Source: Candidatus Latescibacterota bacterium (GTDB lineage: Bacteria > Latescibacterota > UBA2968 > UBA8231). From it: 64,000 nucleotides of DNA. The number at the start of each line of letters is the position of its first letter. The first letter of the stretch is position 1. Location of the stretch: contig CBDFJF010000002.1 of the NCBI GenBank assembly GCA_965248265.1, forward strand, positions 2,190,699 to 2,254,698, written 5' to 3'. Under the pieces are notes generated by a model. It was not told where the DNA came from, did no database searches, and was given only the letters and a program-made list of their open reading frames with translations. Below, piece after piece: positions 1 through 64,000 of the stretch. The translations under genes and the position numbers were made by a program.

Positions 1-523
1 CCGTGGCGGCGCCGATCGGCCCGACAAACCGAGGCCTGTCGCCGATCACTTCGAGAAGCGGCCTGTAGTGGCTGAAAACGGACTCCTCACCGCTCACCCA
101 GATGGCGAGCGTGCCCGCAGCGGCACCGTGCGGCCCGCCACTCACCGGCGCATCCAGCAAGTGGACGCCTCGTCGGGCGAAGACCCCGTGGATGCGGCGC
201 ACGACGGTAGGCGAATTCGTCGATAGATCGAACAGCACGCCACCCGCTTTCATCCCCGCAGTCATTTCATTGACAAGACCGTTCTCGCCCAGGGCGACGG
301 CTTCCACTTCAGCTGGTCCTGGCAGTGAAGTGAACACGACCTGAGCAGCCCTGGCTACCCCGGCCGGTGACTCACCCCAGACGGCGCCCGCCTCCAAATG
401 AGGATCGGCTGCAGCCCGGGACACATCGTGCACGACGAGGTGGTACCCCGCTCTCTGGAGATTGGCGGCCATCTGCCCGCCCATCGTCCCGAGGCCGATG
501 AATCCGACTCGCTCCTCCGCCAC
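1..523 (-). CDS. NAD(P)-dependent oxidoreductase, 3-hydroxyisobutyrate / beta-hydroxyacid dehydrogenase family (partial; C-terminus lies beyond window start)
   Basis: Minus-strand translation from GTG at 523-521 gives VAEERVGFIGLGTMGGQMAANLQRAGYHLVVHDV...LDAPVSGGPHGAAAGTLAIWVSGEE, i.e. Rossmann GxGxxG plus the HIBADH/6PGDH NAD-binding signature. It is absent from the ORF track because it runs off the window edge. Its start lies 4 nt after the stop of the upstream CMD gene, which suggests an operon. Confidence 0.65.
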   Translation of the reverse strand, partial: MAEERVGFIGLGTMGGQMAANLQRAGYHLVVHDVSRAAADPHLEAGAVWGESPAGVARAAQVVFTSLPGPAEVEAVALGENGLVNEMTAGMKAGGVLFDLSTNSPTVVRRIHGVFARRGVHLLDAPVSGGPHGAAAGTLAIWVSGEESVFSHYRPLLEVIGDRPRFVGPIGAAT

Positions 524-524
524 G

Positions 525-848
525 TCAGGCCTGCTCGGCGAAGACGTCGACGGCGACACCGGCGGCGGACATCCCCGAGGGCCAGCCCGAATAGAACGCG
601 AGGTGGGTCATCAATTCGCTCAGCTCGTCCTTCGTGACGCCATTCTCGAGCGCCCGGCCCAGATGTACCCGCAGCTGCTCGGGCCGGTCGAGGGCGACGA
701 GGGCGGCCACCGTGATCAGACTCCGGTCGCGCTTGGAAAGCTCCGGGCGTTCCCAGACGTCGCCGAAAAGCACATCTTCCGTGAGCTCGATGAGCTTCGG
801 CACCACCGGACGAAGGCGCTCGCGACCTGCTGTCGATGTCTTGGCCAT
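525..848 (-). CDS. carboxymuconolactone decarboxylase (CMD/AhpD-like) family protein
   Basis: ATG at 848 gives a 107-aa product MAKTSTAGRERLRPVVPKLIELTEDVLFGDVWERPELSKRDRSLITVAALVALDRPEQLRVHLGRALENGVTKDELSELMTHLAFYSGWPSG..., typical of the CMD family. The 381-aa track ORF 525..1670 is an in-frame upstream extension whose extra 270 residues have no protein-like character. Confidence 0.7.
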   Translation of the reverse strand: MAKTSTAGRERLRPVVPKLIELTEDVLFGDVWERPELSKRDRSLITVAALVALDRPEQLRVHLGRALENGVTKDELSELMTHLAFYSGWPSGMSAAGVAVDVFAEQA

Positions 849-1055
849 CAGTCTCTCCCGTTTCCAGTTTCGTGAATGATCGTGCGCTGGTTTGCAGCAC
901 GAAAGGAGGCCGCTGGCGCGGCTCCTGTCAACGACGAAGAGCTCGACGATCAGGCTCTGCCCGGTGGCTCCAGCCCCTTGACAAACTACCGGTAAAAAAG
1001 TCCCTTTTCGTCTCTGTCCGTTATCCTTCCTAACCAAACGGAGCGAAACTGTGCA

Positions 1056-1562
1056 ATGAGCTTCCGATCGATTGACCATTTCGGTATCTCGGTGGAGAGC
1101 CTCGACCGCTCGATCCCCTGGTGGACGCGATTTCTCCAGAGCGAGCCGTTCCAGCGCGGCACATGGACGGCGTCCGAGCTGGACGATTACGTCGGCCGGG
1201 TACTGGCGTATCCCGAATGCGACATGTCGGCCGCGTTTTGGGCCTTGCCGGGGGGATCCGTCCTGGAGCTCATCGAGTACCACAACCCGCCCCCAGGACG
1301 CGTCGACATGGAGACGAACAACGTCGGCAACAGTCACCTGTGCCTGGAGACGGAGGACATGCGAGCTGAATACGAGCGCCTGCGCGATTTCGTGGAATTC
1401 CGCAGCCCGGAGCCAGTCGAAAGTGTGTGGGGGCCTTACAAGGGCACCCTTGTGTGCTACCTGCGAGATCCGGACGGCATCTCGATCGAGCTGGTACAGT
1501 TTCCGAAGATCGGACGGCCCTTCCAGGAATCCAGTCCGTTTTCGAGTCCTTATGTGAGGTAA
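1056..1562 (+). CDS. VOC family protein (glyoxalase/bleomycin-resistance/dioxygenase fold)
   Basis: 168-aa ORF MSFRSIDHFGISVESLDRSIPWWTRFL...HLCLETEDMRAEYERLRDF..DPDGISIELVQF shows paired beta-alpha-beta-beta-beta VOC modules. A 507-nt alternate-frame ORF over the same span (1072..1557) is rejected. Confidence 0.7.
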   Translation: MSFRSIDHFGISVESLDRSIPWWTRFLQSEPFQRGTWTASELDDYVGRVLAYPECDMSAAFWALPGGSVLELIEYHNPPPGRVDMETNNVGNSHLCLETEDMRAEYERLRDFVEFRSPEPVESVWGPYKGTLVCYLRDPDGISIELVQFPKIGRPFQESSPFSSPYVR

Positions 1563-1597
1563 GGGAAACCGGCGTGGCTTCTTGGGATCTGGAGGCG

Positions 1598-2671
1598 TCA
1601 AGGCAGTCGAGGCAGCACTTCCTCTTTCAGCAATTTCATCGAATGGAGTGACGGTTCCCTTGGCTCCCACTCGTGCCCCATCGCCAGCAGGACCCCGAAA
1701 CCACCGACCTCTTCGTAGATGTCCTGTATCTTCTGGACGACGTCGTCGGGGCTGCCGACAATCCAGACGTTTTCTAGCAGGTACTCCAATGTGACATCGG
1801 AATCCGGCATGTCTGGATCGGTCTTCATCAGGTCGAGCATCTTGACCTTGGGCAACAGATGTAGGAAGTAGTCGCGGTAGTCTCGGGCAAGCGTGCCACT
1901 CAGCGCCAGTTGCCGCGCTTCTTCAGTCGTGTCTGCGACCACCACCTCGCGGGCGATGCGCCATTGGGACCTGTCGGCGGCGATACCGGCCTCCTCAGCC
2001 CCCTCTTCAACCGCTGCCCAGTGCGTTTCGAGCACCCGCGTCGGCACGATGTTGATGCTCATCGGAATCCAGCCGCGCGCACCGGCCGTCACCAGCGTTC
2101 CCGACTTTACGGTCACGCCCGCTACGCCAATCGGCGGATGCGGCTTCTGGTACGGTTCCAGATGGAAACGCAGCCCGATTTCGTCGTCTTCCTCGGGGAC
2201 CCAGAACTTCCAGAACTTGTGCTCGTACAGACCCGGACTCGGATCGCGCCACAGTTTGAGCACCAGTTCGATGGCGTCAGCTGTCATCCCTCGCTGTTCA
2301 CCCGTCTTCGGGTCGAACCCGAAGACCTCGAAGTCCCCGGGGAAACCGCCCGAGCCGACGCCCCAGTAGAAGCGCCCGTGGCACATGTGGTCCAATTGTG
2401 CAATCCGACTGGCAATGACAAACGGATTGTGATTCGGCATGCAGGTGACGCCGGTGCCGAGCACGATGTCGCTTGTCTGGTTGATCGCGCTGGCGATCAG
2501 CAGGTCCGGGGCGGGGATATTCTCCCAAGCAGCGGTAAAGTGCTCTCCGATCCAGGCCTCTTTGAATCCGAGATCATCGAGTATGATGATCTGCTCGAGA
2601 TCGTCGTCCAGCCCCTTTGTGTAGTCCGCTCCGGGAGGATGGAGCGGCATGGTAAAGAATCCGAGTTCCAT
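1598..2671 (-). CDS. LLM-class (luciferase-like) flavin-dependent oxidoreductase
   Basis: 357 aa: MELGFFTMPLHPPGADYTKGLDDDLEQIIILDDLGFKEAWIGEHF...VLGTGVTCMPNHNPFVIASRIAQLDHMCHGRFYWGVGSGG, the classic LLM TIM-barrel motifs. Confidence 0.8.
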   Translation of the reverse strand: MELGFFTMPLHPPGADYTKGLDDDLEQIIILDDLGFKEAWIGEHFTAAWENIPAPDLLIASAINQTSDIVLGTGVTCMPNHNPFVIASRIAQLDHMCHGRFYWGVGSGGFPGDFEVFGFDPKTGEQRGMTADAIELVLKLWRDPSPGLYEHKFWKFWVPEEDDEIGLRFHLEPYQKPHPPIGVAGVTVKSGTLVTAGARGWIPMSINIVPTRVLETHWAAVEEGAEEAGIAADRSQWRIAREVVVADTTEEARQLALSGTLARDYRDYFLHLLPKVKMLDLMKTDPDMPDSDVTLEYLLENVWIVGSPDDVVQKIQDIYEEVGGFGVLLAMGHEWEPREPSLHSMKLLKEEVLPRLP

Positions 2672-2746
2672 GAGTTTACTCCTCGCGCGTACGCACCAAG
2701 CTAGTACCTACATTGGACCGCCACAAGCTGCAAAGCCGCAGTGCGG

Positions 2747-5700
2747 CTAATCGGCGTCGATCTCCATCGAGACCCGGTGGTACGGCACGAGTCGAACCGG
2801 CCCGACCAGGCCGTTGAGATCAATGGCGCCCATGTAGGGCGGTGCGTACCAGCCGCGCCACCCGTAGTGCCACAGGTCGAACCGCCCTTCGACCATGCGC
2901 TCAACACTGGCCTCGGCTCGCCGGTTGGCGTCGGAGTTGGTAACCGCGATCCTCAACCGGTTTGTCCCGGGACGGATCTGCGCGGACACATCCAGCTCGA
3001 AAGGGGCCCACAGTCGGGTGGCCACGAGCTCGCCGTTGAGCCAGACCTCAGCGGTGAGACCCACCGAGCCGAGATCGAGCATGACGTTGCGGCCGGCCAA
3101 TCCCGGGTAGAGGTCGAACTCCGTTTCGTAGACCACCTCCCCGGAGTAGTGCGTCAGACCGGTCCAGGTCCAATTGCCGAGCCGGTATTCGGTAGTACCG
3201 CTCTCGAAGATGAGGTAGTCGACGAGGTCCTGATCGGCCGGCATGCACAGGGCGACGCAGTTCGGTCGCTCGAAGTCGAGTTGACCAAAGCTCACCCGCC
3301 TCCTCCCCACATCGGCCTCCGCGAGATTCCCGTTTACGTAGACTCGCAGGTCTTGTGGTTTTTCGGGCACCACGAAGGACGTGGTCCCCGGCGGGATGTC
3401 GACGCGATACCACCGTTCCCTGCCGCCCGGGCGCGTGAAGCATCCCTCGCGGATCTCGGCGGGCGGAAAGGGTGGGAGAAAACGCATTCTCTCGCGCGGG
3501 ACTCCCCGCTGGCGCCTTTGCAACAGCTCTCGTGGGTCGCCCGGGCGCTCTGCGCTGATCAGTCCGGGAGCCGGGAAGCCCTCTCTATTCGTGAACCGGA
3601 AGACGAACTGGGAATTGAAGGCAGGAAAGGAGCTCTCGATTTTCAACAGAATTTCGTTCCACCCCTCGTCGAGCCGGACCGACAGCCGTTCGGCAAAGCC
3701 GTCGGTCATCTTGACGAACCCGATCTGGCCGTAGAAACGATACACCTGCTTGCCGTTGACCCAGATCTTGCCATTGCCGAGCTCGAACCGCGCCTGGACC
3801 TCCTGGGCCTGCGGCGAATAGACATACGTCGCCGCGTAGGCGACACCGGGTTGGCCTACGTAGTCGAGAATCTCCCCCACGTTCAACCATGGGTTGCGGC
3901 CGTGCACGTACTGCCACAGCAGCGTCGCGCCGCCGTCCGCACGACAGGGTCGATCCGGATCGAAGTCCTGTTCCGGTGGATAGACCGTGTCGAAGCCGCG
4001 GCCGTTGTCGCTGCGAAAAGGGCCGATGATCCACCAGTTCCGCACCGTGAGGCGCTCCCGCGACAGCCAGGTGAGCGGCCAGGCGCGGTGGTTGTAGGCC
4101 GCGTCGGCAAAACCGGCTGCCACTCCGCGTCCCTCCGCCTCGACCATCTCTGCCGCGTAGCGAATTTCCACCCGCGGCGCCGACGGCGTGAAGCTCCAGC
4201 CCGTGGCCGGAAGCTCTTGAATCGGCGGCTCCTCAATCGGTTTCTCCTGGTTGAACGCTTTGCCGCGCCAGCTGCCCCGGACGAATGCGGTGGTGGCAGT
4301 GCTGATCCGGCCCTCGATCCGTGGACGGTCCCCGCTCACCGTCAGCGAGCAGCACTCGAGATTGGTCTCCTCCAAACGGATCGGTCGGTCTTCTGTGGCA
4401 TGCTGAAACACCACGGCGAATCCGTCCCACGGTGCAAACTCCAGGTGGAGGATGGTCCGGCCATCTTCGACCCAGTACAGGGGCTCGCGTCGCTCCCCTG
4501 ATTCTGCATCCCAGATCTCCGGTGTGCCGAGGGCATCAAACGCGGCCCTGATCGAACGGGCATGGCCAGTGTCGCTGGCCAGCCAGTAGATATCCCGGCC
4601 CTCCTTTACTCGGTGACTGTAGAACAGGTGCTCCGACGGCCCCTTCACGACCGCGAAATCCGCCGGCAGAGTCTGCTCGATATGCCTGACAACTTTCTCG
4701 CGTCCTCCGGCGACAAACCAGGCCCTACCGCCGCCGGCATGCTCGATCGCCGCGTCCTCACCGTGATCGGGCGGCACGCCGAAGATCGCTTCCACGTGGT
4801 CACGTATCTCCGGATCGTTCCAGCCCTCGTCCGAGGAGCCGCGAGGCAGAACACCGTACGCGATGACCGCACCGCCCCCTTCACAGAATCGGCGGATCGT
4901 CTGCATCGATCGGCGGCTGATGATGCTCATCCGCGGCAGCACGACGATCTTGAAGCGGCTCTCGGCGATCTCTAATTCACCGGAGGCGATGGTCGAACGA
5001 GACAGATAGTGTTCGTCCGCAACCTCGAAGTCGCGCTGGGATTCGACCAGGAGCCTCATCAGCGCTTCGTAGTCGGTTTCCACCAGTTGCACGAAGTTAC
5101 TGCCCCGGTCCTGTTCGACGAGTACGGCGTCGACACCGGCGAACTCACCGGATCCTTCGAAGGCGGAGCTCGGCGCACTCACCGCGGCCGCTAGAGGCTT
5201 GAGTAGCAGAATCGGCGCCACGGATGTCCCCGCATCGTTCAAGAAGCCGATCCGCTGCATCAGGTCACCGTACTGATGGAAGAACTTCCAGTGCGGTTGC
5301 TCGGGTCCCCACATCGGATTTCCGTCCAGCATGTTGTAGCGGTCATAGGAGAGCATGGCCGTCTGAAAGGTGACGCCCCATGCGCCCAGCACATTGCCGC
5401 CCGCCCGCATTTTCTGAGGGCTGATAAACGACTCGACGCCCTCCAGCAGTTGGGCCTCGACCCACAACGGCTTGCCTTCGAAGTGGGCGATCGAGGCGAC
5501 TTCCTTGAAACCGCGCGGGCTGTGATGCCAGGAGAACAGGTCCTCCATGAACGGGTAGGTCATCGCCCGCTGCGACGCCATGAAGTCCCCGGCGCGTGTT
5601 GACTCCAGAACCAGGTTGTCCCCCCACGACTGCTGGATCGTCTCGATGCCGTGGCTCTCACACCAATCGGCAATCAGCTGCCAGTAGTTCTCGACGAACA

Positions 5701-6523
5701 GCTCGCTCACGATGCGGAAATAGTCGTTGCGGATCTTCGGCGTGACGGCGCCGCCCTCGTGCATCAAAAGCGGCAGGACCGGCCGCAAATCGTAGCCGCA
5801 CCGCTTGTGAAAAGTCTCGAAGAAGAGTGGGCTCCACGCGATCGGTCCGCCGAAGCTGCCTTCCGAATCGAGCAGGGCGTACTTGAAGGTCGTGCCCGCA
5901 TGGTCGGGAAAGCGACGGACCAGCTCCCCCAGGGTAAGATCGATATAGCGGCGGGTCGCATCCGGATTGAGCGGATCGACCCGCATGTTGATGGGGCCCA
6001 GATAATCGATGGGATGGTAGAAGCTGAGGAGCCACTCGCCCTCCCCCAGCTCGGTTGCGAAGTCTTCACCCTCGAGCGCCGACGACAAGTCCTGCAGGCT
6101 CTCAGCATCGAGCTCGCCGTTTGCCCTCACCCGCCCCGCGACGGCTATGACGCAGGAGTCCGGCAGCCCCCGAATCAACGCCCGGCCCGGTCCGCTGAAT
6201 CGTCGCTCGATCAGTTGCAGACGCTGGAGCCGGTATTCCGGATGGCCTTCCAGCACCCGGCTCGGATCCGGTGGGTCCATGCGTACATCCCGGGCATCTC
6301 CCTGAGGATGGAAGAAGTCGGGCACCATGCCGAGAGCCACGTCTGTGCGCCTGGCGTGATCGAGAAAGATGGCCCACAACTCCCACCATTCCTCGCTCAG
6401 GAAGTGAGGACGCATTCCGTGGGCGGGATAGACGATGACGGTGCCGATGCCCTGTTGGCGGAAGTCGTCGAGCTGCCGTTTGCCTTCGTCTGCTTCGATC
6501 GTCGTCGACCACCACCATAACAT
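2747..6523 (-). CDS. large multidomain putative glycoside hydrolase (GH2-like sugar-binding beta-sandwich at C-terminus; central GATase/trimerisation-like segment)
   Basis: The track gives a 1,281-aa ORF to 6592; I prefer the internal start MLWWW at ~6523, because the 5' 70 nt overlap a repeat shared with other loci. The C-terminal part (...HYSGEVVYETEFDLYPGLAGRNVMLDLGSVGLTAEVWLNGELVATRLWAPFELDVSAQIRPGTNRLRIAVTNS) resembles the GH2 N-terminal sugar-binding/jelly-roll domain. The central segment (KIVVLPRMSIISRRSMQTIRRFCEGGGAVIAYG) resembles the GH42-type trimerisation/GATase-like domain. No signal peptide is seen. The exact CAZy family cannot be assigned by eye. Confidence 0.5.
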   Translation of the reverse strand: MLWWWSTTIEADEGKRQLDDFRQQGIGTVIVYPAHGMRPHFLSEEWWELWAIFLDHARRTDVALGMVPDFFHPQGDARDVRMDPPDPSRVLEGHPEYRLQRLQLIERRFSGPGRALIRGLPDSCVIAVAGRVRANGELDAESLQDLSSALEGEDFATELGEGEWLLSFYHPIDYLGPINMRVDPLNPDATRRYIDLTLGELVRRFPDHAGTTFKYALLDSEGSFGGPIAWSPLFFETFHKRCGYDLRPVLPLLMHEGGAVTPKIRNDYFRIVSELFVENYWQLIADWCESHGIETIQQSWGDNLVLESTRAGDFMASQRAMTYPFMEDLFSWHHSPRGFKEVASIAHFEGKPLWVEAQLLEGVESFISPQKMRAGGNVLGAWGVTFQTAMLSYDRYNMLDGNPMWGPEQPHWKFFHQYGDLMQRIGFLNDAGTSVAPILLLKPLAAAVSAPSSAFEGSGEFAGVDAVLVEQDRGSNFVQLVETDYEALMRLLVESQRDFEVADEHYLSRSTIASGELEIAESRFKIVVLPRMSIISRRSMQTIRRFCEGGGAVIAYGVLPRGSSDEGWNDPEIRDHVEAIFGVPPDHGEDAAIEHAGGGRAWFVAGGREKVVRHIEQTLPADFAVVKGPSEHLFYSHRVKEGRDIYWLASDTGHARSIRAAFDALGTPEIWDAESGERREPLYWVEDGRTILHLEFAPWDGFAVVFQHATEDRPIRLEETNLECCSLTVSGDRPRIEGRISTATTAFVRGSWRGKAFNQEKPIEEPPIQELPATGWSFTPSAPRVEIRYAAEMVEAEGRGVAAGFADAAYNHRAWPLTWLSRERLTVRNWWIIGPFRSDNGRGFDTVYPPEQDFDPDRPCRADGGATLLWQYVHGRNPWLNVGEILDYVGQPGVAYAATYVYSPQAQEVQARFELGNGKIWVNGKQVYRFYGQIGFVKMTDGFAERLSVRLDEGWNEILLKIESSFPAFNSQFVFRFTNREGFPAPGLISAERPGDPRELLQRRQRGVPRERMRFLPPFPPAEIREGCFTRPGGRERWYRVDIPPGTTSFVVPEKPQDLRVYVNGNLAEADVGRRRVSFGQLDFERPNCVALCMPADQDLVDYLIFESGTTEYRLGNWTWTGLTHYSGEVVYETEFDLYPGLAGRNVMLDLGSVGLTAEVWLNGELVATRLWAPFELDVSAQIRPGTNRLRIAVTNSDANRRAEASVERMVEGRFDLWHYGWRGWYAPPYMGAIDLNGLVGPVRLVPYHRVSMEIDAD

Positions 6524-6571
6524 GCTCGGCCGGTACCTTTGTGGCGGCGATCGAAACGAATCAAAGAGCTT

Positions 6572-6648
6572 GTCGCTGCTTTGCACGATCAATGCTTGCG
6601 CTGTGCTCGTCGGGAAGACTCGGGTAGTCGAGCCGGCAGGTCACTTAG
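6572..6648. repeat. Repeat family R1, copy 1 (~77 nt core)
   Basis: tcgctgctttgcacgatcaatgcttgcgctgtgctcgtcgggaagactcgggtagtcgagccggcaggtc is ~85% identical to 13757-13830, and its core gggaaga.tc.ggtagt.cgagcc.gc.gg recurs at 28365-28412. In the other two copies this sequence lies immediately 3' of heparinase-like coding sequence. Confidence 0.6.
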
Positions 6649-6833
6649 GGAAATCTGTCGTGTCCAGACAGACCGCGAACTCGCCCTCTGCGTCGGCGTA
6701 CATCGCTCGGCGGACACGCCGTTGCGATCAGGACCGAGCCATTGCGGCCAGTCAGCTGCCGGCGTGTGCGCAGCACCGAAGAGAATGGCCGCACAAACGG
6801 CGAGAATGGCTCTTTTTTGTACACGAAGATAGT
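6640..6833 (-). pseudogene. N-terminal remnant of a secreted PQQ-like beta-propeller protein (signal peptide + DWPQWLGPDRNGVS motif), truncated
   Basis: Minus-strand frame after a TAG: ...LRVQKRAILAVCAAILFGAAHTPAADWPQWLGPDRNGVSAERC... The hydrophobic signal peptide followed by the hallmark D-W-P-x-(F/W)-x-G-x-x-x-R-T/N-G-x-S opening of PQQ-repeat/BamB-like propellers is clear. No start codon is present, and the frame decays after ~45 codons into the R1 repeat and then the start of the 1,281-aa gene. Confidence 0.4.
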
Positions 6834-7037
6834 GGTTCTATGAGAGCGATTGTCAAGAGCAGACTTCGCCCTTTTTGATGACCCAGCCGTTTTTTTTGGG
6901 CAATCAGCCCTGACTTCTTACCCGAGAGTCCCGTTTATTGCAATTCCCCACTCCGTGCAGTATGGTTTCGTCGTGAAATCTGGAGGTTTCCAGATGATCG
7001 TTGATAAGCCTAAACGTGCACACGAGGAGGGTCTTAC

Positions 7038-7922
7038 GTGGGTGAGAGTATCTACCTGAAGTGGCCGGCATGCGGCGCCTTTGAGATCAAACTCGGCGAT
7101 GTCAACGTCGCCGTGGACCCGTACCTGTTCGGTCCAGCCCTGGAGGCGGCCGAGCCCATCTTCGACTACATCTTCATCAGCCACGAACACTTCGATCACT
7201 GCCATCCCAAAACGCTCTTGAAACTGTGCCGCGGCGACCGCTTCAAGAAGCTGTTCGTCAACATCGGCTGTCTGACCCCCAACGAGCCGGTCGACGAGAA
7301 CTACGGTGACGCCGCTTTCGCCCGCGACCTGCCGATCACCAAGCACATCCCCGCCGACAAGGTGCAGGCCATCTACCCGAAGTACTGCGACGACGACGAT
7401 CGCAGCTGGCCCGGGCCGTTTGAGGTCGACCTGGGACCCATCCACGTCGAAGCGATAGAGAGCGGCGAGCAGGCGAGCCCCGATCTGGTTACCTGTGGCT
7501 ATCTGATCACCCACAAAGAGAAGGGGATTTCATTCTACCACACCGGCGATCTCCACAAGTCCTTTCCCTCGATGGAGAAGCTGCGGGGACGGGTCGACTT
7601 CCTCATCCACATGAAGACTTACGACCGGCGGCCCGGTGAGTTTGCCCGCTGGCTCGAGATGATACAACCTCGCTGCCTGATCCCGACTCACTATAGAACT
7701 GACAGAGAAAGCGAGCCGGTCCCGGCCGGACATTGGCCGCCGAACCTCACCGATGTGAACGCCTATCTTGAAGATTTGCGACAGCACCTGCCTGATGGTG
7801 TACGTCTGTTGCCGTTTACTGCTGGAGTCGAGTACGAAATCGAACTACCCGGAATGCAGGTAAGGTGGAATTGGGAGTGGTACAATTCCTGGACCGTACC
7901 GCTGTGGCGTGAGGAGGACTAA
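7038..7922 (+). CDS. MBL-fold metallo-hydrolase
   Basis: 294 aa with the HxHxDH motif (ISHEHFDHCHP). GTG start preceded by GAGGAGG. 14-nt overlap with the next ORF in the track. Confidence 0.75.
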   Translation: MGESIYLKWPACGAFEIKLGDVNVAVDPYLFGPALEAAEPIFDYIFISHEHFDHCHPKTLLKLCRGDRFKKLFVNIGCLTPNEPVDENYGDAAFARDLPITKHIPADKVQAIYPKYCDDDDRSWPGPFEVDLGPIHVEAIESGEQASPDLVTCGYLITHKEKGISFYHTGDLHKSFPSMEKLRGRVDFLIHMKTYDRRPGEFARWLEMIQPRCLIPTHYRTDRESEPVPAGHWPPNLTDVNAYLEDLRQHLPDGVRLLPFTAGVEYEIELPGMQVRWNWEWYNSWTVPLWREED

Positions 7923-7974
7923 GACCTCTGATTGGCGGGAAGTGCCTGCGGTTCAGAGGGAAAGAGATGGTGAA

Positions 7975-9351
7975 ATGATGAAAACTGAACAAACTCTTCT
8001 GTCTTCGCGCGGATGCCAAACTGCGACGTTCGGAACGGGCAACAAGATCATCACTCACGGGGGAAAGAGGCACGTAGCATGGCTGGATTCTACTGAAGAA
8101 GGCTACTTTGCCAGGATTCGGACGTTGGATCAAAAGAGCGGCGAGTGGTCCGAGACGTACACTTTGGGAGAAGCGAGTGACGATCACGGTCGTCCGGCGC
8201 TGACGATGGATAGCAAGGGGTATCTGCATGCGGTTTATGGGATACACTGGGATGAAGTTCCGTACCGGCGGTCGGTGAGACCGAATGACGCCTCTGAATG
8301 GACGGAGCCGGTCATCTTTGGTGTGGATATGACCTACCCTTCGTTTCTCTGCGGATTTGATGACACACTGTATCTGACGGGGCGTTCGAAGTGGGGAGGG
8401 GAGAGGATGTTTGCCAAGCCGGAGGGAAAGGGATGGGAGGATCGGGGGCTAATCATCCGGACGAGAGACGACTGCTTCAGCTATGTGGGTTTTCAGACAG
8501 GACTGGTGTGGGGGCCGGATCATCGCACGCTGCATCTGGCCTGTGAGACGTACCAGAGCAAGACCGAGCAGACGAACCTTTGGGGCACAATACAGTCGGC
8601 CAACTACATGGTTTCGAGGGATCTTGGGAAGAGCTGGGAGGGTGCGGACGGCAGGTCGATCGAGACGCCGGCGACTTCCGAGACCATGGATGTGCTTGCT
8701 GCAGGTGAGAGTTGCTATCCGAAGCCGGGGATACGGAACTCTGGAGCGATTGTAGTCGACTCTGAGGGGAAGCCGTATGTCCTGTACATGCGCTACAACA
8801 TGCCGTCGCAGCCGGGGCAGGTATTTCTCGTAACGCCTGATGAGGGAGGTGTGTGGCGGCAGCTGCCGATACAGGCTGCGATGGATGAGTGCTGGCCTGG
8901 AAAAGCCGTGGTAGACATTCGTGCCGGTTTCAGCATCACCGATGACGATGTGATATGTGTTGCGATGACGGTCATTCCGCGTGAGCATGGGGTGGCGGAA
9001 GAAGAGAAAGCGTCATGGGAGGCGGGCACGGGCTATTCCACGAATGCAGAAAATGCCCGGTATAGCTTCGAGTCGGCCGGCGTCTGGGACAGAGAGTTTC
9101 CGAATAAGCGAGAGATCGCCTGGTTGGAGTCGCATGACAGAGGAAGGACATTCGAAGCCAGAAGTGTGATCGAGCCAGATCCGGAAGCATTACAGAATCA
9201 GCCGAGTCTGGAAAGGCCTACGGGTTTCAACCGGATTCCTGCCGGCAGTTATCCCGGTCTCATTTATTTTCTCGGGGAGCGTAGAAACCCGCGCGAAAAC
9301 GAGGTCATCGACAACGACGTTTTTTGGGTCGATGTAGGGGCGGTGCGCTAA
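7975..9351 (+). CDS. BNR (Asp-box) repeat glycosidase, exo-alpha-sialidase (GH33)-like
   Basis: Asp-box motifs SRDLGKSW and SHDRGRTF plus a degenerate TPDEGGVW; beta-propeller-like sequence. ATG at 7975 (ATGATG) chosen over the track start 7909. Confidence 0.6.
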   Translation: MMKTEQTLLSSRGCQTATFGTGNKIITHGGKRHVAWLDSTEEGYFARIRTLDQKSGEWSETYTLGEASDDHGRPALTMDSKGYLHAVYGIHWDEVPYRRSVRPNDASEWTEPVIFGVDMTYPSFLCGFDDTLYLTGRSKWGGERMFAKPEGKGWEDRGLIIRTRDDCFSYVGFQTGLVWGPDHRTLHLACETYQSKTEQTNLWGTIQSANYMVSRDLGKSWEGADGRSIETPATSETMDVLAAGESCYPKPGIRNSGAIVVDSEGKPYVLYMRYNMPSQPGQVFLVTPDEGGVWRQLPIQAAMDECWPGKAVVDIRAGFSITDDDVICVAMTVIPREHGVAEEEKASWEAGTGYSTNAENARYSFESAGVWDREFPNKREIAWLESHDRGRTFEARSVIEPDPEALQNQPSLERPTGFNRIPAGSYPGLIYFLGERRNPRENEVIDNDVFWVDVGAVR

Positions 9352-9462
9352 CCGAGCCGCAGCACTCACCCATGACCTCCGAATACGGCTTCTTCGTCGA
9401 CAGCCTCGTCGCGGGGCTTCCTGCAAACGCTGCGGTGCGGACAATACAAGGGAGGATACAGA

Positions 9463-11427
9463 TTGCATTACGTGGCGAACCGTTTACCGCTACAGCAGAC
9501 CCGATTCGTACATCTTCCCCTGGGGGCTACTCGACCGGAAGGATGGCTTCGTCATCAATTGCTGATCCAGGCCGATGGGTTGAGCGGATATGTGTACAGC
9601 GCCTTCGATGCGCCTACCTGGGCTGACCGGAGCAATTACGAGGAAGGGATTGTGGCCCTGGCCTATGTTCTCAATGATCAAAGACTGGAGCAAATAGCAA
9701 AGGCCATTGTAGATCGGGTGTTGGCATCCCCCCCGCGACCACAGGGCATGAATGTCTGCTACCAGCATCGCATGCGCATGCTTATTGAGTACCACGAGGC
9801 CACTAGTGATGTCCGTGTTATTCTGTGGTTGACCTCGTACTTTGAGGAGATTGCCGACACACCACTCTCAAGGCAGGAGATGGCGTATGGCGGAGACAAG
9901 GACCGAGCCGGCGAACATTTGATTCCTGCCTACTGGCTGTACAACCGCACGGGGAACCCGAAAATACTGGAGGCCATTCGCGTTAATTTCAGATCAGAAG
10001 TAGGTCTGGATAATATCGAGAGAGCTGTGGAGAGCTTCCTGAGTCCAGGACGCCGGTCCGACTTCTGGAATAACCACAGTGTTACCCTTGCCCAGGCGAT
10101 AAAGTTTCCGGGACTTCTGTACCAACAGTTCCCGGAGACTCGCTACGAGGAAGCGGTCTTTCACGGCATTGACATACTGGACCAATATTGCGGGCAGGTC
10201 GGAGGGCGATATGCCGGCCATGAACACTTGCCGGAAAGCAATGGCCACTCTCCTGCCAACGGCACCGAGTTGTGCACTGTCGCAGAGCAGATGTACTCGA
10301 TGCAACGGCTGTTTGAGATTTATGGTGACGTCAGGCTGGCAGACCGCATCGAATACCTGATGTTCAACTCCCATCCAGGCACCTGCACGCCGGACATGTG
10401 GACGCATCAATATGATCAGCAGGCCAATCAGGTTTCGGTGAGTGTAGCCGAGCGTGTCTTTGACAACAGTGACACCGCCAATATCTATGGTTTGGTTCCC
10501 CACTATCCATGTTGTCTGTCCAACATGCACCAAAGCTGGCCGCGATTTGTCGAATACCTGTGGATGGCCACGCACGACAACGGATTGGCAACGGTCGCCT
10601 ACGCCCCCAGTCGAGTCACGGCCAAAGCAGGCACCGACGGCGACGTGGTCACAATAATCGAGGAAACGGACTACCCCTTCGGAGGAGAGATCCTCTTCAG
10701 GCTGAAGATGGTCAAGCCCGTGGTATTCCCCCTGCACCTTCGAATTCCGAGCTGGGCGCACGGAACCACCATCGTCGTCGATGAAGAGGAAGTCCATCCT
10801 AAAGCCGGCAGCATTTATGCTCTAAAACGGTCGTGGCGGAACGACGATGTTGTCAGGCTCGTCTTTCCGATGAAGGTGAGAGTTGAAGAGCGGCATAGAA
10901 GGGCCGTTTCGATCCTCCGAGGGCCCCTCTATTTCTGTCTGCGAATAGGCCAGGAGTACCGTGAGTGCGCACATCACGCCAGGTTGATCCGAGAACAGAC
11001 GGGGTTTCCAGTGTATGACTGGGAGATTCACCCGACGACGCCGTGGAACTACGGGTTGATTGTCGATTGCCGGCATCCGGAGCGTTCAATCGAAGTCGTA
11101 ACTCACGAAGTCGCTCGTGTCCCGTTTGCCCAGAGAGGGGAGCCGCTTTTTAGAAGGGAAGATCCAGATACGCTGCCGAACTCAGCGGCGTGTGTTCATA
11201 GACCGATGCCGGCCATCGCTTTCAGGAGGGTCGAATGCCAGCACAAAGAGCCGGTGATCTTGAAGGTCAAAGGTCGCCTGATTCCCAGTTGGAAAATGGC
11301 GAGCGCGAGCGCCGCTGATCCACCGGAATCTCCGGTTCAGTCTGACCAGCCGATTGAGGATCTCGAGTTGATTCCGTATGGCTGCACGCGGTTGAGGATC
11401 TCGGAGTTCCCGGTTACTGTCAACTGA
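9463..11427 (+). CDS. glycoside hydrolase family 127-like (DUF1680; beta-L-arabinofuranosidase-type Cys/Zn enzyme)
   Basis: 654 aa. It has a TELC (Glu-x-Cys) motif and, ~80 residues downstream, a PHYPCC Cys-Cys pair, matching the Zn-ligand/nucleophile spacing of the GH127 HypBA1 enzyme (Glu338/Cys340 ... Cys417/Cys418), as recalled from memory. The C-terminal ...LIPYGCTRLRISEFPV tail is GH127-like. Confidence 0.65.
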   Translation: MHYVANRLPLQQTRFVHLPLGATRPEGWLRHQLLIQADGLSGYVYSAFDAPTWADRSNYEEGIVALAYVLNDQRLEQIAKAIVDRVLASPPRPQGMNVCYQHRMRMLIEYHEATSDVRVILWLTSYFEEIADTPLSRQEMAYGGDKDRAGEHLIPAYWLYNRTGNPKILEAIRVNFRSEVGLDNIERAVESFLSPGRRSDFWNNHSVTLAQAIKFPGLLYQQFPETRYEEAVFHGIDILDQYCGQVGGRYAGHEHLPESNGHSPANGTELCTVAEQMYSMQRLFEIYGDVRLADRIEYLMFNSHPGTCTPDMWTHQYDQQANQVSVSVAERVFDNSDTANIYGLVPHYPCCLSNMHQSWPRFVEYLWMATHDNGLATVAYAPSRVTAKAGTDGDVVTIIEETDYPFGGEILFRLKMVKPVVFPLHLRIPSWAHGTTIVVDEEEVHPKAGSIYALKRSWRNDDVVRLVFPMKVRVEERHRRAVSILRGPLYFCLRIGQEYRECAHHARLIREQTGFPVYDWEIHPTTPWNYGLIVDCRHPERSIEVVTHEVARVPFAQRGEPLFRREDPDTLPNSAACVHRPMPAIAFRRVECQHKEPVILKVKGRLIPSWKMASASAADPPESPVQSDQPIEDLELIPYGCTRLRISEFPVTVN

Positions 11428-11553
11428 AACGTGGTCGACTTCCGCCACGCTGTAACACCTTGAGGATCTGAGTCACCTGCACGAGCTCCTCAACAAGAAT
11501 CCGGTTCTGATGATAAACGGCATTGGGGACATCCATTTAACTCACCATAGCCA

Positions 11554-13713
11554 TCAGTCACCCAGCTCGAGCTGCACGTGCTGGATGTGGTCGTAACCCG
11601 GAGGCGCGCGAACCGGCTGGCGCTGACCCACCACCTCAACCCGCCCTCCCTCAGAGCTGAACCCGTATTCCCCGGCCTCCGGTAACACGAACCAGCTCGC
11701 CCCAGTCCGGTCTGCCTGCACCCCGAAGGGAGTGATCCCCTGCCCCTCGCGCGGCTCGACGAAAACCTGGGCACCCGCCACCGGCTCACCTCCCCGTGTC
11801 ACGTGCACCATCACCTCTGGCACCCGCGTCTCAGCCAGCGGACCCACATCTCTGCCCGCAATCCGTCGATACAGCTCGCGCGACCACTCCCATGTCGCCG
11901 TTCGCCGCGACATCTGCTCTTCCGGATCACACCAGTTGATATACAACACCGCCTTCCCCCATGCCTCCTGCGTCCCCTCCCCAAAAGGATCGATGCGCGC
12001 ATTCAGGCCCGACTGCGATGGCCAACTGATCTTCGGATGGACCGGCGCCATGAGGTTGCCCGGGTTCGAGTCCGTGAAGCCCCGAGTATCCTGGTCGATG
12101 AAGTAGAATGTTTGCAGCCCGTGGATCTTGCGTTCCGGCATGCTCTCCAGGAAGTCCAGCCAATCCTCCCCCTCCTTCATGGGTGGCGCTTCGTCATACC
12201 CCCAGGTCTTCTGCTCGAAGATGCCCGCCTCGCCCACGCGGATCGGCTTGACTGGCATCTCCGGATTCGAGCGGATAAAGTCAATCGTCTCCTCGATGTG
12301 CTCCCTGTCGCTGAACAGCCGGTAGCTGTCGATGAGCTCAACCAGCTCAGGTGAGGCACTCGTGTGATCGTAGGTAACCTCCCTGATGCGGGTCGAATCC
12401 AGCCCCTTCGCCCGCCGCAGCAGCGGCACGGCGAATCTCGGTTCCCGCGAATCGGTCACGTCCCAGAACAGGATGCTCGGATGGTTGCGATCTCGCCTGA
12501 TCCAGGTCTCGCAGATTGCCAGGTCGTTCTCGAGCACGATCTCGAGATCCTCCCCCTCCAGCTCCTCGTCCACCATGCCAGTGGCGACACAGAAGTTCGA
12601 CGACACCACGAACACACCCAGCTCGTCCGCTACCTCGTAGAGCACCGGCGGCGGGTCGTGGCGATGGTTTTCGACGATGCTGACATTGCCGTCGGCCAGG
12701 TCCACGAGTTTGCGCATCAACCACTGCCGCTCGTGCACGTAGGGCAGAGAGTGATCACCCCACGGCAAAAGCGGCTGCCCGTTGAGCAGCAGCTCCTCCC
12801 CCTCCGTCCACACCTCCCTGAAACCAAAGCGCTCGACGCGCGTGTGTGCCAGTACAGAATCACCCTCATTCCGCAGCGCCCCCTGCAGGAAATACAATAC
12901 GGGGTCCCCGTACGGGGGGCGCCCCCAGAGCACGGGATCCGCCCACGGCACGGAGACCCGCACCACCTGTTCCGATCCCGGTTCGAGCCTGAGTTCCTGG
13001 GAGGGCAGCTCGAGCTCGACCCCTCCTTCCCGGGTCACCACCAGGTCCAACACCGCCGAGGTTGTCGCCGGTGTCTCATTGCGCACCGTTGCTTCGACTG
13101 TCAGTGCTTTTTCCCGCACCGATGTCACCACGTAGAGATCCTCGATGCGCAGCCGCTTCTCCAGTAGCAGCCACACATCCCCCTCGATCCCGATGGTGCT
13201 CGAACCCATCTTCCACGTGTACGTATCGAGACCCGTCGCGACCAGTTCGCTGACCTCGTCAAGCTCGGGATGGACATAAGAGCCCGCGGAGTTGTGCGTG
13301 TAAATCAGCAGCTCGTATTCGCCACCCGCCTCCACCACCCCACGTAGTTGTACCTGCCACGGCGTCCGCATGCCGTGATGCTCACCGACGATGCGGTCGT
13401 CCAGGTACACCCGGCCGTAATGTCTCACTCGCGTCAGGTCGAGCAGCGGATCACTGCCGCGAAGATCCCAGTGTTCGGGCACCTGCAGGATTGTCCGGTA
13501 CCAGCCCGATGCCGGCGCCTCGGGTTCGAATTCTCTGGATCGGTGCGGCACCCGCACCCGCTGCCAATCATGGTCACGGGCCGGTGGCGACCCATCGGGC
13601 CCCTCCGTGAACTGCCACTCGCCGTTGAGCAGCAGACGGCTGCTTCCTGCGGGGTGCTCCAGTGACAATCGTGCCAAAGCCTCGCTCCTTTTCATCGCGT
13701 CGGTTGGACTCAA
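11554..13713 (-). CDS. glycoside hydrolase family 2 protein
   Basis: 719 aa. N-terminal sugar-binding domain (LLLNGEWQF, WYRTILQVPEHW, RVYLDDRIVGEHHG). TIM-barrel motif NHPSILFWDVTDS (compare NHPSIIMWSLGNE). Confidence 0.75.
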   Translation of the reverse strand: MSPTDAMKRSEALARLSLEHPAGSSRLLLNGEWQFTEGPDGSPPARDHDWQRVRVPHRSREFEPEAPASGWYRTILQVPEHWDLRGSDPLLDLTRVRHYGRVYLDDRIVGEHHGMRTPWQVQLRGVVEAGGEYELLIYTHNSAGSYVHPELDEVSELVATGLDTYTWKMGSSTIGIEGDVWLLLEKRLRIEDLYVVTSVREKALTVEATVRNETPATTSAVLDLVVTREGGVELELPSQELRLEPGSEQVVRVSVPWADPVLWGRPPYGDPVLYFLQGALRNEGDSVLAHTRVERFGFREVWTEGEELLLNGQPLLPWGDHSLPYVHERQWLMRKLVDLADGNVSIVENHRHDPPPVLYEVADELGVFVVSSNFCVATGMVDEELEGEDLEIVLENDLAICETWIRRDRNHPSILFWDVTDSREPRFAVPLLRRAKGLDSTRIREVTYDHTSASPELVELIDSYRLFSDREHIEETIDFIRSNPEMPVKPIRVGEAGIFEQKTWGYDEAPPMKEGEDWLDFLESMPERKIHGLQTFYFIDQDTRGFTDSNPGNLMAPVHPKISWPSQSGLNARIDPFGEGTQEAWGKAVLYINWCDPEEQMSRRTATWEWSRELYRRIAGRDVGPLAETRVPEVMVHVTRGGEPVAGAQVFVEPREGQGITPFGVQADRTGASWFVLPEAGEYGFSSEGGRVEVVGQRQPVRAPPGYDHIQHVQLELGD

Positions 13714-13756
13714 GATAGAATCTTAGACTGATTGATTTTGCAGGGGTGGCAGCGCA

Positions 13757-13960
13757 TCGCTGCTTTGCAGCATCAATTCTTGCGCTGTGCGGTTTGTCGG
13801 GAAGAATCCGGTAGTTCGAGCCTGCAGGTCGTGTCAGTTTCCCCGTTGCACCAACGAGACACTGTCGTGCACGAGGGCAGTACCGTACAGGAGCTCTGTA
13901 CACTGGAGCCCGCCTTCTCCATCGACAGGAGCGACGCAGGCTGTCCCCTCGAGAATAGGT
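13757..13960. repeat. Repeat family R1, copy 2 (includes a heparinase-like 3' coding remnant plus 3'-flank)
   Basis: ~80% nucleotide identity to 28365-28540 (the 3' end and downstream of the heparinase-like gene 28413..30677), and ~85% identity to 6572-6648 over the non-coding part. Confidence 0.65.
13825..13960 (-). pseudogene. C-terminal remnant (~45 codons) of a heparinase II/III-like gene
   Basis: The minus frame reads ...ILEGTACVAPVDGEGGLQCTELLYGTALVHDSVSLVQRGN*, which aligns with the C-terminus of the intact paralog at 28413..30677 (SFEGTACVVRLDREGGLHSAELVHGTALERDGVSLVQPGI*). Upstream coding sequence is replaced by the 235-bp R2 repeat at 13955. Confidence 0.6.
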
Positions 13961-14189
13961 CAAATAAGGAGTATTATCGTTAGTCTATTTCGGTGGTGTT
14001 GTGTTGTTGAGGGGTATTCGAGGTGGTCTGACGGCCGAACGAGCAGGTGTCGGTCCCGAACTGGCGGGTGTGAGGGTCGATTGGTTGAGCAGGGGCGGCC
14101 GATTGGCCGATGTCGGTAAATGCAAGGGCGGATTCGGGCGCAGGGCTTGCTCAGCGGACGCCAACGCCCGACTATCACCGCCCCTGTAT
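13955..14189 (+). repeat. Repeat family R2, copy A (235 bp)
   Basis: 234/235 identical to 20782-21016, in the same orientation. AT-richer 5' end (ATAGGTCAAATAAGGAGTATTATCG) followed by a GC-rich body containing short hairpins (e.g. CGGCC-GATT-GGCCG). No convincing ORF; track ORFs 14001..14210, 13960..14178 and 14110..14379 are repeat-encoded low-complexity reads. Confidence 0.8.
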
Positions 14190-14425
14190 CACACGGCGAA
14201 TTCGGATTGAGGTGAGGGTCGTGCCGCTGCGATCGATGGAGGGCGGGCCGGCAGCCCTACCCCTTCCAGGTAGCGCCGGATCAAGTGCGGCTCGGTCAGG
14301 GCGAGTGATTCTGCTTTCGGCTTCAAGTCGCAGAGGACATGCTGAGCGCAGGGATGTCACAAGCGCCGACTGGCCTTGAGAGGCCGTTGCGATGGCCTCT
14401 TCCCTTTCCGAAGATTCTGTCTATT

Positions 14426-15193
14426 ATGGACGACACTATGACAGAAGAAGAGAGATTCCTCTTCGACCTCGAGGGTTACCTGGTGGTGCCCGGTGTGCTC
14501 TCATCGCAGGAAGTGACACAGCTGAACGAGCTCGCCGACGAAGCCTGGCCCGGAGAGCACGACGAAACAGGTTTGCGTCGCACGTCGAACGTGTCGCAGT
14601 GGGGACCCCGCTTCCGCGACCTCATCGACCATACCAACATCGTGCCGTATCTGATCGAGCTTCTGGGTCCCAAGTTCCGCATCGATCACGACTACTGCAT
14701 GTTCATGCGCCGCGGAACCTCTCGCAGCCGCCTGCATGGAGGTCCCTCACCGCATAGCTACGAAGGCGACCACTGGTATCGCTTTCACCCCGACGGCACG
14801 ATCCGCAATGGTCTCACCGTCTTCACATACAATCTGAGCGACTGCGGTCCGGAGGATGGTGGCTTCGCCTGCGTACCAGGCAGCCACAAAACCAATCTGA
14901 GGTCGGGCATTCCGCAGGACGTGATCCGCTTCGAACGGGATGCTCACTATGTGCGGCAGCCTCCCGTCAAGGCGGGAGACGTCATCATCTTCACCGAAGC
15001 GTTGGTGCATGGCACGCTGGCCTGGGATGCCGACCACGAGCGCCGGGCTTTGCTGTACAAATACAGCCCCGGGCACTCATCCTGGAGCAGCACCTACTAC
15101 GATCCCGATGACTACCCGGGCGCCACGGAGCAGCAGATTCGCATCATGGCGGCGCCCTCAGTGGGGTCCCGGCCCGATTCAGTGCAGGTATGA
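14426..15193 (+). CDS. phytanoyl-CoA dioxygenase (PhyH) family Fe(II)/2-oxoglutarate oxygenase
   Basis: MDDTMTEEERFLFDLEGYLVVPGVLS... with jelly-roll motifs (HxD...H). Start taken at the internal ATG 14426 rather than the track start 14339. Confidence 0.75.
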   Translation: MDDTMTEEERFLFDLEGYLVVPGVLSSQEVTQLNELADEAWPGEHDETGLRRTSNVSQWGPRFRDLIDHTNIVPYLIELLGPKFRIDHDYCMFMRRGTSRSRLHGGPSPHSYEGDHWYRFHPDGTIRNGLTVFTYNLSDCGPEDGGFACVPGSHKTNLRSGIPQDVIRFERDAHYVRQPPVKAGDVIIFTEALVHGTLAWDADHERRALLYKYSPGHSSWSSTYYDPDDYPGATEQQIRIMAAPSVGSRPDSVQV

Positions 15194-15387
15194 ATGGTAA
15201 GACGAACTGTGACAGCGGCGAAATGGGACGCTGCAGTTGTGCCGTCTGTGTCATCGTACGAAAACCATCCTCCCTCGCCGAATCCTGAGATGACGGGGAT
15301 CTGCGATCCCGCGGGCGAGATTGGCTGCGAGCAGCCGTCAGCAGTGCTCGTCGCTGGCCCCACGGATTGGGGGTAGGCTGTGCGGGG

Positions 15388-16557
15388 TTACGATGGGGTC
15401 GTTGCCAGGCGGCCCAGTCTGGCGTCTTCGGCGGCCAGCCATTCGTAGTAGGGCCGCGGCAGAGGCTCAGGCAAGCCCAGACCGGCTTCCTCCCGCCACC
15501 GCAGCAATGGGTTGCGGCGATCCTCCTGTGGCAGATCCACGCGGCAGCCGTACGCCCCCGATTCGAAAATGGCCATCAGGATCTCGATCACGTGCCGGGC
15601 CTCTTTGCCGCTGCACTCGTGCTCGCGATTCTGGTCCAGGGCCTGTACGTATTCGTCGGCAAAACAGTAGTCGGCTTCATCGGCTGCGCCGTCAGGGTCG
15701 TATGTTTGCGCTGAGATCGGTTCGAGCGCCTGCCATTGACCGTCGCCTGTTGGTACGTCGTGCGGGACCGGAAGGTAATACGCGGCTCCGCTCTTCCAGA
15801 ACAACCTGCCTTCCGTGCCGTAGATCTCCAGACAGTAACCTGTGGAATCCACTTTGGGGAAACGGTGCTGTAGCAGCGTTCCGGTGACGTTCCCCTCGAA
15901 CTCCAGTGACGCAGTCGCACGCTCTCCCGCCACGTACCCCATGCCGCTGGCGGCTGGAACCACGTCGTTCGGAGTGATACGGCGTCCGTCTGTGAGCACC
16001 GTCGACGAGACGCTGCGACAATGGCCGGCGACTCCGATAATGTTGTTGAGCATGTGGGTTCCGATGTTCCTCAGTCCGTAACCGGCGTAGTACCCCTTAC
16101 CGCTACCGAGGAGATACCTGAGCTCGCCGATGCGCCCTTCATGTAGCGCTCGCTGCACGGCTCTGAAATGCCCGCCTGTCCTGCCCTGGTGATGGACGGC
16201 GATTCGCACCCCTTGCGACTGCGCCCGTGCCAGTAGCTTGTCAGATTGCTCCAGATCGACGCACATCGGCTTTTCGACGTCGATGTGCACTTTGTGTTCG
16301 AGTACGCCCATGGCCAACTCGTAGTGAAACTCGGTCCCTGTCGGGATGGCGACGATGTCCGGCTTTGTCTGCTCGATCATCTCGTGGTAGTCGTTAAACC
16401 GCGCAGGTACACCGAATTCTTCCCCCATCGCATCGAGTCGTTCCTGGACCAGATCACAAAGGCCGACCAGCTCGGTGCGGAGGTGCTGATCGTATCCTCT
16501 GGCGGCAGCTGTCCCCCGTCCTCGACAACCCAGAATAGCCACACGATACATCTTCAC
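15388..16557 (-). CDS. Gfo/Idh/MocA family oxidoreductase
   Basis: MKMYRVAILGCRGRGTAAARGY... N-terminal Rossmann fold plus C-terminal alpha/beta domain. Confidence 0.8.
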   Translation of the reverse strand: MKMYRVAILGCRGRGTAAARGYDQHLRTELVGLCDLVQERLDAMGEEFGVPARFNDYHEMIEQTKPDIVAIPTGTEFHYELAMGVLEHKVHIDVEKPMCVDLEQSDKLLARAQSQGVRIAVHHQGRTGGHFRAVQRALHEGRIGELRYLLGSGKGYYAGYGLRNIGTHMLNNIIGVAGHCRSVSSTVLTDGRRITPNDVVPAASGMGYVAGERATASLEFEGNVTGTLLQHRFPKVDSTGYCLEIYGTEGRLFWKSGAAYYLPVPHDVPTGDGQWQALEPISAQTYDPDGAADEADYCFADEYVQALDQNREHECSGKEARHVIEILMAIFESGAYGCRVDLPQEDRRNPLLRWREEAGLGLPEPLPRPYYEWLAAEDARLGRLATTPS

Positions 16558-16761
16558 TTATCAACTCCTTTGTTCGCATCAGTAGAATAGTCGTCAACGA
16601 AGAGCTCGAGTCTGGATTCGATGTTTAGTGGTTGCATTCGTCTTAGGGCTAAATGGTGGCGACAGAGGAAATCGTCGAGGAGACCGACAAGTATTACGAC
16701 TGGCGCGGGCGGGGGATCTTGTGCAAGGACGTAATCAGCCCTATTCCTGTGGAATGCTGAC

Positions 16762-17376
16762 GTGCGCCAGAACCCCATAATGGCCCTTGCTGTGGCAGCG
16801 GAGAACGTCTTGGCAGAGCAGGCCAGCCGCGAGGGTTCCCTGGACATCGACTCCCGATTGCAGCTGTTCGTCGATGACTACCTGGTAGACGAGCTGCACG
16901 GGACTCGACTCGTCCTCCACCACCCTCGTCCGGCAGGGGTGGCCCTGAGATTCGATCGGCCCTGGGAGGGTGCCTTCTGTGCCTACGTGACCGTGCTCCA
17001 CGTCGGCGACATCTACCGCATGTACTACCGGGGACAGCCCAACGCCATGCCGGACGGAAGCTTTGGCGAGGTGACCTGTTACGCCGAGAGCCGTGACGGG
17101 ATCCACTGGGAGAAGCCCGATCTGGGGCTGTTCGAGGTCGCAGGGACGCGGAAAAACAACGTCGTTCTGGGCTCCGAGTATGCGCCCGTGCCCACAACTT
17201 CATCGCGTTCGTGGACACTCGGCCCGGGATTCCTTCCTCCCAGAGATACAAGGGCCTGGGGGGCATGTTCCCCATATCCGAGGAGCAGCGCTTCAGCAAC
17301 GGCCTCCTGGGCTTCACCTCCGCGGACGGGATCCGATGGAGGAAGATCCAGCAGGCACCGAGAATAGACAAATAAG
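16762..17376 (+). pseudogene. GH43/GH130-like beta-propeller family gene, frameshifted and truncated (paralog of 34166..35572 and 46788..48272)
   Basis: Frame 1 (LQLFVDDYLVDELHGTRLV...YVTVLHVGDIYRMYYRGQ...AESRDGIHWEKPDLGLFEV...VLGSEYAP) matches the N-terminal third of the 494-aa paralogs. The family-like sequence then continues in another frame (AHNFIAFVDTRPGIPSSQRYKGLGGMFPISEEQRFSNGLLGFTSADGIRWRKIQQAPRIDK*) and stops at ~17376, far short of the ~490-aa full length. Confidence 0.55.
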
Positions 17377-17713
17377 TGGCGTTATGGTGAGTTTAGATCC
17401 GTCTGGGCCGTGGTGTCGAGCGCTTTTTGAACGGCGGAAGCCGGGTTTGAGGCCATCGACGGGCATTGAGAAGGAGAGGAATCCAGGGCTGAGCGTGTTT
17501 TTGTATCGGCCGCAGTTCTACTGCTGCGAAGACATGGACGGGGCACTCGAGCGGGCTCGCGCCGATGGCATCGAGCTCGACGAGGAGACGATCGAGCTCG
17601 CCTCGATGAAGGAAAAGGGGTAGCTGAAGGAGATCGTGAAAAAGTACACCGCGCCGATGCAGGGCCTTGGCTGAAGCCACGGACGGCTTATCTGTCGGCG
17701 CCTGAGCTCTCGC

Positions 17714-18799
17714 CTATCCGAGTCGCAGCGAGCGATCCTCCAATGGCAGATTGACCCGGACGTTTCCGCGGCGGTGGGATTCTCTCATGGCGATGGCGAT
17801 CTCCAGCGCTTCGCGGCCGAACTCGCCGGGGCAGATGCGCTCCTTCCCGGCATCGATCGAGCGGCAGACTCCTTCGATGGCGTCGACCATGGAGCTGCGC
17901 GGATGCCAGGGGTTGGGAAACTGGCGCTGCACCGACGCTCCCGTTTCAGGATCCGTCGTCCACAGCTCGAACTGCGCGTGAGCGTTGCGCGACACGATGC
18001 GGCCGACGTCGCCTATGAACTCATGCGTCCATTGGCGACCGCCGTCACTCTCGGATCGTGAGTTGAGAAAACCTCGGACGCCGTTTTCGTACACGATGTA
18101 CCCGGAGCCGCACAGATCGCTCTCGGCGACCGCCTCTGCGTCGCTGTCCATGTGGCCGAAGACCCATTGGGCCGGAGCGTCGGCGAACAGTCGCATCAGA
18201 GAGAGCATGTGGCTGCCCATGTTTGACAGACCTGAGGCGCTGTGGCAGATCATCGAGCGCAACTCGCCGATGGTGCCGTCGGCGATGGCCTGACGGGCGT
18301 TCGTATACCAGCCGTACCAGTTCAGGTGGCAGGCCATGGCGAGAATGGTGTTGTGTCGACGGCAGGCGTCGATCATGGCGTCCGCCTCGGCCAGGGTGCG
18401 ACACATCGGTTTGGTGGCGAAGATCGCTTTCACGCCTGACTCGGCCAGACCGACGACGACATCGGCCCGCTCCGCCGGCCGCGTGGTCACGGCGACGAGA
18501 TCCGGCTTCTCCTTCTCGACCATCTCGCGGTAGTCGAGGTAGAGCGCCTCGACCTTCCAGCGGCGGCGGAAGTCATCGAGCTTGGCCTGGTCGATGTCGG
18601 CCGCGGCCACGAGCTCGGCGCCGCGCGCCTCGATGATGGCCGGCGCGTGGGCCCACGGCCACGGATAGTGGGCCATGCCGATGTGCTCGTCGTCAATGGT
18701 GCTGCCCATGCGGCCGCAGCCGACGACGGCGGCGCGGTAGATTTTTGACGGCCGCGTCTCCTCGATAATGCGAAACGCTTCGCCTCGGACTCGAGCCAT
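17714..18799 (-). CDS. Gfo/Idh/MocA family oxidoreductase
   Basis: ...KIYRAAVVGCGRMGSTIDDEH... 361 aa. Confidence 0.8.
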   Translation of the reverse strand: MARVRGEAFRIIEETRPSKIYRAAVVGCGRMGSTIDDEHIGMAHYPWPWAHAPAIIEARGAELVAAADIDQAKLDDFRRRWKVEALYLDYREMVEKEKPDLVAVTTRPAERADVVVGLAESGVKAIFATKPMCRTLAEADAMIDACRRHNTILAMACHLNWYGWYTNARQAIADGTIGELRSMICHSASGLSNMGSHMLSLMRLFADAPAQWVFGHMDSDAEAVAESDLCGSGYIVYENGVRGFLNSRSESDGGRQWTHEFIGDVGRIVSRNAHAQFELWTTDPETGASVQRQFPNPWHPRSSMVDAIEGVCRSIDAGKERICPGEFGREALEIAIAMRESHRRGNVRVNLPLEDRSLRLG

Positions 18800-18825
18800 G
18801 ATTGCGGATTAGTCGAAAGACCGAC

Positions 18826-20463
18826 TCAAGCGCCGGCGACGTGCAGTTGGACGCCGTCCACGAGAATGGGCGTCTGCATCGACTCGTCCCGCCTGCTCAG
18901 CTTGAGCTCGAGCGTGTTCCCGCCGCGCCGGACCTGGGACGGGTCCAGTCCGCACTCCAGCCATCCACCTCCCTGCGCCGTCCTTGCGACGGACTGGACC
19001 TCCTCGAGGGGCCGGTTGTTCAAAGCCACATTCAGCTCGTCGCCGTCGGTGAGATCCCACAGGTGCAGACGGAATCGCAGCCTCTGCGGATCCGCCGACG
19101 ACAGATCGTCACCCACCTGGAACGACAGCTCGACCGGGCGCCCCGGCGTCAGCCCGACGTTTTCTGCGGTCTCGAACCGCCCGCGTTCGCCCGTGACCTC
19201 GTCTCCGAGAAACCGGTCGACCCCGAAGAGCTTCTCCTTGCCCGCCATCGTCTCGGGATCGCCGATCTCGAACCAGGTCTCGGGCACGCCGAGGCCCGGA
19301 TTGAAAACGTAAACACCATCGGCACCGTCGTTGAAGACGTTCGTCGCCACCGCCCGCCACACCGCCGGCCGGCCCTCCCACTCGTTGAAGACGACGATGT
19401 ATGTGGGCTTGCCGAGGCGCTCTGGCTGGCCGCCGTAGAGCGTCTTGAGCCACGAACTGAAGGCCCTGTGCTCCCCAGCGCCCAGCGCCAGGTAGACCCA
19501 CTGGCCCCAGAAGGCCCACTGCAGGCAGGGGTAGACCGGTACTTCGTGTCGGTGTCCGAAGTCGATGATATCGCGGAACGAGTCGCACATCGGTGAATCC
19601 TCGTTGCCGCCCGGCATCAGCTTATCGATCAGATTCTCGCCCAGCCAGGTCTCCAGGTCGACGCCGACGAACAGCGAGTCCTCGAGTGTGGCCGGCGTGT
19701 GTGCTGCCAGCAGCAGCGGCCGGCCTCTTCTGGCGCCGACCTCGTCGGCCATCCGGCGAATGCGGCGCACGAAGTCGTTCATCACTTCCACGTGCTCCTC
19801 GCTCACCGGCAGACCCTCGCGCGACTCGCGGAAGTACGGGTGGTACTTGAAAAATTCCATGGCGATGACGTCGACGTCGTAGTTCTCGGCCACTTCCTCG
19901 ATGACGGCGAAGTAGTGATCCCGCACCTCCTTGGCGCCGTAGTCGAGGCCCGACCACGCCTCGCCGGACTCGAAGTCATCCAGCTCGCCCATCATGCATT
20001 CGGGATGCTCGCGCTTGAACGGGGCGAGACCGTAGGAAGTCCAGCGTCTCGAACCCGGGGCGTAGGAGTCGTGGATGTCGTTCATGCGCAGCGACCAGCC
20101 GAACTCCATGCCGTGCTCGCGGCTGAAGTCCTGCTGCACCTGCACCGTATCCTTGCCGTACTGGTCGATGAGCTCCTGCGGCATTCCCCTGCCGATGAAA
20201 CCGCCCAGTTTCGTGTGGTGGGAGAACGTCAGACCCGCCATGCAGCTGCAGAACCAGTTGCTGTCCACCTGGGAGCCGATCAGCGGCGTGCTTCGCGCCT
20301 GCAGGAAGTCACCCATAAGCTCCCCGCTGGTGCGCACCGTCAGGCCCTCGGCGACGTCGTGTTCGCTCTCGGCGCCGTCACGCGCGTAGATGGCATCGTC
20401 GCCGTCGTTGTTGTAGATGATCCGCCGGCGTCTCCAGCGCGCTGCCCTTCGAGCTTCGTCCAC
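18826..20463 (-). CDS. hypothetical protein, possibly glycosidase-like (N-terminal RIIYNNDGDD motif, C-terminal beta-sandwich-like tail)
   Basis: 545-aa ORF with coherent high-GC codon usage; no family recognised with confidence. Confidence 0.45.
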   Translation of the reverse strand: MDEARRAARWRRRRIIYNNDGDDAIYARDGAESEHDVAEGLTVRTSGELMGDFLQARSTPLIGSQVDSNWFCSCMAGLTFSHHTKLGGFIGRGMPQELIDQYGKDTVQVQQDFSREHGMEFGWSLRMNDIHDSYAPGSRRWTSYGLAPFKREHPECMMGELDDFESGEAWSGLDYGAKEVRDHYFAVIEEVAENYDVDVIAMEFFKYHPYFRESREGLPVSEEHVEVMNDFVRRIRRMADEVGARRGRPLLLAAHTPATLEDSLFVGVDLETWLGENLIDKLMPGGNEDSPMCDSFRDIIDFGHRHEVPVYPCLQWAFWGQWVYLALGAGEHRAFSSWLKTLYGGQPERLGKPTYIVVFNEWEGRPAVWRAVATNVFNDGADGVYVFNPGLGVPETWFEIGDPETMAGKEKLFGVDRFLGDEVTGERGRFETAENVGLTPGRPVELSFQVGDDLSSADPQRLRFRLHLWDLTDGDELNVALNNRPLEEVQSVARTAQGGGWLECGLDPSQVRRGGNTLELKLSRRDESMQTPILVDGVQLHVAGA

Positions 20464-20557
20464 GACTCAGCCTTTCTGCATTTCTATGCGTGGCGTGTCA
20501 AAATCCGCCATGGTCAGTTCAAATCGCGCCAGTAGTGCTCGAGCTCGACGGCTGCCG

Positions 20558-20781
20558 TCACCAGTCCACGACGGCACCGTCGTCTCCGCTGTACGATTCC
20601 GGATTTGCCCCGTTATCCTCATCGCCGTTCCGCAGTGCGTCGTCGAGATAGTCGTCGTCGAGCTCGACACCCAGCCCCGGTCCGGTCGGCAGTTTGAGGA
20701 ATCCGTCCTCCACTGCGAACGGTTCCTTCAACACGCCTTCCCCCGGCCGCAATACGCCGGCTCCTTCCTGGATCAGGGAGT
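20558..20781 (-). pseudogene. C-terminal remnant of an enolase-superfamily (mandelate racemase/muconate lactonising enzyme/sugar-acid dehydratase) gene
   Basis: The minus frame reads ...LIQEGAGVLRPGEGVLKEPFAVEDGFLKLPTGPGLGVELDDDYLDDALRNG...*, the characteristic C-terminal tail of MR/MLE-family enzymes. Only ~75 codons remain. Upstream coding sequence ends abruptly at the R2 copy B boundary (20782). Confidence 0.55.
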
Positions 20782-21016
20782 ATAGGTCAAATAAGGAGTA
20801 TTATCGTTAGTCTATTTCGGTGGTGTTGTGTTGTCGAGGGGTATTCGAGGTGGTCTGACGGCCGAACGAGCAGGTGTCGGTCCCGAACTGGCGGGTGTGA
20901 GGGTCGATTGGTTGAGCAGGGGCGGCCGATTGGCCGATGTCGGTAAATGCAAGGGCGGATTCGGGCGCAGGGCTTGCTCAGCGGACGCCAACGCCCGACT
21001 ATCACCGCCCCTGTAT
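20782..21016 (+). repeat. Repeat family R2, copy B (235 bp)
   Basis: 234/235 identical to 13955-14189 (single T/C difference in gtgttgt[t/c]gagggg). Confidence 0.8.
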
Positions 21017-21287
21017 GATTGGCACGGGAAGCTCCACGACGTCGTCTACGGCGCCTGCTCGTTCCCGCCCTCGTGCCGGGTCGATGACCCGCAGACACAG
21101 GAAGGCGCCATTCTCGCGCACGCCGTTGTTCTCAGGGGAGCAACAAATCGGCAGCTACGAGCGCTTCTGGGACGGGCGCGACGACGCCCGCAGGCTGGCG
21201 CCTCCGGGTGTATACCTGTATCAACTGACCACGAAGACCCACGAGCGCCGCTTCGTCGAGACCGGAGAGGTGCGCCTGGTTTACTGA
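21017..21287 (+). pseudogene. C-terminal remnant of a T9SS type-A sorting (Por-secretion C-terminal) domain protein
   Basis: ...LFSGEQQIGSYERFWDGRDDARRLAPPGVYLYQLTTKTHERRFVETGEVRLVY* fits the consensus tail of T9SS CTDs (..G.H...WDG.D..G..L.SGVYFY.L.AG.FVETKKMVLLK). The upstream half of the domain is in a different frame (degenerate). The gene is truncated on its 5' side exactly at the R2 end. Confidence 0.55.
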
Positions 21288-21288
21288 C

Positions 21289-23274
21289 CTACCAGACGTG
21301 GACGCGGTGGCCCTCGTCGGGGAACCAGATGCCGTCGACGATGCCGGACAGTGCTACGGCCGCAGCGTAACCCAGGCCTAATCCGTAGAACAGGGGCTTA
21401 CCTCTCTGGTAAGCCTGCACCCCTCCGTAGCGCAGCAGGGCGGCCTTGATGACCCACACGAGGAGCAGGCTGAACCAGTAGTTTGCCGGGCCCGCGGCGT
21501 TCTGGAAGGCGAGACCGACTGGATGCAGCGGGAACCAGTGAAAGCGGCTGCGCAGATAGGCGAGAGCTCCGGCCTCTGACATGCCCGCCACCCACACGCC
21601 CCACTTGCCGATGTCGAACACCCTGGGATGCTGCACCAGGTTGGCAGTCTGTGGGTAGACGTTGAAAGCGTGGATCAGGTGGACGGCGCCCCCCTGGTCG
21701 TAGGCGACTTCGATGCTGGCCCAGGCCGCCACCAGGCAGCCGATCGTGAAGGCGATGAGGACGACGGCGCAGACGCGGCCGCGTTGCCGGCGCAGCGAGA
21801 ATATGCGCAGGTGGTGGGGGATCGCGGGCCAGGCCGGAAGGCGGATGTTGCCGAAGAAGGCCTGGCTCGTGAACAGCTTGAACGCCACCACGTTCTTCGT
21901 CGATAGGATGCTGGAGCCGACCAGTTCGGTGATGAAGGAGCCGCCCTTCATGTTGGCCCAGCTCGGCATCAGGTAGGGGAAGCCCGTGGCGGCGATCAGC
22001 TTGACCGTGACGAAAAACGTCATCGCCATGAGCAGGAACGTGCACACGGCTAGGGGCACCGTCGCCCCGAGGCTGACGCCGAAGCCGATGACGTAAACGG
22101 CTGACAACGTCATTCCGATGAAAGCAAGCCGATACATTCCGACCTGTCCGGCATCGCCGGTGCCGCCCCTGACCTGTCGCCAGACCTGGCCGAGATGGCG
22201 TCGCGCCAGCCATACCGACCAGATGGCGATGAGGACGATGGCGCCGAAACTCTCCAGATGCAGGATGTCGGAACTGATCAAGCGCTGGCCGGAAGCGCCG
22301 ACGCTGACCCCGAATTGATCCATGGCCCCCAACTTGAAGACGGAGAGCAGGTAGAAGAGGATGATGCTGCCCAGGATGTCGAGCGGGCACAGGTAGGTCA
22401 CCGCCAGCACAAGGGGCAGGATGCGGATGGTCAACGCCGGAAAGGGCTGCGGCAAGGGGATGGTGTAGCGCTCGCGGAAGACCTCCACCATGGGCGCGCC
22501 CGGGCTGAAATAGGTGGCGATGTTGTAGAGCAACGGCAGGAAGACGATGCCGAAGCCGGCCCAGAACAGACTGGAGCGGAACAGCTCCGGCATGCGCCGG
22601 GGACCGTCGAAGCCGCGCGTCAGTTCGAGGGGCATCTGAGCCAGTGGAAAGGTGAGCTTCTCGTTGTCCACCCACTGGCGGTGGAAGAGGATCATCAGAC
22701 AGAGTCCGAACACGACCATGGCCAGCGAAGCTCCGCCCCACTGCGCGATGATGCCGATCCACACGTCCCACGGAATTGAAGCGCCATCCGGCAGGCCCAG
22801 CCACAGGGGATCGATGACGCGTGGCTCGGGCCCGGGAAAGGCGTTCCACGGCATGAAGGGGACGATGAGGGTGTCCCACTGGTTCTCCGGCGTCGGCATG
22901 AAGGACGGCGCGCCCAGTATGGCGACCCAGTAGTCGCTCCACCCCCACATCGGCAGCGCCCCGACGATCCAGGTCATCGAGAACACGGTGAGCAGCTCGC
23001 CGCGACTCAGGGCCACGCGCGGCCACACCCGTTTGAGGGCCACGTTGAAGAACAGCCACAGCACGAAGGGGATGACGGCCACCATCGGGTACTGCGACTG
23101 CACGAGGTTGATCCCCATGAACAGGATCAGGTAATAGAACCAGACTGCGATGGTAACGGCCCCGACGAGGACTCCGCGCCAGGTGATCGTCAGCTTGTCG
23201 TCTTCGGCCGGTAAGTCAGACCCCCGACTCGCGTGGGGCTGGGTTACGTCAGCTGCTTGAGCGGGGTCGGGCAA
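21289..23274 (-). CDS. uncharacterised polytopic membrane protein (~14 TM), paralog 1 of a two-member family in this window
   Basis: 661 aa, highly hydrophobic with many predicted TM helices. It shares conserved blocks with 31916..33832, e.g. TPENQWDTLIVPFMPW versus TPENNWETLIHPHIPTW, VALSRGELLTVFSMTWIVGALP versus LALKREELALIFVMMLVSASIP, and similar C-terminal tails. The start appears to be TTG (no in-frame ATG before the first TM helix). The 553-aa alternate-frame ORF 21398..23059 is a GC artifact. Confidence 0.6.
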   Translation of the reverse strand: MPDPAQAADVTQPHASRGSDLPAEDDKLTITWRGVLVGAVTIAVWFYYLILFMGINLVQSQYPMVAVIPFVLWLFFNVALKRVWPRVALSRGELLTVFSMTWIVGALPMWGWSDYWVAILGAPSFMPTPENQWDTLIVPFMPWNAFPGPEPRVIDPLWLGLPDGASIPWDVWIGIIAQWGGASLAMVVFGLCLMILFHRQWVDNEKLTFPLAQMPLELTRGFDGPRRMPELFRSSLFWAGFGIVFLPLLYNIATYFSPGAPMVEVFRERYTIPLPQPFPALTIRILPLVLAVTYLCPLDILGSIILFYLLSVFKLGAMDQFGVSVGASGQRLISSDILHLESFGAIVLIAIWSVWLARRHLGQVWRQVRGGTGDAGQVGMYRLAFIGMTLSAVYVIGFGVSLGATVPLAVCTFLLMAMTFFVTVKLIAATGFPYLMPSWANMKGGSFITELVGSSILSTKNVVAFKLFTSQAFFGNIRLPAWPAIPHHLRIFSLRRQRGRVCAVVLIAFTIGCLVAAWASIEVAYDQGGAVHLIHAFNVYPQTANLVQHPRVFDIGKWGVWVAGMSEAGALAYLRSRFHWFPLHPVGLAFQNAAGPANYWFSLLLVWVIKAALLRYGGVQAYQRGKPLFYGLGLGYAAAVALSGIVDGIWFPDEGHRVHVW

Positions 23275-23284
23275 GCGCGTTCAG

Positions 23285-23536
23285 CTACTCGAAGAAGGCT
23301 TCGTCGTGTGGACGCACGTCCACGGCATGGCGCAGCGGCGGCTGAGCGGCCGCTTGTACGGTGACGTTGGCGGCTTCGAGTGGCCGGCCCGAATCCACAG
23401 AGATGACGCGGCCTGCGATGCGCCCACCATCAGGGGGGGAGGCCTCCGTCTCAACGGGCGGTTCGGCTGACGCCGCCACAACGCTGAGCACGAGGACGGC
23501 GGCGGCGCCGCCGCGGATGGCTACAGCGGTCACCAT
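23285..23536 (-). CDS. small secreted protein with CarboxypepD_reg-like N-terminal strand; possibly the 5' remnant of a larger (TonB-dependent-receptor-like) gene
   Basis: MVTAVAIRGGAAAVLVLSVVAASA (signal peptide) ...GGRIAGRVISVDSGRPLEAANVTV... then a stop 8 nt before the membrane-protein start. It starts 3 nt after the amidohydrolase stop. Confidence 0.35.
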   Translation of the reverse strand: MVTAVAIRGGAAAVLVLSVVAASAEPPVETEASPPDGGRIAGRVISVDSGRPLEAANVTVQAAAQPPLRHAVDVRPHDEAFFE

Positions 23537-23538
23537 CG

Positions 23539-24807
23539 TCACTGCAAGGCGCAATTGTACAGCTTCGCGGGGTTATCGCGGAAGGCCGCGCGCGCCACAT
23601 CCAGGGCGACGGACTCCGACAGAGATCCTTCCTCTATCATCTCCGCCAGGACGTGAGCGAAATTCCACCGCGCCATCTTCAGGTGGCCGTAGACGGCTTC
23701 CAGATGCTGCAGGTCGTCGCCGAAGGCGATGATCTTGTTGCAGGGGACCATGCGCAGCCACTCGCGCAGATCGGCGCGGGCGCCGATGGGGGAGATGATG
23801 TGGATCCACGACATGTTCAAATAGACATTGGGAAAGGTCTTACCGAGGACGGCCCCCTCGCGCAGGTAGGGATAGCCGGCGTGCGACAGGTCGAAGCGAG
23901 CCTCGCGGAAGGTCGACATGAGCTCCGTCAGCGGTGCTGGACTACATCCTTCCATGCCGACGAAACTCGAGGCTCTCATACCCTGGTGAAACTGGACAGC
24001 GAGCCCGACTTCGGATGCCGCCCGGCAACACTCGAAGACGAGGTAATCCTCGAGCAGCGCGCCCTGAGGCGAATTGAGGCCGTCGTAGTCGTCGCGCATG
24101 AAGCGGTCGAATATCGCAGCCGCCTCCGCCGGGTCACGTCGCTGGAAATCCATGCGCCGATGGTAAGACTGAGAAAGCTTCACACCTGCCGCTTCGGCCT
24201 GCGCCCAGCTCTGGCAGGTCCGTGCGATCAAGTCGACGAGTCCCGGGAGGTCGGACACCGTGGCATCGTAGTCCTTCTCGATGCCGTGTATGTCTGCGGC
24301 CGAGTTCAGCATGCTGAAGCGGTTCAGGCGCGGCAGCGGCAGGAAGAATTCGCGATCCACCTCGACGAGGTCGTTCATGTTGACGACGGAGCGCTCGATA
24401 TTGCTGCGGCGCTTCAGCACGTCGGTGTAGAGCCCGGGCTGAGCCCGCTGACGCAGGGCTTCGTTGATCGGCTCGATTGTGCCGGCGCTCAGTCCGTCGA
24501 AGCCGAGGAGGTCCCGCACGCCTTCCACGATGGCTTGAGAGTAGCCCGTCAGCCGGATCGACTTCCAGAACTCGGAGAAGATCTCCCAACGCTGAGCCAG
24601 CGGCAGGCCCGGCTGCAAGGCCTGCTCTATCTGCTCCTCACTCATGCCGGCACAACGCAGGTCCGCCACCGGATAGGCGTGCTCGAAGTACTTGAGAATG
24701 TCGGGCTCGAGCTTCAGGTACGCTGCCTCCGGCATCATGTGGGAGTGAGAGTTGATGCAGGGGATCTTGCGAATCTCGTCGAACAGCTCGCTGCGCAATG
24801 GACTCAT
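23539..24807 (-). CDS. amidohydrolase-family TIM-barrel metal-dependent hydrolase (uronate-isomerase-like)
   Basis: 422 aa. N-terminal KIPCINSHSHM metal-binding His pair and overall layout as in amidohydrolase_2/UxaC-like enzymes. Confidence 0.65.
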   Translation of the reverse strand: MSPLRSELFDEIRKIPCINSHSHMMPEAAYLKLEPDILKYFEHAYPVADLRCAGMSEEQIEQALQPGLPLAQRWEIFSEFWKSIRLTGYSQAIVEGVRDLLGFDGLSAGTIEPINEALRQRAQPGLYTDVLKRRSNIERSVVNMNDLVEVDREFFLPLPRLNRFSMLNSAADIHGIEKDYDATVSDLPGLVDLIARTCQSWAQAEAAGVKLSQSYHRRMDFQRRDPAEAAAIFDRFMRDDYDGLNSPQGALLEDYLVFECCRAASEVGLAVQFHQGMRASSFVGMEGCSPAPLTELMSTFREARFDLSHAGYPYLREGAVLGKTFPNVYLNMSWIHIISPIGARADLREWLRMVPCNKIIAFGDDLQHLEAVYGHLKMARWNFAHVLAEMIEEGSLSESVALDVARAAFRDNPAKLYNCALQ

Positions 24808-25020
24808 CTTAGCGGTTGACTCCTGTCTGTGACCGGCTCTGGACGAGGTCGGGACGGCCGTGCGTGCATAACGAATTGATTTTATTCAGCATGCGCAAGT
24901 GCGATCGCCGGATTGCCGGACCGGGCACCGTCCTGATTACAACGCCGCCGGTGACACTTTTGCGCTTGGGAAGTGTCGCAATAGGGACCGCGACAATACC
25001 TTCTAAGAGGAGACACTACG

Positions 25021-25881
25021 ATGAAGACGACACTCTGTGCAATCGGCGCTTTGCTGGCCGCCACGGCGGGTTTCGCCGAGCCCGTCGACACGCAGTTCAA
25101 GTTCGACCGCCCGGCCGCCATCGAGTGGGTGACGGGAGAGCGCGTTGAGATCGAGTGGAATGAGGTAATCGACTCCCGCTGTGCCATCGGCGCGACCTGC
25201 GTGTGGGAAGGTCAGGTGACTGTGTCCATCGACGTCGTCGTCGACGGAGTCCGCAACGAGGACGTCGAGATCACCCTCCACGGTGAGGAGTTCGAGCGCG
25301 CCGTGGCCACGGTCGAAGGATTTCGGATTCAGCTGGCCGCCGTCGGTCCGTATCCCGTTCTCGACGTCGAGACCGAGCGCTCCCGCTACGTGGCGACCGT
25401 CGTCGTGTCTCCGGTGACCCCGACGGAGGAACTTCACGGAGTGGCCGCCCTCAACACGGAGTGGCATCTCGAGGCATTCGGCCGAATCGGAGCGGAGGAG
25501 CCGACCCTGCCCGGCACGGATGTCACGATCAACTTCGACGTCTCCGTGGAGGGTGTGGGGTCCGCGTGGGGGACCGGAGGCTGCAACGGGTTCACGGGTA
25601 CGGTCCAGGCGGCCCCGATCGGCGCCATCGCGCTCAGCGATCTGGGATTCACCGACATGGCGTGCGGCGATCCGGCCGGCGTCATGGAGCAGGAAGACCG
25701 CTTCTTCACCGAGCTCCCCAATGTCATCGGCTTCACCATGGACGAGGCCCGCCTGGTCCTGCCCTTCGCGGGCGCTGACGACGTGGTCGGCACCATGATC
25801 TTCAGCAGAATGACCGCTCCGACGGCTGTCGAGTCCGCTAGCTGGGGGCAGGTCAAGAAGCTGGATCGACTCGACCGGTGA
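25021..25881 (+). CDS. secreted DUF4377 + META/HslJ-domain protein
   Basis: Signal peptide MKTTLCAIGALLAATAGFA. The C-terminal half has META-domain hallmarks (W.L....G......VT..F......G..GCNGF.G.......I..LG.T.MAC). Preceded by a GAGGAG RBS. Confidence 0.65.
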   Translation: MKTTLCAIGALLAATAGFAEPVDTQFKFDRPAAIEWVTGERVEIEWNEVIDSRCAIGATCVWEGQVTVSIDVVVDGVRNEDVEITLHGEEFERAVATVEGFRIQLAAVGPYPVLDVETERSRYVATVVVSPVTPTEELHGVAALNTEWHLEAFGRIGAEEPTLPGTDVTINFDVSVEGVGSAWGTGGCNGFTGTVQAAPIGAIALSDLGFTDMACGDPAGVMEQEDRFFTELPNVIGFTMDEARLVLPFAGADDVVGTMIFSRMTAPTAVESASWGQVKKLDRLDR

Positions 25882-26636
25882 GGACGACGGGGATCCTCAT
25901 AGCAGTCCTGCTGCAGGCGGGTGCCCCCGTAGAAGCCGAGCGCAATCCGGCAGCCGAGGGGTTCGATCAGATTGGCTCGGACGCCCGCGCGATCGAAGTC
26001 GCCGACGCCGTGATGGAACGGCTGGGCGGCCGCCCCAACTGGGACAACACCCGCTACATCGCCTGGCGCTTCTTCGGTCGCCGGTTCCACGTGTGGGACA
26101 AATGGACGGGCGACCTGCGCTACGAGGCAGAGGACGGGCACGTCGTCCTCATGAACATCCACTCGCGGCAGGGCAAAGCCTGGGAGGCAGGCCAGCCCGT
26201 CACCGATCCGGATTCAACCGCCGCTCGGATCGAGGCGGGCTACCGGGCCTGGATCAACGACAGCTACTGGCTGGTGATGCCGTACAAGCTGAAGGATACC
26301 GGCGTCACACTGAAGTACAAGGGCGTTGGAGAAACCGAAGCCGGCGAGCCCTCGGACATCCTCGAGCTGACTTTCACCGACGTCGGGGTGACACCGCAGA
26401 ACAAATACGACGTCTACGTCGACCGGGAAGAGCGCCTCGTGCGCCAATGGGCTTTCTACGCCGATGCGGACGATCAGGATCCGCGCTTCACCAGTCCCTG
26501 GTCGAACTGGCGTCAATACGGAGACATCTGGCTGGCTGACGACCCCGGCCGCTACCAGCACACGGACGTGGCTGTGTACGACGAGCTGCCGCGCGCACTA
26601 TTCGAGGACCCCAAAGCCCGCTACCCGCGAAAATGA
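25878..26636 (+). CDS. hypothetical secreted protein
   Basis: A GTG start overlaps the upstream stop (GTGA). Signal-peptide-like MRTTGILIAVLLQAGAPVEA. No family recognised. Confidence 0.5.
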   Translation: MRTTGILIAVLLQAGAPVEAERNPAAEGFDQIGSDARAIEVADAVMERLGGRPNWDNTRYIAWRFFGRRFHVWDKWTGDLRYEAEDGHVVLMNIHSRQGKAWEAGQPVTDPDSTAARIEAGYRAWINDSYWLVMPYKLKDTGVTLKYKGVGETEAGEPSDILELTFTDVGVTPQNKYDVYVDREERLVRQWAFYADADDQDPRFTSPWSNWRQYGDIWLADDPGRYQHTDVAVYDELPRALFEDPKARYPRK

Positions 26637-26676
26637 CCGCGGTCGCCATCGCGGTGCCGGGTTCAGCGAACCGCTT

Positions 26677-27402
26677 TTAGCGGACGGCTCCTTTGCCGTA
26701 TCGGCAAAACCCCTCAGCGAAAGTGCACTCCTTCATGCCCGCCGTGATCTGCGCCTCCAGGGCGCGGTAGCGGGCCAGGACCTCGTACTGCGTCGGCAGC
26801 GCCGGCTGCGAGGCCAGCGCCTTCATGGCCTCGATCTTGCGGTCCATGGTGGTGCCGATGTCGACGTAGAAGTCGGGCAGGAACTTGGTCACGGGGCTGG
26901 CCCCCAGCTGGGTCTCATAACAGACGAATTCCGCCACGGGGCAGGGGTCGTGCTCCGTGTCGATGCCGGGAACGTCCGTATGCCGCGCTGCCCACAGCAC
27001 TCCCTGTGCCGTTTCGACGTGGTCTGGATGCAGGAAGTCGTCGATCCAGTGGCAGAGGATCATATCGGGCCGGAAAGCCCGCATCGCGTCGAGGACCTCG
27101 ATGCGTCGCTCCGGCCCCAGCAGCAGCGGTCCGTCGCCGTAATCGAAGCAGTCGATGGAGGCCCCCAGGATGCCGGCAGCCTTTTCCATCTCGGCTTTGC
27201 GGATCGCCTTGATCTCGTCTACCGACGGAGGCGGAGTTTGCGCCCAGAGTGCCGGCGATTCGAGCAGCTCGCCGTAGGTCAGGTCGTGGATGTGCACGGC
27301 GGCGCCGGCGTCGCTGAAGCGGGCGATCGTCCCCCCGGCGCGTGAACAAAAATCAGCTGCGTGGGCGCTGAACACGAGCACCCTCTCGCGGTCCAAGAAC
27401 AT
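26677..27402 (-). CDS. PIG-L/LmbE family N-acetylglucosaminyl deacetylase
   Basis: MFLDRERVLVFSAHAADFCSRAGGTIA... and the HPDH motif. Start taken at the internal ATG (27402) rather than the track start 27459. Confidence 0.7.
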   Translation of the reverse strand: MFLDRERVLVFSAHAADFCSRAGGTIARFSDAGAAVHIHDLTYGELLESPALWAQTPPPSVDEIKAIRKAEMEKAAGILGASIDCFDYGDGPLLLGPERRIEVLDAMRAFRPDMILCHWIDDFLHPDHVETAQGVLWAARHTDVPGIDTEHDPCPVAEFVCYETQLGASPVTKFLPDFYVDIGTTMDRKIEAMKALASQPALPTQYEVLARYRALEAQITAGMKECTFAEGFCRYGKGAVR

Positions 27403-27483
27403 GGCGAAGCTCCTGTGGAATTCTCGCAGGACACATGTCCTGCTGATCGGGACAGGCAAGATGTGACACAGGCCGCAGGCGGG

Positions 27484-28011
27484 TCAATCGCCCGGCAGTT
27501 CGATTCCGAGCGCGGTCAGCTGTTCCTCCACCTGCCGAGCCCAGCCGCGGTTGGCTGCCGGACTCGCCGGAGAGGGATGCAGGATGCCGCCGACCTCGAC
27601 GTCGCCGACCACGTTCCGGGCGCGGATCTCGCCGAATTTGCCGACGCCGAGCACGTGTGAAGGCCGCACGAACTCGACGAGGGCGCAGAGCGTGCGGTCA
27701 CAGACTTCGAACAGGGGATCCCGCTCCGTCACGGGCAGCTTGTCCGGGGTGCGGTTGCGGCCTGAGTCTTCCAGAAAGGCGAGGGGGCAGTAGTTCCACA
27801 TGAAAAAACGCGCAAAGAACGATTCGGGCGACCCGAAGCGATCGCAGGCCCAACCCCACAGCCGTTGCCCGCTCACCTCGCTGCGCCCACAATCGAAACC
27901 CTCGATCGGGCGTTTGGGGTGCTCCGATCGAGGCCGGCGCACGCCATCGCGGATGCCGAGCCAGTCCCGCACGAGCCCGACCTCACCGAAAGGCACGCCC
28001 GTCTGAGCCAT
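27484..28011 (-). CDS. SMUG1-family uracil-DNA glycosylase homolog, apparently lacking the N-terminal GMNPGP catalytic motif
   Basis: MAQTGVPFGEVGLVRDWLGI...HPKRPIEGFDCGRSEVSGQRLWGW...FFMWNYCPLAF...GRNRTP...HPSPASPAANRGW aligns almost residue-by-residue with eukaryotic/bacterial SMUG1 from its MAQTGVPFGEV block to the HPSPRNPQANKGW block. There is an in-frame TGA 19 codons upstream of the ATG and no alternative start, so the region that would carry the essential Asn motif is absent. Confidence 0.6.
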   Translation of the reverse strand: MAQTGVPFGEVGLVRDWLGIRDGVRRPRSEHPKRPIEGFDCGRSEVSGQRLWGWACDRFGSPESFFARFFMWNYCPLAFLEDSGRNRTPDKLPVTERDPLFEVCDRTLCALVEFVRPSHVLGVGKFGEIRARNVVGDVEVGGILHPSPASPAANRGWARQVEEQLTALGIELPGD

Positions 28012-28364
28012 CGGTCCAACCTCGCACGTCTCTGTGCCAGCGCGCGCACGTGCTCGATGATTGTATCAGTTAGCACACGTCGGTGTGTATGACTCGTCAC
28101 GCTGAGGCAATCCCCCCTCCAACGATCGTTTCCCGGGCCCGCCGTGATCTATGGGCTCACTTCATCCGCAGAATCCGGCTTGCGGGCGCCACGTCCAGCA
28201 GGCCGCCTGCTCTGAGCAGCCTGTGTTGCGTGCGATAACTGTCTCGTGGAGTCGTTCGTCTCGTCAGCCGACCTGTTGGGGATGCGAGACCTTCGTGTGA
28301 CGGCTCTCGTCGTGCCACCTCTGTGCGACTGCGCCCTGTGACCAATCCGGGACGCCAACGTCGC

Positions 28365-28540
28365 GGCGCGTTTCGTGGGAAAGATTCGGGTAGTCGAGCC
28401 GGCGGGTGGCCGTCAGATTCCCGGTTGCACCAACGAGACACCGTCGCGCTCGAGGGCCGTGCCGTGCACGAGCTCTGCCGAATGCAGCCCACCTTCTCGG
28501 TCGAGACGAACGACGCAGGCTGTCCCCTCGAATGAGACTC
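28365..28540. repeat. Repeat family R1, copy 3 (3' coding end + 3' flank of intact heparinase-like gene)
   Basis: Homologous to 13757-13960 (~80%), and to the core of 6572-6648. Confidence 0.6.
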
Positions 28541-30677
28541 CCTCATGTTCATACGTTCCGCGAGCGGGTGGCGAGCAGTAGAGATCGACGCCGCCATCGG
28601 GAAGGGTGATCGACAACCAGCCGCTGTCCGTCTCCGACAGTGCCTGCACGTGCGGCAAGGAGCCCTTGGCTGCGCAGGCTTCCGAATCGGGGCGCATCGG
28701 CCACAACACAGTCTGAATCATCGTGGGCGTGGGGCCAGACCGCCGGTAGATGACGCACGGCGCCGGCACAGGTCGACCGGCTCCACCAGGCCCGCAGTAC
28801 CAACCCTGCAGGTCCGGTTCCTCGCGACCTTCAACGACTTCAAGCTCCACGTATTCGGGAAGGGCTGGTAGAAAGGCGAGATTGGCTCCTTGTGAGGTTG
28901 TCCGCACCGTGCGTGCGGCCGCGTCAACGGCCACGTCGATCGGCACGAGGTGGAAGAGTTGCTCATAGGTATGGTCGCCGCTTCCCGTAAAGCGGTCGGT
29001 GATTATCCAGTACTCGGGTCCACCGGATTGGCGGGCTTTGACGAAAGCGATGCTGCGGTGATGGACGACCGAATTGCCCGCCGGAGTGCCGTATCCCTGC
29101 TCGTACTCGCCGGCGAGGTAGTCACAGGTTGTGCTGCTGTGCCAGGGATTCGTCAACGGCTCATCAGTCGTTTTCGGTCCGGCAAGCGACCGCACCTGGC
29201 TCTTGCCGTCGACGATGACCGTGTTGTGCGCGCTCGAGCCGTTGAAGAATTCTGTCCACGCCACGTCCCTGGGGTCTTTGCTGTAGCTATGGACGCCGAG
29301 ATCCTCTACGAGCGAGCGCCCGTAGGCCACCACCTCGACGGCCAGTTTACCCTCATGTCCGTGAACGACGCCGAAAGGGCCGACGTCGAAGAAGAGATAG
29401 TTGGTATCAGCGGCCCAGCTCGAGCGCATGATGCCGACCCCAGCCCATGAGTACCAGAACGAGATGTGAGCCGGCGCTTTGCCTCGCTCCCCCGACGTGG
29501 CTACGAAGCGCAGATCGTCGCGCTGTTCGATTTCGGCCATGCGCCTGACATAGGGGAATCCGGATCCGCGCCTGCTGTCCCCCGTCCACACGTAGTTGCC
29601 GTCCGGCTTGGAGGTGAAGGCGAGGAACTCGGCCCGCATTACCATTGCTTGGGACAGGCCCTCCGGCACGGCGAGACCGTTGCCTCTGGTCAGTTTGAGC
29701 GCTTGAAAGACATGCAAGGATGCCCCGGCGACATACCCGTATGAGTTTTCCGTGGATGAGCCGTCGGGGTAGGTCCCGGCGTTGAGATAGTAGTCGGTGA
29801 TCTCCCGGAGTCCGCGTTCGCGCCAACGTGGTGCAGCCTCGAATTCCGGCATGCCGACTCCGATCCATAGCAGCCCGAGGCCGTTGCACATCAGCTGATT
29901 TCCCGGTGCACCGATCACCCCCTCCATCGACTCGGCGCACGGGCCTGAGAGGAAATACTGGATCGTGCAGAAATCGCGCGGCGCCAACTCGTCCCAGGAG
30001 AGGATGAAGGGCATCACCTGCTGGTAGTGGATTGCCAGTTGCATGTCGGGAAGCCACATCCAGTCGCTCTTGCCCGGCAGGTAGACGACATAGTCGGTCG
30101 CCGTCCGGACCAGCTTGGCGACATAGCGCTCGTCGTCCGTGAGCCACCAGGCCTGCGCCAGGGCGCGCTGGAAATACTGGTAGACGAGACTCATCGGCCA
30201 CCGCCTCCCGGCGCCACCCGGCGGTGGATGGTGCTCCCAATCCCACTCCGGTCCGAGATCCTGGACGCCGTCCTCGGGGTGGTAAGGGATGAATACCTTG
30301 TTATCCAACAGCATATCAGCGTGATCGAGCAACGTGAAGTCCGAGCGCTGGAGACCTTCGCTCCGGTCCCATATAGAGCCGCGCTCATTGCTGATATATG
30401 GCCGCACTGCATCCCGATCACGCCAAGTGATCGTGTCCGGGCGGCGGCTCAGGAAGTCCCAATCCGCGGAGCTCGCCTTGACATTCGCCTCGGCTCCCCA
30501 GTCGAGGACGGGTTGCTCTCTCGCGCGGTAGTGCTGGAGGTAGGCCGCTTCGGCGGCTGCATAGTCACCGGCCCCGACCGCTGCGGATACGTCCTCGAGT
30601 CCGGGTGAGTCGAGTCGCATCTGGCCGAACATAGCGACGATGAGAGCATCATCGATTTTGGAGAAAGGCTCTGTCAT
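28413..30677 (-). CDS. heparinase II/III-like family polysaccharide lyase (alpha/alpha-toroid + beta-sandwich)
   Basis: 754 aa. C-terminal domain carries the Hepar_II_III signature GVVHGHEGKLAVEV (H-x-H-x-D/E). Paralog of 48277..50562. Confidence 0.7.
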   Translation of the reverse strand: MTEPFSKIDDALIVAMFGQMRLDSPGLEDVSAAVGAGDYAAAEAAYLQHYRAREQPVLDWGAEANVKASSADWDFLSRRPDTITWRDRDAVRPYISNERGSIWDRSEGLQRSDFTLLDHADMLLDNKVFIPYHPEDGVQDLGPEWDWEHHPPPGGAGRRWPMSLVYQYFQRALAQAWWLTDDERYVAKLVRTATDYVVYLPGKSDWMWLPDMQLAIHYQQVMPFILSWDELAPRDFCTIQYFLSGPCAESMEGVIGAPGNQLMCNGLGLLWIGVGMPEFEAAPRWRERGLREITDYYLNAGTYPDGSSTENSYGYVAGASLHVFQALKLTRGNGLAVPEGLSQAMVMRAEFLAFTSKPDGNYVWTGDSRRGSGFPYVRRMAEIEQRDDLRFVATSGERGKAPAHISFWYSWAGVGIMRSSWAADTNYLFFDVGPFGVVHGHEGKLAVEVVAYGRSLVEDLGVHSYSKDPRDVAWTEFFNGSSAHNTVIVDGKSQVRSLAGPKTTDEPLTNPWHSSTTCDYLAGEYEQGYGTPAGNSVVHHRSIAFVKARQSGGPEYWIITDRFTGSGDHTYEQLFHLVPIDVAVDAAARTVRTTSQGANLAFLPALPEYVELEVVEGREEPDLQGWYCGPGGAGRPVPAPCVIYRRSGPTPTMIQTVLWPMRPDSEACAAKGSLPHVQALSETDSGWLSITLPDGGVDLYCSPPARGTYEHEGVSFEGTACVVRLDREGGLHSAELVHGTALERDGVSLVQPGI

Positions 30678-30924
30678 CGGGTACCGGTCAGGAGATGCTT
30701 TGCCTGAGGGGTTTGAAGCGGATAGTATGATTCCTGGCAGGGGCTTTGTCGAGTGTGATTGGCGCGGTGGCAGATGGAGTTGAGCAGCTCGCTGATTGAC
30801 TGTTTACAGGTGTTTGTTATCAAAACATCGATTGAAGTATGTTGTGATGTATGCGAACCACCTTGGCCATCGACGGTCTGTTCCGGCAGGGCACCCGCCG
30901 AGTAGAAGCAGGAGGAATCAGGTG

Positions 30925-31860
30925 ATGCCCATCTCGATGACGAAGCAGCAGGAGAGAGATTTCGACGAGGAGGGATTCATCATTCTCGAGGACTTTTTGT
31001 CAGAGGACGAGCTGGGCCGACTGTTGTCGGCGGTGGACGAGGTTGTGGCCAAGGGGCGCAAGGCGAAGAGCATGGGTCCCGACGACCCTTTCGCCATTCG
31101 CAACCTGCTATCTCACCACGACGCCTTCCTCGATCTGGTCGACCACCCCCGAATTCTGCCACTCGTCGTCGACGCGATCGGATGGAACATCCAGGTTCGA
31201 ACCACTCACCTCGACTATCGGCCACCGTACCCCGAAAACATCCCGCCTGGCGATATCGGCAGCCCTGACGGAGCGGACAGTCAGGCCGGCTACGCCAATG
31301 TCAACTGGCACCCGGACCTCTCCGGCGATTACTTCTTCGAGGCGCCTTCCCTCGACGGACGACTGCCCTTCATGGAGATCAAGGTATTCTACGTGCTGTC
31401 AGATCTCAGCGAATCGAACCGCGGCAACCTGTGGATGGTGCCGGGCAGCCACAAACGACCGCCGCAGGAACTGCGTGACGGGGACGGCAAGGTCGATCCG
31501 GCCGAAGCCGTGGAATTCAGGCTGTCGCCTGGCTCCGCCGTGCTCTGGCGCACCGCCACCTGGCACTGCGTCGGCCCGAATCTGTCGAATATGATCAGGA
31601 AGATCGTGCACGTGGGTTACCACTACCGCTGGCTCCGCCCCGCCGACTACATCGAGCAGGACCCGAAACTCCTGGAGCGCTGCACGCCGATCCGGCGCCA
31701 GCTGCTGGGCGCCCTGCCCGCGGGTGCCCGTCCGCTGGGCGACGACCCGGACATACAACCACATTCGATGTACTGGATCTCGAAAGATTGGGACGCTGTG
31801 CCGTTGAAGGCCTGGGCTGAGAAACAGGCGGGATTCAAGCAGCCAACGGAGCCCCTCTGA
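30925..31860 (+). CDS. phytanoyl-CoA dioxygenase (PhyH) family oxygenase
   Basis: MPISMTKQQERDFDEEGFIILEDFLSEDEL... ATG at 30925 with an AGGAGG RBS; the track start 30796 is rejected. Confidence 0.75.
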   Translation: MPISMTKQQERDFDEEGFIILEDFLSEDELGRLLSAVDEVVAKGRKAKSMGPDDPFAIRNLLSHHDAFLDLVDHPRILPLVVDAIGWNIQVRTTHLDYRPPYPENIPPGDIGSPDGADSQAGYANVNWHPDLSGDYFFEAPSLDGRLPFMEIKVFYVLSDLSESNRGNLWMVPGSHKRPPQELRDGDGKVDPAEAVEFRLSPGSAVLWRTATWHCVGPNLSNMIRKIVHVGYHYRWLRPADYIEQDPKLLERCTPIRRQLLGALPAGARPLGDDPDIQPHSMYWISKDWDAVPLKAWAEKQAGFKQPTEPL

Positions 31861-31915
31861 TTAGGGCCAAAGGCGCGTATGGTGGCTGCGAAGCGGATGG
31901 GTGGGTGGCACCTGC

Positions 31916-33832
31916 CTACCATCCCCCCAGCGGAGAATTGCCCTGGTGACCGGTGACGTAGTCGATGACGAGCCAGGTCCCCGACGTGACGAAGGCCCCC
32001 AGGATCATCCCCATGAAAAGGTACCGGCTGTGGCTGTAAAGATTGCCGCCGCCATACTTCAGCACCACTACCTTGGTGAGCCAGGCGATGAAGACGCTGA
32101 ACCACATGAACCCGGAGGTAAATACAGTTCCGCTGATGGCCAGACCGAGGGGATGAACCGGCCACCAGGTGACGCGCTGCTGGACGAACATCAACAACCA
32201 CATGACGCCGGCGCCGAATCCGGTAAACAGCCAACCTGCCGCCTCCGTCACCGAGGGCGTCTGGATCATGGCGGCGATGTAGGTCAGGGGAAAACTGGAG
32301 GAATGTTTCCAGAACCAGGGCGACAGGTTGATGCCGCCGCGCGTGTACGACAGGTGGATGACCATCCAACCGGAGGCGCACAGCGTAACGACGACAGCCA
32401 GCATCATCCCCAAGAACGCCGCTCGCCGCTCTCTGCCGATGAACTCGGAGACCATCCTGAGTCCGTTGGCGGCTGCCGCCATCGGGAACGTGACGATGTC
32501 GGCCGTCCACGGATAGGTGTATGCCAGGCCGGTGAGGCCGGCGCCACCCAGCGTCGACGTGCCGAAGCTCGCCATGACAAAATCGGGAGCGATCAGCGGC
32601 GCTCGCAGCAGGGCGACCCCGGCCTCGACGACGATGCGTGTTATGGCCAGAAACAGCAACAACGCCACGGTGAGAAAAACCGGTACGACGAACAGCGGTA
32701 TGCCTGCCGCGTTGAGCCACAAGAGCATGACCGCCAGTCCGGCTAGCAGGCCGAACACGGCGGCCCTGTAAGACAGGATTTCGTCGTCATCCCTCACGCT
32801 GTCGTCACCGGTGAACGCCTTGCGAAGGACATCTCGCAGGTGGGATCGCGCGTTCCACAAGACGAAAAGGGCGAACATCAACATGGCGCCCAGAGCCTGA
32901 TGGGTGAGAAAGGGGGAGCTCGGGTTGCTGAACCATCCGAGTCGCTCGCTGGTCTGGAAACCGACGACGTTGAACAACTCCTGTTCCAGCAAGGTCAGCC
33001 AATAGAAGAGCCAGATTCCCAGCGCGAGAGACTGGTGGATGAAGTAGGAGAAGCCGGTCAACGGGAAGGAAAAGTGCAAGGGGACATTGCGGTCGCGAAA
33101 AACATCCAGGGACGTGGTGAGGTGAACGCTCGGCACGGACGGGAAGTAGCTGCTCAACCCGTTGAGTGTTCCCACGAGGACCGGCAGGGCAAAACCGACC
33201 CACATGACGGTGTTGCGGAAAAACCGCGATTCGCCTGAGGCCATGCGCGCCGGACCGACCAGCTCCATCGCCGTGAGCATCATCGGGTAGGCGAGACGCT
33301 CGCGTTCCATCCATTGCCGGCGCACGATCACGACTACACAGATGGACACGAGATAGAGGGCCAGCAGGAACAGGAGCCACCATGAGAGCGACTCGAGCCA
33401 ACCCCCCCAGGGAATCGATTCTCCGAGTGGCATACCTTCGTAGAATCCCCTGATCAATTGCGGGTCGCTCGGCGCTATCCAGGTGGGAATGTGCGGGTGG
33501 ATGAGGGTCTCCCAGTTGTTCTCAGGGGTCGCGTAGTAGAAAGCGCCAGTGATCATCGGCAGCAGATGCTGGACCAGGCCGAACGTCGGAATCGAAGCGG
33601 AGACGAGCATCATCACGAAGATCAAGGCCAGCTCTTCGCGTTTCAGAGCCAGCTGCCGCGACGCGCGGCGGACGAGCAGGTTGGCCGCCACGAGATAGAA
33701 GAGCAGGAAGAACGCCACCGGGCTGGCGAAGCTGGATGCCATGAAGGTGCCGCGGATGATGTTGCGGGCGTAGGGCGTTCCGGCCCCTATCAGGAGGCTG
33801 AGCAGAGAGCCGATCAGGAGTGCTCTGAGCAT
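31916..33832 (-). CDS. uncharacterised polytopic membrane protein, paralog 2
   Basis: Start MLRALLIGSLLSLLIGAG at ~33832, preceded by GGAGGA that overlaps the stop of the upstream small ORF. Homologous to 21289..23274 along its whole length. The 357-aa alternate-frame ORF 31647..32720 is a GC artifact. Confidence 0.6.
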   Translation of the reverse strand: MLRALLIGSLLSLLIGAGTPYARNIIRGTFMASSFASPVAFFLLFYLVAANLLVRRASRQLALKREELALIFVMMLVSASIPTFGLVQHLLPMITGAFYYATPENNWETLIHPHIPTWIAPSDPQLIRGFYEGMPLGESIPWGGWLESLSWWLLFLLALYLVSICVVVIVRRQWMERERLAYPMMLTAMELVGPARMASGESRFFRNTVMWVGFALPVLVGTLNGLSSYFPSVPSVHLTTSLDVFRDRNVPLHFSFPLTGFSYFIHQSLALGIWLFYWLTLLEQELFNVVGFQTSERLGWFSNPSSPFLTHQALGAMLMFALFVLWNARSHLRDVLRKAFTGDDSVRDDDEILSYRAAVFGLLAGLAVMLLWLNAAGIPLFVVPVFLTVALLLFLAITRIVVEAGVALLRAPLIAPDFVMASFGTSTLGGAGLTGLAYTYPWTADIVTFPMAAAANGLRMVSEFIGRERRAAFLGMMLAVVVTLCASGWMVIHLSYTRGGINLSPWFWKHSSSFPLTYIAAMIQTPSVTEAAGWLFTGFGAGVMWLLMFVQQRVTWWPVHPLGLAISGTVFTSGFMWFSVFIAWLTKVVVLKYGGGNLYSHSRYLFMGMILGAFVTSGTWLVIDYVTGHQGNSPLGGW

Positions 33833-33848
33833 GGGGCTCAGGTCCTCC

Positions 33849-34073
33849 TCACATGATGAATTCGTGCACGTCGTCGAGCCAGGCGAATCCCTCCGCATTG
33901 TCCAACTTGTAGGCTCCACCCATCAAAAAGATCCGATCTTCGGTGGCGGCTGCCGGCATCCAGGCTTTCTTGACCAGCCCCCCTTGCGCGGTACCTACTT
34001 TGGTCTCCAAACTTTGGTTACCGGGCTCGAGACCAAGCAAAGGATGCTGGCCGCTCATGACGTTTGCGAACAT
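33849..34073 (-). CDS. small ORF (74 aa) translationally coupled to membrane-protein paralog 2
   Basis: MFANVMSGQHPLLGLEPG...EDRIFLMGGAYKLDNAEGFAWLDDVHEFIM*. Its TGA stop is embedded in the RBS of the downstream membrane gene. No signal peptide and no recognised family. Coding status is uncertain. Confidence 0.3.
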   Translation of the reverse strand: MFANVMSGQHPLLGLEPGNQSLETKVGTAQGGLVKKAWMPAAATEDRIFLMGGAYKLDNAEGFAWLDDVHEFIM

Positions 34074-34165
34074 AACGATAGGCTTGGATGTGGACGAGCG
34101 TTTCTCTCAGGCACGGGGGCGCCCACAACCGCGTCGCGATCATCGAAAACAGGATCAGCTCTGCC

Positions 34166-35572
34166 ATGACGACGACGCTCTTGTTTGACGACCAGAGACT
34201 CAACCGGCTGCACAACGTGGAGCGAAAGCTCGGACGACCCGAGCGAGTCGAAGATGCGGTCTACCGGGACGAGTACGGCAACACGGCATTCGGCTATCCC
34301 TCGGTGTTCCGGCATGAGGAAAGCGGCATGTGGCGCATGGTGTACCAGACTGCCCTCACAGGCCAGGGCGGGCTGCTGTTTGCCCAGGTCATAGCCGAGA
34401 GCAAGGACGGCCTCGAGTGGCGACCGCTGGACACGACCGCACAGGTCGATCTGCCGGAGCGGCAGGTGCCGCACCAGATTGTGCCGATCCAGGATCAGAA
34501 GGAATGGGCCTCGTGCTTCGTCGACCACCGAGCCGGCGCCGAGGAGCGCATCAAGGCGTTCGAGACTACATTTCCGGAGGGTGTCGCCGGAGGTGGGCTT
34601 GCCTTGTTGCTCGTGTCACCCGACGGCATCCGCTGGACGCCCAAGAGTGATGGCGCCTGGCAGCAACCGACAGGCGATCCCGGCGTCTTTGCATTCTGGA
34701 ACGAGGTGCGTCAGAGTTACGTCATCCACACCCGTCCCGAGGTCCTCGACCGGCGCGTAGCCGCCGTGGAGACCGTGGACTGGCGCAACTACTCGGAGCC
34801 GGAACTCGTCATACATCCGGACGGACTCGATGCGCCCCTGACCGAGCCCTACGGCATGCCGGTGTTTCCGTACGAGGATTACTTCATCGGTTTGCTGTGG
34901 CTGTTCCACACGGTGCCCTGGGACCCGGCGATCCGCCGGTTTCGCGGCGGTCACATGGACTGCCAGCTCGCTTACAGCCTCGACGGCTGGCACTGGCAGC
35001 GCGGACTCCGCGAACCGTTCATCCCCAATGGCGCCCCCGGAGAGCCTGATTCCGGATGCGTCTACCCAGGTTCGGTTGCTGTCCAGGACGATGGCTCTCT
35101 CCTCATCTACGCGTCGGCGTGCACGCACGAGCACGGGGTGCCGCCCGACGGCGCGGGTTCCATCGTCGTCTACCGCTTGCGCCGCGACGGTTTCTGCTTC
35201 CTGGAGAGCGGCGGCGGGGCCGGTCTGGTCGGGATACGACCGGTGTATTGGCGCGGCGGGGAGGTCGAACTGAACGTCTCGTGCCAGGGCGGCCAGGTGC
35301 GGGCGCAGATCACCGATCAGATCGGCACCCCGATCGAGGGCTTCACTTTCGAAGACTGTCAGCCCTTCTCCGGCGACGACACCGCATGGACTCCGGTCTG
35401 GCAGACCGGGAAGAAGCTCGATTCGCTCACGGCTCAGTTCATCCGCGTGGAGATCGAGCTCGACAGTGCCCGCCTGTACGCCGTCCGAGGTGACTATATC
35501 AAAACGCTGCCGAGAGACATCGCCCGCCACAGGCAGTATGGCGACATTCCAGCTGACAGAATCGGTTGGTAG
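34166..35572 (+). CDS. GH43/GH130-like five-bladed beta-propeller glycosidase family protein
   Basis: MTTTLLFDDQRLNRL...GYPSVFRHEESGMWRMVYQ...AESKDGLEWRP.. Paralogs at 46788..48272 and pseudogene 16762..17376. The exact GH family is not resolved. Confidence 0.55.
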   Translation: MTTTLLFDDQRLNRLHNVERKLGRPERVEDAVYRDEYGNTAFGYPSVFRHEESGMWRMVYQTALTGQGGLLFAQVIAESKDGLEWRPLDTTAQVDLPERQVPHQIVPIQDQKEWASCFVDHRAGAEERIKAFETTFPEGVAGGGLALLLVSPDGIRWTPKSDGAWQQPTGDPGVFAFWNEVRQSYVIHTRPEVLDRRVAAVETVDWRNYSEPELVIHPDGLDAPLTEPYGMPVFPYEDYFIGLLWLFHTVPWDPAIRRFRGGHMDCQLAYSLDGWHWQRGLREPFIPNGAPGEPDSGCVYPGSVAVQDDGSLLIYASACTHEHGVPPDGAGSIVVYRLRRDGFCFLESGGGAGLVGIRPVYWRGGEVELNVSCQGGQVRAQITDQIGTPIEGFTFEDCQPFSGDDTAWTPVWQTGKKLDSLTAQFIRVEIELDSARLYAVRGDYIKTLPRDIARHRQYGDIPADRIGW

Positions 35573-35611
35573 CCGGAGCGGAGCCATTCGTATTCGTGTG
35601 AGGATCAAAAC

Positions 35612-36550
35612 ATGCTGACAGCTAAAGAGCTACACGACAGGCTGCGTGGTCCCGTCGTTGCCATGACGACTCATTTCATGGACGATTATTCGCTTGACTT
35701 AGACGCCATGAAGCGGCTGACAGAGTTTTACATCGAGCAGAAGGTTCCCACAGTCATCGTCACTGGTAGTACGGGCGAGTATGGTGCCCTGACGGACGAT
35801 GAGCGCCACCGGGTCCAAAAGACCGTCATCGATACGGCCCAGGGTAGCGGCATGACCGTGATCGCGGGTGCTTCGGCCATGGCGTCACTGCAGTGCGTCG
35901 AACTGACGAAGTATGCCGAAGGCGCCGGTGCCGACGGAGTGATGATCACCCCACCGCTGGCAGCGACCTGCGGTGCCGGCTTCCCCGCGATCCAGCATCA
36001 TTACGATACGGTGACCCGCGCTACCGACATCGGGATCGTCATCTACTTCAGCGGGGCCGTCCTATGGCAGGTGCAGGACGTGATCGCCAACCCCGGGATG
36101 ATGTTGCAGTTGGTGGAATCATGCAACGGACATGCCGGCGGGTTCAAGGATGGCTCGGGGAATTACACGTTTTACCGAAGCCACAGCGGCCTGCTAGCCG
36201 GAAAGGTGGCGACGATGGGCAGCAATGGAATGAGGTACTACCTGTGGGGATTCGATTTCGGTTCGCCCTGCTTTCTGACCGGTCTTGGAAATATCTGGCC
36301 GAAATGGGAAATCGATTTCTACCAGCACCTCGTGGAAGGCCGCCGCGCAGAAGCGTTGAAGATTGTGAAACAGCAAGACATTCCCTATGCCGATGTCACC
36401 ATAGGAACCAAGCGATATTGGTCCTGCGTCAAGGTGCTTCAGGAGATGGTGGGTCTGCCCGGCGGCCCCATGCGGCCACCCCTCATGGATTGCACTCCCG
36501 AGCAACGAGATGCGCTGCGCAAAGTGTGTACCGAGGCCGGTTTGATGTAG
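35612..36550 (+). CDS. dihydrodipicolinate synthase/N-acetylneuraminate lyase (DapA/NAL) family aldolase
   Basis: ...VIVTGSTGEYGALTDDERHRVQK... class I aldolase TIM barrel. 312 aa. Confidence 0.75.
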   Translation: MLTAKELHDRLRGPVVAMTTHFMDDYSLDLDAMKRLTEFYIEQKVPTVIVTGSTGEYGALTDDERHRVQKTVIDTAQGSGMTVIAGASAMASLQCVELTKYAEGAGADGVMITPPLAATCGAGFPAIQHHYDTVTRATDIGIVIYFSGAVLWQVQDVIANPGMMLQLVESCNGHAGGFKDGSGNYTFYRSHSGLLAGKVATMGSNGMRYYLWGFDFGSPCFLTGLGNIWPKWEIDFYQHLVEGRRAEALKIVKQQDIPYADVTIGTKRYWSCVKVLQEMVGLPGGPMRPPLMDCTPEQRDALRKVCTEAGLM

Positions 36551-36603
36551 CTGCAACGCGAGGGCACCGCAGTGACCGGCGTCGCTGTTGGATGAACGTT
36601 GCT

Positions 36604-36700
36604 TCAGTTTCCAACAGGCTCAGCAACGTGCCCGAAGGTTTGCCCAAGTCGTGAGATCGCATCCAGCGGAAGCGGGCCTTTCTCAATGTGCACGTCTTCT
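36604..36700 (-). pseudogene. 3'-terminal remnant (~30 codons) of an aldo/keto reductase gene
   Basis: ...SSEDVHIEKGPLPLDAISRLGQTFGHVAEPVGN* matches the C-terminus of the intact AKR at 40729..41697 (EEDVQIIEKGPLPPAAISRLGQTFGHIAEPVGN*). Nucleotide homology extends ~30 nt past the stop (36575-36700 versus 40690-40815). Confidence 0.65.
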
Positions 36701-36789
36701 GAGCTGATAGGACGCCCTGCGTTGAGTTTGAAGCGGGTGCTGCATATCGGCTCGTACCAGACCGCCTGGGCGATGCTACACCGGCTGCT

Positions 36790-36920
36790 CGGTGACGGAT
36801 AGCAACGATTAGGGACCATTACCGATAGACCAAACCGGCGGTTGAGGGCTGCGTTGGGGCGATCGAGGTGTGGGTGGGATGGTTTGGCGGGGGATGAGTG
36901 TCGTGGTCGGGCGACGACCC
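36790..36920 (+). repeat. Repeat family R3, copy a (~130 bp)
   Basis: ggatagcaacgat...ccattacc.atag.ccaaa.cggcggttgag.gct...ggtgtgggtgggatggtttggcgggggatg.gtgtcgtggtc.ggcgacgac is ~85% identical to 39908-40040, in the same orientation. Confidence 0.7.
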
Positions 36921-37067
36921 TCACCCGCCCCCGCAAGCCCAAAGTACCCATCCCGTCCATCACAAAAGCTCAGATTTTCATTCAACACCAAGCCGCGCGG
37001 GCGATCTTGACTACCTGTAACGGGCCCTTATCGTTCTTATCCGTGATAGTCGAGACGAGCCGTGTAG

Positions 37068-37268
37068 CGGTGGCGGCGGGTCGAGCGGGCTTACAGCTAC
37101 TGCGCCAGCAACGACCCTCGTGTCCACTGCGGGTTGGGAGCCGCGACGGTGGTGGACAAGGTCACCGTGTACTGGTCGGACGGCACCACGAGCGAATTCG
37201 GACCTCTCGAGGTCGACGGACTCACGTCCTCCACCGAGACTAGGAGCCTGTCCGAGTATTCGCTTTGA
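37068..37268 (+). pseudogene. C-terminal remnant of an ASPIC/UnbV (CRTAC1-like, FG-GAP) domain protein
   Basis: ...RAYSYCASNDPRVHCGLGAATVVDKVTVYWSDGTTSEFGPLEVDGLTSS...* matches the UnbV_ASPIC C-terminal consensus (SGYLSQ.D.RLHFGLG.AT.VD.VEVRWPSGTTQ...). It starts right after an in-frame TAG, and only ~65 codons remain. Confidence 0.55.
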
Positions 37269-37325
37269 CAGGCGGCATTACAGAATTCTCAGCGAAACAG
37301 GAGCCACGGCAGCTTCTGAAGCTCT

Positions 37326-39903
37326 CATGGTATATCTGATATTCTTCATCTCCGGCATCAGCGGTCTCGTGTATCAGGTCATATGGATCCGGCAGTTTGG
37401 ATTGGTCTTCGGCAATACCATCTATTCGTCCTCCATCGTCATCGGCACGTTCATGCTGGGCCTCGGGCTTGGCAGCTATGTAATTGGCTCATTCGCCGAC
37501 AAGAAGTACCGCCAGGGCCCCTCGCACGCATTGAAGCTGTACGCGATTTCGGAGGTCTTGATAGCCGGCCTCGGCCTGAGCATAGCCGTTTTGCTGCTCC
37601 ATCTGGAAGGGCTGTCGAGTACGATCACCGCCTACAGCACCGGAGAGCACGGTTGGCACTATGTCACCTTCTCATCCTATCTGATGAGGTATGTCATCGC
37701 GGTTGTCACCGTCTTTCCGATCACCTTTGTGATGGGAGGTACCCTTACCCTTCTCATCCGATTCTTGGTAAGAGCGAATCTCTTAAATGCGGGCTGGCAT
37801 GTCGGTCTACTCTATGGATTGAACACGGCGGGTGCGGCTCTGGGTTGTATCCTCGTTGACTTCTTCGCCATCCCCAACTTCGGCCTGTTCAGTGCCCAGG
37901 CTCTCGCCGCCCTGCTCAATCTGATCGCGGCCCTCGGTGCCTTATGGATGTTGAGGATTCAACGGCGTGAGCCTCAAGATGATCCCAGCCGCGATGCTCC
38001 AGGCGAGACTTCGGTCCGCGGCGATCGAAATCGTTCATTCACCTTCGTCGTCGTAGCTATTGTCCTGTCCGGTTTTGCCGCCATGGGAATGGAGATCGTC
38101 TGGTTCCGATTCTTGACCAGCGCTGTCGGACAACTCCGATCCGTATACTCCATAGTGCTCATGGTCGTACTGATCGGAATCTGGATCGGGTCCATGGCTG
38201 GAGGACATCTCACGCGTGTCTTCAAAAGGCCCGCCGATCTGTACATCCTCTCTCAGTTGCTGTTCGCGTTGACCTCTCTGATCGCCTTCTTGATCGTCGA
38301 CGGTGGCTCGTACGGATTCGATCAACGACATCTACGGTCATCGACCACCTTGACCCACATCTGGTCTATTCTGCATCCGACATTGGTGTTGATGTTTGTC
38401 CCGTCGGTGTTCATGGGAGTCGCGTTTCCTCTCGCGAATGCTATCGTCCAAGACAGTGAACACCAGGTCGGCCGCAGAGCCGGAGTGCTCTATCTGGCCA
38501 ATACCCTCGGTGCTCTGGGTGGAAGCATTCTGTCGGGTTTCGCTCTGTTGCCCATGCTGGGGATGAAGTGGAGCATACTGACGCTCCTGACCGTGGCAGC
38601 TCTGGTTGCAATCCCGCTCCTCCTCCTCTCCGACTCGGAAGAGAAAAAGACCACACCGAGCAGAAGACCTCTCAAACCGGCCATGGTGATGCTGTCTGCG
38701 ATGCTGATCGCCGCTCTCGTAAAATGGTGCCTGCTTCCCGCTGACACTCTGCTCAAGAGCTCCGTGGCCAGGGAGGGCAAGTCGTACTTCAAGCATCCCT
38801 ACCTCGTGAAAACGAGCGAGGGCATCCTCGAAACCATCGTTATATTGAATTTGCCGCGCGGTGAAAGAGCCCTGATCACCAATGGACACCTCATGTCCAG
38901 TACGAACCGGCAAACCCAGCGTTATATGAGGGCCTTTTCACACATTCCCCTGCTGCACCTGAGCGAACCCACGAACGCTCTGGTGATCTGCTTTGGTGTC
39001 GGGAACACGGCCCATGCGGCGGCCCTGCATCCATCCCTGACCAACATTGAGGTGGTCGAACTATCCAAGCATGTTCTCGAGCACGCAGGATACTTCAGGG
39101 AGGCCAATCAAGATGTCCTGAACGATCCCCGGGTTTCGGTATTCGTGAACGACGGGCGACAGCATTTGCGGATGCAGGAGCGTGACAAGTACGACCTCGT
39201 TACTCTGGAACCCCCGCCGATCAAGCACGCCGGAACCGCTTCACTCTACTCCCGTGAATTTTTCGAGTTGGTCAGAAGTCGCCTCAAGTCCGGAGGATTC
39301 CTGACGCAGTATTTGCCACTGAGCCAACAGCCCGCACCCATCATCAAGTCGATGATCCGCTCCTTCGTCGATGTATTTCCACATACGATTATGCTTTCCG
39401 GTGCCACGAGCGAGTGTATTCTGGTCGGGCGGAAAGATGAAAGAATTGATCTCGAGCCGGCCTCAGTGAGTGCGAGAATAGCTCGAAACCCGAAGCTGCA
39501 GCAGGATCTGAGCAAGATACGGATCAACTCTCTGACTGACATCGCTGGTATGTTCGTAGCGGATTCCGAGTCGCTGTCGGAGGCGGTCGAAGATGTCGCG
39601 CCGGTTACCGACGATTTTCCCATCATGGAGTACGGCACGGCGGGCTCTCATGATCCAGCTCCGCCAATCGACCTGATCAAGACCTGGAGGGCCAAATCGT
39701 GGTGCGCCAGCTGCTATGAAGAAGGGAGTCCAATCCCGGAACTTGCCGACCTGGATATCTATCTCCGGCTGATACAGGCGGTATTCGCAGAAAAGGCGAG
39801 AGACCCCACATCACCGAGTTATCTGTTGAAGATCGACAGTCCAAACATCATCAGAACCATCGAAAGCCATCCATTCCTGCAATCACTGTTCACCAAGAGA
39901 TAG
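37326..39903 (+). CDS. fused MFS-like polytopic membrane domain / spermidine-synthase-like (PABS, SAM-MTase fold) protein
   Basis: Start MVYLIFFISGISGLVYQVIWIRQF (ATG 37326, RBS AGGAG). About 12 TM helices, followed by ...ALVICFGVGNTAHAAALHP..IEVVELSKHV...VFVNDGRQHL...YDLVTLEPPP (spermine/spermidine synthase fold). The 69 codons upstream in the track ORF overlap the UnbV remnant and are rejected. Confidence 0.7.
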
Positions 39904-39907
39904 CCAA

Positions 39908-40040
39908 AACGGATAGCAACGATCTCTTTAGGCCATTACCAATAGTCCAAAACGGCGGTTGAGTGCTTGGTTGGTGCGATTGGGGTGTGGGTGGGATGGT
40001 TTGGCGGGGGATGGGTGTCGTGGTCTGGCGACGACGGGCG
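39908..40040 (+). repeat. Repeat family R3, copy b
   Basis: Begins 5 nt after the stop of the fused MFS/spermidine-synthase gene. ~85% identical to 36790-36920. Confidence 0.7.
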
Positions 40041-40159
40041 CCCGGTGGGGAAGGTGGGGGCGGATTTTCTGCGATCTTAGCCGGTTTTGAGGCCGACGGA
40101 TCAGAGCTGGACGCAGCCGTGCCCGGGCGCGCGGCCGTCGCATGTGCCGTGGCCTGGAT

Positions 40160-40690
40160 TCAACCGCGCTGAACTCGAGCTTGGTTTGCGGCGGTGATCT
40201 CGGTGGCGCGATGGGTGGCGGTTGATCGGGCAGGACCCACGCCCTGCAGGTATCGACGAATGGAGGCGGGCTCGGTAAGGGCGGCGATGACCCGCATGCG
40301 TCCGCCACAGCGATCGCAGGTGCTGACGTCGATGGAAAAAACCCTCGCCAGCAGGACAGCCCACGCGAGTCTTTGCGGCATGTGGTGGGGGCACGGATCG
40401 CGGTCCTCGCCGCACGGCTCGGGGGGCTCCTGCTGCGGCACGATCTTGTCGCGGTCGCGGGCGCTGGGGGCGAGGATGCCATGATAGCGGATGAGATTGA
40501 CCCGGGGTGGAGGCACGAGGGCGGCGAGTTTTTCCAGCAACTCATGGGGCGTGACACCGTGCACGGAGGCGGCGGTGAGGGCGGCCAGCAGGGGCTCCTA
40601 GTCGGCGAGGGGATCGGCCTGGGAATCGTCGAGCAGGCCGCGTTTGGTGCACAGCCGGATGACGCGACGAGCCGTGGTCTCGACGATCTG
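40160..40690 (-). mobile_element. IS91-family (HUH-Y2 rolling-circle) transposase gene fragment: C-terminal ~175 codons with an internal TAG; pseudogene
   Basis: The minus frame reads ...LRQIVETTARRVIRLCTKRGLLDDSQADPLAD*EPLLAALTAASVHG...NLIRYHGILAPSARDRDKIV...RLAWAVLLARVFSIDVSTCDRCGGRMRVIAALTEPASIRRYLQGVG.... These are hallmark C-terminal blocks of IS91/ISCR Y2 transposases (AASVQGR, RIRYYGFLANR, CP.CGG.MR.IA.I). The N-terminal two thirds (Zn-finger, HUH, catalytic Tyr pair) are missing; the fragment ends at the junction with the duplicated AKR 3' end. Confidence 0.65.
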
Positions 40691-40728
40691 CCGCAGTGAC
40701 CGGCGTCGCTCTTGGATTGAACGCTGCT

Positions 40729-41697
40729 TCAGTTTCCAACAGGTTCAGCAATGTGCCCGAATGTTTGCCCAAGTCGTGAGATCGCAGCCGGCGGCAGCGG
40801 GCCCTTCTCAATGATCTGCACGTCCTCCTCCAACTCGGCGGTCTCGATCGTACCGCACATGACGGTGGATACGGGGTCGGTATACGCTGCGTAGCGGTAA
40901 GCAGCCTCGACCAGCGACTTGCACTTCCCCAGTTCGAGCAACCAGCCCAGTGGGTCATCGTCCGGTATGGCGTTCTGGTCGAGAATTCTCCGCTGCTTCA
41001 AATCGGAGAGAACCTCCTTCAGACGTGGCGGATTCCAAAACAAATTGCGCACGGTAAAGACATTGATCACACCGATGCTCTTTTCCTGGCAGAGAGGAAA
41101 AACCGAATGGCGCGCAGATTGGTTGATCATGTTGTGGCCCACCATGGCGACTTCGATCCGATCGGTCGGCAGTATCCTTTGCAGCCATAGGTGCGCGCCG
41201 TCGGTGACTGTCTGTTCGCTGGAACCCAGGAAGCGGATTTTACCCTGCTGCTTGACCTTTTCCAGTTCAGGGATCAGCTCCTGGATCACCATGTCGAAAT
41301 GCTCGGGTACGTCCGCTACGCCGATGAGCATGACATCGATATAATCCATGTTGAGGCGTCGCAGACTGTCCTCGACCGCCGGAGCCACGTCCGACGGTTT
41401 CATGAAATTCACCTGCCCGTTGGGCATCGAACCAGCCAGGGCAATCTTCGTGGTGACGACAAGCTGATCGCGTGGCAGACTGGCCAGCGCGCGACCGAGT
41501 ACGTGTTCGCTGCGACCGGACCCATATCCGGGTGACGTGTCAAACAATCGGATCCCCAGGTCGAATGCGCGGTGCAACAGCGCTACCATCTCGGACTCCG
41601 GGCGGCCGCTTTCCGAGCCCAGCGGATCGTGGCCGCCGGTCCCCATGCCCAGTAACGATACCTTGAGTCCGGTCCTACCTAGCGAACGGTAGATCAT
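40729..41697 (-). CDS. aldo/keto reductase
   Basis: 322 aa: MIYRSLGRTGLKVSLLGMGTGG... AKR TIM barrel. Confidence 0.8.
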   Translation of the reverse strand: MIYRSLGRTGLKVSLLGMGTGGHDPLGSESGRPESEMVALLHRAFDLGIRLFDTSPGYGSGRSEHVLGRALASLPRDQLVVTTKIALAGSMPNGQVNFMKPSDVAPAVEDSLRRLNMDYIDVMLIGVADVPEHFDMVIQELIPELEKVKQQGKIRFLGSSEQTVTDGAHLWLQRILPTDRIEVAMVGHNMINQSARHSVFPLCQEKSIGVINVFTVRNLFWNPPRLKEVLSDLKQRRILDQNAIPDDDPLGWLLELGKCKSLVEAAYRYAAYTDPVSTVMCGTIETAELEEDVQIIEKGPLPPAAISRLGQTFGHIAEPVGN

Positions 41698-41862
41698 CCT
41701 GAATCCTCCTCCTGCGCTCCAGCGCCTTGACAGAGAATCGATTATAGGCCCTTATACTCCTGACGGTCGGAGCGCGAAACACAGATGCTGTGACGGTAAA
41801 CGACGACTTGGCGCACCTACGCGCCCCTCAAAGGTGATACGACACGCGGGCTGCAATGCGCA

Positions 41863-43008
41863 TTGAATCACCCTATCTGTCTAGGAGAAAAGAGTTTGAC
41901 TGACCCGAACGCCGAAGGGAAGTACCGAGTCGGAGCCATAGGCATCGGCAGGAAAGGGGCCCAGCATGCGAGGGCCTACCGTATCCACCCGTCGACGAGG
42001 ATCGTCGCGGCCGCCGACAACGACGAAGAGAATCTGGAGATATTCTGCCGCAGGTTCAACATTCCCGGTTATGCCGACCACCGGGAGATGTTGGAGAAGG
42101 AAGAGCTAGATATCGCGGCCCCTGTCTTGCCGGTGCAGCCGAACCCGGCCGTTGTCCTGGACTGCGCCGAGGCAGGCGTCAAGGCCATCCTGTGCGAGAA
42201 GCCCATCGCCGCCAGCCTGGAGGACGCCGATCGCATGGTGGCCGCGTGCAAGTCGAGGGGCATTAAGTTCGGCTCCGGCGACCTCGACGTCAACCTGCCC
42301 GATCATGCGAAAGCGCGAGGCATTATCGACTCGGGCGAACTCGGAGACGTGAAGAGCGTCACGTTCTACAGCGGCAGCGGCACTGAGATGTCGGGTGGGG
42401 GCTGCCAGCTATTCAGCCTCATGAGATTTTATGCCGGAAGCGTCGACGTGGCCTGGATGATAGGATGGGTTGCACACGACCCATGGAGCGACTACGACCA
42501 GGGCGGGGCGGGGTACGTGCGCTTCGTCAACGGCGTTGAGGGGTTCATCCACCGGGAGAGCGATTCCAGGACCGGCCTCGAAGTCGCTCTCACCGGAGGG
42601 GTCATCAGATACGCCGACACCATGGTCAGCATGTGGAAGGCCGATGGGTCGGGGGGGTATGACAAGGTCGATGCGGGGTTCCGCGAGACTCCCATGAGGA
42701 CGAGCGCCTCCTATGAACCCGACGGCTGGAAGTGGCCCGGCGACAGAAACCTGGCGAGCGTTGATGGCACCGTCGACGCCCTGGAGAACGACACTGAGCC
42801 AATAGGTAGCGGGGACAACGGGCGTCGCGTTCTGGAGATGGCCATCGCGATAAGGGAGTCCCACCGACAAGGGCACGCGCCCGTACGACTCCCTTTAGAG
42901 GACCGCAGCCTGCGAATGATTCCCAGCCGGTCGCGCTGGCAGTACAAGAAGCCACAAATGGGTCGGGAGGCGTACATGAGCCAGATCGCTGCGCAGGTAA
43001 GGGACTGA
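41863..43008 (+). CDS. Gfo/Idh/MocA family oxidoreductase
   Basis: ...KYRVGAIGIGRKGAQHARAY... The start may instead be the TTG at 41896, which follows GGAGAAAAGAG. Confidence 0.75.
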   Translation: MNHPICLGEKSLTDPNAEGKYRVGAIGIGRKGAQHARAYRIHPSTRIVAAADNDEENLEIFCRRFNIPGYADHREMLEKEELDIAAPVLPVQPNPAVVLDCAEAGVKAILCEKPIAASLEDADRMVAACKSRGIKFGSGDLDVNLPDHAKARGIIDSGELGDVKSVTFYSGSGTEMSGGGCQLFSLMRFYAGSVDVAWMIGWVAHDPWSDYDQGGAGYVRFVNGVEGFIHRESDSRTGLEVALTGGVIRYADTMVSMWKADGSGGYDKVDAGFRETPMRTSASYEPDGWKWPGDRNLASVDGTVDALENDTEPIGSGDNGRRVLEMAIAIRESHRQGHAPVRLPLEDRSLRMIPSRSRWQYKKPQMGREAYMSQIAAQVRD

Positions 43009-43188
43009 CGGAACACCATTCCCGTTGGCCGTAGCGGGCGCTTGTGCCGGATAATCGCCTTCAGCGAGAAAGGCGGAGAACGAGGATAGAATGGGTAGTA
43101 TTCGTGCCCACGTCTTGAGTGCTCGCGTCAATCGTATTCGATCTTCCCTTCTCAACTGCTTAATTTCTCGAACTGAGGGGTATCCGCA

Positions 43189-44781
43189 ATGTCACCGTCG
43201 ACATCAGTCACGACTAATTCGCTGACGGTTGCCATTCTCGCTTTTTTGTGCGCCTGTACTCAGGAGGTGGACCTCGGCGACTCCCGACGTCCGGACCTCG
43301 TCGAGTCAGTCCCGGGAACGACAGCCGCCGGGTCGGAGGATGCCGTCATCGCACTGCGCAGAAGCCTGATGGCTGCTCCGCTGTCCGTGACGCGACTCTA
43401 TATCACGGAGGACGCCACCGATCCGCGCCCACCCCCGGGAGGGATCTTGCGACTCAGAGCCCAAGTGCGGGCCGACTCCAGCAATCACCCGGCCCGATTT
43501 GCCCTTGCAGAAGCGTTGCGCCGGGACCGTGACTACGCAGGAGCCGAAGAGCACTACAGAGAGGCGATCCGTCTCAGGAGCGGCCATACCGAGTCTTACG
43601 TGGGCTTGGCGAGGCTGTTCATCTCATTGTCACGCGACGATGACGCCGCCGAGATCCTGGAGGCCGCCGCCAACGCCGCCGGACCAACCCTTGAATTTCA
43701 CTCGCTTCGTGGCACCCTCGCCCTGCGGCTGGAGCGATACGATCAGGCTTTGGCTTCCTTCCATGAGGTCGTCGACATGGATCCGTCACGCGACCGCGCC
43801 CACTACGATCTCGCCGGCGTCCTCGAACGTCAGGGTTCGATGTCCACCGCGATTTCCGCCCTGCGGCAGGGGCTGGCTCACATTCCCGGGAGTATAGAGC
43901 TGAGTCTGAGACTCGCCGAGCTGCTGGCAGCCACGGGAGACCACGATCAGGCCCTCGAGCAGCTGCGACAACTCATCGAGGCGAATCCTTTGACGCGCGC
44001 CTACCTCGCCAGCGCCAGGATCCACCGGCAGCGTGGTGACATGAAGTCCGCTCGTGATGCGGTCGACGAGGGTCTCGAAATCGAATCCTCGTACGCTGAC
44101 CTGATCGCCGAGCTCGGAATTCTACTCGTCGAGGAGGGAGAGGATGAGGAGGCGATCCCCCATCTCGAACGTGCCATCAGCAGCGATCCAGATCTGCTCC
44201 AGGCGTGCTCGGCCCTGGGCCTCGCTTACGAACGCACCGGTGATCTCCATCGGGCCCAGCTTGTCAAGGAATACACCGAACACCTGCGCGACCACAAAGA
44301 GGCGCTGCGCGCGCTCAAGACTTCGATTGCTCTGGACAAGCGTGACGCGGCCGCCTTTTTCGCCATCGGAGACCTCTACACCCACTTGGTGAGGCCTGTG
44401 GCGGCCGCTCAGGCGCTGGAGGTCGGCCTGCAGATCGTCCCCGACAACATCGAGGCGCTCAGCAACCTCGGACTCGTTTTTCTCAACCTCCAGCGGCTGC
44501 CGCGCGCTATCGAGACATACGAGAAGGTGATCGCCCTCGACTCGACCTCGGTGTCGGCCCATGCCAACCTCGCCAGCGCCCTCGCCGTCAGCGGTGAATC
44601 CGAGCGGGCGATCGCCGCATTCCAGCGCGCCCTGGCCCTGAAACCGGATTTAGCACCGGCACATCTGGGATTAGCCCGCCTCTATGAGAAGCTGGGGCGA
44701 GCGGAGGAAGCGCAGGCGGCCCGGTCCGAATTCGAAAGACTCGGAGAATCCGCTATGCGTGGGGCTGCCGAGGCTCCCTGA
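43189..44781 (+). CDS. tetratricopeptide-repeat lipoprotein
   Basis: Signal/lipobox-like N-terminus (VAILAFLCACTQ) followed by repeated TPR-like A/L-rich 34-mers over ~500 aa. Confidence 0.65.
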   Translation: MSPSTSVTTNSLTVAILAFLCACTQEVDLGDSRRPDLVESVPGTTAAGSEDAVIALRRSLMAAPLSVTRLYITEDATDPRPPPGGILRLRAQVRADSSNHPARFALAEALRRDRDYAGAEEHYREAIRLRSGHTESYVGLARLFISLSRDDDAAEILEAAANAAGPTLEFHSLRGTLALRLERYDQALASFHEVVDMDPSRDRAHYDLAGVLERQGSMSTAISALRQGLAHIPGSIELSLRLAELLAATGDHDQALEQLRQLIEANPLTRAYLASARIHRQRGDMKSARDAVDEGLEIESSYADLIAELGILLVEEGEDEEAIPHLERAISSDPDLLQACSALGLAYERTGDLHRAQLVKEYTEHLRDHKEALRALKTSIALDKRDAAAFFAIGDLYTHLVRPVAAAQALEVGLQIVPDNIEALSNLGLVFLNLQRLPRAIETYEKVIALDSTSVSAHANLASALAVSGESERAIAAFQRALALKPDLAPAHLGLARLYEKLGRAEEAQAARSEFERLGESAMRGAAEAP

Positions 44782-44860
44782 CCACTGCACGAAACCCGTA
44801 GCTATCTCGATCACTGATCTCGCCTGCCCACGAAACTGACGCTCTACCGACGAGGAAGAC

Positions 44861-46768
44861 ATGGAAAAAATCACCGCCACGGTACCCGTAACCGCCCCAC
44901 CATCATGGGCAGCCCAGCAGCGACTCCTGCTGCAGACCCTGGAGCAATCGGCGTATCCCTACTGGGATCGCTACGTCCGCGAGGACGGCGAGCTCTACTG
45001 GGACGACCGTTTTGGCGGCGGCAGCCCCGACGATTTCTACGAGGCCTTCTTCAGCTGGCCCCTCGTCTACGCGATGGGCGGCGGTAATCACCTGTTGGAG
45101 ATGGCGCATCGCGGCTGGGAAGGCATCACGCGATTGCTCACCCGTTGCGGCACCGTGCACAAGGAGTACGCCCGGGGCGAAGACCAATTCCACCAGTCCG
45201 AAAGCGACATCTTTTTCTACCACCTGTGCATGGCCGATCCCAGTAACACCAGCCTACAGATTCGCGCCCGCCGCTTCGCCGGCCTCTATCTCAACGAAGA
45301 CCCGGAGGCGATCAATTACGATCCGGAGCACAAGATTGTTCTCAGCCCGGTCAACGGATCTGGCGGTCCGCACTATCCTCCCGAGGGTTCCAAACCGGGT
45401 CTCTTCCGCGGCAGCGAGCGCTACGGTCTGCCCTCCTACGAGTTACCTGACGTGCAGTCATGGCAGGACACCGAGGACGACGACAAAGCGAGACGGCTGG
45501 GCGAAGTCATGCACGGACGCTGGGACAAGGGGGATGTCATTTCCAACCTCGGGCTCACCAGTCTGGCCACCAACGCCTTCCTGCTCACGGGCGAAGAGAA
45601 GTACCGCGACTGGGTCATCGAGTACACGGACGCCTGGATCGAGAGGGCCCGCGCCAACGACTGGATGATCCCCGACAACGTCGGCCATTCCGGCAAGGTC
45701 GGCGAGTACATCGATGGCAAATGGTACGGCGGGAAGTACGGCTGGACCCGGTTCCACGGCTGGTACAACATCCAGATGACGGCGACGGATGCCGCCGCCA
45801 ACGCCTACCTGCTGACGCGCGACGACCGTTACCTGGAACTGCCTCGGCGCCAGCTCGACCGCATTCTCGAGCTCGGCGAGGTTCGTGACATCAGCAAGGA
45901 GCACATGAGCCTGGACGTGCACTGGATCGGCCAGTTCATGGCCATGGGTGACAGAACCGAGACCTTGCTCGTCCCCTATCGCTACGGCGATTCCGGCTGG
46001 TTCGACTGGCAGCCTCCGTCACCTGTCTTCCTGGCCGCCCTGTGGAACCTCTCGATGGCGGACGAGGACTGGCAGCGCATCGAGCGCGTGCGCGAGGCCG
46101 AGGCCTACGACTGGAACGACGTCATCTCGTTCCGCAACAAGGAAGACGCCGGCCATGAGCCGCCCTGGTTGCGCTTTCTGGCTGGCGATAACCCCGATTA
46201 TCCCGAACGCTCGCTGCAGGCGAGCTACCAGCAGGTCGCCTGGCGTGTGGCCCTGGTCCGCAATGATGACGAGGTCGGCACGCACATGAACGTCCACCGC
46301 TGGCAGGAGACCAATCCGGTTTCCTCCGAGGCCCTTATCCAGCAGACCCTGGGTGCCCCGCAACCGATCTACAACGGCGGCCTCCTCCACTGCCGGCTGC
46401 GCTACTTCGATTGCCTGGCCAAACGGCCGGGCTTACCGCAAGATGTAGCCGCCCTCGTCGAGAAAGTCGAAGCCGGCCGCACGGTCGTCCGACTCATCAA
46501 CCTGAATCCACAGGAAAACCGCGAACTGATCGTGCAGGCGGGGGGTTACGGAGAGCACAGCTTCGGAGAGCTCGAGTTCAACGCCAGGACGAGCGACTAC
46601 CCGGGGCCCACGACCGACTACGCGCCCAAACCGATCACGACGGAGAAGCGCAAAGTCGCCGTCAACGACAAGCATGTGCAGGTCGCGTTGCCTGCGGGAA
46701 CCGAAATCAGTCTGGATTTGAGTACGCAGCGTTACGTCAACGAACCGACGTGTGGTGGGCCCTTCTGA
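44861..46768 (+). CDS. hypothetical protein (635 aa, cytoplasmic; W/Y-rich; possible alpha/alpha-toroid carbohydrate-active enzyme)
   Basis: Long ORF with codon usage consistent with its neighbours; no family recognised by eye. Confidence 0.45.
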   Translation: MEKITATVPVTAPPSWAAQQRLLLQTLEQSAYPYWDRYVREDGELYWDDRFGGGSPDDFYEAFFSWPLVYAMGGGNHLLEMAHRGWEGITRLLTRCGTVHKEYARGEDQFHQSESDIFFYHLCMADPSNTSLQIRARRFAGLYLNEDPEAINYDPEHKIVLSPVNGSGGPHYPPEGSKPGLFRGSERYGLPSYELPDVQSWQDTEDDDKARRLGEVMHGRWDKGDVISNLGLTSLATNAFLLTGEEKYRDWVIEYTDAWIERARANDWMIPDNVGHSGKVGEYIDGKWYGGKYGWTRFHGWYNIQMTATDAAANAYLLTRDDRYLELPRRQLDRILELGEVRDISKEHMSLDVHWIGQFMAMGDRTETLLVPYRYGDSGWFDWQPPSPVFLAALWNLSMADEDWQRIERVREAEAYDWNDVISFRNKEDAGHEPPWLRFLAGDNPDYPERSLQASYQQVAWRVALVRNDDEVGTHMNVHRWQETNPVSSEALIQQTLGAPQPIYNGGLLHCRLRYFDCLAKRPGLPQDVAALVEKVEAGRTVVRLINLNPQENRELIVQAGGYGEHSFGELEFNARTSDYPGPTTDYAPKPITTEKRKVAVNDKHVQVALPAGTEISLDLSTQRYVNEPTCGGPF

Positions 46769-46787
46769 GAGTAGCCGCGACGACCTA

Positions 46788-48272
46788 TCATTCTGGCGCG
46801 TTGTCCAGGAAATACGCATCGAGCGCCCGCGGCTCCGCACCCGCCGACTTGAACTTCTGGTAGTCGTACGGCCCCACTGGCGCAAAGTCCCCACGCATCG
46901 CGTAAATCGACCCATCAGTCAGCCGCACCGAGAATCGCACCACCTGCCCCGCCACCTGCGCCATCGACTTCCCGTCTTTCCACTGCGGTATCCAGTACAG
47001 CTCATCCCCCGCGAATGAAACGGCATCGTCGAAACCGTACCCGGCAAGCGGCTCCCCCATCGCATCCTCCACCTGCACGCGGATCTCACCCTCAGGCGCT
47101 TTCACATTGATCTGCAGCTCTCCCCCTTTCCAGTAGACGATCCGCGTCGTCATCGAACCCGCTTCCCCCTCCGACTCCAGATAGCAGAACCCGTCCAGCC
47201 GCAGCTCGTGCAGAAGGATGGCGCTTTCTGTCAACAGCGACGGATCCTGAGACACCTCACCGTGTTCCCCCTTGAACGAGCTCGAGTACACCCGGATCCG
47301 ATCATCCGCCGTGACCACCATACTCGACGCGTGAACGAGACCGGCGCCATGCTGACCCGGCTCGGAATTGGCAATGAACGGATCCCGCAGCCCCCGCTGA
47401 AAGTGCCAGCCGTTGTAGCTGTAGACGAGCTGACAGTCGATGGTGCCGTAGAGGAACTTGATCGGTCCGTCGATCTCCGCCGTTTCGCTGTACGCCGCCG
47501 ACACCTTGGGTGGCGTGTGATAAACCCACAGAAACCCGACGAACATCCCTTCGTAGGGAAACACCGGCATCCCGTAGAGCTCCGCCGCCGGCGTATCGAG
47601 GGCGTCTGCCTGCAGCAGCAGCTCCGGCTTCGAGAAGTTCCGCCAGTCCCTCGTCTCATAAATAGCCACCCGCCGATCCCCGATACTCGGCCGTGCCGTG
47701 ATGCAGTAACTGTTGCGGTATTCATTCCAGAACACGCACGCCGCCGGATCGATGCCGTGGGGATGCCACCGCGCCCCTTCGGGTCGTTTCCACGACCTCC
47801 CGTCTGTCGAGGTATGGAGTAGACAGTCGTGCCCCAGCCGATCCTCCGCCCAGCAGCAGACCAGTCCCTTGATCCGCTCCCCCGGGTCCTCCGCCTGCCC
47901 ATCGAAGTAGGCCGGCGCCCACTCGAAGAATTCCCCCGAGGGGATCACCTGGTGGGGTACCCGCCTCGGAAAGTCATCTCCCCCGCCGGACAGATCCGGC
48001 GTCTCCCAGTGCACCCCGTCGTCACTCTCCGCTACCGCGGCGACAAACCCGTCATTGTCATGGATCGGTCCCCCCTGGTAGAGACAGCGCCAGACCCCGC
48101 TGTCCGGATCGCGAAACACCGAGGGGTATCCCGAATGCACGTCGAGTTGGGGATCGACGAAGACCCCTTCTGGGACGAGCTGCGGAGTGCCGACCCGGCG
48201 CTCCATATTTTGCCGGTCATAGAGATGCCAGTCGTCGAAAAAAAGCATGACTCTGTTCTCCTTCGTCGGCAT
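46788..48272 (-). CDS. GH43/GH130-like beta-propeller glycosidase family protein (paralog)
   Basis: MPTKENRVMLFFDDWHLYDRQN...GYPSVFRDPDSGVWRCLYQ...AESDDGVHWETPDL... Its start lies 4 nt downstream of the upstream heparinase-like stop, suggesting an operon. Confidence 0.55.
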   Translation of the reverse strand: MPTKENRVMLFFDDWHLYDRQNMERRVGTPQLVPEGVFVDPQLDVHSGYPSVFRDPDSGVWRCLYQGGPIHDNDGFVAAVAESDDGVHWETPDLSGGGDDFPRRVPHQVIPSGEFFEWAPAYFDGQAEDPGERIKGLVCCWAEDRLGHDCLLHTSTDGRSWKRPEGARWHPHGIDPAACVFWNEYRNSYCITARPSIGDRRVAIYETRDWRNFSKPELLLQADALDTPAAELYGMPVFPYEGMFVGFLWVYHTPPKVSAAYSETAEIDGPIKFLYGTIDCQLVYSYNGWHFQRGLRDPFIANSEPGQHGAGLVHASSMVVTADDRIRVYSSSFKGEHGEVSQDPSLLTESAILLHELRLDGFCYLESEGEAGSMTTRIVYWKGGELQINVKAPEGEIRVQVEDAMGEPLAGYGFDDAVSFAGDELYWIPQWKDGKSMAQVAGQVVRFSVRLTDGSIYAMRGDFAPVGPYDYQKFKSAGAEPRALDAYFLDNAPE

Positions 48273-48276
48273 CAGC

Positions 48277-50562
48277 TCAACTCAAGGTCTTGCCATCGTA
48301 TGACAGTCCCGCGCCGTCGACGACGTCCCAGACTCTGGGTGTGCTGCTGCCGTCAAGCCGCACGACGGCTGCCGACCCTTCGAAGGAAATGGGCCGGTCG
48401 CTTTCATCGCTGAGTGCCTGGGATCCGCGTTGGGCGGCGGCGCAGATGATATCTTCGCCTCCACCCGGCAAAAGCACCCGCAGCCAACCTCCTTGGGCGT
48501 CTCCGAGTGGCTCGACTGTGATTATTCGATCTTCGTCTGGCCTCAGAGGCCACAGAACCGTCTGCATGAGAGTAGAGTCCGTTCCGTTTCGCCTGAATAT
48601 GGCGCATGGAGCCGGGATAATCTCTCCACCCTCCACGTGCCAGCCCTGAACACCCTCCCCACCATCATCGCGACCTTCGGCGATCTCCACCTCGAGACCT
48701 TCGCTACGCACCGGCACGAGGGCCAGATTCGCCTCGCCTGCCGTTGTCGTGCGCACCGTTTGCGACGCTTCGTCCAGTGCTGATTCCACCGGCACAAAAT
48801 GGAAAAGTTGCTCGTAGGCATGCTCCCCCGATCCCGACAGTCGGTCGCTCACGAGCCAGTAGTCGAAGTCGTCCGCCCCTGTCGCCTTCACGTAAATCAC
48901 CGTGCGCCGGTGCGTGACCCAGACGTCGATCTCCCCCTCGAAGGGTGGTGGCGGGAATCCGGTACGCATAGGCTCGGTGAACTGAACCGGTCCCCACCCC
49001 TCGTCGTACTCGCCGCTCAGACAGTCACAGACTGCGCTCGAGTGCCACTCGTTGTCGAGAGGTTCGCTTACGGACTTCGCCCTGTCGCTGACGAGTCTCA
49101 TCTGGCAGAGCCCGTCTACGGTGACCGTGCTGTGTCCCCTGGTGCCGCCCAGGAATCGGTACCAGCGGTGATGGCGCTCCTCGCGCGAATACGTGTGAAC
49201 CCCTTTGTCGGCGATGAGCGTTCGTCCGAATGCGGCAACTTCGATGGCGAGCTTGGCCTCGTGGGCGTGGATATCACCGAGGGGACCCATGTCGCACATG
49301 AGGAAATTGGCGTCTCTTCCCCAGCCGCTGCGCATGACGCAGGTTCCCATCCAGGGATAATAGGACGACTCGTGATCCGGCCGCGGACCGCGCTCCCCGG
49401 TGCTCACCACATGTTCGAGTGATGGGTCGGCGCCGAGGTCGATCATGTTCGAGAGGTAGATGTCCGGTTTGCCCTGCTGACCATCTCCCGTCTGCGGACA
49501 GAGTCCGTCCGGCCGCCGCATGTCGGCGAGGAACCGGGCTCGCTCGATCATGGCCTCTTGTATGTGGGGCGAACAGCTCCAACCGTTCTTGTCGACCAGC
49601 AGCAGCACCTCGAGCCCCGAATTCGAGGAACCAACGGTGTAGCCGAGGGAATTTTCTCTGGCGGAGCCGTCGGGGTAAAAGGCCCCTTCGGGAGCAAAAT
49701 AGCCACCGCAGCGGTCCAATCCCTTCTCTCTCCAGGCTGGCGAGCGCTCGAACTCGTGCAGGCCGACGCCTATCCACAGCAGGCCGATGCCGTTGTACAG
49801 CAGCCCATTCCCGCGCGCCCCTTCGACCGCCTCCATGCATTCGGCGCAGAAGGTACCCAGCCAGTGCGTGAGGGCGCACAGATCCTCCGCCGGCAGATTC
49901 TCCCACGAGAGGATGAATGGCAGAAGCTGCTGATAGTTGCGCGCCAGCTGCATATCCGGCACCCACATCCAGTCCGAGCGGTCATCGACGCAGTTGAAGT
50001 AGTGCCGGTAAATCCAGACCAGCTTGTCGATGTATTTCTCGTCATCCGTGAGCCAGAAGCTGACGGCCAGGGTCTTGAGGAAGTACTGATAGCACAGCGA
50101 CATCGGCCATCGATGCCCCTCGATGGGCGGCACCACTTCCCAATCCCAGTCCGCGCCGAGATCGACGGCACCGTCTGCGTGGTGATACGGAATGAACACC
50201 TTGTGCTCGAGGAGCAGATCGGCGAGATCGACAACGGTGTAGGGCGATGGACTGCCTGCGGCCGAGCGCGCCTCGATGTAGCCTTTGCCGGTGTGGATGT
50301 GCTCCTTGACGCGTTCCCGGTCGCGCCACGTGAAACCGAGGGGCGGATCGTCGAGGAAGTCGTAGTAGCTGGTGCGTGAGGCCAGGTCGTTTTCCCCTAT
50401 TGATGCCCAGGGCAGAACAGGTGCCTGCCGATTCCGGTAATAGTCCAGGTAGGCAGCCCCGGCCGCGTCGAGATTGCCCGCCTCAACGGCGACCTTTACT
50501 TGCTCCATTCCCGCTGTGTCGAGATTCAGCAGCGAGAAAATCTCCTTTTCGACTCCCGTCAT
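48277..50562 (-). CDS. heparinase II/III-like family polysaccharide lyase (paralog 2)
   Basis: Start MTGVEKEIFSLLNLD (ATG ~50562) aligns with the start of paralog 1, so the track start 50700 is rejected. It carries the DIHAHEAKLAIEV signature. Confidence 0.7.
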   Translation of the reverse strand: MTGVEKEIFSLLNLDTAGMEQVKVAVEAGNLDAAGAAYLDYYRNRQAPVLPWASIGENDLASRTSYYDFLDDPPLGFTWRDRERVKEHIHTGKGYIEARSAAGSPSPYTVVDLADLLLEHKVFIPYHHADGAVDLGADWDWEVVPPIEGHRWPMSLCYQYFLKTLAVSFWLTDDEKYIDKLVWIYRHYFNCVDDRSDWMWVPDMQLARNYQQLLPFILSWENLPAEDLCALTHWLGTFCAECMEAVEGARGNGLLYNGIGLLWIGVGLHEFERSPAWREKGLDRCGGYFAPEGAFYPDGSARENSLGYTVGSSNSGLEVLLLVDKNGWSCSPHIQEAMIERARFLADMRRPDGLCPQTGDGQQGKPDIYLSNMIDLGADPSLEHVVSTGERGPRPDHESSYYPWMGTCVMRSGWGRDANFLMCDMGPLGDIHAHEAKLAIEVAAFGRTLIADKGVHTYSREERHHRWYRFLGGTRGHSTVTVDGLCQMRLVSDRAKSVSEPLDNEWHSSAVCDCLSGEYDEGWGPVQFTEPMRTGFPPPPFEGEIDVWVTHRRTVIYVKATGADDFDYWLVSDRLSGSGEHAYEQLFHFVPVESALDEASQTVRTTTAGEANLALVPVRSEGLEVEIAEGRDDGGEGVQGWHVEGGEIIPAPCAIFRRNGTDSTLMQTVLWPLRPDEDRIITVEPLGDAQGGWLRVLLPGGGEDIICAAAQRGSQALSDESDRPISFEGSAAVVRLDGSSTPRVWDVVDGAGLSYDGKTLS

Positions 50563-50674
50563 CGGTCTCTGAGCCCGTCGACTATCATGTTCAGACCTCC
50601 GTAAACACGAGTCAGATCGTCGTCGCCGTACCACGCCGCCCACGGAAGCATGACACTTGACAATCCCGGCCCTG

Positions 50675-51973
50675 TCAGAACCGGGCCAACACATCATCAA
50701 CTACCGAAAGCACCTGATCGATATCTCCCCGCGTATGAGCAATGGAGAATCCGTGGTGACATGCCTTGCCACCGTACGGGTGGAAATAAACACCCTTCTC
50801 CATCGTCTCGCGGCAGAACCGAAGCATCATCTGAACGTCATGGGCTGCCGTGTCTCGGTAACAGGTCACTTCCCGCTCGATGCCGAAGAGGACACCGAAC
50901 TGAGAGCCAAAGTGTTGAATTCTCATGGGAATCGCTCGGCGTTGAGCGATCTCGGTCAAGCCGTTGTATAGCACATCCGCCGTCTCACGGATCTGTTTGA
51001 AGAAGGCCGGATCATCGTAGAGCCTAAGTGCCGCAAGCCCCGCAGCGATGCACGGGCTCGTACCGTTGTACGTACCGCTGTGTGCAGCCTTGCCAATCGG
51101 AGTGCAATGCTTCATCAGCTCGCGCCTACCGGCGAAGACACTGATTGGCGTTCCACCGCCCACGCATTTCCCAATCGAGCACGCGTCAGGAGTCACGCCC
51201 AGGTATCCTTGTGCGCAATCTGGTCCAGTCCGAAAGGCCGAGAGGATCTCGTCAAAGATCAACACAATGCCCAACTCGCCGGTCAGGTCTCGTAGCAGCT
51301 GCATGTATCCCTTTCTCGGATAAATGCATCCACAATTCAGATCTACAGGCTCGCAGATTACGGCTGCCAGCTCACCAGCGTGCTTTCGCAGCGCCAGGAT
51401 CCGCTCATCGTTAAAGGGAATGGTCATCGTTAACTCGGAGAGGCGGTGCGGGACTCCTGCAGATTCGGATCCGCTATAGAAAGGAAATTCGCTCGGCAGT
51501 GAATCAAATGGCGGAAACCCTCCAAAGGTGGCGTAGTCGAGAATCCCGTGATAATGGCCCTCAAACCGAAGTACCTTCTCCTTGCCCGTGGCCGCTCGCG
51601 CGAGCCGCACGCAGTACATCGTGGCTTCGGATCCGCTGTTGGTAAATCTCACCAACTCCGCACAGGGTACCATCGATGTCAGTTTCTCTGCGAACTCGAC
51701 ATGTAAGGGGCTGTCGTAACTATTAACCATGCCTCGTTCGAGAACGTCGTGAAGGGCTTCGGTAATGGCGGGATGCGCGTGACCCAGTTGCGACGCGCCG
51801 TGGGAAACGCACATGTCGATGTACTCATTGCCCTCGACATCCCAAATCTGCGCGCCCTTACCACGTTCGAAGTACGTCGGCCGGCTCAATGCTTCGTTGA
51901 ACCGGGCCGCCGCTGATACGCCGGCGACAATGGATCCGCGCGCCCGTTCCCAGAGTTGCTCATTTGTAACCAT
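50675..51973 (-). CDS. class III (GSA-aminomutase-like) PLP-dependent aminotransferase
   Basis: 432 aa. PLP-Lys motif SIGKCVGGG and the overall class III AT pattern. Confidence 0.8.
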   Translation of the reverse strand: MVTNEQLWERARGSIVAGVSAAARFNEALSRPTYFERGKGAQIWDVEGNEYIDMCVSHGASQLGHAHPAITEALHDVLERGMVNSYDSPLHVEFAEKLTSMVPCAELVRFTNSGSEATMYCVRLARAATGKEKVLRFEGHYHGILDYATFGGFPPFDSLPSEFPFYSGSESAGVPHRLSELTMTIPFNDERILALRKHAGELAAVICEPVDLNCGCIYPRKGYMQLLRDLTGELGIVLIFDEILSAFRTGPDCAQGYLGVTPDACSIGKCVGGGTPISVFAGRRELMKHCTPIGKAAHSGTYNGTSPCIAAGLAALRLYDDPAFFKQIRETADVLYNGLTEIAQRRAIPMRIQHFGSQFGVLFGIEREVTCYRDTAAHDVQMMLRFCRETMEKGVYFHPYGGKACHHGFSIAHTRGDIDQVLSVVDDVLARF

Positions 51974-51981
51974 GACGTCAC

Positions 51982-52420
51982 CTACATGGTCTTCTCGATT
52001 GCGGCCAGTAGCCTCATCAGTGCCAGCTCGATCGGCTGAATCACAGTTGTCGAGATCGGCGCGAAATTCGGTCGAAACGACGCAGGACTTTTGATACCTA
52101 CGACCTTGTACTCGGCCGGATCAAGACCCGTGCAGCAGTAGAGTCCGGATTCGCTGCACATTACAGGCCTCCGAGCCGCCAAAATATGAATGTTCCTGAT
52201 TCGGAGCACGACCGCACCGCCCATGTCCTGCTCGAGTCCTGTGAAGTACTTCAACAATGGCCGCCGCACGGAATGGACTGGTAAACCGACGATCGCAACC
52301 CTCGCCGAAAACAACCTGCGTCTTCTCGCCCAATTGGCTGCGGGCCGTCTGCTCCACCAATGCCAGATCGCACGTGAATACAAGCGACTTGGAGCGGATC
52401 CGGTTGAAAGCAGCCACTTC
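51982..52420 (-). CDS. hypothetical ORF, possibly a frameshifted gene fragment (the C-terminal ...TGLDPAEYKVVGIKSPASFRPNFAPISTTVIQ... is faintly MlrC-C-terminus-like)
   Basis: Protein-like sequence is split over two frames (track ORFs 52121..52417 and 51982..52506) with an apparent switch near 52290. It ends 9 nt before the aminotransferase start. Confidence 0.25.
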
Positions 52421-52504
52421 AGCGTATAGTTTGTGATGCTCGGCATGAATATATCAGATGCACAACATCCGGTCAGCCGATAGACATACATTCGAGGAGA
52501 GACC

Positions 52505-53227
52505 ATGCGGTGTATTTTCGCAGGTATCGAGTACGCGGGAAAATCGACGCTTATAGGGCTGCTCGCCCAGTACTACAAGAGGCGCGGCCGGCGAGTTCAC
52601 GCCGACGATCATTTCTCCATCCCGGATTCGACCTTGAGTCCCGACTCACAGGCGGCCATGGTGGGATACCCGCAGGATGTGAGGGAGCGCATGCAGCGCA
52701 TGCAGATCCAGTACCACATCGAAGTCATCAAGAATCACGAGAACGTGCTGCTAGGTGGATGGCACATCGAGGAGTACGTCTACTCTTCCGTCTACGGACA
52801 GGACCCGTCGAGTGCGTACTACCCCAACTATTCGTACGGCGTGCAGCGCGTGTACGAATCGCGCGTTCTGGAAGAACGCTTACCCGACACCGTCCTCGTC
52901 CACCTCAGCGCCAGCGACGAAGCGATCGTCGGGCGAATGAGAGGCCAGCCTCACCAATACCAAGTCATTCGAGAGAAGGACATCCCGGATTTGAAGAAGC
53001 GTTTCGATGAGGAGGTGGGACGCTCGCTTTTTTGCTGGGGTAACCGAAGACTCGACATGGATACGACGGACAAGACACCGCAGGAGTCCCTGGACGAGTT
53101 GCTAGAGCGCTCTGAACCACTCGTTACGGCCGGAGAAATCGCCATGCGGGCGCTGCCGGTTCCGGAGGGAGGCTTCGAGGTCCGCTACAGAGACGGCGTG
53201 CGCGAAGTCGTGCAGTCGAAAGCGTGA
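52505..53227 (+). CDS. P-loop NTPase / small-molecule-kinase-like protein
   Basis: An N-terminal Walker A motif (FAGIEYAGKSTLIG) begins 5 residues in. 240 aa. AT-rich upstream region with a GAGGAGAG RBS. Confidence 0.5.
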   Translation: MRCIFAGIEYAGKSTLIGLLAQYYKRRGRRVHADDHFSIPDSTLSPDSQAAMVGYPQDVRERMQRMQIQYHIEVIKNHENVLLGGWHIEEYVYSSVYGQDPSSAYYPNYSYGVQRVYESRVLEERLPDTVLVHLSASDEAIVGRMRGQPHQYQVIREKDIPDLKKRFDEEVGRSLFCWGNRRLDMDTTDKTPQESLDELLERSEPLVTAGEIAMRALPVPEGGFEVRYRDGVREVVQSKA

Positions 53228-53303
53228 TCGAATTGCCCGCTACTGATGGGACTGGTGCCCCAAAAATCAAAGGTCTTCAATTAAACGTTCTCCCGTCGCG
53301 CGC

Positions 53304-54137
53304 TCACTCTGCAAGATGCCGGAACAGGGGTTTCACCTCGTCGCTCAGCGCCGCGAAGACGTCCTTGGGAATTCGGGAAAGGTTCGCAGCCTTCCCTGCC
53401 CTCTCCACCACCATGCTCATGTTCTCGGGCGTACCCTCAATCTCGGGATTCAGATTGATCCACCAGGGTCCATAGCGGACCGAAATGGCGACGCGTGGCT
53501 CGGTGCTGCGGTTCGGCGCCACTGCGTGCCAGAGTCGGCTGTCATAGATCAAGACGCTGCCCGGATCGCCGGTAGCGGAAACCTCGGTGAGATATGGAGC
53601 ATCCCGATCGACGCCGTTGTCCCCGGAAGGGTTGTTGCTGGATCGATGGCTTCCAGGCACCAAGAAGGTGCCGCCGTTCTCGGCGTTGAATGGTGTCAGC
53701 ATCCAGATGGTGCTCAGATGCATCAGTGTGTCGGGATAGGGAGCCTCGATCCGTGCCGAGTTCGTCTGGTTGTAGGGCCAGTCGGCGTGCCAGTATCCGC
53801 GATCGTTACCTGGATGGGTGACGATCCCGCCGGCGCTCGAGATCCGCACGTCCGGGCCGAAGAAAGCCTCTGCCGTTCCGAGAACGCGGGGATCAGCCAG
53901 GTAGGCTGCGAATTCCTGAGTCGAGTTGATCAGAGACGTGCTGAAGGTGACCCCTTGAGCACCGACCCGATGTCCTTTGCTACGGATCTCTTCTTGGCGG
54001 CGCTGATTGATTTCTGCTTCACGCGCGTGGACTCGAAGCACACCTTGTTTGACACCATCGATCTGGTCGTCGGGAATGACGTCCTCGATCACGCAGAAGC
54101 CGTCCAGCTTGATGTGGTTTACTATGGTTTCGACCAT
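53304..54137 (-). CDS. phytanoyl-CoA dioxygenase (PhyH) family oxygenase
   Basis: 277 aa with jelly-roll His/Asp...His motifs (WHADWPYN..., ...LWHAVAPN). Confidence 0.75.
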   Translation of the reverse strand: MVETIVNHIKLDGFCVIEDVIPDDQIDGVKQGVLRVHAREAEINQRRQEEIRSKGHRVGAQGVTFSTSLINSTQEFAAYLADPRVLGTAEAFFGPDVRISSAGGIVTHPGNDRGYWHADWPYNQTNSARIEAPYPDTLMHLSTIWMLTPFNAENGGTFLVPGSHRSSNNPSGDNGVDRDAPYLTEVSATGDPGSVLIYDSRLWHAVAPNRSTEPRVAISVRYGPWWINLNPEIEGTPENMSMVVERAGKAANLSRIPKDVFAALSDEVKPLFRHLAE

Positions 54138-54150
54138 GCTGTCCTGAGTT

Positions 54151-54978
54151 TCATGAAGTGAATGGAAGAACAGCGTCGCGCATCTTGATCGTCTCTGTCA
54201 TAACATCGCACTTGTCCATGTCCCAGAATTCTTCGTGTTCGTACTCCAGAGTCGCGTAACCATCGTACCCGGTGTCCTGCAGGCGGCGCATCAGATCTGG
54301 AAAGTTGATCTCGCCTTCATCCCAGCGCGCTTGAATCTTTTTGTTGGCCCCCTGGCGCAGGTGCACGTGCCCGGCGTAGGGCAGCAGTGCATGCAGTTCG
54401 TCTTCCTTGTGGCCGATCGAGACGCAGTGAGCGTAGTCGATGCAGATCTTCAGATCCGGGTTCTGTTCCAGGAATTTCAGGGTTTCGTCCGGCCGCTCTA
54501 TGACCGACTCCCGGTGTGGCTCGAACACCATTTCGATACCGACGGCCGTCGTGATCTCAGCCGCGGCATGCAGTTCATCGGCGGCGATGCATTGCGAATC
54601 CTCGCGACTCATGCCCTCGTTCTCGACTCCGGGAAGCAGGGTAAGCGATTTCAGGCTGGCAGCGGCGCAGAAATCGGCGATGTGCCTGATCCGGTCCCTG
54701 TTCCGTTCGCGCACGGTGGCATCGGACGAATTGATAGCATTATCGCCAAACCCCTCACCCAGCAGGACGATCAGGTTGATTAGCTCGATGTCGAGATCCC
54801 GCACTTTTTTCGCCTGGCCCTGCGGATCGGCCCTCAGGCTGTCGGCCGTCAGCGCCGCGCCCGGCATGGCGATCAGGTCCATGGCTTCGACTCCAAGCGC
54901 CTTGTAAATACTGGCCGATTCGGCGAAGGAGGCTCCGACCCATGTCCACTGAGCTCCTGCCAGCACGATCTTGCTCAT
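54151..54978 (-). CDS. sugar phosphate isomerase/epimerase (xylose-isomerase-like TIM barrel)
   Basis: ...GYDGYATLEYEHEEF... with typical metal-binding Glu/Asp/His positions. 275 aa. Confidence 0.75.
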   Translation of the reverse strand: MSKIVLAGAQWTWVGASFAESASIYKALGVEAMDLIAMPGAALTADSLRADPQGQAKKVRDLDIELINLIVLLGEGFGDNAINSSDATVRERNRDRIRHIADFCAAASLKSLTLLPGVENEGMSREDSQCIAADELHAAAEITTAVGIEMVFEPHRESVIERPDETLKFLEQNPDLKICIDYAHCVSIGHKEDELHALLPYAGHVHLRQGANKKIQARWDEGEINFPDLMRRLQDTGYDGYATLEYEHEEFWDMDKCDVMTETIKMRDAVLPFTS

Positions 54979-55022
54979 TGCTCATCCCTGTGAAATTGTA
55001 TGTGCAGTCAGTCCCGTTTTAT

Positions 55023-55832
55023 TCATCCCGTCCCCGGAACTGCTGCCGTGCTCGTCATGCCGCCGTCCACATCCAGCGCCGTACCGGTGATGAAAGCGGA
55101 GGAGTCTTGTATGAAAAACAGGATGGCGTTGACGACATCGTCCTCGGAGCAATTGCGCCCCAGGGGAATATCCACAGCCGTGGCAGCCTTCACCTGCTCG
55201 GGTGAGAGTCCGGTCGCTTTCGTTTTCCATTCGAGGACGAATTCGCCCATACCAGTAGTCGGACAACCGACGGGACAGACGCAGTTGACGGTCACCCCGT
55301 CGTCGGCCAGCTCGCCGGCGATCGACTTCGTCAGGCCGACGACCCCGAATTTGGCTGCCACATAGGATGTGACCATCGGCCAACCGATTTTCGAAGCGTC
55401 CGAACCGATGTTGACGATGCGCCCACGGCCACTCGCGCACAACAGCGGGGCCGACCTTTGTGAGCACAGGAAGGTCCCCTTGAGGTCGACGTCGATGGTG
55501 CGATCCCACTCCTCTTCCGCCGTGTCGACGAACCTCGAAAACTCCAGGATACCGGCGCAATTCACGAGTGTATCAAGCCCGCCGAATGCATCCTGGCATG
55601 CGGCCACTGCTGCTTCTACTGAAGACGTGGACGTGACGTCCAGGCGCAACGTCAGCAGGCGATCGTTATCGAGGGTCGCGGCAGCGCTTTGCAGCTTGCC
55701 TTCATCGACATCGCCGATGGCAACCTGAGCCCCCTGGTTGAGCAAGGCACGGGCGGTTGCACAGCCGAAACCACTGGCACCGCCGGTGATGAGGGCTCGC
55801 CGGGGTCGGTCCTGAGAATTTGCGTTGGTCAT
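55023..55832 (-). CDS. SDR family oxidoreductase
   Basis: ALITGGASGFGCATARAL (TGxxxGxG) and YVAAKFG (YxxxK). ATG at 55832. Confidence 0.8.
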   Translation of the reverse strand: MTNANSQDRPRRALITGGASGFGCATARALLNQGAQVAIGDVDEGKLQSAAATLDNDRLLTLRLDVTSTSSVEAAVAACQDAFGGLDTLVNCAGILEFSRFVDTAEEEWDRTIDVDLKGTFLCSQRSAPLLCASGRGRIVNIGSDASKIGWPMVTSYVAAKFGVVGLTKSIAGELADDGVTVNCVCPVGCPTTGMGEFVLEWKTKATGLSPEQVKAATAVDIPLGRNCSEDDVVNAILFFIQDSSAFITGTALDVDGGMTSTAAVPGTG

Positions 55833-55926
55833 GTTCTCTGACACGGGTGCAGATGGGCGGTGCATCTGATTGTCTCGCGTGAGAAATCTAATGACACTCA
55901 GGTTACGTTCCAACCCTGGTAAGCGT

Positions 55927-56790
55927 TTAAATCCCTACGCCGAACTCGCTCTCGAACTCCACCCAGATCTCCGCCGGAACCCCCTGCGTGGCTGCTTTGT
56001 AGGCGTCCTCGAGTTGGCTGCGGTTCGCCGGCCCACTCATGACGATACCGTCAATCGGCGCGTCGAGACAGAACTCCATCGCCAGGTGTTTGATGTCGAC
56101 GCCGTTCTCCTGACACCACTGCCACATGGCGTGCGCGCGTGGTTTTTCGATCCTATCCGGTTCGACTCCGGTCAGACTTCCCATGCCGAACACACTGGCC
56201 AGGATCAGCCCGACGCCGTGTTGCTTGGCCAGAGGCATGGTCGTGCGCGCGACCGACTGGTTGAGCAGCGTGTAGTCCAGAAAAGTCAGAACGACTTCGG
56301 CGTGGCCGGCTTCGATGGCGGCTCGGTGGAAGTCTTGCTCGCGTACGCCCAGGCCGAGGTGCCGTACCAGTCCCTCCGCTTTCATTTTTTGCAACTCGTC
56401 AAAAGCCCGGTCGGGACCCAGGGGATCCTCGATCGTGAGCGGATCGTGGACCAGGACCGAATCAAGGTAGTCCACTCGCAGCTGGCGCAGGCTGTTTTCA
56501 ACGCTCCAGCGGGTCGCCTCTGCCGAGAAATCCTTCGGCCGGTCGGGGTGCGGACCCACCTTCGCTTGCAGGTAAAAGGTCGAACGCTCAACACCTGATA
56601 GGGCCTGACCCCAACGCTCTTCACCTCGGCCAGCGTAGGTGTCGAAGAAGTCGATACCCAGCTCGAGAGCACGCTCGACCGTGGCGATTGTCTCAGCCTC
56701 TGGGGCCTGACTGACAAACGCGGCGCCCATGCCCAGCGCTCGCGGCCGCATCTCTGTCCTGCCCATTCGTCTTCGTGGTAGTTCGATCAA
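55927..56790 (-). CDS. aldo/keto reductase
   Basis: 287 aa AKR TIM barrel (...GIDFFDTYAGRGEERWGQAL...). Confidence 0.75.
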   Translation of the reverse strand: MIELPRRRMGRTEMRPRALGMGAAFVSQAPEAETIATVERALELGIDFFDTYAGRGEERWGQALSGVERSTFYLQAKVGPHPDRPKDFSAEATRWSVENSLRQLRVDYLDSVLVHDPLTIEDPLGPDRAFDELQKMKAEGLVRHLGLGVREQDFHRAAIEAGHAEVVLTFLDYTLLNQSVARTTMPLAKQHGVGLILASVFGMGSLTGVEPDRIEKPRAHAMWQWCQENGVDIKHLAMEFCLDAPIDGIVMSGPANRSQLEDAYKAATQGVPAEIWVEFESEFGVGI

Positions 56791-56980
56791 TCAGGATCCC
56801 TCCTGCGGTCGCGAGCGAGTGGCGCTGAGGCAACCGCCGACGGTGTGATCAACTTGCTTCCGACCGTGGGACTGATCGATCGTCGTACTGCCGCCGAAAA
56901 CGGTATCGTGAATTCGTGTCGCAGTGTGGTGAGGAATGGGCCCGAGGGTAGACGTGCTCAAGGTCAGGACCGGATTGACC

Positions 56981-57592
56981 TTATGACATACGGTTGGCCT
57001 TGGGTGAGCCGACCACGTAGTCGCCGCCGCTGGCCTTGGCTTGGTAGAGGCGGTCGCAGAGTTCGTTGTAGAGCTTGTCCGTCGTCTCGCTGATCTTCAC
57101 TTTATCTATCTCACCAGTTATTTCGGCCGTGCCTACGCTACACGTCATACCCTTGAATTCAACCCCGTCGACGCTGAAGCTCTCATCTCTAAACAGATTT
57201 TTTACCGTCGCGGCACGACGCTTGGCATAGCCTTCGGTTTTAGTCGGGATCACGATGGCGAAGTTGGCGCCGTCGCAATGGTAGAGACGCTCACCGGACT
57301 CGAGTTGGTTCTTAAAAAATTGAGAAAACTGTTGGATGAGGTGGTCGCCAACGACCCGGCCATGGCCTTGGTTAATATCGCCGAGTTTATCGGGACAGAT
57401 CAGCATGCAGGCGAGGGCGAAGGTCGAGCCCTTGTCCTTGATCAGCTCTTTGGGCAAGACGACCTGGAAGAGCATCAGATTGTTGGGCAACTTGGATAGA
57501 CGGTTGACACCAGCCAACCGCATCCACTTCCGGTTTTCTTCCTCGAGTCGTTGGACGCGGGCTTTGAGCTGATTGAGAGATTGCTCGGCCAT
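56981..57592 (-). CDS. coiled-coil + degenerate GGDEF-domain protein (CDGAN in place of GGDEF; probably non-cyclase)
   Basis: 203 aa. N-terminal QLKARVQRLEEENRKW coiled coil, then GGDEF-fold blocks: ACMLICPDKLGDINQGHGRVVGDHL (the D-x-D...GD pocket), RLYHCDGANFAIVIP (in place of RYGGDEFaillP), MTCSVGTAE, DRLYQAKASGGDYVV. GC content is visibly lower (~52%) than in the flanks. Confidence 0.6.
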   Translation of the reverse strand: MAEQSLNQLKARVQRLEEENRKWMRLAGVNRLSKLPNNLMLFQVVLPKELIKDKGSTFALACMLICPDKLGDINQGHGRVVGDHLIQQFSQFFKNQLESGERLYHCDGANFAIVIPTKTEGYAKRRAATVKNLFRDESFSVDGVEFKGMTCSVGTAEITGEIDKVKISETTDKLYNELCDRLYQAKASGGDYVVGSPKANRMS

Positions 57593-57706
57593 GGAGTTCT
57601 CGTTTGCGCTCTGCCTTGCGGATTACTGACACCGATGACGAGAATATATCGCTGCTGATGGCGTGCATCAAGATGTGATCGAGCGCAAGGAAGCGCATCC
57701 CTATCA

Positions 57707-57744
57707 GGGCTCTTGAGGGCGCCATCCTCTATCAGCAAGAGCCC
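57707..57744 (-). terminator. GC-rich hairpin (9-bp perfect stem GGGCTCTTG...CAAGAGCCC, 20-nt loop) 7 nt downstream of the sulfatase stop
   Basis: Seen directly in the sequence. There is no U-tract, so this is a terminator candidate only, as is common in high-GC genomes. It also lies upstream of the GGDEF-like gene and could be an operator. Confidence 0.3.
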
Positions 57745-57751
57745 GAAGCAT

Positions 57752-59182
57752 TCACTGGCCGAACCCTCGAAAGCCAGGAACGACTCCCAATTCCTCGCGC
57801 AGCCCAAGGCATTCCACCTCCCACTGATCCACGCGCCGCCGCAGATCCGAGACCTCCGGCGGCTCCCGGCGCTTCCCGCTGCCGACCAGGTTCACTAGTT
57901 CCCCCGGATCCTGGAGCAAGTCGTAGGCCTCGTCACCGTAGTCTGGGTCTCGAACGTAGGAGAATGCCGCGGTGCGTACCCCCTGTACAAGCCCGGGATG
58001 CCTGCCGGCCAGCGGCAGGCCCGACGGCATCGTGGTCCCCAGCGAGCCGTGATACTCACCGACTTGAGCGAATACCGCATCGCGGAGAGGTCCGCGCAAC
58101 CCGCCCCGGAGCCATGAAACCAGATCGTGGCCCTGCGCGTACGCGGGGACCGGTGCACCGGCGAGCGTCAGTATGGTCGGGAACAGGTCCACGTGGTCTA
58201 CCAAGCCGGTAACCCTGCCGCCTCTGTTCCACTGGATATTCGCGGGAGGAACGATGATCAGCGGAACGTGAAGCAGACACTCGTACAGGGATTCGGTCTT
58301 GGTGAAGAGACCTTTCTCGCCGGCATAGTCGCCGTGATCAGAGCCGATAATGATCCAGGTGTTCTCGAGCAGTCCTCGTCGACCCATCTCTTCGCACAGG
58401 CGGCGCATCTGCGCATCGGCGTAGGCCAACATTCCCAGGTATACTGCCACCATCTTCACGATGTCGTTTTCAGTCGCCTTCTCCGTCCCCATCTGCTCGC
58501 GGGCCATGATCTGCCACTCTGGCCGGCCGCTCCCACCTTGCGCCGGAAGATCTACCGAGTCAGTCCGCACGAGGGTGTCATACGGTGGACTCGCAAAGTA
58601 GGGAGGATGCGCCTCGAGCAAGGCGAGGTGCAGGAAGTAGGGCGCGTCCGTCGATTCGATGCCGTCCAGTGCCTCGATGGTCCTGGAGACCAGCCGGTGG
58701 GCATGGCCCTCCTCCGGGGGATATTCCAGGGTGCCTGAGGACCACCCGACGTCCGAGTCTCCGTGTGAATACCAGAGCTTGAGTGCCTCGCCGACCGGGC
58801 CGTTCTCCTTCATGCTGATCTGCTCCTGCCATCCGCGCGTCAGCTCCCTGTCGTGCTCGTAGTGTCCCACCGCCGCGGTGTAGTAGCCCTGGCTGTCGAG
58901 CAGCTCGGAGAGCTGCGGCAGATTGTCCGGTGCCCGGTTCTGGTGACAGGTCACCTGGTGGACCAGGGGATGAACACCGGTGAACACCGACGCTCGGGAG
59001 GGCGTGCAGATGGGGCTGGTGGAGTAGGCCTGCTCGAACGACGTCCCCCGAGCTGCCATGGCGGTCATGAACGGGGTCGGAAAATGAACCCCGGAGGCCG
59101 AGGCCTTTTGCTGGTCGGTCATCAGGTAGAGGATATTGGGACGGTTGCCTGCCCCGCGTCCGCGGCTGCGCTCAGGGGCCAT
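57752..59182 (-). CDS. arylsulfatase-family sulfatase (formylglycine-dependent)
   Basis: CTPSRAS (C-x-P-x-R) motif and NILYLMTDQQ. No signal peptide, so apparently cytoplasmic. Confidence 0.8.
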   Translation of the reverse strand: MAPERSRGRGAGNRPNILYLMTDQQKASASGVHFPTPFMTAMAARGTSFEQAYSTSPICTPSRASVFTGVHPLVHQVTCHQNRAPDNLPQLSELLDSQGYYTAAVGHYEHDRELTRGWQEQISMKENGPVGEALKLWYSHGDSDVGWSSGTLEYPPEEGHAHRLVSRTIEALDGIESTDAPYFLHLALLEAHPPYFASPPYDTLVRTDSVDLPAQGGSGRPEWQIMAREQMGTEKATENDIVKMVAVYLGMLAYADAQMRRLCEEMGRRGLLENTWIIIGSDHGDYAGEKGLFTKTESLYECLLHVPLIIVPPANIQWNRGGRVTGLVDHVDLFPTILTLAGAPVPAYAQGHDLVSWLRGGLRGPLRDAVFAQVGEYHGSLGTTMPSGLPLAGRHPGLVQGVRTAAFSYVRDPDYGDEAYDLLQDPGELVNLVGSGKRREPPEVSDLRRRVDQWEVECLGLREELGVVPGFRGFGQ

Positions 59183-59319
59183 TTTCAGCTATTCCTTTGG
59201 CAAACTTGGTTCAAAAACACCCGCCGAGCACCCCCGCGTGCGACCGCCGTGCTGAGCGGCCCGAGGGCACGCATGCGCCAGGTCTAGCTGATCATACACA
59301 CTACTCGGTTTGCTGCGCG

Positions 59320-60267
59320 TCAGCCGTCTTGGTCCGAGGTGGCGAGTCGGAAACCCACAGTCTCCCGCGTATGCGTCTCCGGCGCGCTGCTGCGATGCGT
59401 CGTGCGTACATTGGGTCGAGTCTCGCCGAAGAACCCCCCGCGGATCACTCGTTCCTGACCGCCCTCCGGTCCTTTCGGGTTAACGGCCGGACTGAACTGG
59501 TAGTAGCTCTCTTCGTAGTAATCCCAACACCACTCGTAGACGTTGCCAGACATGTCCCAGACTCCGAACGGGCTGCGGCCCAAAGGAAACTCGTCGACGG
59601 GCAAGGTCGTGCCCACCATGTTGTTGGAGTTGCAGCGCTCGCCATCAACGAATCGGTTGCCCCAGGGGTACAGACGTTCATCGTCGCCGCGCGCCGCAAA
59701 TTCCCATTCGGCTTCGGTGGGCAATCGAGCGCCCATCCAGTCGGCGTACGCTCTGGCATCGTGGTAAGAGACGTTGACGACAGGATGCCGCGCCAACCCG
59801 GCGGGATAGGTTCCCCTCTGCCAGTGGATCGGTGTGACTTGACCGGTGCAATTGACGAACTCGCGGTAGTCTTGGTTCGTCACCGGATAGGTGTCGATGT
59901 AGAAGGAGGATAGTTGGACCAGGTGAGAGGGGCGCTCATTGTCCGGTGAGTCTTCCTCGCGGCCCCCCATCGAGAACGAACCTCCTTCGATGTGGATCAT
60001 CCTCCTCTTGTTGGCTTCGGGCAGCAACTCTACCCGGGCCTGCTCGAGCTCCTCCATCTGCAGATCAACATCATCCTGACGACTCATTATCTGAACAACA
60101 TCCTCTTTGATCTTGCCCAAACGCACTTCCATTTCCCGCCGCCGAGTCTCCTGGTGGTCGATCGCCTCCATAAGCTTCTTCGACGGTTTGTTAAAATCTA
60201 GCAGGAGCATGACAAAGTACAGACTGACAGCACAGGTCAATATCCACCACATCCAGCTGTCAGCCAT
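59320..60267 (-). CDS. formylglycine-generating enzyme (SUMF1/FGE) family protein with N-terminal TM helix and coiled coil
   Basis: FGE-sulfatase domain blocks (RGGSFxxxxxxxRxAxR-like tail ...VIRGGFFGETRPNVRTTHR; WEFAARG; NVYEWCWD). N-terminal MADSWMWWILTCAVSLYFVMLLL is a TM helix followed by a heptad-like charged segment. Confidence 0.8.
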   Translation of the reverse strand: MADSWMWWILTCAVSLYFVMLLLDFNKPSKKLMEAIDHQETRRREMEVRLGKIKEDVVQIMSRQDDVDLQMEELEQARVELLPEANKRRMIHIEGGSFSMGGREEDSPDNERPSHLVQLSSFYIDTYPVTNQDYREFVNCTGQVTPIHWQRGTYPAGLARHPVVNVSYHDARAYADWMGARLPTEAEWEFAARGDDERLYPWGNRFVDGERCNSNNMVGTTLPVDEFPLGRSPFGVWDMSGNVYEWCWDYYEESYYQFSPAVNPKGPEGGQERVIRGGFFGETRPNVRTTHRSSAPETHTRETVGFRLATSDQDG

Positions 60268-60625
60268 AACTGATTTCTCCTGTAGGGATCTCGTCCACTA
60301 ACGCCAGGTATTTTCAGAATACCGTAAGCGCTTGTTTTCATTGGTGCCCGAAGTCCGGACTCGAACAGGCACGGGCTGTTATGCCCAACGGATTTTAAGT
60401 CCAAAATCGACCCTTGTAGGCCGCTGGGCAAGATCCAACTGAGCCACTTCTGACTCGATCCGTCCGCTGTCCCAATCCTCCACAGTAGCAATGCGCGGGC
60501 CGCCGGTCACGTGAATGTGACCGACGGAGCGCACGATGTGGGCGGCGGCCTCGTGGTTGTGGGTCCCCGCCCTCATCGGATCCAGGTAGAACGCGCTCGA
60601 AGGCCTCCTCGAGCCGTGGCCTTCG

Positions 60626-61804
60626 CTAGGCGCGCTGCGGCCGCACCGCGAGGGCAAGACTCGAAGACCACACCAGCGGCGCCACAGTCGTGGCGGCCAT
60701 GGCCCAGCGCAGTCCGACGAAATCCGCCGTCATGCCGAAGGCGACCGGTCCGGTGAGGGCGCCGAGCAGACCCACGCTGTTGAGGGTGGCGAACATGGCA
60801 CTGCCGGCCGTCGGGAAGCGGTCCCCGGCATGGCCGTTGACCGACGGATAGATGCCCGATACGGCGAAGCCGAGCACGGAAAGCCAGGCCACCACGGCGA
60901 GTGGGTGATCGTGCCAGGCGGCCAACGGGGCGCTGATCAGGCAGGCCAGGCCGGCGGCGAGGACGACGGTCCGCAATCCGAAACGGCGCACCGCACGTGG
61001 CATCGTCAATCGGCCCACGGCCATCACCAGTGCGTAGACCAGCAGGCCGACGGCGCCGAATGAGCGGCTGCTGCCGATGCCGATCTCGAGATAATAAGGC
61101 AGCCATTGGGCGGCAGTCACTTCGGTGATGGTCGTGAAGAACAGACCCAGGATCAGAAGTTTGAAGCTCGCGTGACGGGCTATCTCCCAGAACGAGATGC
61201 GCTCGCCCGACCGTTCCGCTCGCGCCGCCCGCCGTCCGGGCATGCATTTGAGCAGGGCCACAGGCGCATACAGCAACATCAAAACGGCGAACAGTCCGAA
61301 GAGGCTGCGCCAACCGACGTCGAGTTGGTAGGCCACCAGCACGAGCAACAGGATGACGCACACGCCGATATACCAGCTGGCGTGGTGGATGCTGGCGACG
61401 CGGACGCGATTCTCGGCATACAGGTCGCACACGAGAGCCGTCATCGGCGCCGACACCATGCCGCGCCCCAGTCCCGTGATCGTGCCTCCCGCCAGCGCGT
61501 GCAGTGGCTCGCTCGCCGCCGCGACGAGGACGAGACCGGCGGCCTGCAGCAGCGAGCTGACCAGCATCTGCAATCGGTACCCGAGCCGATCGACCAGCCA
61601 CCCGGAGCCGAGGCTGGTGAGTGCCGAGCTGCACACGGGCGAGCTCAGGAACAGTCCCTTGTACAGCTCGGTGTCCATTCCGAGTTCGGCGGCGATGACG
61701 CTGAGGCACGAGGCGGCCCCCAGCATCATCATGCTGCCGGCGGCCATCGTGTAACAGGCGACGGCCAGGATGATCCCGCGCGAATCCGGCGCGCATGGTG
61801 TCAT
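60626..61804 (-). CDS. MFS transporter
   Basis: 12-TM pattern. Start MTPCAPDSRGIILAVACYTMAAG (ATG 61804); the track start 61918 is rejected. Confidence 0.75.
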   Translation of the reverse strand: MTPCAPDSRGIILAVACYTMAAGSMMMLGAASCLSVIAAELGMDTELYKGLFLSSPVCSSALTSLGSGWLVDRLGYRLQMLVSSLLQAAGLVLVAAASEPLHALAGGTITGLGRGMVSAPMTALVCDLYAENRVRVASIHHASWYIGVCVILLLVLVAYQLDVGWRSLFGLFAVLMLLYAPVALLKCMPGRRAARAERSGERISFWEIARHASFKLLILGLFFTTITEVTAAQWLPYYLEIGIGSSRSFGAVGLLVYALVMAVGRLTMPRAVRRFGLRTVVLAAGLACLISAPLAAWHDHPLAVVAWLSVLGFAVSGIYPSVNGHAGDRFPTAGSAMFATLNSVGLLGALTGPVAFGMTADFVGLRWAMAATTVAPLVWSSSLALAVRPQRA

Positions 61805-61865
61805 TCTCTCCGATCCCCTTGATTTGCCCGACGGAAACGTTGTCTGATCACCAGCCCGGCAGCTG

Positions 61866-62624
61866 TCAGAGCTTCCCCTCCGCTTCCCGCTGGGCCGCAA
61901 GCTGCCTGCGGTAGGCATCCCGCCGCTGTGTGTCTATGATGGCGCGCTTTGCGTGATAGACAAAACCGAGTGCAGTTCGGGGCCGATCGCTGGGATTGGC
62001 ATCGGCGCGGTGGATGATCAAACTGTGGTGGACGATGAGATCCCCGGGCTCGACGATCATCGACACCTCGGCGGCAAAATCTTCATCGCCGAAATCCGTG
62101 ATACCCTGAGAGAACCCGATGACCCCGCTCCGTCTGTGAGGTCTCAAACCGCGCCGGTGAGAGCCTGGGATATAGCGGATGCAGCCATTCTCTTCGTCTG
62201 CGGCGTCGATCGCCAGCCACATCGTCAGCGCCTCGTTCGGCTCCAGCATGAAATAGAACCCGTCCTGGTGAGGCGGGGTCGCCTGGCCGATCCGCGGTGG
62301 TTTGCTCATCCACTGCATCGCCGACTCTCGGGCTCCGTCCAGGAGGTGATGGGCAAGTCCGAAGAACTGTTCGTCGTTGTAGAGCTCGTTGAAGTAGTCG
62401 TCGTGCTCCGCCATCGCGCTCAGGCGCATGATGGTCTCGGTATCGTCCTTGACTTCGTAGAACGCCTCGTCATTCGGCAGCCCTGGCAATACGTCGGTCA
62501 CGTAACGCTCGACATTTTCGCGCACCTGTGCGGTTTCCTCCGCACTCAAGTAGTTGCGCAGGATGATGTACCCATCCCGGTCGAAGTCCCGTTTGATCTT
62601 TTCTGCGTTCTGTTTCCAGTCCAT
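61866..62624 (-). CDS. phytanoyl-CoA dioxygenase (PhyH) family oxygenase
   Basis: MDWKQNAEKIKRDFDRDGYIILRNYLSAEE... ATG at 62624. Confidence 0.75.
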   Translation of the reverse strand: MDWKQNAEKIKRDFDRDGYIILRNYLSAEETAQVRENVERYVTDVLPGLPNDEAFYEVKDDTETIMRLSAMAEHDDYFNELYNDEQFFGLAHHLLDGARESAMQWMSKPPRIGQATPPHQDGFYFMLEPNEALTMWLAIDAADEENGCIRYIPGSHRRGLRPHRRSGVIGFSQGITDFGDEDFAAEVSMIVEPGDLIVHHSLIIHRADANPSDRPRTALGFVYHAKRAIIDTQRRDAYRRQLAAQREAEGKL

Positions 62625-62744
62625 AGCGATTCGCCTCTGCGATATTCTTGACCACATTATTTGCCTGAAGGTTGCCGAGTTGCTGCGTTTACGCAAACGC
62701 CGCGAGAAGAGGTCTCACTTGGTACTGTGCCGAGACTGCGTCAC

Positions 62745-62776
62745 TCTTGCTGGCGGAGCACAGTGGCTATAATACT
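62745..62776 (+). promoter_or_regulatory. candidate sigma70-type promoter (CTTGCT - 16 nt - TATAAT) for the 62861 gene
   Basis: cttgctggcggagcacagtggcTATAATact is read directly from the sequence. The divergent intergenic region (62625-62860) between the PhyH gene and the hypothetical gene is comparatively AT-rich. Confidence 0.3.
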
Positions 62777-62860
62777 CAGACGCGAGCGACGTACCGTGTC
62801 TGCCAAGCCGCCAGACGCGGGTCGTCGCAGTGGTTTTTACCAAAACAGCCGAGGTGTCCC

Positions 62861-63421
62861 ATGCTGAATGAATATCAGGAATTCAACTATCACACCATCA
62901 GAAGCTTCACCACGTATGCCTGCAAGGTGGACGACGACACCGTGGAGAAGGAGATCAGTTTTCACGTCATGCTAGGGCCCCACACCGAGCGCAAGCAGGA
63001 CACGTTTCCGGTTTACCGCATACCGGAAGGCAAGATGGTGTGGCTGAGCGACTGGTCGTTCAATGCGGGGAATGTCAAATGTCCCGAGCTCTCCGTCGGC
63101 GGCAGCCTCGGCCGAATTTGCGGTGAAGGTCGGTACATCTACGTCCTCAACTGTGCCCTGGAAGCCGGCGAAATGGAGATCTTCTCGCCAGCGCGATCGA
63201 TCCGCTACCTGGCCGACGAATGGTTGGCAGTATGCTTTCACCACATGGGGGTTCCCATGGATCTGGGTGTTCGCGCGACTTTCCGGTTCACGGAAGTCGC
63301 GGGCCCCGACAAACCCTTCGAGACCGAAACCTTCAACTGGCAAGCCAGGACTGAAAGTGAGCGCTTCCCTCCGGCACACATGGCGAAGACAGCATGTTAT
63401 CACCAGCGGGCTTCTATCTAA
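62861..63421 (+). CDS. hypothetical protein (186 aa)
   Basis: ATG 62861 with a GAGGTG RBS: [26 protein letters not shown]... The 63 codons upstream in the track ORF are low-complexity. Lower GC (~55%). No family recognised. Confidence 0.45.
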
Positions 63422-63736
63422 GACAGCTCGAGGGGAGTCAGGGCTTCGATCTCGGCGGCCTTGTCACTCTGCAGGCCAAGCCAAAAATCAGCGGGCATAC
63501 CAAGTAGCCGTGCCAGTCTGAGCGCTGTATCGGGCGTTACCGAGCGGCGAGCCTTGATGATCTCATTGAGACGAGGAAAGGATACGCCAAGACGAGCGGC
63601 GAAGGCCGTCTGCGTGATGCCGAGAGGCTCAATGAACTCCGCCCGCAGCATCTCTCCCGGATGGGTCGGCGCGCGTTCGCTAGGCAGGCGGCGCGAGACA
63701 GGCGCGTTTGCCCGCTTAGTGGTAGTCGATGATCTG
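63418..63736 (-). CDS. higA: HigA-family antitoxin (XRE-type HTH)
   Basis: [98 protein letters not shown]... is a near-consensus HigA (PGEIL.EEFLEP.G.SQ..LA..LGV...R.NEI..G.R.ITADTALRLA..FG....FWLNLQ). The GGAGG RBS lies inside the 3' end of higB. Confidence 0.7.
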
Positions 63737-63978
63737 GACTTCGTACGCATGGCCATCCTCCCACGGAAACAGATACGATATTGTTGGTTGATCCGAATGC
63801 TGTATTGACCCCGACGATCTCCACGCAGCGACTCAAGTCGGTTCCTGGGAGGAATCGATAGATGTCGAAGATCCCGAATCCGATTGATCTGATCGAGTTT
63901 ACGTCGCGCAGTTGTCCATAGCGTGGATGGACAGACGGCACGTGCTGCCCGTGAGTTTCGAGAATGCGTCGTCGACAA
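63696..63978 (-). pseudogene. higB: higB (RelE/ParE-superfamily toxin) with a 1-nt frameshift
   Basis: The frame from TTG 63978 reads ...[46 protein letters not shown]. The conserved HigB C-terminus [15 protein letters not shown] is present but in the -1 frame, ending at TAA 63698-63696. One base is missing relative to an intact ...RICFRWEDG... junction near 63741-63746, so the track reports a single 186-aa HigB'-HigA fusion ORF. Confidence 0.55.
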
Positions 63979-64000
63979 CGCTTCTCGTTGTAGAACTCGA

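Follow-up and report, generated by a model that had tools for sequence, protein, structure and literature searches.

What is the function of a protein that has the fold of a diguanylate cyclase and a signature motif in which both catalytic acids are replaced? The question is raised by a gene for a 203-residue protein in the window analysed here, a 64-kb stretch (64,000 nucleotides in all) of a Candidatus Latescibacterota genome. An earlier description made from the letters of the DNA (here called the sequence-only reading) had seen a small coiled-coil protein with a GGDEF fold, encoded between an AKR gene on one side and a sulfatase/FGE pair on the other, and Pfam bears out those neighbors (Table 1). 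The ORF begins with ATG, at a position consistent with its orthologs. The explanation that we favor, with slightly less than even confidence, is that the protein is a non-catalytic, dimeric guanine-nucleotide sensor or adaptor, i.e., a cytoplasmic pseudo-diguanylate cyclase.

Table 1. Positions in the window of the gene, its neighbors, the features of its product and the upstream elements.
Feature	Positions	Strand	Basis or remark
AKR	55927-56790	-	Pfam
CDS, 203 aa, coiled coil and degenerate GGDEF domain	56981..57592	-	ORF list, Pfam, homologs, dN/dS
N-terminal stalk helix, residues 2-27	57512..57589	-	AF2 helix, Foldseek alignments
GGDEF-fold domain, residues 31-190	57023..57502	-	Pfam envelope, AF2 topology, Foldseek
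C66-P67-D68, replacing D-[ILV]-D	57389..57397	-	DosC/PleD alignment
N74...G78-R79...G82-D83, guanine recognition	57344..57373	-	PleD N335 and D344 equivalents kept
E98-S-G-E101, at the I-site RxxD position	57290..57301	-	DosC/PleD alignment
H105-C-D-G-A-N-F111, opposite R-Y-G-G-[D/E]-E-F	57260..57280	-	DosC/PleD alignments
K186-A-S-G-G190	57023..57037	-	PleD K442 kept as Lys; phosphate-binding R446 replaced by Gly
Sigma-70-like promoter candidate, TTGATG-17-TATATT	57643..57671	-	~50 nt upstream of the ATG; consensus match only
Inverted repeat, GGGCTCTTG-N20-CAAGAGCCC	57707..57744	.	Perfect over 9 nt; 8 nt beyond the sulfatase stop codon
Sulfatase	57752-59182	-	Pfam
FGE	59320-60267	-	Pfam

Curated profile cut-offs place the protein in the GGDEF superfamily, with PF00990 matching residues 31–190 (E = 9.3e-12, 45.4 bits against a cut-off of 23.8 bits) and TIGR00254 scoring 42.2 bits against a cut-off of 37.4. 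The AF2 model (pLDDT 87.6) has strands at residues 58–67, 102–106, 110–116 and 151–160 and helices at 70–77, 79–95, 120–136 and 164–187, a Palm-like beta-alpha-alpha-beta-beta-alpha-beta-alpha fold that superposes on solved GGDEF domains; Foldseek aligns it to PleD and others with probability 1.0, TMq 0.72–0.75 and an rmsd of 2.2–2.8 Å over ~170 residues. The best PDB match is the coiled-coil plus GGDEF protein DgcB (6ttr), and the alignments to 6ttr and to GCN4-WspR (3i5c) extend over 197–199 columns. Pfam, the PleD/DosC alignment, AF2 and Foldseek thus bear out the first proposal, a GGDEF-fold protein whose active-site motif is dead and whose N-terminal part is a coiled coil. A defence-system reading was dropped, as none of the PADLOC model families matched the protein at E ≤ 0.01.

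In the stalk helix, the a and d positions can be read from the sequence as L6, L9, V13, L16, N20, W23 and A27, about three heptads with an Asn at an 'a' position. N20, W23 and M24 are unchanged throughout the query subfamily in the ortholog alignment, and the segment NRKWMRLAG is common to the stand-alone and fused members of the wider clade described below, in which W23 is present in 100%, N20 in 99% and G28 in 99% of sequences. The architecture and fold are those of the stalk-GGDEF cyclases DgcB (6ttr), WspR, GCN4-WspR (3i5c) and PleD (1w25, 2v0n), in which a dimerising N-terminal helix leads through an LTGLPN turn into the GGDEF domain; against these cyclases Foldseek gives probability 1.0 and TMq 0.68–0.75. 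From the heptad pattern and by analogy with active cyclases that carry the same stalk (DgcB, WspR), we infer that the protein is a parallel coiled-coil homodimer.

Residue-level alignments to DosC and PleD show how far the likeness extends. The GG[D/E]EF of an active cyclase, with its two acids, is represented by D107-G-A-N-F111, where A109 and N110 stand for E370 and E371 (PleD numbering for the lost acids). The sequence-only reading was right that both acids had been replaced, but its motif, CDGAN, was one residue out of register. It had also held the D-x-D region to be recognisable, which it is not: the first Asp, a metal ligand at the end of beta1 (PleD D327), is Cys66, in a C-P-D triplet. 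The phosphate binders K332, K442 and R446 correspond to G71, K186 and G190, and one of the three is therefore kept. For guanine recognition, on the other hand, both residues (PleD N335 and D344) are present as N74 and D83, and close to them the clade-specific R79 stands where canonical domains have His. Nor is this a GGDEF domain of the cGAMP-producing Hypr type, which combines a Ser in place of the guanine-specifying Asp at the D344 position with an intact motif; here D83 is kept and the motif is dead.

The same alignments bear on the idea that had led the earlier reading, a c-di-GMP receptor. Many degenerate GGDEF domains act as I-site c-di-GMP receptors, and those of PopA, PelD, Bacillus subtilis YdaK and SgmT, which are non-catalytic, bind the dinucleotide through RxxD, a motif that precedes the signature by five residues. 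The present protein likewise contains a non-catalytic GGDEF module, and its fold is intact by AF2 and Foldseek, as such a receptor would have it; but where canonical domains have R at position 98 and D at position 101 it has E at both, T129 takes the place of the secondary I-site Arg (PleD R390), and the clade's list for position 98, which gives the six most frequent residues, contains no R. We regard an I-site receptor of the PopA, PelD or YdaK kind as very unlikely.

Searches with the protein retrieved 39 homolog clusters at 52–100% identity. HCDGANF is unchanged in all 26 aligned orthologs, which span that same range of identity, and dN/dS among orthologs is 0.09–0.35. Whole-library phmmer and profile searches delimited a wider clade of 120 members, characterised by H-x-D-G-x-[N/H]-F. 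On a clade profile (A3) built from 25 sequences, these members score 157–276 bits, the full-length ones at least 195, whereas canonical GGDEF/GGEEF domains score at most 117; the window ORF lies in the high cluster at 268 bits, a value that is partly by construction as the query is among the 25. Most members are stand-alone proteins of ~200 residues from Latescibacterota/Gemmatimonadota MAGs, and several paralogous stand-alone subfamilies as well as DUF2225 fusions are found in the same phyla. Among 78 non-redundant members the H105–F111 motif is kept with H at 92%, D at 95%, G at 97% and F at 99%; N74 is present in 100%, D83 and K186 in 96% each, and D68 and R79 in 94% each, while G190 is found in 96%, as against 76% R at that position in canonical domains. 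Position 66, D in canonical domains, is S, C, A, G or T, position 109 is A, T, S or V, and position 110 is mainly N or H, also D, Y, T or C (one Asp); the canonical D, E and E, respectively, do not occur at these three positions among the residues listed for the 78. The query has all of the signature residues W23, P47, G71, R79, H105, D107 and G190, which are 90–100% conserved in the clade.

These data show that the replacements are fixed in a discrete clade that is subject to purifying selection; the clade is old, well conserved and so far undescribed, and is not a case of recent decay. Unlike the stalk-GGDEF cyclases, with which it shares the guanine-contacting Asn and Asp and the K442 equivalent, the protein lacks GG[D/E]EF, the metal-binding Asp, the K332 and R446 equivalents and RxxD, and it falls in a separate profile cluster; therefore it should not be filed as a cyclase. 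A close homolog with an intact GGDEF motif would have pointed to trivial degeneration, and there is none; given this and the conservation of HCDGANF and of the clade motif, the part of the sequence-only reading that proposed an adaptor or a novel function still stands. Literature searches returned nothing on a DGANF-type clade and no published name for it; searches on degenerate GGDEF domains with ABC transporters or coiled coils returned nothing on the H-x-D-G-x-[N/H]-F clade, those on Latescibacter* and GGDEF nothing relevant, and those on stand-alone, inactive, GTP-binding GGDEF domains nothing specific.

The base composition of the gene, given earlier as ~52% GC against ~65% in the flanks, could instead suggest a remnant, either of recent degeneration or gained by horizontal transfer, on an islet of low GC. 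The gene is indeed lower, but the true figures are 54.1% against 58–64% for the flanking genes and 61.1% for the window as a whole; among 612-bp windows it ranks at the 1.7th percentile, the minimum (52.6%) being elsewhere. At third codon positions its GC is 69.6%, like that of its neighbors (69.7–77.6%), so the deficit resides in codon positions 1 and 2 and reflects amino-acid composition. In other MAGs the GC of the orthologs follows that of their own flanks, and relatives come from the same phyla only. Horizontal transfer was rejected on codon-position GC. Together with the constancy of the motif over 52–100% identity and the dN/dS values, these observations leave the remnant explanation with hardly any probability, and recent decay or acquisition was rejected on the conservation and codon-position data.

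The remodeled site invites other explanations. In the query subfamily C62, C66, C106, C151 and C179 are each at least 90% conserved in the ortholog alignment; two of them lie at the former metal site, C66 in place of the metal-binding Asp and C106 immediately before the motif, and the five could serve as metal ligands or provide a regulatory disulfide in a thiol-based redox or metal sensor. Sister subfamilies, however, have F/L, S/A/G, L/I/V, V/L/A and N/E at the respective positions, small or hydrophobic core-type residues and not a ligand set, and the protein is cytoplasmic and has no CxxC-type spacing, which makes such a sensor improbable. A somewhat better case, though still an unlikely one, can be made for an enzyme with new chemistry, in which an active site rebuilt from D68, D107, N110/H110, H105 and R79 would carry out another reaction on a nucleotide. 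The clade has a fixed alternative set of residues (H105, D107, N/H110 and R79) rather than random decay, D107 occupies the beta-hairpin turn from which the acids were lost, and the symmetric dimer architecture of the cyclases would, judging from the model, be retained. Against this, neither canonical metal position is acidic in the clade, position 66 is variable and so does not provide a conserved ligand, Gly has replaced both the P-loop Lys and R446, and solved GGDEF structures offer no precedent, the Foldseek matches being canonical cyclases only.

A dismantled triphosphate and metal site is also what would be expected of a ligand-free adaptor or dominant-negative subunit, whose stalk (NRKWMRLAG) would heterodimerise with stalk paralogs and modulate them without any nucleotide. 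In agreement with this idea, no segment is more conserved than the stalk, in stand-alone and fused members alike, and the same phyla contain paralogous stand-alone subfamilies and DUF2225 fusions. Candidates for such heterodimers are DUF2225-GGDEF and ABC-GGDEF proteins, stand-alone clade members and active cyclases. Yet N74, D83 and K186 are as conserved as the stalk, and a pure scaffold would have no need of them; we consider the adaptor a real but minority possibility. If it is correct, the clade would be a case in which pseudoenzyme paralogs control their relatives by way of a dimerisation stalk that they have in common.

The retained guanine pocket is the reason for our preference for a nucleotide sensor. 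In such a protein the stalk helix would pair as a parallel coiled coil, and the homodimer would neither make c-di-GMP nor bind it at an I-site. The remodeled former active site (N74, D83 and K186 together with the clade-specific R79, H105, D107 and N110) would accommodate a guanine nucleotide, with no Mg2+-triphosphate chemistry involved, and the nucleotide state would be relayed by protein–protein contact. GTP itself may bind poorly, because only one of the three side chains that bind phosphate is left. The retention of N74 and D83 could also be structural rather than ligand-related. In Caulobacter PdeA (CC3396), a degenerate GGDEF domain (GEDEF) that binds GTP switches on the EAL domain next to it. 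The concept proposed here is the same, an allosteric sensor made from a dead GGDEF domain whose former active site still binds nucleotide; in PdeA, however, most of the residues for phosphate and metal remain and the GGDEF domain is joined to an EAL output domain, whereas in the present protein the triphosphate/metal site is dismantled and the protein stands alone with no EAL domain. LapD, FimX and CsrD contain ligand-free dead GGDEF domains that serve as structural or regulatory modules in dimeric GGDEF-EAL tandem proteins, and in which, to our knowledge, the guanine-pocket residues are not conserved. Members of the present clade, by contrast, stand alone or are fused to DUF2225 or ABC exporters.

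These fusions point to possible partners. DUF2225 (PF09986) is found in both orders, N-terminal to the stalk-GGDEF unit in P0046, P0047, P0052, P0066 and ~30 clusters, and C-terminal to an HCDGANF-type GGDEF domain in P0041, which is 53% identical to the query and present in three metagenomes; the DUF2225 segments from the two orders align well with each other. A second type joins ABC_membrane, ABC_tran and GGDEF (P0049, P0060, P0062, P0074, P0076), and both types are present in the same phyla. Gene neighborhoods are not conserved, and for this reason the partners are deduced from the fusions: the most likely are DUF2225 zinc-ribbon/helical proteins and type-I ABC exporters. The earlier suggestion that a survey of homologs might reveal conserved partners led to none, for when the ORFs of eight distinct loci were clustered and three paralog loci inspected, only the GGDEF gene was common to all. 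Searches by tblastn and with an HMM of five DUF2225 segments, over the six-frame window and all loci, returned only the known fusion loci, and no DUF2225 or ABC-GGDEF gene is present in the 64-kb window or adjoins any query-subfamily ortholog. Histidine kinases lie one to three genes away in six of the eight loci, with mutual identities of 27–35%, and there is none in the window. A PhyH ortholog lies 2–5 kb away in four loci, which we read as residual synteny. A search for solved relatives of DUF2225 found none, and the searchable literature contains only three mentions of it, all incidental.

The region upstream of the gene does contain the 9-bp-stem hairpin noted earlier, as a perfect inverted repeat with arms at 57707–57715 and 57736–57744 and a 20-nt spacer, and 100 shuffles of the window yielded no chance match. 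The repeat is absent from the minimum-energy structure of the 168-nt upstream RNA, which folds no better than shuffled sequences (z = +0.84), and is not conserved upstream of the orthologs; it could mark the end of the sulfatase transcript or be an operator. A scan for promoter consensus sequences gave one site where 0.3 were expected. An Rfam scan of 56700–57900 gave only a sub-threshold archaeal snoRNA match (17 bits against a 35-bit cut-off), and the sequences that precede the gene at eight loci do not align (mean column identity 36%). A riboswitch or leader was rejected on the Rfam result, the unaligned upstream regions and the shuffle-like RNA fold.

Degenerate GGDEF domains are frequent, and as a rule they are either written off as cyclases in decay or taken for I-site receptors; the present one is neither. 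If the protein is a nucleotide sensor, the clade would be an unstudied signaling module in poorly known, uncultured phyla and would offer a first handle on DUF2225. A broader proposal, to which we give a rather low probability, is that the clade is a distinct functional class that arose from the diguanylate cyclases, either a receptor for a guanine-containing signal that is neither GTP nor I-site c-di-GMP or an enzyme with rebuilt catalytic residues, with its output through the DUF2225 proteins and ABC exporters that are fused to clade members. For the receptor version, examples of such signals are (p)ppGpp, pGpG and c-di-GMP that spans the dimer in the way a product would. Whether the protein is a sensor or an adaptor, the automatic annotation 'diguanylate cyclase' that several sources give to family members is wrong for this clade. 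If the clade is a distinct class, it would provide the first functional context for DUF2225 and a new second-messenger output pathway in Latescibacterota/Gemmatimonadota.

The query, the 203-residue product of the degenerate GGDEF gene, is matched by the Pfam GGDEF family over residues 31–190 (E=9.3e-12; 45.4 bits, cut-off 23.8) and by TIGR00254, and its closest PDB sequences are the cyclases DosC and PleD. Its AlphaFold2 model, built with 26 homologs as input (mean pLDDT 87.6), is helical over residues 2–27 and then adopts the standard GGDEF topology. Foldseek matched this model exclusively to GGDEF domains in the PDB (probability 1.0, TMq 0.72–0.75), the best being the coiled-coil plus GGDEF construct of Caulobacter DgcB (6ttr), and aligned the GCN4-WspR fusion across ~199 columns. 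The hydrophobic a/d positions of the stalk helix are L6, L9, V13, L16, N20, W23, and A27, with N20 an invariant Asn at an 'a' position, the GCN4-type mark of a parallel dimer. All of this agrees with the sequence-only reading of a GGDEF-fold protein with an N-terminal coiled coil. The stalk is highly conserved, which favors a ligand-free adaptor or dominant-negative subunit working through it; we regard this as doubtful, even as the main rival to the nucleotide-binding dimer that we prefer.

In HMMER alignments to PleD and DosC, ungapped over query residues 60–140 with PleD numbering 261 above that of the query, PleD R366-Y-G-G-E-E-F372 corresponds to H105-C-D-G-A-N-F111; the correspondences were computed here, and the roles assigned to PleD residues are those of the established structural literature. 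The motif is degenerate as first noted, but its register was one residue off (DGANF rather than CDGAN), and both catalytic acids are indeed replaced (E370 by A109, E371 by N110). The metal-binding residues D327 and E370 are lost (C66, A109), as are the phosphate-binding K332 and R446 (G71, G190). Phosphate-binding K442 is kept as K186 and guanine-binding N335 and D344 as N74 and D83, so the half of the substrate pocket that recognizes the base is retained. The inhibitory site R359-x-x-D362 is replaced by E98-S-G-E101 and the secondary-site R390 by T129, so that a c-di-GMP receptor acting through the I-site, as had been proposed, is disfavored by direct tests and very improbable. With metal, catalytic, phosphate, and I-site residues lost, the query, judged by its sequence, can be neither a conventional cyclase nor an I-site receptor. 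It shares the stalk-GGDEF architecture of DgcB and WspR but lacks four of the five sequence features used to recognize active cyclases, and also the RxxD used for I-site receptors. The nearest functional precedent is Caulobacter PdeA, whose dead GGDEF domain reportedly senses GTP; unlike the query, that domain has kept the residues of its triphosphate and metal site and is coupled to an EAL domain.

Searching 5.8 billion proteins identified 39 clusters at 52–100% identity to the query, nearly all of ~200 aa, with the named ones coming from Latescibacterota-type MAGs. Across 26 aligned homologs, H105-C-D-G-A-N-F111 is without variation, as are W23, M24, P67-D68, N74, G78-R79, D83, S152, G154, K186, and G189-G190, and conservation is 90% or higher at C62, C66, C151, C179, E98, and E101. 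Seven orthologs compared pairwise give dN/dS values of 0.09–0.35, with synonymous sites close to saturation, which shows purifying selection, and the DGANF motif is an ancient state under selection. By an exhaustive phmmer scan (1.84 billion representatives) and profile search, the query subfamily is nested in a larger, sharply bounded clade, whose 120 members score 157–276 bits on the clade profile (full-length members at least 195) against at most 117 for canonical GGDEF/GGEEF domains.

Compared with 145 canonical domains, 78 non-redundant members of the clade show fixed switches, given here as clade then canonical residue, at positions 23 (W 100%; L), 47 (P 100%; variable), 71 (G 90%; K), 79 (R 94%; H), 105 (H 92%; R), 107 (D 95%; G), 190 (G 96%; R), 66 (S/C/A/G; D), 109 (A/T/S/V; E/D), and 110 (N/H; E). 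N74 (100% of the clade members), D83 (96%), K186 (96%), and D68 (94%) are common to clade and cyclases. With these switches fixed clade-wide and these residues shared, the homologs do not bear the intact GGDEF motif that would mark the degeneration as trivial and recent. That the replacements form a fixed set, with an Asp newly placed in the catalytic hairpin, would suit an enzyme rebuilt for new chemistry, which we consider improbable. A sensor based on the subfamily's conserved cysteines is more unlikely still, because sister subfamilies have hydrophobic or small residues there.

The majority of the clade are stand-alone proteins of 195–230 aa, in at least four paralogous subfamilies (the query's HCDGANF, VHIDGANF, GHLDG[ST]HF, and GHIDGSHY), all found in Latescibacterota or Gemmatimonadota MAGs. 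Database entries call members 'diguanylate cyclase (GGDEF)-like' or 'GGDEF domain-containing'; neither the H-x-D-G-x-[N/H]-F clade nor any GGDEF-DUF2225 fusion turned up in the literature that could be searched. Several sister subfamilies and DUF2225-fused proteins (P0044, P0050, P0051, P0052, P0056, P0058, P0066, P0068, P0072) conserve an aromatic C-terminal tail (...TEF, ...INF, ...KRF, ...TQF) that might serve as a docking motif; proteins of the query subfamily have no such tail and finish with ...GSPKxxx.

Other members are fusions. An N-terminal DUF2225 precedes the stalk-GGDEF in ~30 clusters of 550–610 aa from Latescibacterota/Gemmatimonadota (P0046, P0047, P0052, P0066), and ABC_membrane plus ABC_tran precede it in P0049, P0060, P0062, P0074, and P0076. 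The HCDGANF-bearing P0041 shares 53% identity with the query; here GGDEF comes first and DUF2225 second, the opposite arrangement, and the gene was found in three independent metagenome assemblies. On a fourth contig of its locus TAA replaces CAA precisely where the stand-alone proteins end, a single C/T change at that point between contigs L016 and L023, which are 95% identical; past the TAA in L023 the DUF2225 frame stays open and has no ATG, GTG, or TTG in frame ahead of the zinc ribbon. A natural nonsense polymorphism, a sequencing error, or programmed read-through might each explain the difference. DUF2225 moieties from both orders align well and have the zinc-ribbon CxxC...CxxC, YYLRIAWLYRD, and FSGAMQK in common. 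That one DUF2225 subfamily is fused independently in two orders constitutes Rosetta-stone evidence that points to a functional link. No DUF2225 gene occurs in the window or adjoins any ortholog, and we found no solved structural relative of DUF2225 and essentially no literature on it. The stand-alone paralog P0071 (GHLDGSHY type) lies ~2.7 kb downstream of an ABC_membrane plus ABC_tran exporter gene, the transporter type that other members carry as a fusion.

Features of the window and of homologous loci (L-numbered contigs)
Feature	Position	Strand	Remark
Degenerate GGDEF ORF	56981-57592	minus	ATG start, 203 codons
Aldo/keto reductase (AKR)	55927-56790	minus	Pfam
Sulfatase	57752-59182	minus	Pfam
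Formylglycine-generating enzyme (FGE)	59320-60267	minus	Pfam; FGE domain at residues 88-309
FGE N-terminal extension	59990-60267	minus
Low-GC stretch	60000-60399		GC 51%
Inverted repeat	57707-57715 / 57736-57744		perfect, 9 nt; 20-nt spacer, no U-tract
Sigma-70-like hexamer pair	57671-57643		candidate promoter, between repeat and ATG
PhyH genes	53304-54137; 61866-62696	minus
PhyH genes	L001:2742-4365; L005:9575-11361; L013:6465-8088
P-loop protein	52505-53227	plus	240 aa
ORF without Pfam match	44861-46768	plus	635 aa
ORF without Pfam match	46788-48272	minus	494 aa
ORF without Pfam match	62672-63421	plus	249 aa
P0041 fusion	L016:6001-7617
Counterpart with TAA	L023:3204-4202
P0071 locus	L022:1-1513

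The GGDEF gene is probably monocistronic, with intergenic gaps of 159 nt upstream, towards the sulfatase and FGE genes, and 190 nt downstream, towards the AKR gene. Carbohydrate and sulfated-glycan catabolism is the theme of its wider neighborhood, which also holds heparinase II/III, an MFS transporter, two PhyH dioxygenases, an SDR, a xylose-isomerase-like barrel, GFO_IDH, and a second AKR. The surroundings of orthologs and paralogs differ, with no shared gene neighborhood; histidine kinases near orthologs are not mutually orthologous, and none is in the window. In four lineages, PhyH-family genes, often paired, do recur within 2–5 kb of the degenerate GGDEF gene with varying genes between, which we read as residual synteny, not an operon. 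The FGE-sulfatase protein is unusual in that its N-terminus is extended, ahead of the FGE domain, by a hydrophobic segment WMWWILTCAVSLYFVMLLLDF and then a charged helical stretch, and GC over 60000-60399 is the lowest in that part of the window, below that of the GGDEF gene. Three ORFs without a Pfam match at E≤1e-4 sit close to the heparinase/sulfatase genes. The P-loop protein has only weak matches (thymidylate kinase, AAA_18); AAA_18- or ADK-like small kinases lie near the L001 and L005 orthologs, with no detectable homology to it.

At 54.1%, GC content of the GGDEF gene is indeed low; the window averages 61.1% (sd 3.3% for 612-bp windows), and the gene falls at the 1.7th percentile. Its GC3 of 69.6% is that of its neighbors (69.7–77.6%). 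The shortfall lies in GC1 (56%) and GC2 (36%), which mirror amino-acid composition. In six other MAGs the ortholog is within ~3.5 points of its own flanks. These results argue against the horizontal acquisition once suggested, and a recent decay product or transferred remnant, disfavored by direct tests, is scarcely credible. The reported upstream inverted repeat is real, with no chance occurrence in shuffles of the window, and starts 8 nt past the sulfatase stop codon. Lacking a U-tract, it is no obvious intrinsic terminator, and may be an operator or transcript-end structure. The upstream RNA is of unremarkable stability (z=+0.84), and its minimum-energy fold does not include the repeat, which is not conserved upstream of orthologs. 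No Rfam family was found in the region around the gene.

We tentatively suggest, at somewhat short of even confidence, that the query would form a parallel homodimer via its stalk, bind a guanine nucleotide at the remodeled pocket, and signal through contacts with partners of the DUF2225 or ABC type. As far as sequence comparison can establish, the clade is a solid, conserved pseudoenzyme family from uncultured phyla, with a suggestive partner.

Follow-up and report, generated by a model that had tools for sequence, protein, structure and literature searches.

A very probable relic of a GraTA/HigBA-type toxin-antitoxin cassette, with a higB pseudogene and an internally deleted higA, in a Latescibacterota contig

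Type II toxin-antitoxin (TA) modules of the HigBA kind are best represented, amongst solved structures matching the locus described here, by GraT-GraA of Pseudomonas putida (6F8S, 6F8H, and 6FIX; toxin E 5e-18, antitoxin E 1e-15). Its toxin gene lies upstream of an HTH-XRE antitoxin gene, and the toxin carries a PPGNRLE motif and a C-terminal DYH. The GraA antitoxin is completely folded, with a long dimerising helix, alpha5. The Delta22-GraT variant has no toxicity and leaves mRNA uncleaved (PMC6393540), and residues D90/Y91/H92 of Proteus vulgaris HigB, which are equivalent to the C-terminal DYH, are critical for activity (PMC5027501). The HigB-HigA module of P. aeruginosa (6JPI, 6LB3, and 7CSV) falls in the same HigA subfamily (E about 1e-15). 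Besides acting as an autorepressor, its HigA can regulate further genes, for example mvfR (PMC6987408), and an orphan HigA could retain a role of this kind. Degraded type II TA loci have also been described, including orphan antitoxins in Klebsiella, a frameshifted yacB in Shigella, and a parE pseudogene in Caulobacter, and orphan antitoxins have been proposed to be neutral remnants, regulators, or anti-addiction factors (PMC7354431).

We analysed a 64,000-nucleotide stretch of a Candidatus Latescibacterota contig (hereafter, the window), which contains a fragment of ~555 bp (63406-63960, minus strand) at a synteny break. This fragment is very probably the relic of a GraTA/HigBA-type (GraTA/PaHigBA-type) type II TA cassette. 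A sequence-only reading had proposed a higB-higA module at this location, and profile searches confirmed the assignment of both genes. HigA scored 95.6 bits against NCBIfam TIGR02607 (cut-off 47.7; profile positions 2-72 of 81) and also matched Pfam HTH_3 (E 3e-11), while HigB, once repaired by one base, matched the HigB-like family PF05015 (E 9.5e-15; 55.3 bits, cut-off 27; profile positions 21-91 of 91). The locus is an ordinary decaying relic with lesions in both toxin and antitoxin, and not a new fused gene. Its ancestral state was inferred from relatives that are ~3% diverged. The closest of these are two independent metagenomic contigs, L168 and L169 (~97% nucleotide identity to the window), whose closer HigA copies were found only via a large protein database; the best HigA in the genome and metagenome collections was 78% identical. 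Scans of these collections with HigA, and exact look-ups of the neighbouring hypothetical protein and of PhyH, gave no identical locus. L168 encodes a full 97-amino-acid HigB with a GTG start and a TTGCCA-N17-TATAAT promoter. The promoter of the higB family, CGTTATAAT, ends 7 nt before the GTG, and the operator in L168 corresponds to the TTCCGTTACCCGTTATAAT region.

The higB remnant comprises codons 17-82 (63763-63960, minus strand), which share the reading frame of higA owing to a missing base. Intact 97-amino-acid HigB proteins align to it by tblastn with their residues 17-81/82 at 63960-63763 (E 1e-32 to 1e-40), with 68-82% identity over residues 17-81, while residues 81-97 align at 63769-63719 in the neighbouring frame (E about 1e-8). 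The sequence-only reading, which placed HigB blocks in two different frames, was thus right on this point. On the family profile the central block reaches 201 bits (family median 210), and the remnant shares ~97% nucleotide identity with L168. Frameshift-aware alignment against a profile of 145 homologues placed a one-base loss at codon 82 under all penalty settings tried. At this site, position 63763, the minus strand of the window reads TTCCG-TGGGAGG (TTCCGTGGGAGG), whereas L168 and L169 read TTCCGTTGGGAGG. The window has a single T (plus strand CCCA-CGG, 63760-63766) where L168, L169, L001, and L002 have TT (CGT TGG). The base anticipated to be missing is therefore indeed absent from the assembly, and the predicted intact junction, ...RICFRWEDG, is found identically in L168. 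The deletion had been placed at 63740-63746, which is off by ~20 nt. Codons 83-97 and the TAA stop (63718-63716) are still present out of frame (63716-63763, minus strand), where they overlap the first 11 codons of higA. The missing T shifts the last 15 HigB codons out of frame, and with them the catalytic D-Y-H, which is near-invariant. The D-Y-H is encoded at 63727-63719 in a frame that differs from that of codons 17-82, and of the 145 homologues 143 have D95, 145 have Y96, and 143 have H97.

The missing base is not the only lesion. Similarity to L168 drops abruptly from ~97% identity to noise at 63960/63961, which corresponds to higB codon 17, so that the higB promoter, start codon, and codons 1-16 are missing. 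The earlier description of an open reading frame that begins at the HigB N-terminus is thus incorrect. The 40 nt upstream of the remnant (63961-64000, minus strand) cannot be recognised as higB, and the cassette fragment has its 5′ breakpoint there. Translated in frame, they score -41.8 bits, as random sequence does on average, whereas the family median is +39. No hidden HigB N-terminus was detected within them, as frameshift-aware alignment performed no better than with random 40-mers (P 0.3-0.6). Comparison of the segment with the window and all fetched loci returned only chance matches to insertion sequence ends or repeats. The window ends 40 nt past the 5′ breakpoint, and these nucleotides are possibly a contig-end or chimeric artefact. 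We considered and rejected a reading in which this segment is a HigB N-terminus altered by an insertion of 4 nt and a deletion of 5 nt. The grounds for it were the strings 'EFYN' and 'VVDDAF' in alternative frames, gaps introduced by MAFFT, and profile-alignment paths. Its single-segment P values were 0.004-0.02 before multiple testing, its anchored frameshift-aware score was about random, and identity to L168 collapses across the segment rather than staying at ~97%.

Within the remnant, codon 55 is AGG (Arg; 63844-63846, minus strand) in the window and GGG (Gly) in L168, which converts PPGNRLE to PPRNRLE (G55R). This motif is near-invariant in the HigB family, and the window copy departs from it: position 55 is Gly in 137 of the 145 homologues and Ala in six, while Arg was found in none. 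The missing base, the lost 5′ end, and G55R together support the earlier suggestion that higB is a pseudogene. The suggestion that a single-base deletion was the sole inactivating event does not hold, given the loss of the promoter, start, and codons 1-16, the G55R replacement, and a 30-nt deletion in higA. The lesions of the higB pseudogene are several and independent, and to judge from them no active toxin is likely to be made from the window sequence.

The higA gene (63418-63750, minus strand) encodes an HTH-XRE antitoxin of 110 amino acids in an intact open reading frame (ATG 63750-63748; TAG 63420-63418). Its Shine-Dalgarno sequence, GGGAGG (63757-63762, minus strand), is formed by higB codons W83-E84 and lies 6 nt upstream of the ATG. 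TGGGAG(G/A) is found at the same position in 72 of 104 intact relatives, and the higA ATG is at the same overlapped position in 88 of the 104 intact loci, which fixes the start. The HigA protein of the window is the same as P0179 and the HigA of L168, save for a 10-amino-acid gap. Alignment with L168 and with proteins P0179-P0191 places this gap at codon position 97, where a 30-nt in-frame deletion (junction 63463-63469, minus strand) has removed WDLWHAMHSD. Relatives have the deleted block between direct repeats of AGTGAC, of which the junction retains one copy.

The status of this shortened higA is the point on which our readings diverge. In one of them, whose chances we put a little short of even, both genes are dead: the loss of alpha5 would abolish HigA dimerisation, and the promoterless fragment would be neutral junk. 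It departs from the main explanation, of which it is a sub-variant, in the status of higA alone. It is consistent with the near-invariance of the 10 deleted residues, of which W-D-L-W-H-A are at least 90% conserved amongst 87 homologues. WDLWHAMHSD makes up half of HigA helix alpha5, and in GraA it is alpha5 that forms the dimerisation unit (PMC6393540). In an AlphaFold model of intact HigA, the block lies within helix 87-104 (pLDDT about 90). In the model of the window HigA, the helix is cut to 87-92 and pLDDT falls to 64 and then to 51, and the complete five-helix HigA domain with a long alpha5 is not found. The effect of the deletion on HigA is a prediction. The native promoter and operator are also absent: neither the family promoter nor a HigA operator-like motif was found in the 64-kb window, and a scan for the sigma-70-type consensus alone found no such site on the minus strand between 63200 and 64000.

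Against the death of both genes stands the pattern of substitutions relative to L168. higA has six synonymous and no nonsynonymous differences, while higB codons 17-81 have four synonymous and five nonsynonymous differences (Fisher P = 0.044 vs. higA). The pN/pS of 0.46 for the HigB part indicates relaxed constraint, and the two genes appear to have had different selective histories. Under neutrality, ~17 nonsynonymous differences would be expected in higA. The rate set by the three window-derived higB replacements would give ~5, with a probability of about 0.006 of observing none, by a polarisation that is heuristic. Their absence points to past purifying selection on higA and is not proof of present function; the higA deletion may also simply be very recent. 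higB is dead, and higA may still be in use, because it has accumulated no nonsynonymous differences against six synonymous ones. A stronger version of this idea, in which an orphan HigA with a short alpha5 has been kept by selection after the death of the toxin, as an anti-addiction factor or a stand-alone repressor, seems possible but rather unlikely to us; it is suggested by the lack of nonsynonymous change in higA while the adjacent higB gained replacements. If an orphan HigA has been retained, it may neutralise the HigB toxins of incoming elements, and the HigB remnant lying in frame upstream would be no more than tolerated.

It is improbable, in our view, that the T at 63763 was lost through an error of sequencing or assembly and that the real junction is in frame. 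The site adjoins a GGG/CCC run, and several related contigs bear names typical of long-read assemblers. However, the lost base belongs to a TT dinucleotide outside any long homopolymer, contrary to the homopolymer context proposed in the sequence-only reading. Ten of the eleven neighbouring genes (~11 kb of coding sequence) have full-length Pfam matches without frame breaks, so the assembly is not generally indel-ridden and random indel errors should be rare in the window. Nor is the loss of 30 nt between direct repeats in higA a type of error. Restoring the T would leave higB with G55R and with neither promoter nor start nor codons 1-16. An error would thus change one anatomical detail only and not the verdict, because the repair would not restore the toxin.

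The frameshift also creates what looks like a gene fusion. A mechanical open reading frame of 186 amino acids (63418-63978, minus strand) runs from a TTG through non-HigB residues, HigB 17-82, and the linker GRMA into HigA. The TTG at 63978 is merely where the open reading frame mechanically starts. In the conserved geometry of the family, the two genes overlap by 38 nt, and higA begins within higB in the next frame, with its own Shine-Dalgarno sequence. Because this out-of-frame overlap is conserved and one base was lost just upstream of it, the fusion frame arises automatically, and we infer that the 186-amino-acid open reading frame is a by-product of the frameshift and not a gene. The HigB'-HigA fusion frame reported earlier therefore exists as an open frame, but nothing suggests that it is translated; higA keeps its own Shine-Dalgarno sequence and ATG. 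That a chimeric HigB(17-82)-HigA is expressed and functional, for example as a tethered decoy or regulator, is very improbable. Frame 1 is open from the end of the window to the higA stop, and inactive TA pairs to which regulatory roles are attributed, such as MtvT/MtvA, have been reported (PMC11826091). Nevertheless, the chimera has no recognisable start, Shine-Dalgarno sequence, or promoter, the native ones having been lost. Its HigB part is under relaxed constraint and damaged in a conserved motif, and the HigB Pfam domain was found in none of the 120 best HigA homologues. Three HigA-like proteins of 192 amino acids (P0180, P0183, and P0186) were considered as conserved fusions and rejected, since they are alternative-frame extensions of higA over an intact higB. 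The alternative frame is often open across higB, and one-base indels and gene callers readily yield artefactual HigB-HigA or long 'HigA' open reading frames of 186-192 amino acids.

Programmed -1 ribosomal frameshifting that still yields a full-length-type HigB and sets the toxin:antitoxin ratio has a negligible probability: although a tRNA-Phe slip from UUC to UUU at U-UUC-CGU would rejoin the HigB frame, the site is not a canonical X-XXY-YYZ heptamer, the junction is in frame in the nearest relatives and in 104 of 149 family loci, Pro lies outside the five commonest residues at position 82, and higB lacks an N-terminus and a start anyway.

The relic lies next to a convergent gene (62861-63421, plus strand) for a conserved hypothetical protein of 186 amino acids, the stop codon of which overlaps the higA stop. 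This protein has 58 homologues (best 95% identity) and matched no Pfam or PADLOC family. Its ancestral TAG is AAG in the window (63386-63388). A short junction segment (63390-63407) separates the point where similarity to the context of the hypothetical gene in relatives ends (63389) from the point where similarity to the L168 higBA cassette ends (about 63408). The locus had been suggested to be a mobile remnant. Synteny with the nearest genomes does break at the fragment, which supports the idea indirectly; however, no mobile-element gene was found in the 14 kb of the window beside it, and no close plasmid or phage relative of the 555-bp fragment was found (70-78% identity in three plasmids, and no phage). 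Searches also found no further higBA copies or nearby tRNA genes, and the PADLOC scan returned only weak HTH hits for HigA.

Loss of the toxin beside a retained antitoxin is a common outcome in this higA family. Amongst 149 assessable higA relatives, higB was intact in 104, reduced to a 3′ remnant in 18, interrupted by internal stops in four, split between frames in three, and absent in 13. Decayed higB beside an apparently intact higA accounts for ~17% of the 149.

The decay very probably combines several lesions. The promoter/operator, GTG start, and codons 1-16 of higB have been lost up to the point at which similarity to the nearest intact copy ends (63960), and Gly55 has been replaced by Arg in the near-invariant PPGNRLE. 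The loss of one T at 63763 has put the last 15 codons, with the catalytic D-Y-H, out of frame and, being just upstream of the Shine-Dalgarno sequence encoded by W83-E84, has merged the higB remnant with the higA frame. Deletion between the AGTGAC repeats has cost higA 30 nt and 10 near-invariant alpha5 residues. If it is transcribed, which would need a foreign upstream promoter, higA would yield no more than an orphan HigA repressor or antitoxin, possibly a crippled one. The proper annotation is a higB pseudogene fragment and a higA with an internal deletion, neither a TA system nor a novel fusion protein, and the locus is of little importance beyond its correct annotation.

Compared with GraTA, the window lacks the N-terminus of the toxin, which GraT needs for activity, has its catalytic C-terminus out of frame, and carries G55R, while half of the antitoxin alpha5 is deleted and neither operator nor promoter is present. 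The P. aeruginosa module is intact and functional, whereas the window has no HigA operator-like site in its 64 kb. In degraded TA loci, as here, frameshift or truncation has inactivated the toxin and the antitoxin open reading frame persists. Unlike them, the window has an antitoxin that itself bears an in-frame deletion, and a conserved out-of-frame overlap that makes the lesion resemble a gene fusion.

Between 63380 and 64000 the minus strand encodes HigB-like and HigA-like sequence, spread over different frames. With one base restored, the toxin part belongs to the HigB-like toxin family (Pfam PF05015; E 9.5e-15, profile positions 21–91 of 91). When eight intact 97-aa homologues were aligned to the window by tblastn, a check that the sequence-only reading had proposed, two significant minus-strand HSPs were returned, one for HigB residues 17–81/82 (63960..63763) and one for residues 81–97 in the adjacent frame (63769..63719). 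The frame of the HigB body continues straight into a HigA-type protein, while the C-terminal 15 residues of HigB lie in the neighbouring frame; this split is real and far beyond chance. Frameshift-aware alignment to a family profile built from 145 ungapped 97-aa homologues placed a one-base loss at codon 82 in all four penalty settings. The closest relatives are two metagenomic contigs from different samples, L168 (1761 nt) and L169 (685 nt). Both read TTCCGTTGGGAGG at the junction, against TTCCGTGGGAGG in the window, where a TT is short of one T at 63763. L168 encodes an intact HigB of 97 aa, which contains exactly the RICFRWEDG junction that had been predicted for an undamaged toxin. The missing base was thus correctly called from sequence but misplaced by ~20 nt, at 63740–63746; the actual site reads CCCA-CGG on the plus strand (63760–63766), outside any long homopolymer. 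A sequencing error at 63763 is unlikely, as it would fall in a TT dinucleotide and the genes nearby are clean: those to the left match their profiles over their full length, so indels are not widespread in the assembly. Such an error would also be irrelevant to function, since other lesions are present.

The alignment of L168 to window positions 63960..63408 contains 16 mismatches and two gaps, and the ~97% identity to L168 downstream from 63960 collapses upstream of it. Read in the frame of the central block, the 13 residues that would form HigB positions 4–16 have a family-profile score of −41.8 bits, equal to the average for random window 13-mers, against a family median of +39 bits and a minimum of −22.6. 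Faint similarity in the other two frames had raised the possibility of extra indels in a mutated N-terminus. This was ruled out by an anchored frameshift-aware test, in which the 40 nt upstream of 63960 aligned no better than random 40-mers (P 0.3–0.6; L168 control, +33 bits). The window higB therefore lacks codons 1–16, the GTG start, and the promoter, which in L168 takes the form TTGCCA-N17-TATAAT with the GTG 7 nt further on. Codon 55 is AGG in the window and GGG in L168, converting PPGNRLE to PPRNRLE (G55R); this position is G in 137 of the 145 homologues and R in none. The C-terminal D-Y-H, nearly invariant in the family (143, 145, and 143 of 145 homologues), is out of frame with the body of the protein; P. 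vulgaris HigB depends critically for its activity on the equivalent D90, Y91, and H92 (PMC5027501). The closest solved toxin structure is GraT (6F8S_B, E 5e-18), which loses both toxicity and mRNA cleavage when its first 22 residues are removed (PMC6393540). Putting back the one base is predicted not to make higB a toxin again, because the N-terminus is gone, D-Y-H is out of frame, and a core motif is damaged.

The apparent fusion follows from the way in which the two genes overlap. Intact relatives start higA inside higB, in the next frame and with an overlap of 38 nt; its ATG is formed by bases 2–3 of higB codon 87 and base 1 of codon 88 in 88 of 104 intact loci, and is preceded by TGGGAG(G/A) from codons W83–E84. 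The window retains this arrangement on the minus strand, with a Shine-Dalgarno sequence GGGAGG at 63762–63757, matching the W83–E84 position, and the conserved ATG at 63750, which gives a 110-aa HigA. Because the base was lost just upstream of the Shine-Dalgarno sequence, the upstream higB codons necessarily enter the higA frame. The 186-aa ORF at 63418..63978 (minus), whose TTG is merely the first possible start downstream of a stop codon, is a geometric by-product of base loss and gene overlap. The sequence-only reading had described it as a HigB'-HigA fusion frame, which goes too far. A HigB domain is absent from all 120 best HigA homologues in a large protein database. Expression of a functional chimera is opposed by this lack of true fusions among homologues and by the absence of both a start and a promoter. 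Programmed −1 frameshifting at the junction is very unlikely: a slippery heptamer is missing, the junction is encoded in frame in relatives, and higB has lost its N-terminus.

Three 192-aa database proteins (P0180, P0183, and P0186; L168:860-1438) mimic fusions but were rejected as such. Their N-terminal 72 residues are an open alternative frame of intact higB with zero HigB sequence, and the proteins are gene-caller artefacts in which the higA call was stretched 72 codons upstream. In an Acidobacteriota MAG (L015:9935-10038), an independent higB remnant has lost its 5′ end as well as one base of a G-run in the W83 codon region, so that it too falls in the higA frame. The same pseudo-fusion has therefore arisen more than once.

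The product of higA (63750..63418, minus) matches the HigA antidote family TIGR02607 (NCBIfam; 95.6 bits, cut-off 47.7). The best HigA found in GTDB genomes and JGI metagenomes is 78% identical, and the large protein database yielded two proteins (P0179 and P0180, from the contigs L168 and L169) that are identical to the window HigA except for ten extra residues. These ten residues, present in all relatives, correspond to a 30-nt in-frame deletion in the window. Direct AGTGAC repeats flank the deleted block in L168, the signature of slippage or microhomology deletion. Across 87 homologues, the lost residues W-D-L-W-H-A are conserved at 90% or more. In the AlphaFold model of intact HigA, the deleted residues form the second half of helix 87–104 (pLDDT ~90); in that of the window HigA, the helix is cut to 87–92 and pLDDT falls to 64, then 51. 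The closest solved homologue is Pseudomonas putida GraA, which dimerises through helix alpha5 (PMC6393540).

Relative to L168, higA shows six synonymous and no nonsynonymous differences (pS 0.067), and higB codons 17–81 show four synonymous and five nonsynonymous (pN/pS 0.46; Fisher P = 0.044 between the genes). Neutrality would predict ~17 nonsynonymous differences in higA. The rate of the three higB replacements that seem window-derived (P32T, V44I, and G55R, polarised by family consensus alone) would predict ~5, with a probability of zero of ~0.006. These counts suggest that purifying selection on higA continued while higB was already decaying; they bear on the past of the gene, not on whether the alpha5-deleted HigA works now. 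The native promoter and operator of the cassette are gone; no operator-like motif was found anywhere in the window and no sigma-70-like site on the minus strand at 63200–64000. higA may still serve as an orphan repressor or anti-addiction factor, or may be dead too.

Among 106 intact higBA relatives (L001–L160; L168:770-819), a TATAAT-like hexamer, often CGTTATAAT with an inverted TATAACG half-site a few bases further upstream, stops exactly 7 nt short of the higB start in 87, and that start is GTG in 90. With the hexamer so close, it looks as if the toxin is translated from a leaderless mRNA and higA from a strong internal Shine-Dalgarno sequence, plausibly a built-in way to hold the antitoxin in excess. 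The intact higBA of close relatives adjoins a PIN-domain (VapC-like) gene and a small partner (L168:3-715; SRR22804949 contig), and hence sits in a cluster of toxin-antitoxin modules, a context that the window lacks.

The 14 kb to the left hold ordinary metabolic and transport genes (aminotransferase, two PhyH dioxygenases, SDR, aldo-keto reductase, GGDEF, sulfatase, FGE-sulfatase, and MFS transporter). The convergent neighbour is a conserved hypothetical gene (62861..63421), for which 58 homologues were found, at up to 95% identity. In the nearest genomes with this gene (L161–L166; 95% nucleotide identity over 62801–63389), an MFS transporter comes next and higBA is absent. Similarity to these genomes stops at 63389 and that to the L168 cassette at ~63408, so the higBA fragment (63406–63960) marks a synteny break and is flanked on either side by foreign sequence. 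This lends indirect support to a cassette that was acquired and then eroded, as the proposal of a decaying mobile remnant would have it. The 14 kb to the left contain no mobile-element genes, and a plasmid and phage search with the fragment gave no close match. There are no tRNA genes near the fragment and no second higBA copy in the window.

Exactly where similarity to these genomes ends, the hypothetical gene has lost its ancestral stop (TAG in relatives, AAG at 63386–63388, plus strand). It is extended by 11 codons to a TAA at 63419–63421 that overlaps the higA TAG (63418–63420). The loci that are 95% identical across this gene (L161–L167) are rich in IS elements (DDE_Tnp_1_4, IS1595, and IS66); their MFS genes are split, their PhyH genes are in fragments, and a BNR_2 gene separates PhyH from the hypothetical gene. 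In the window, PhyH is intact (61866..62624) and BNR_2 absent. An unannotated stretch (L163:13807-14028, with equivalents in L162, L164, and L165) holds a second, partial 3′ copy of the hypothetical gene, 77% identical. Elsewhere in the window, a 174-aa ORF (51982..52506, minus) matches MlrC over the C-terminal domain alone, and no N-terminal ORF is readable in 52380–53330 (7–11 stops in all three minus-strand frames); the region 51982–53303 may be another gene fragment.

What remains at the locus is an ordinary relic, damaged in several places, of a GraTA/HigBA-type toxin-antitoxin cassette. The sequence-only reading was right in its observation and in treating higB as pseudogenised, and understated the damage: the single base is accompanied by 5′ truncation and G55R in higB and by the 30-nt deletion in higA. 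Such decay recurs in the family. Upstream of the 149 higA relatives scored, out of 160 loci, higB is full-length in a single frame in 104, nearly full-length with a diverged or short N-terminus in seven, interrupted by internal stops in four, and split across frames in three; 13 have no HigB similarity. Only a 3′ remnant is left in 18, always the part carrying the higA start, and in the second-closest genome match (L002) HigB residues 77–97 alone remain. Type II modules are well documented to lose the toxin and keep the antitoxin, as in the cases of Klebsiella orphan antitoxins, the Shigella yacB frameshift, and the Caulobacter parE pseudogene (PMC7354431).
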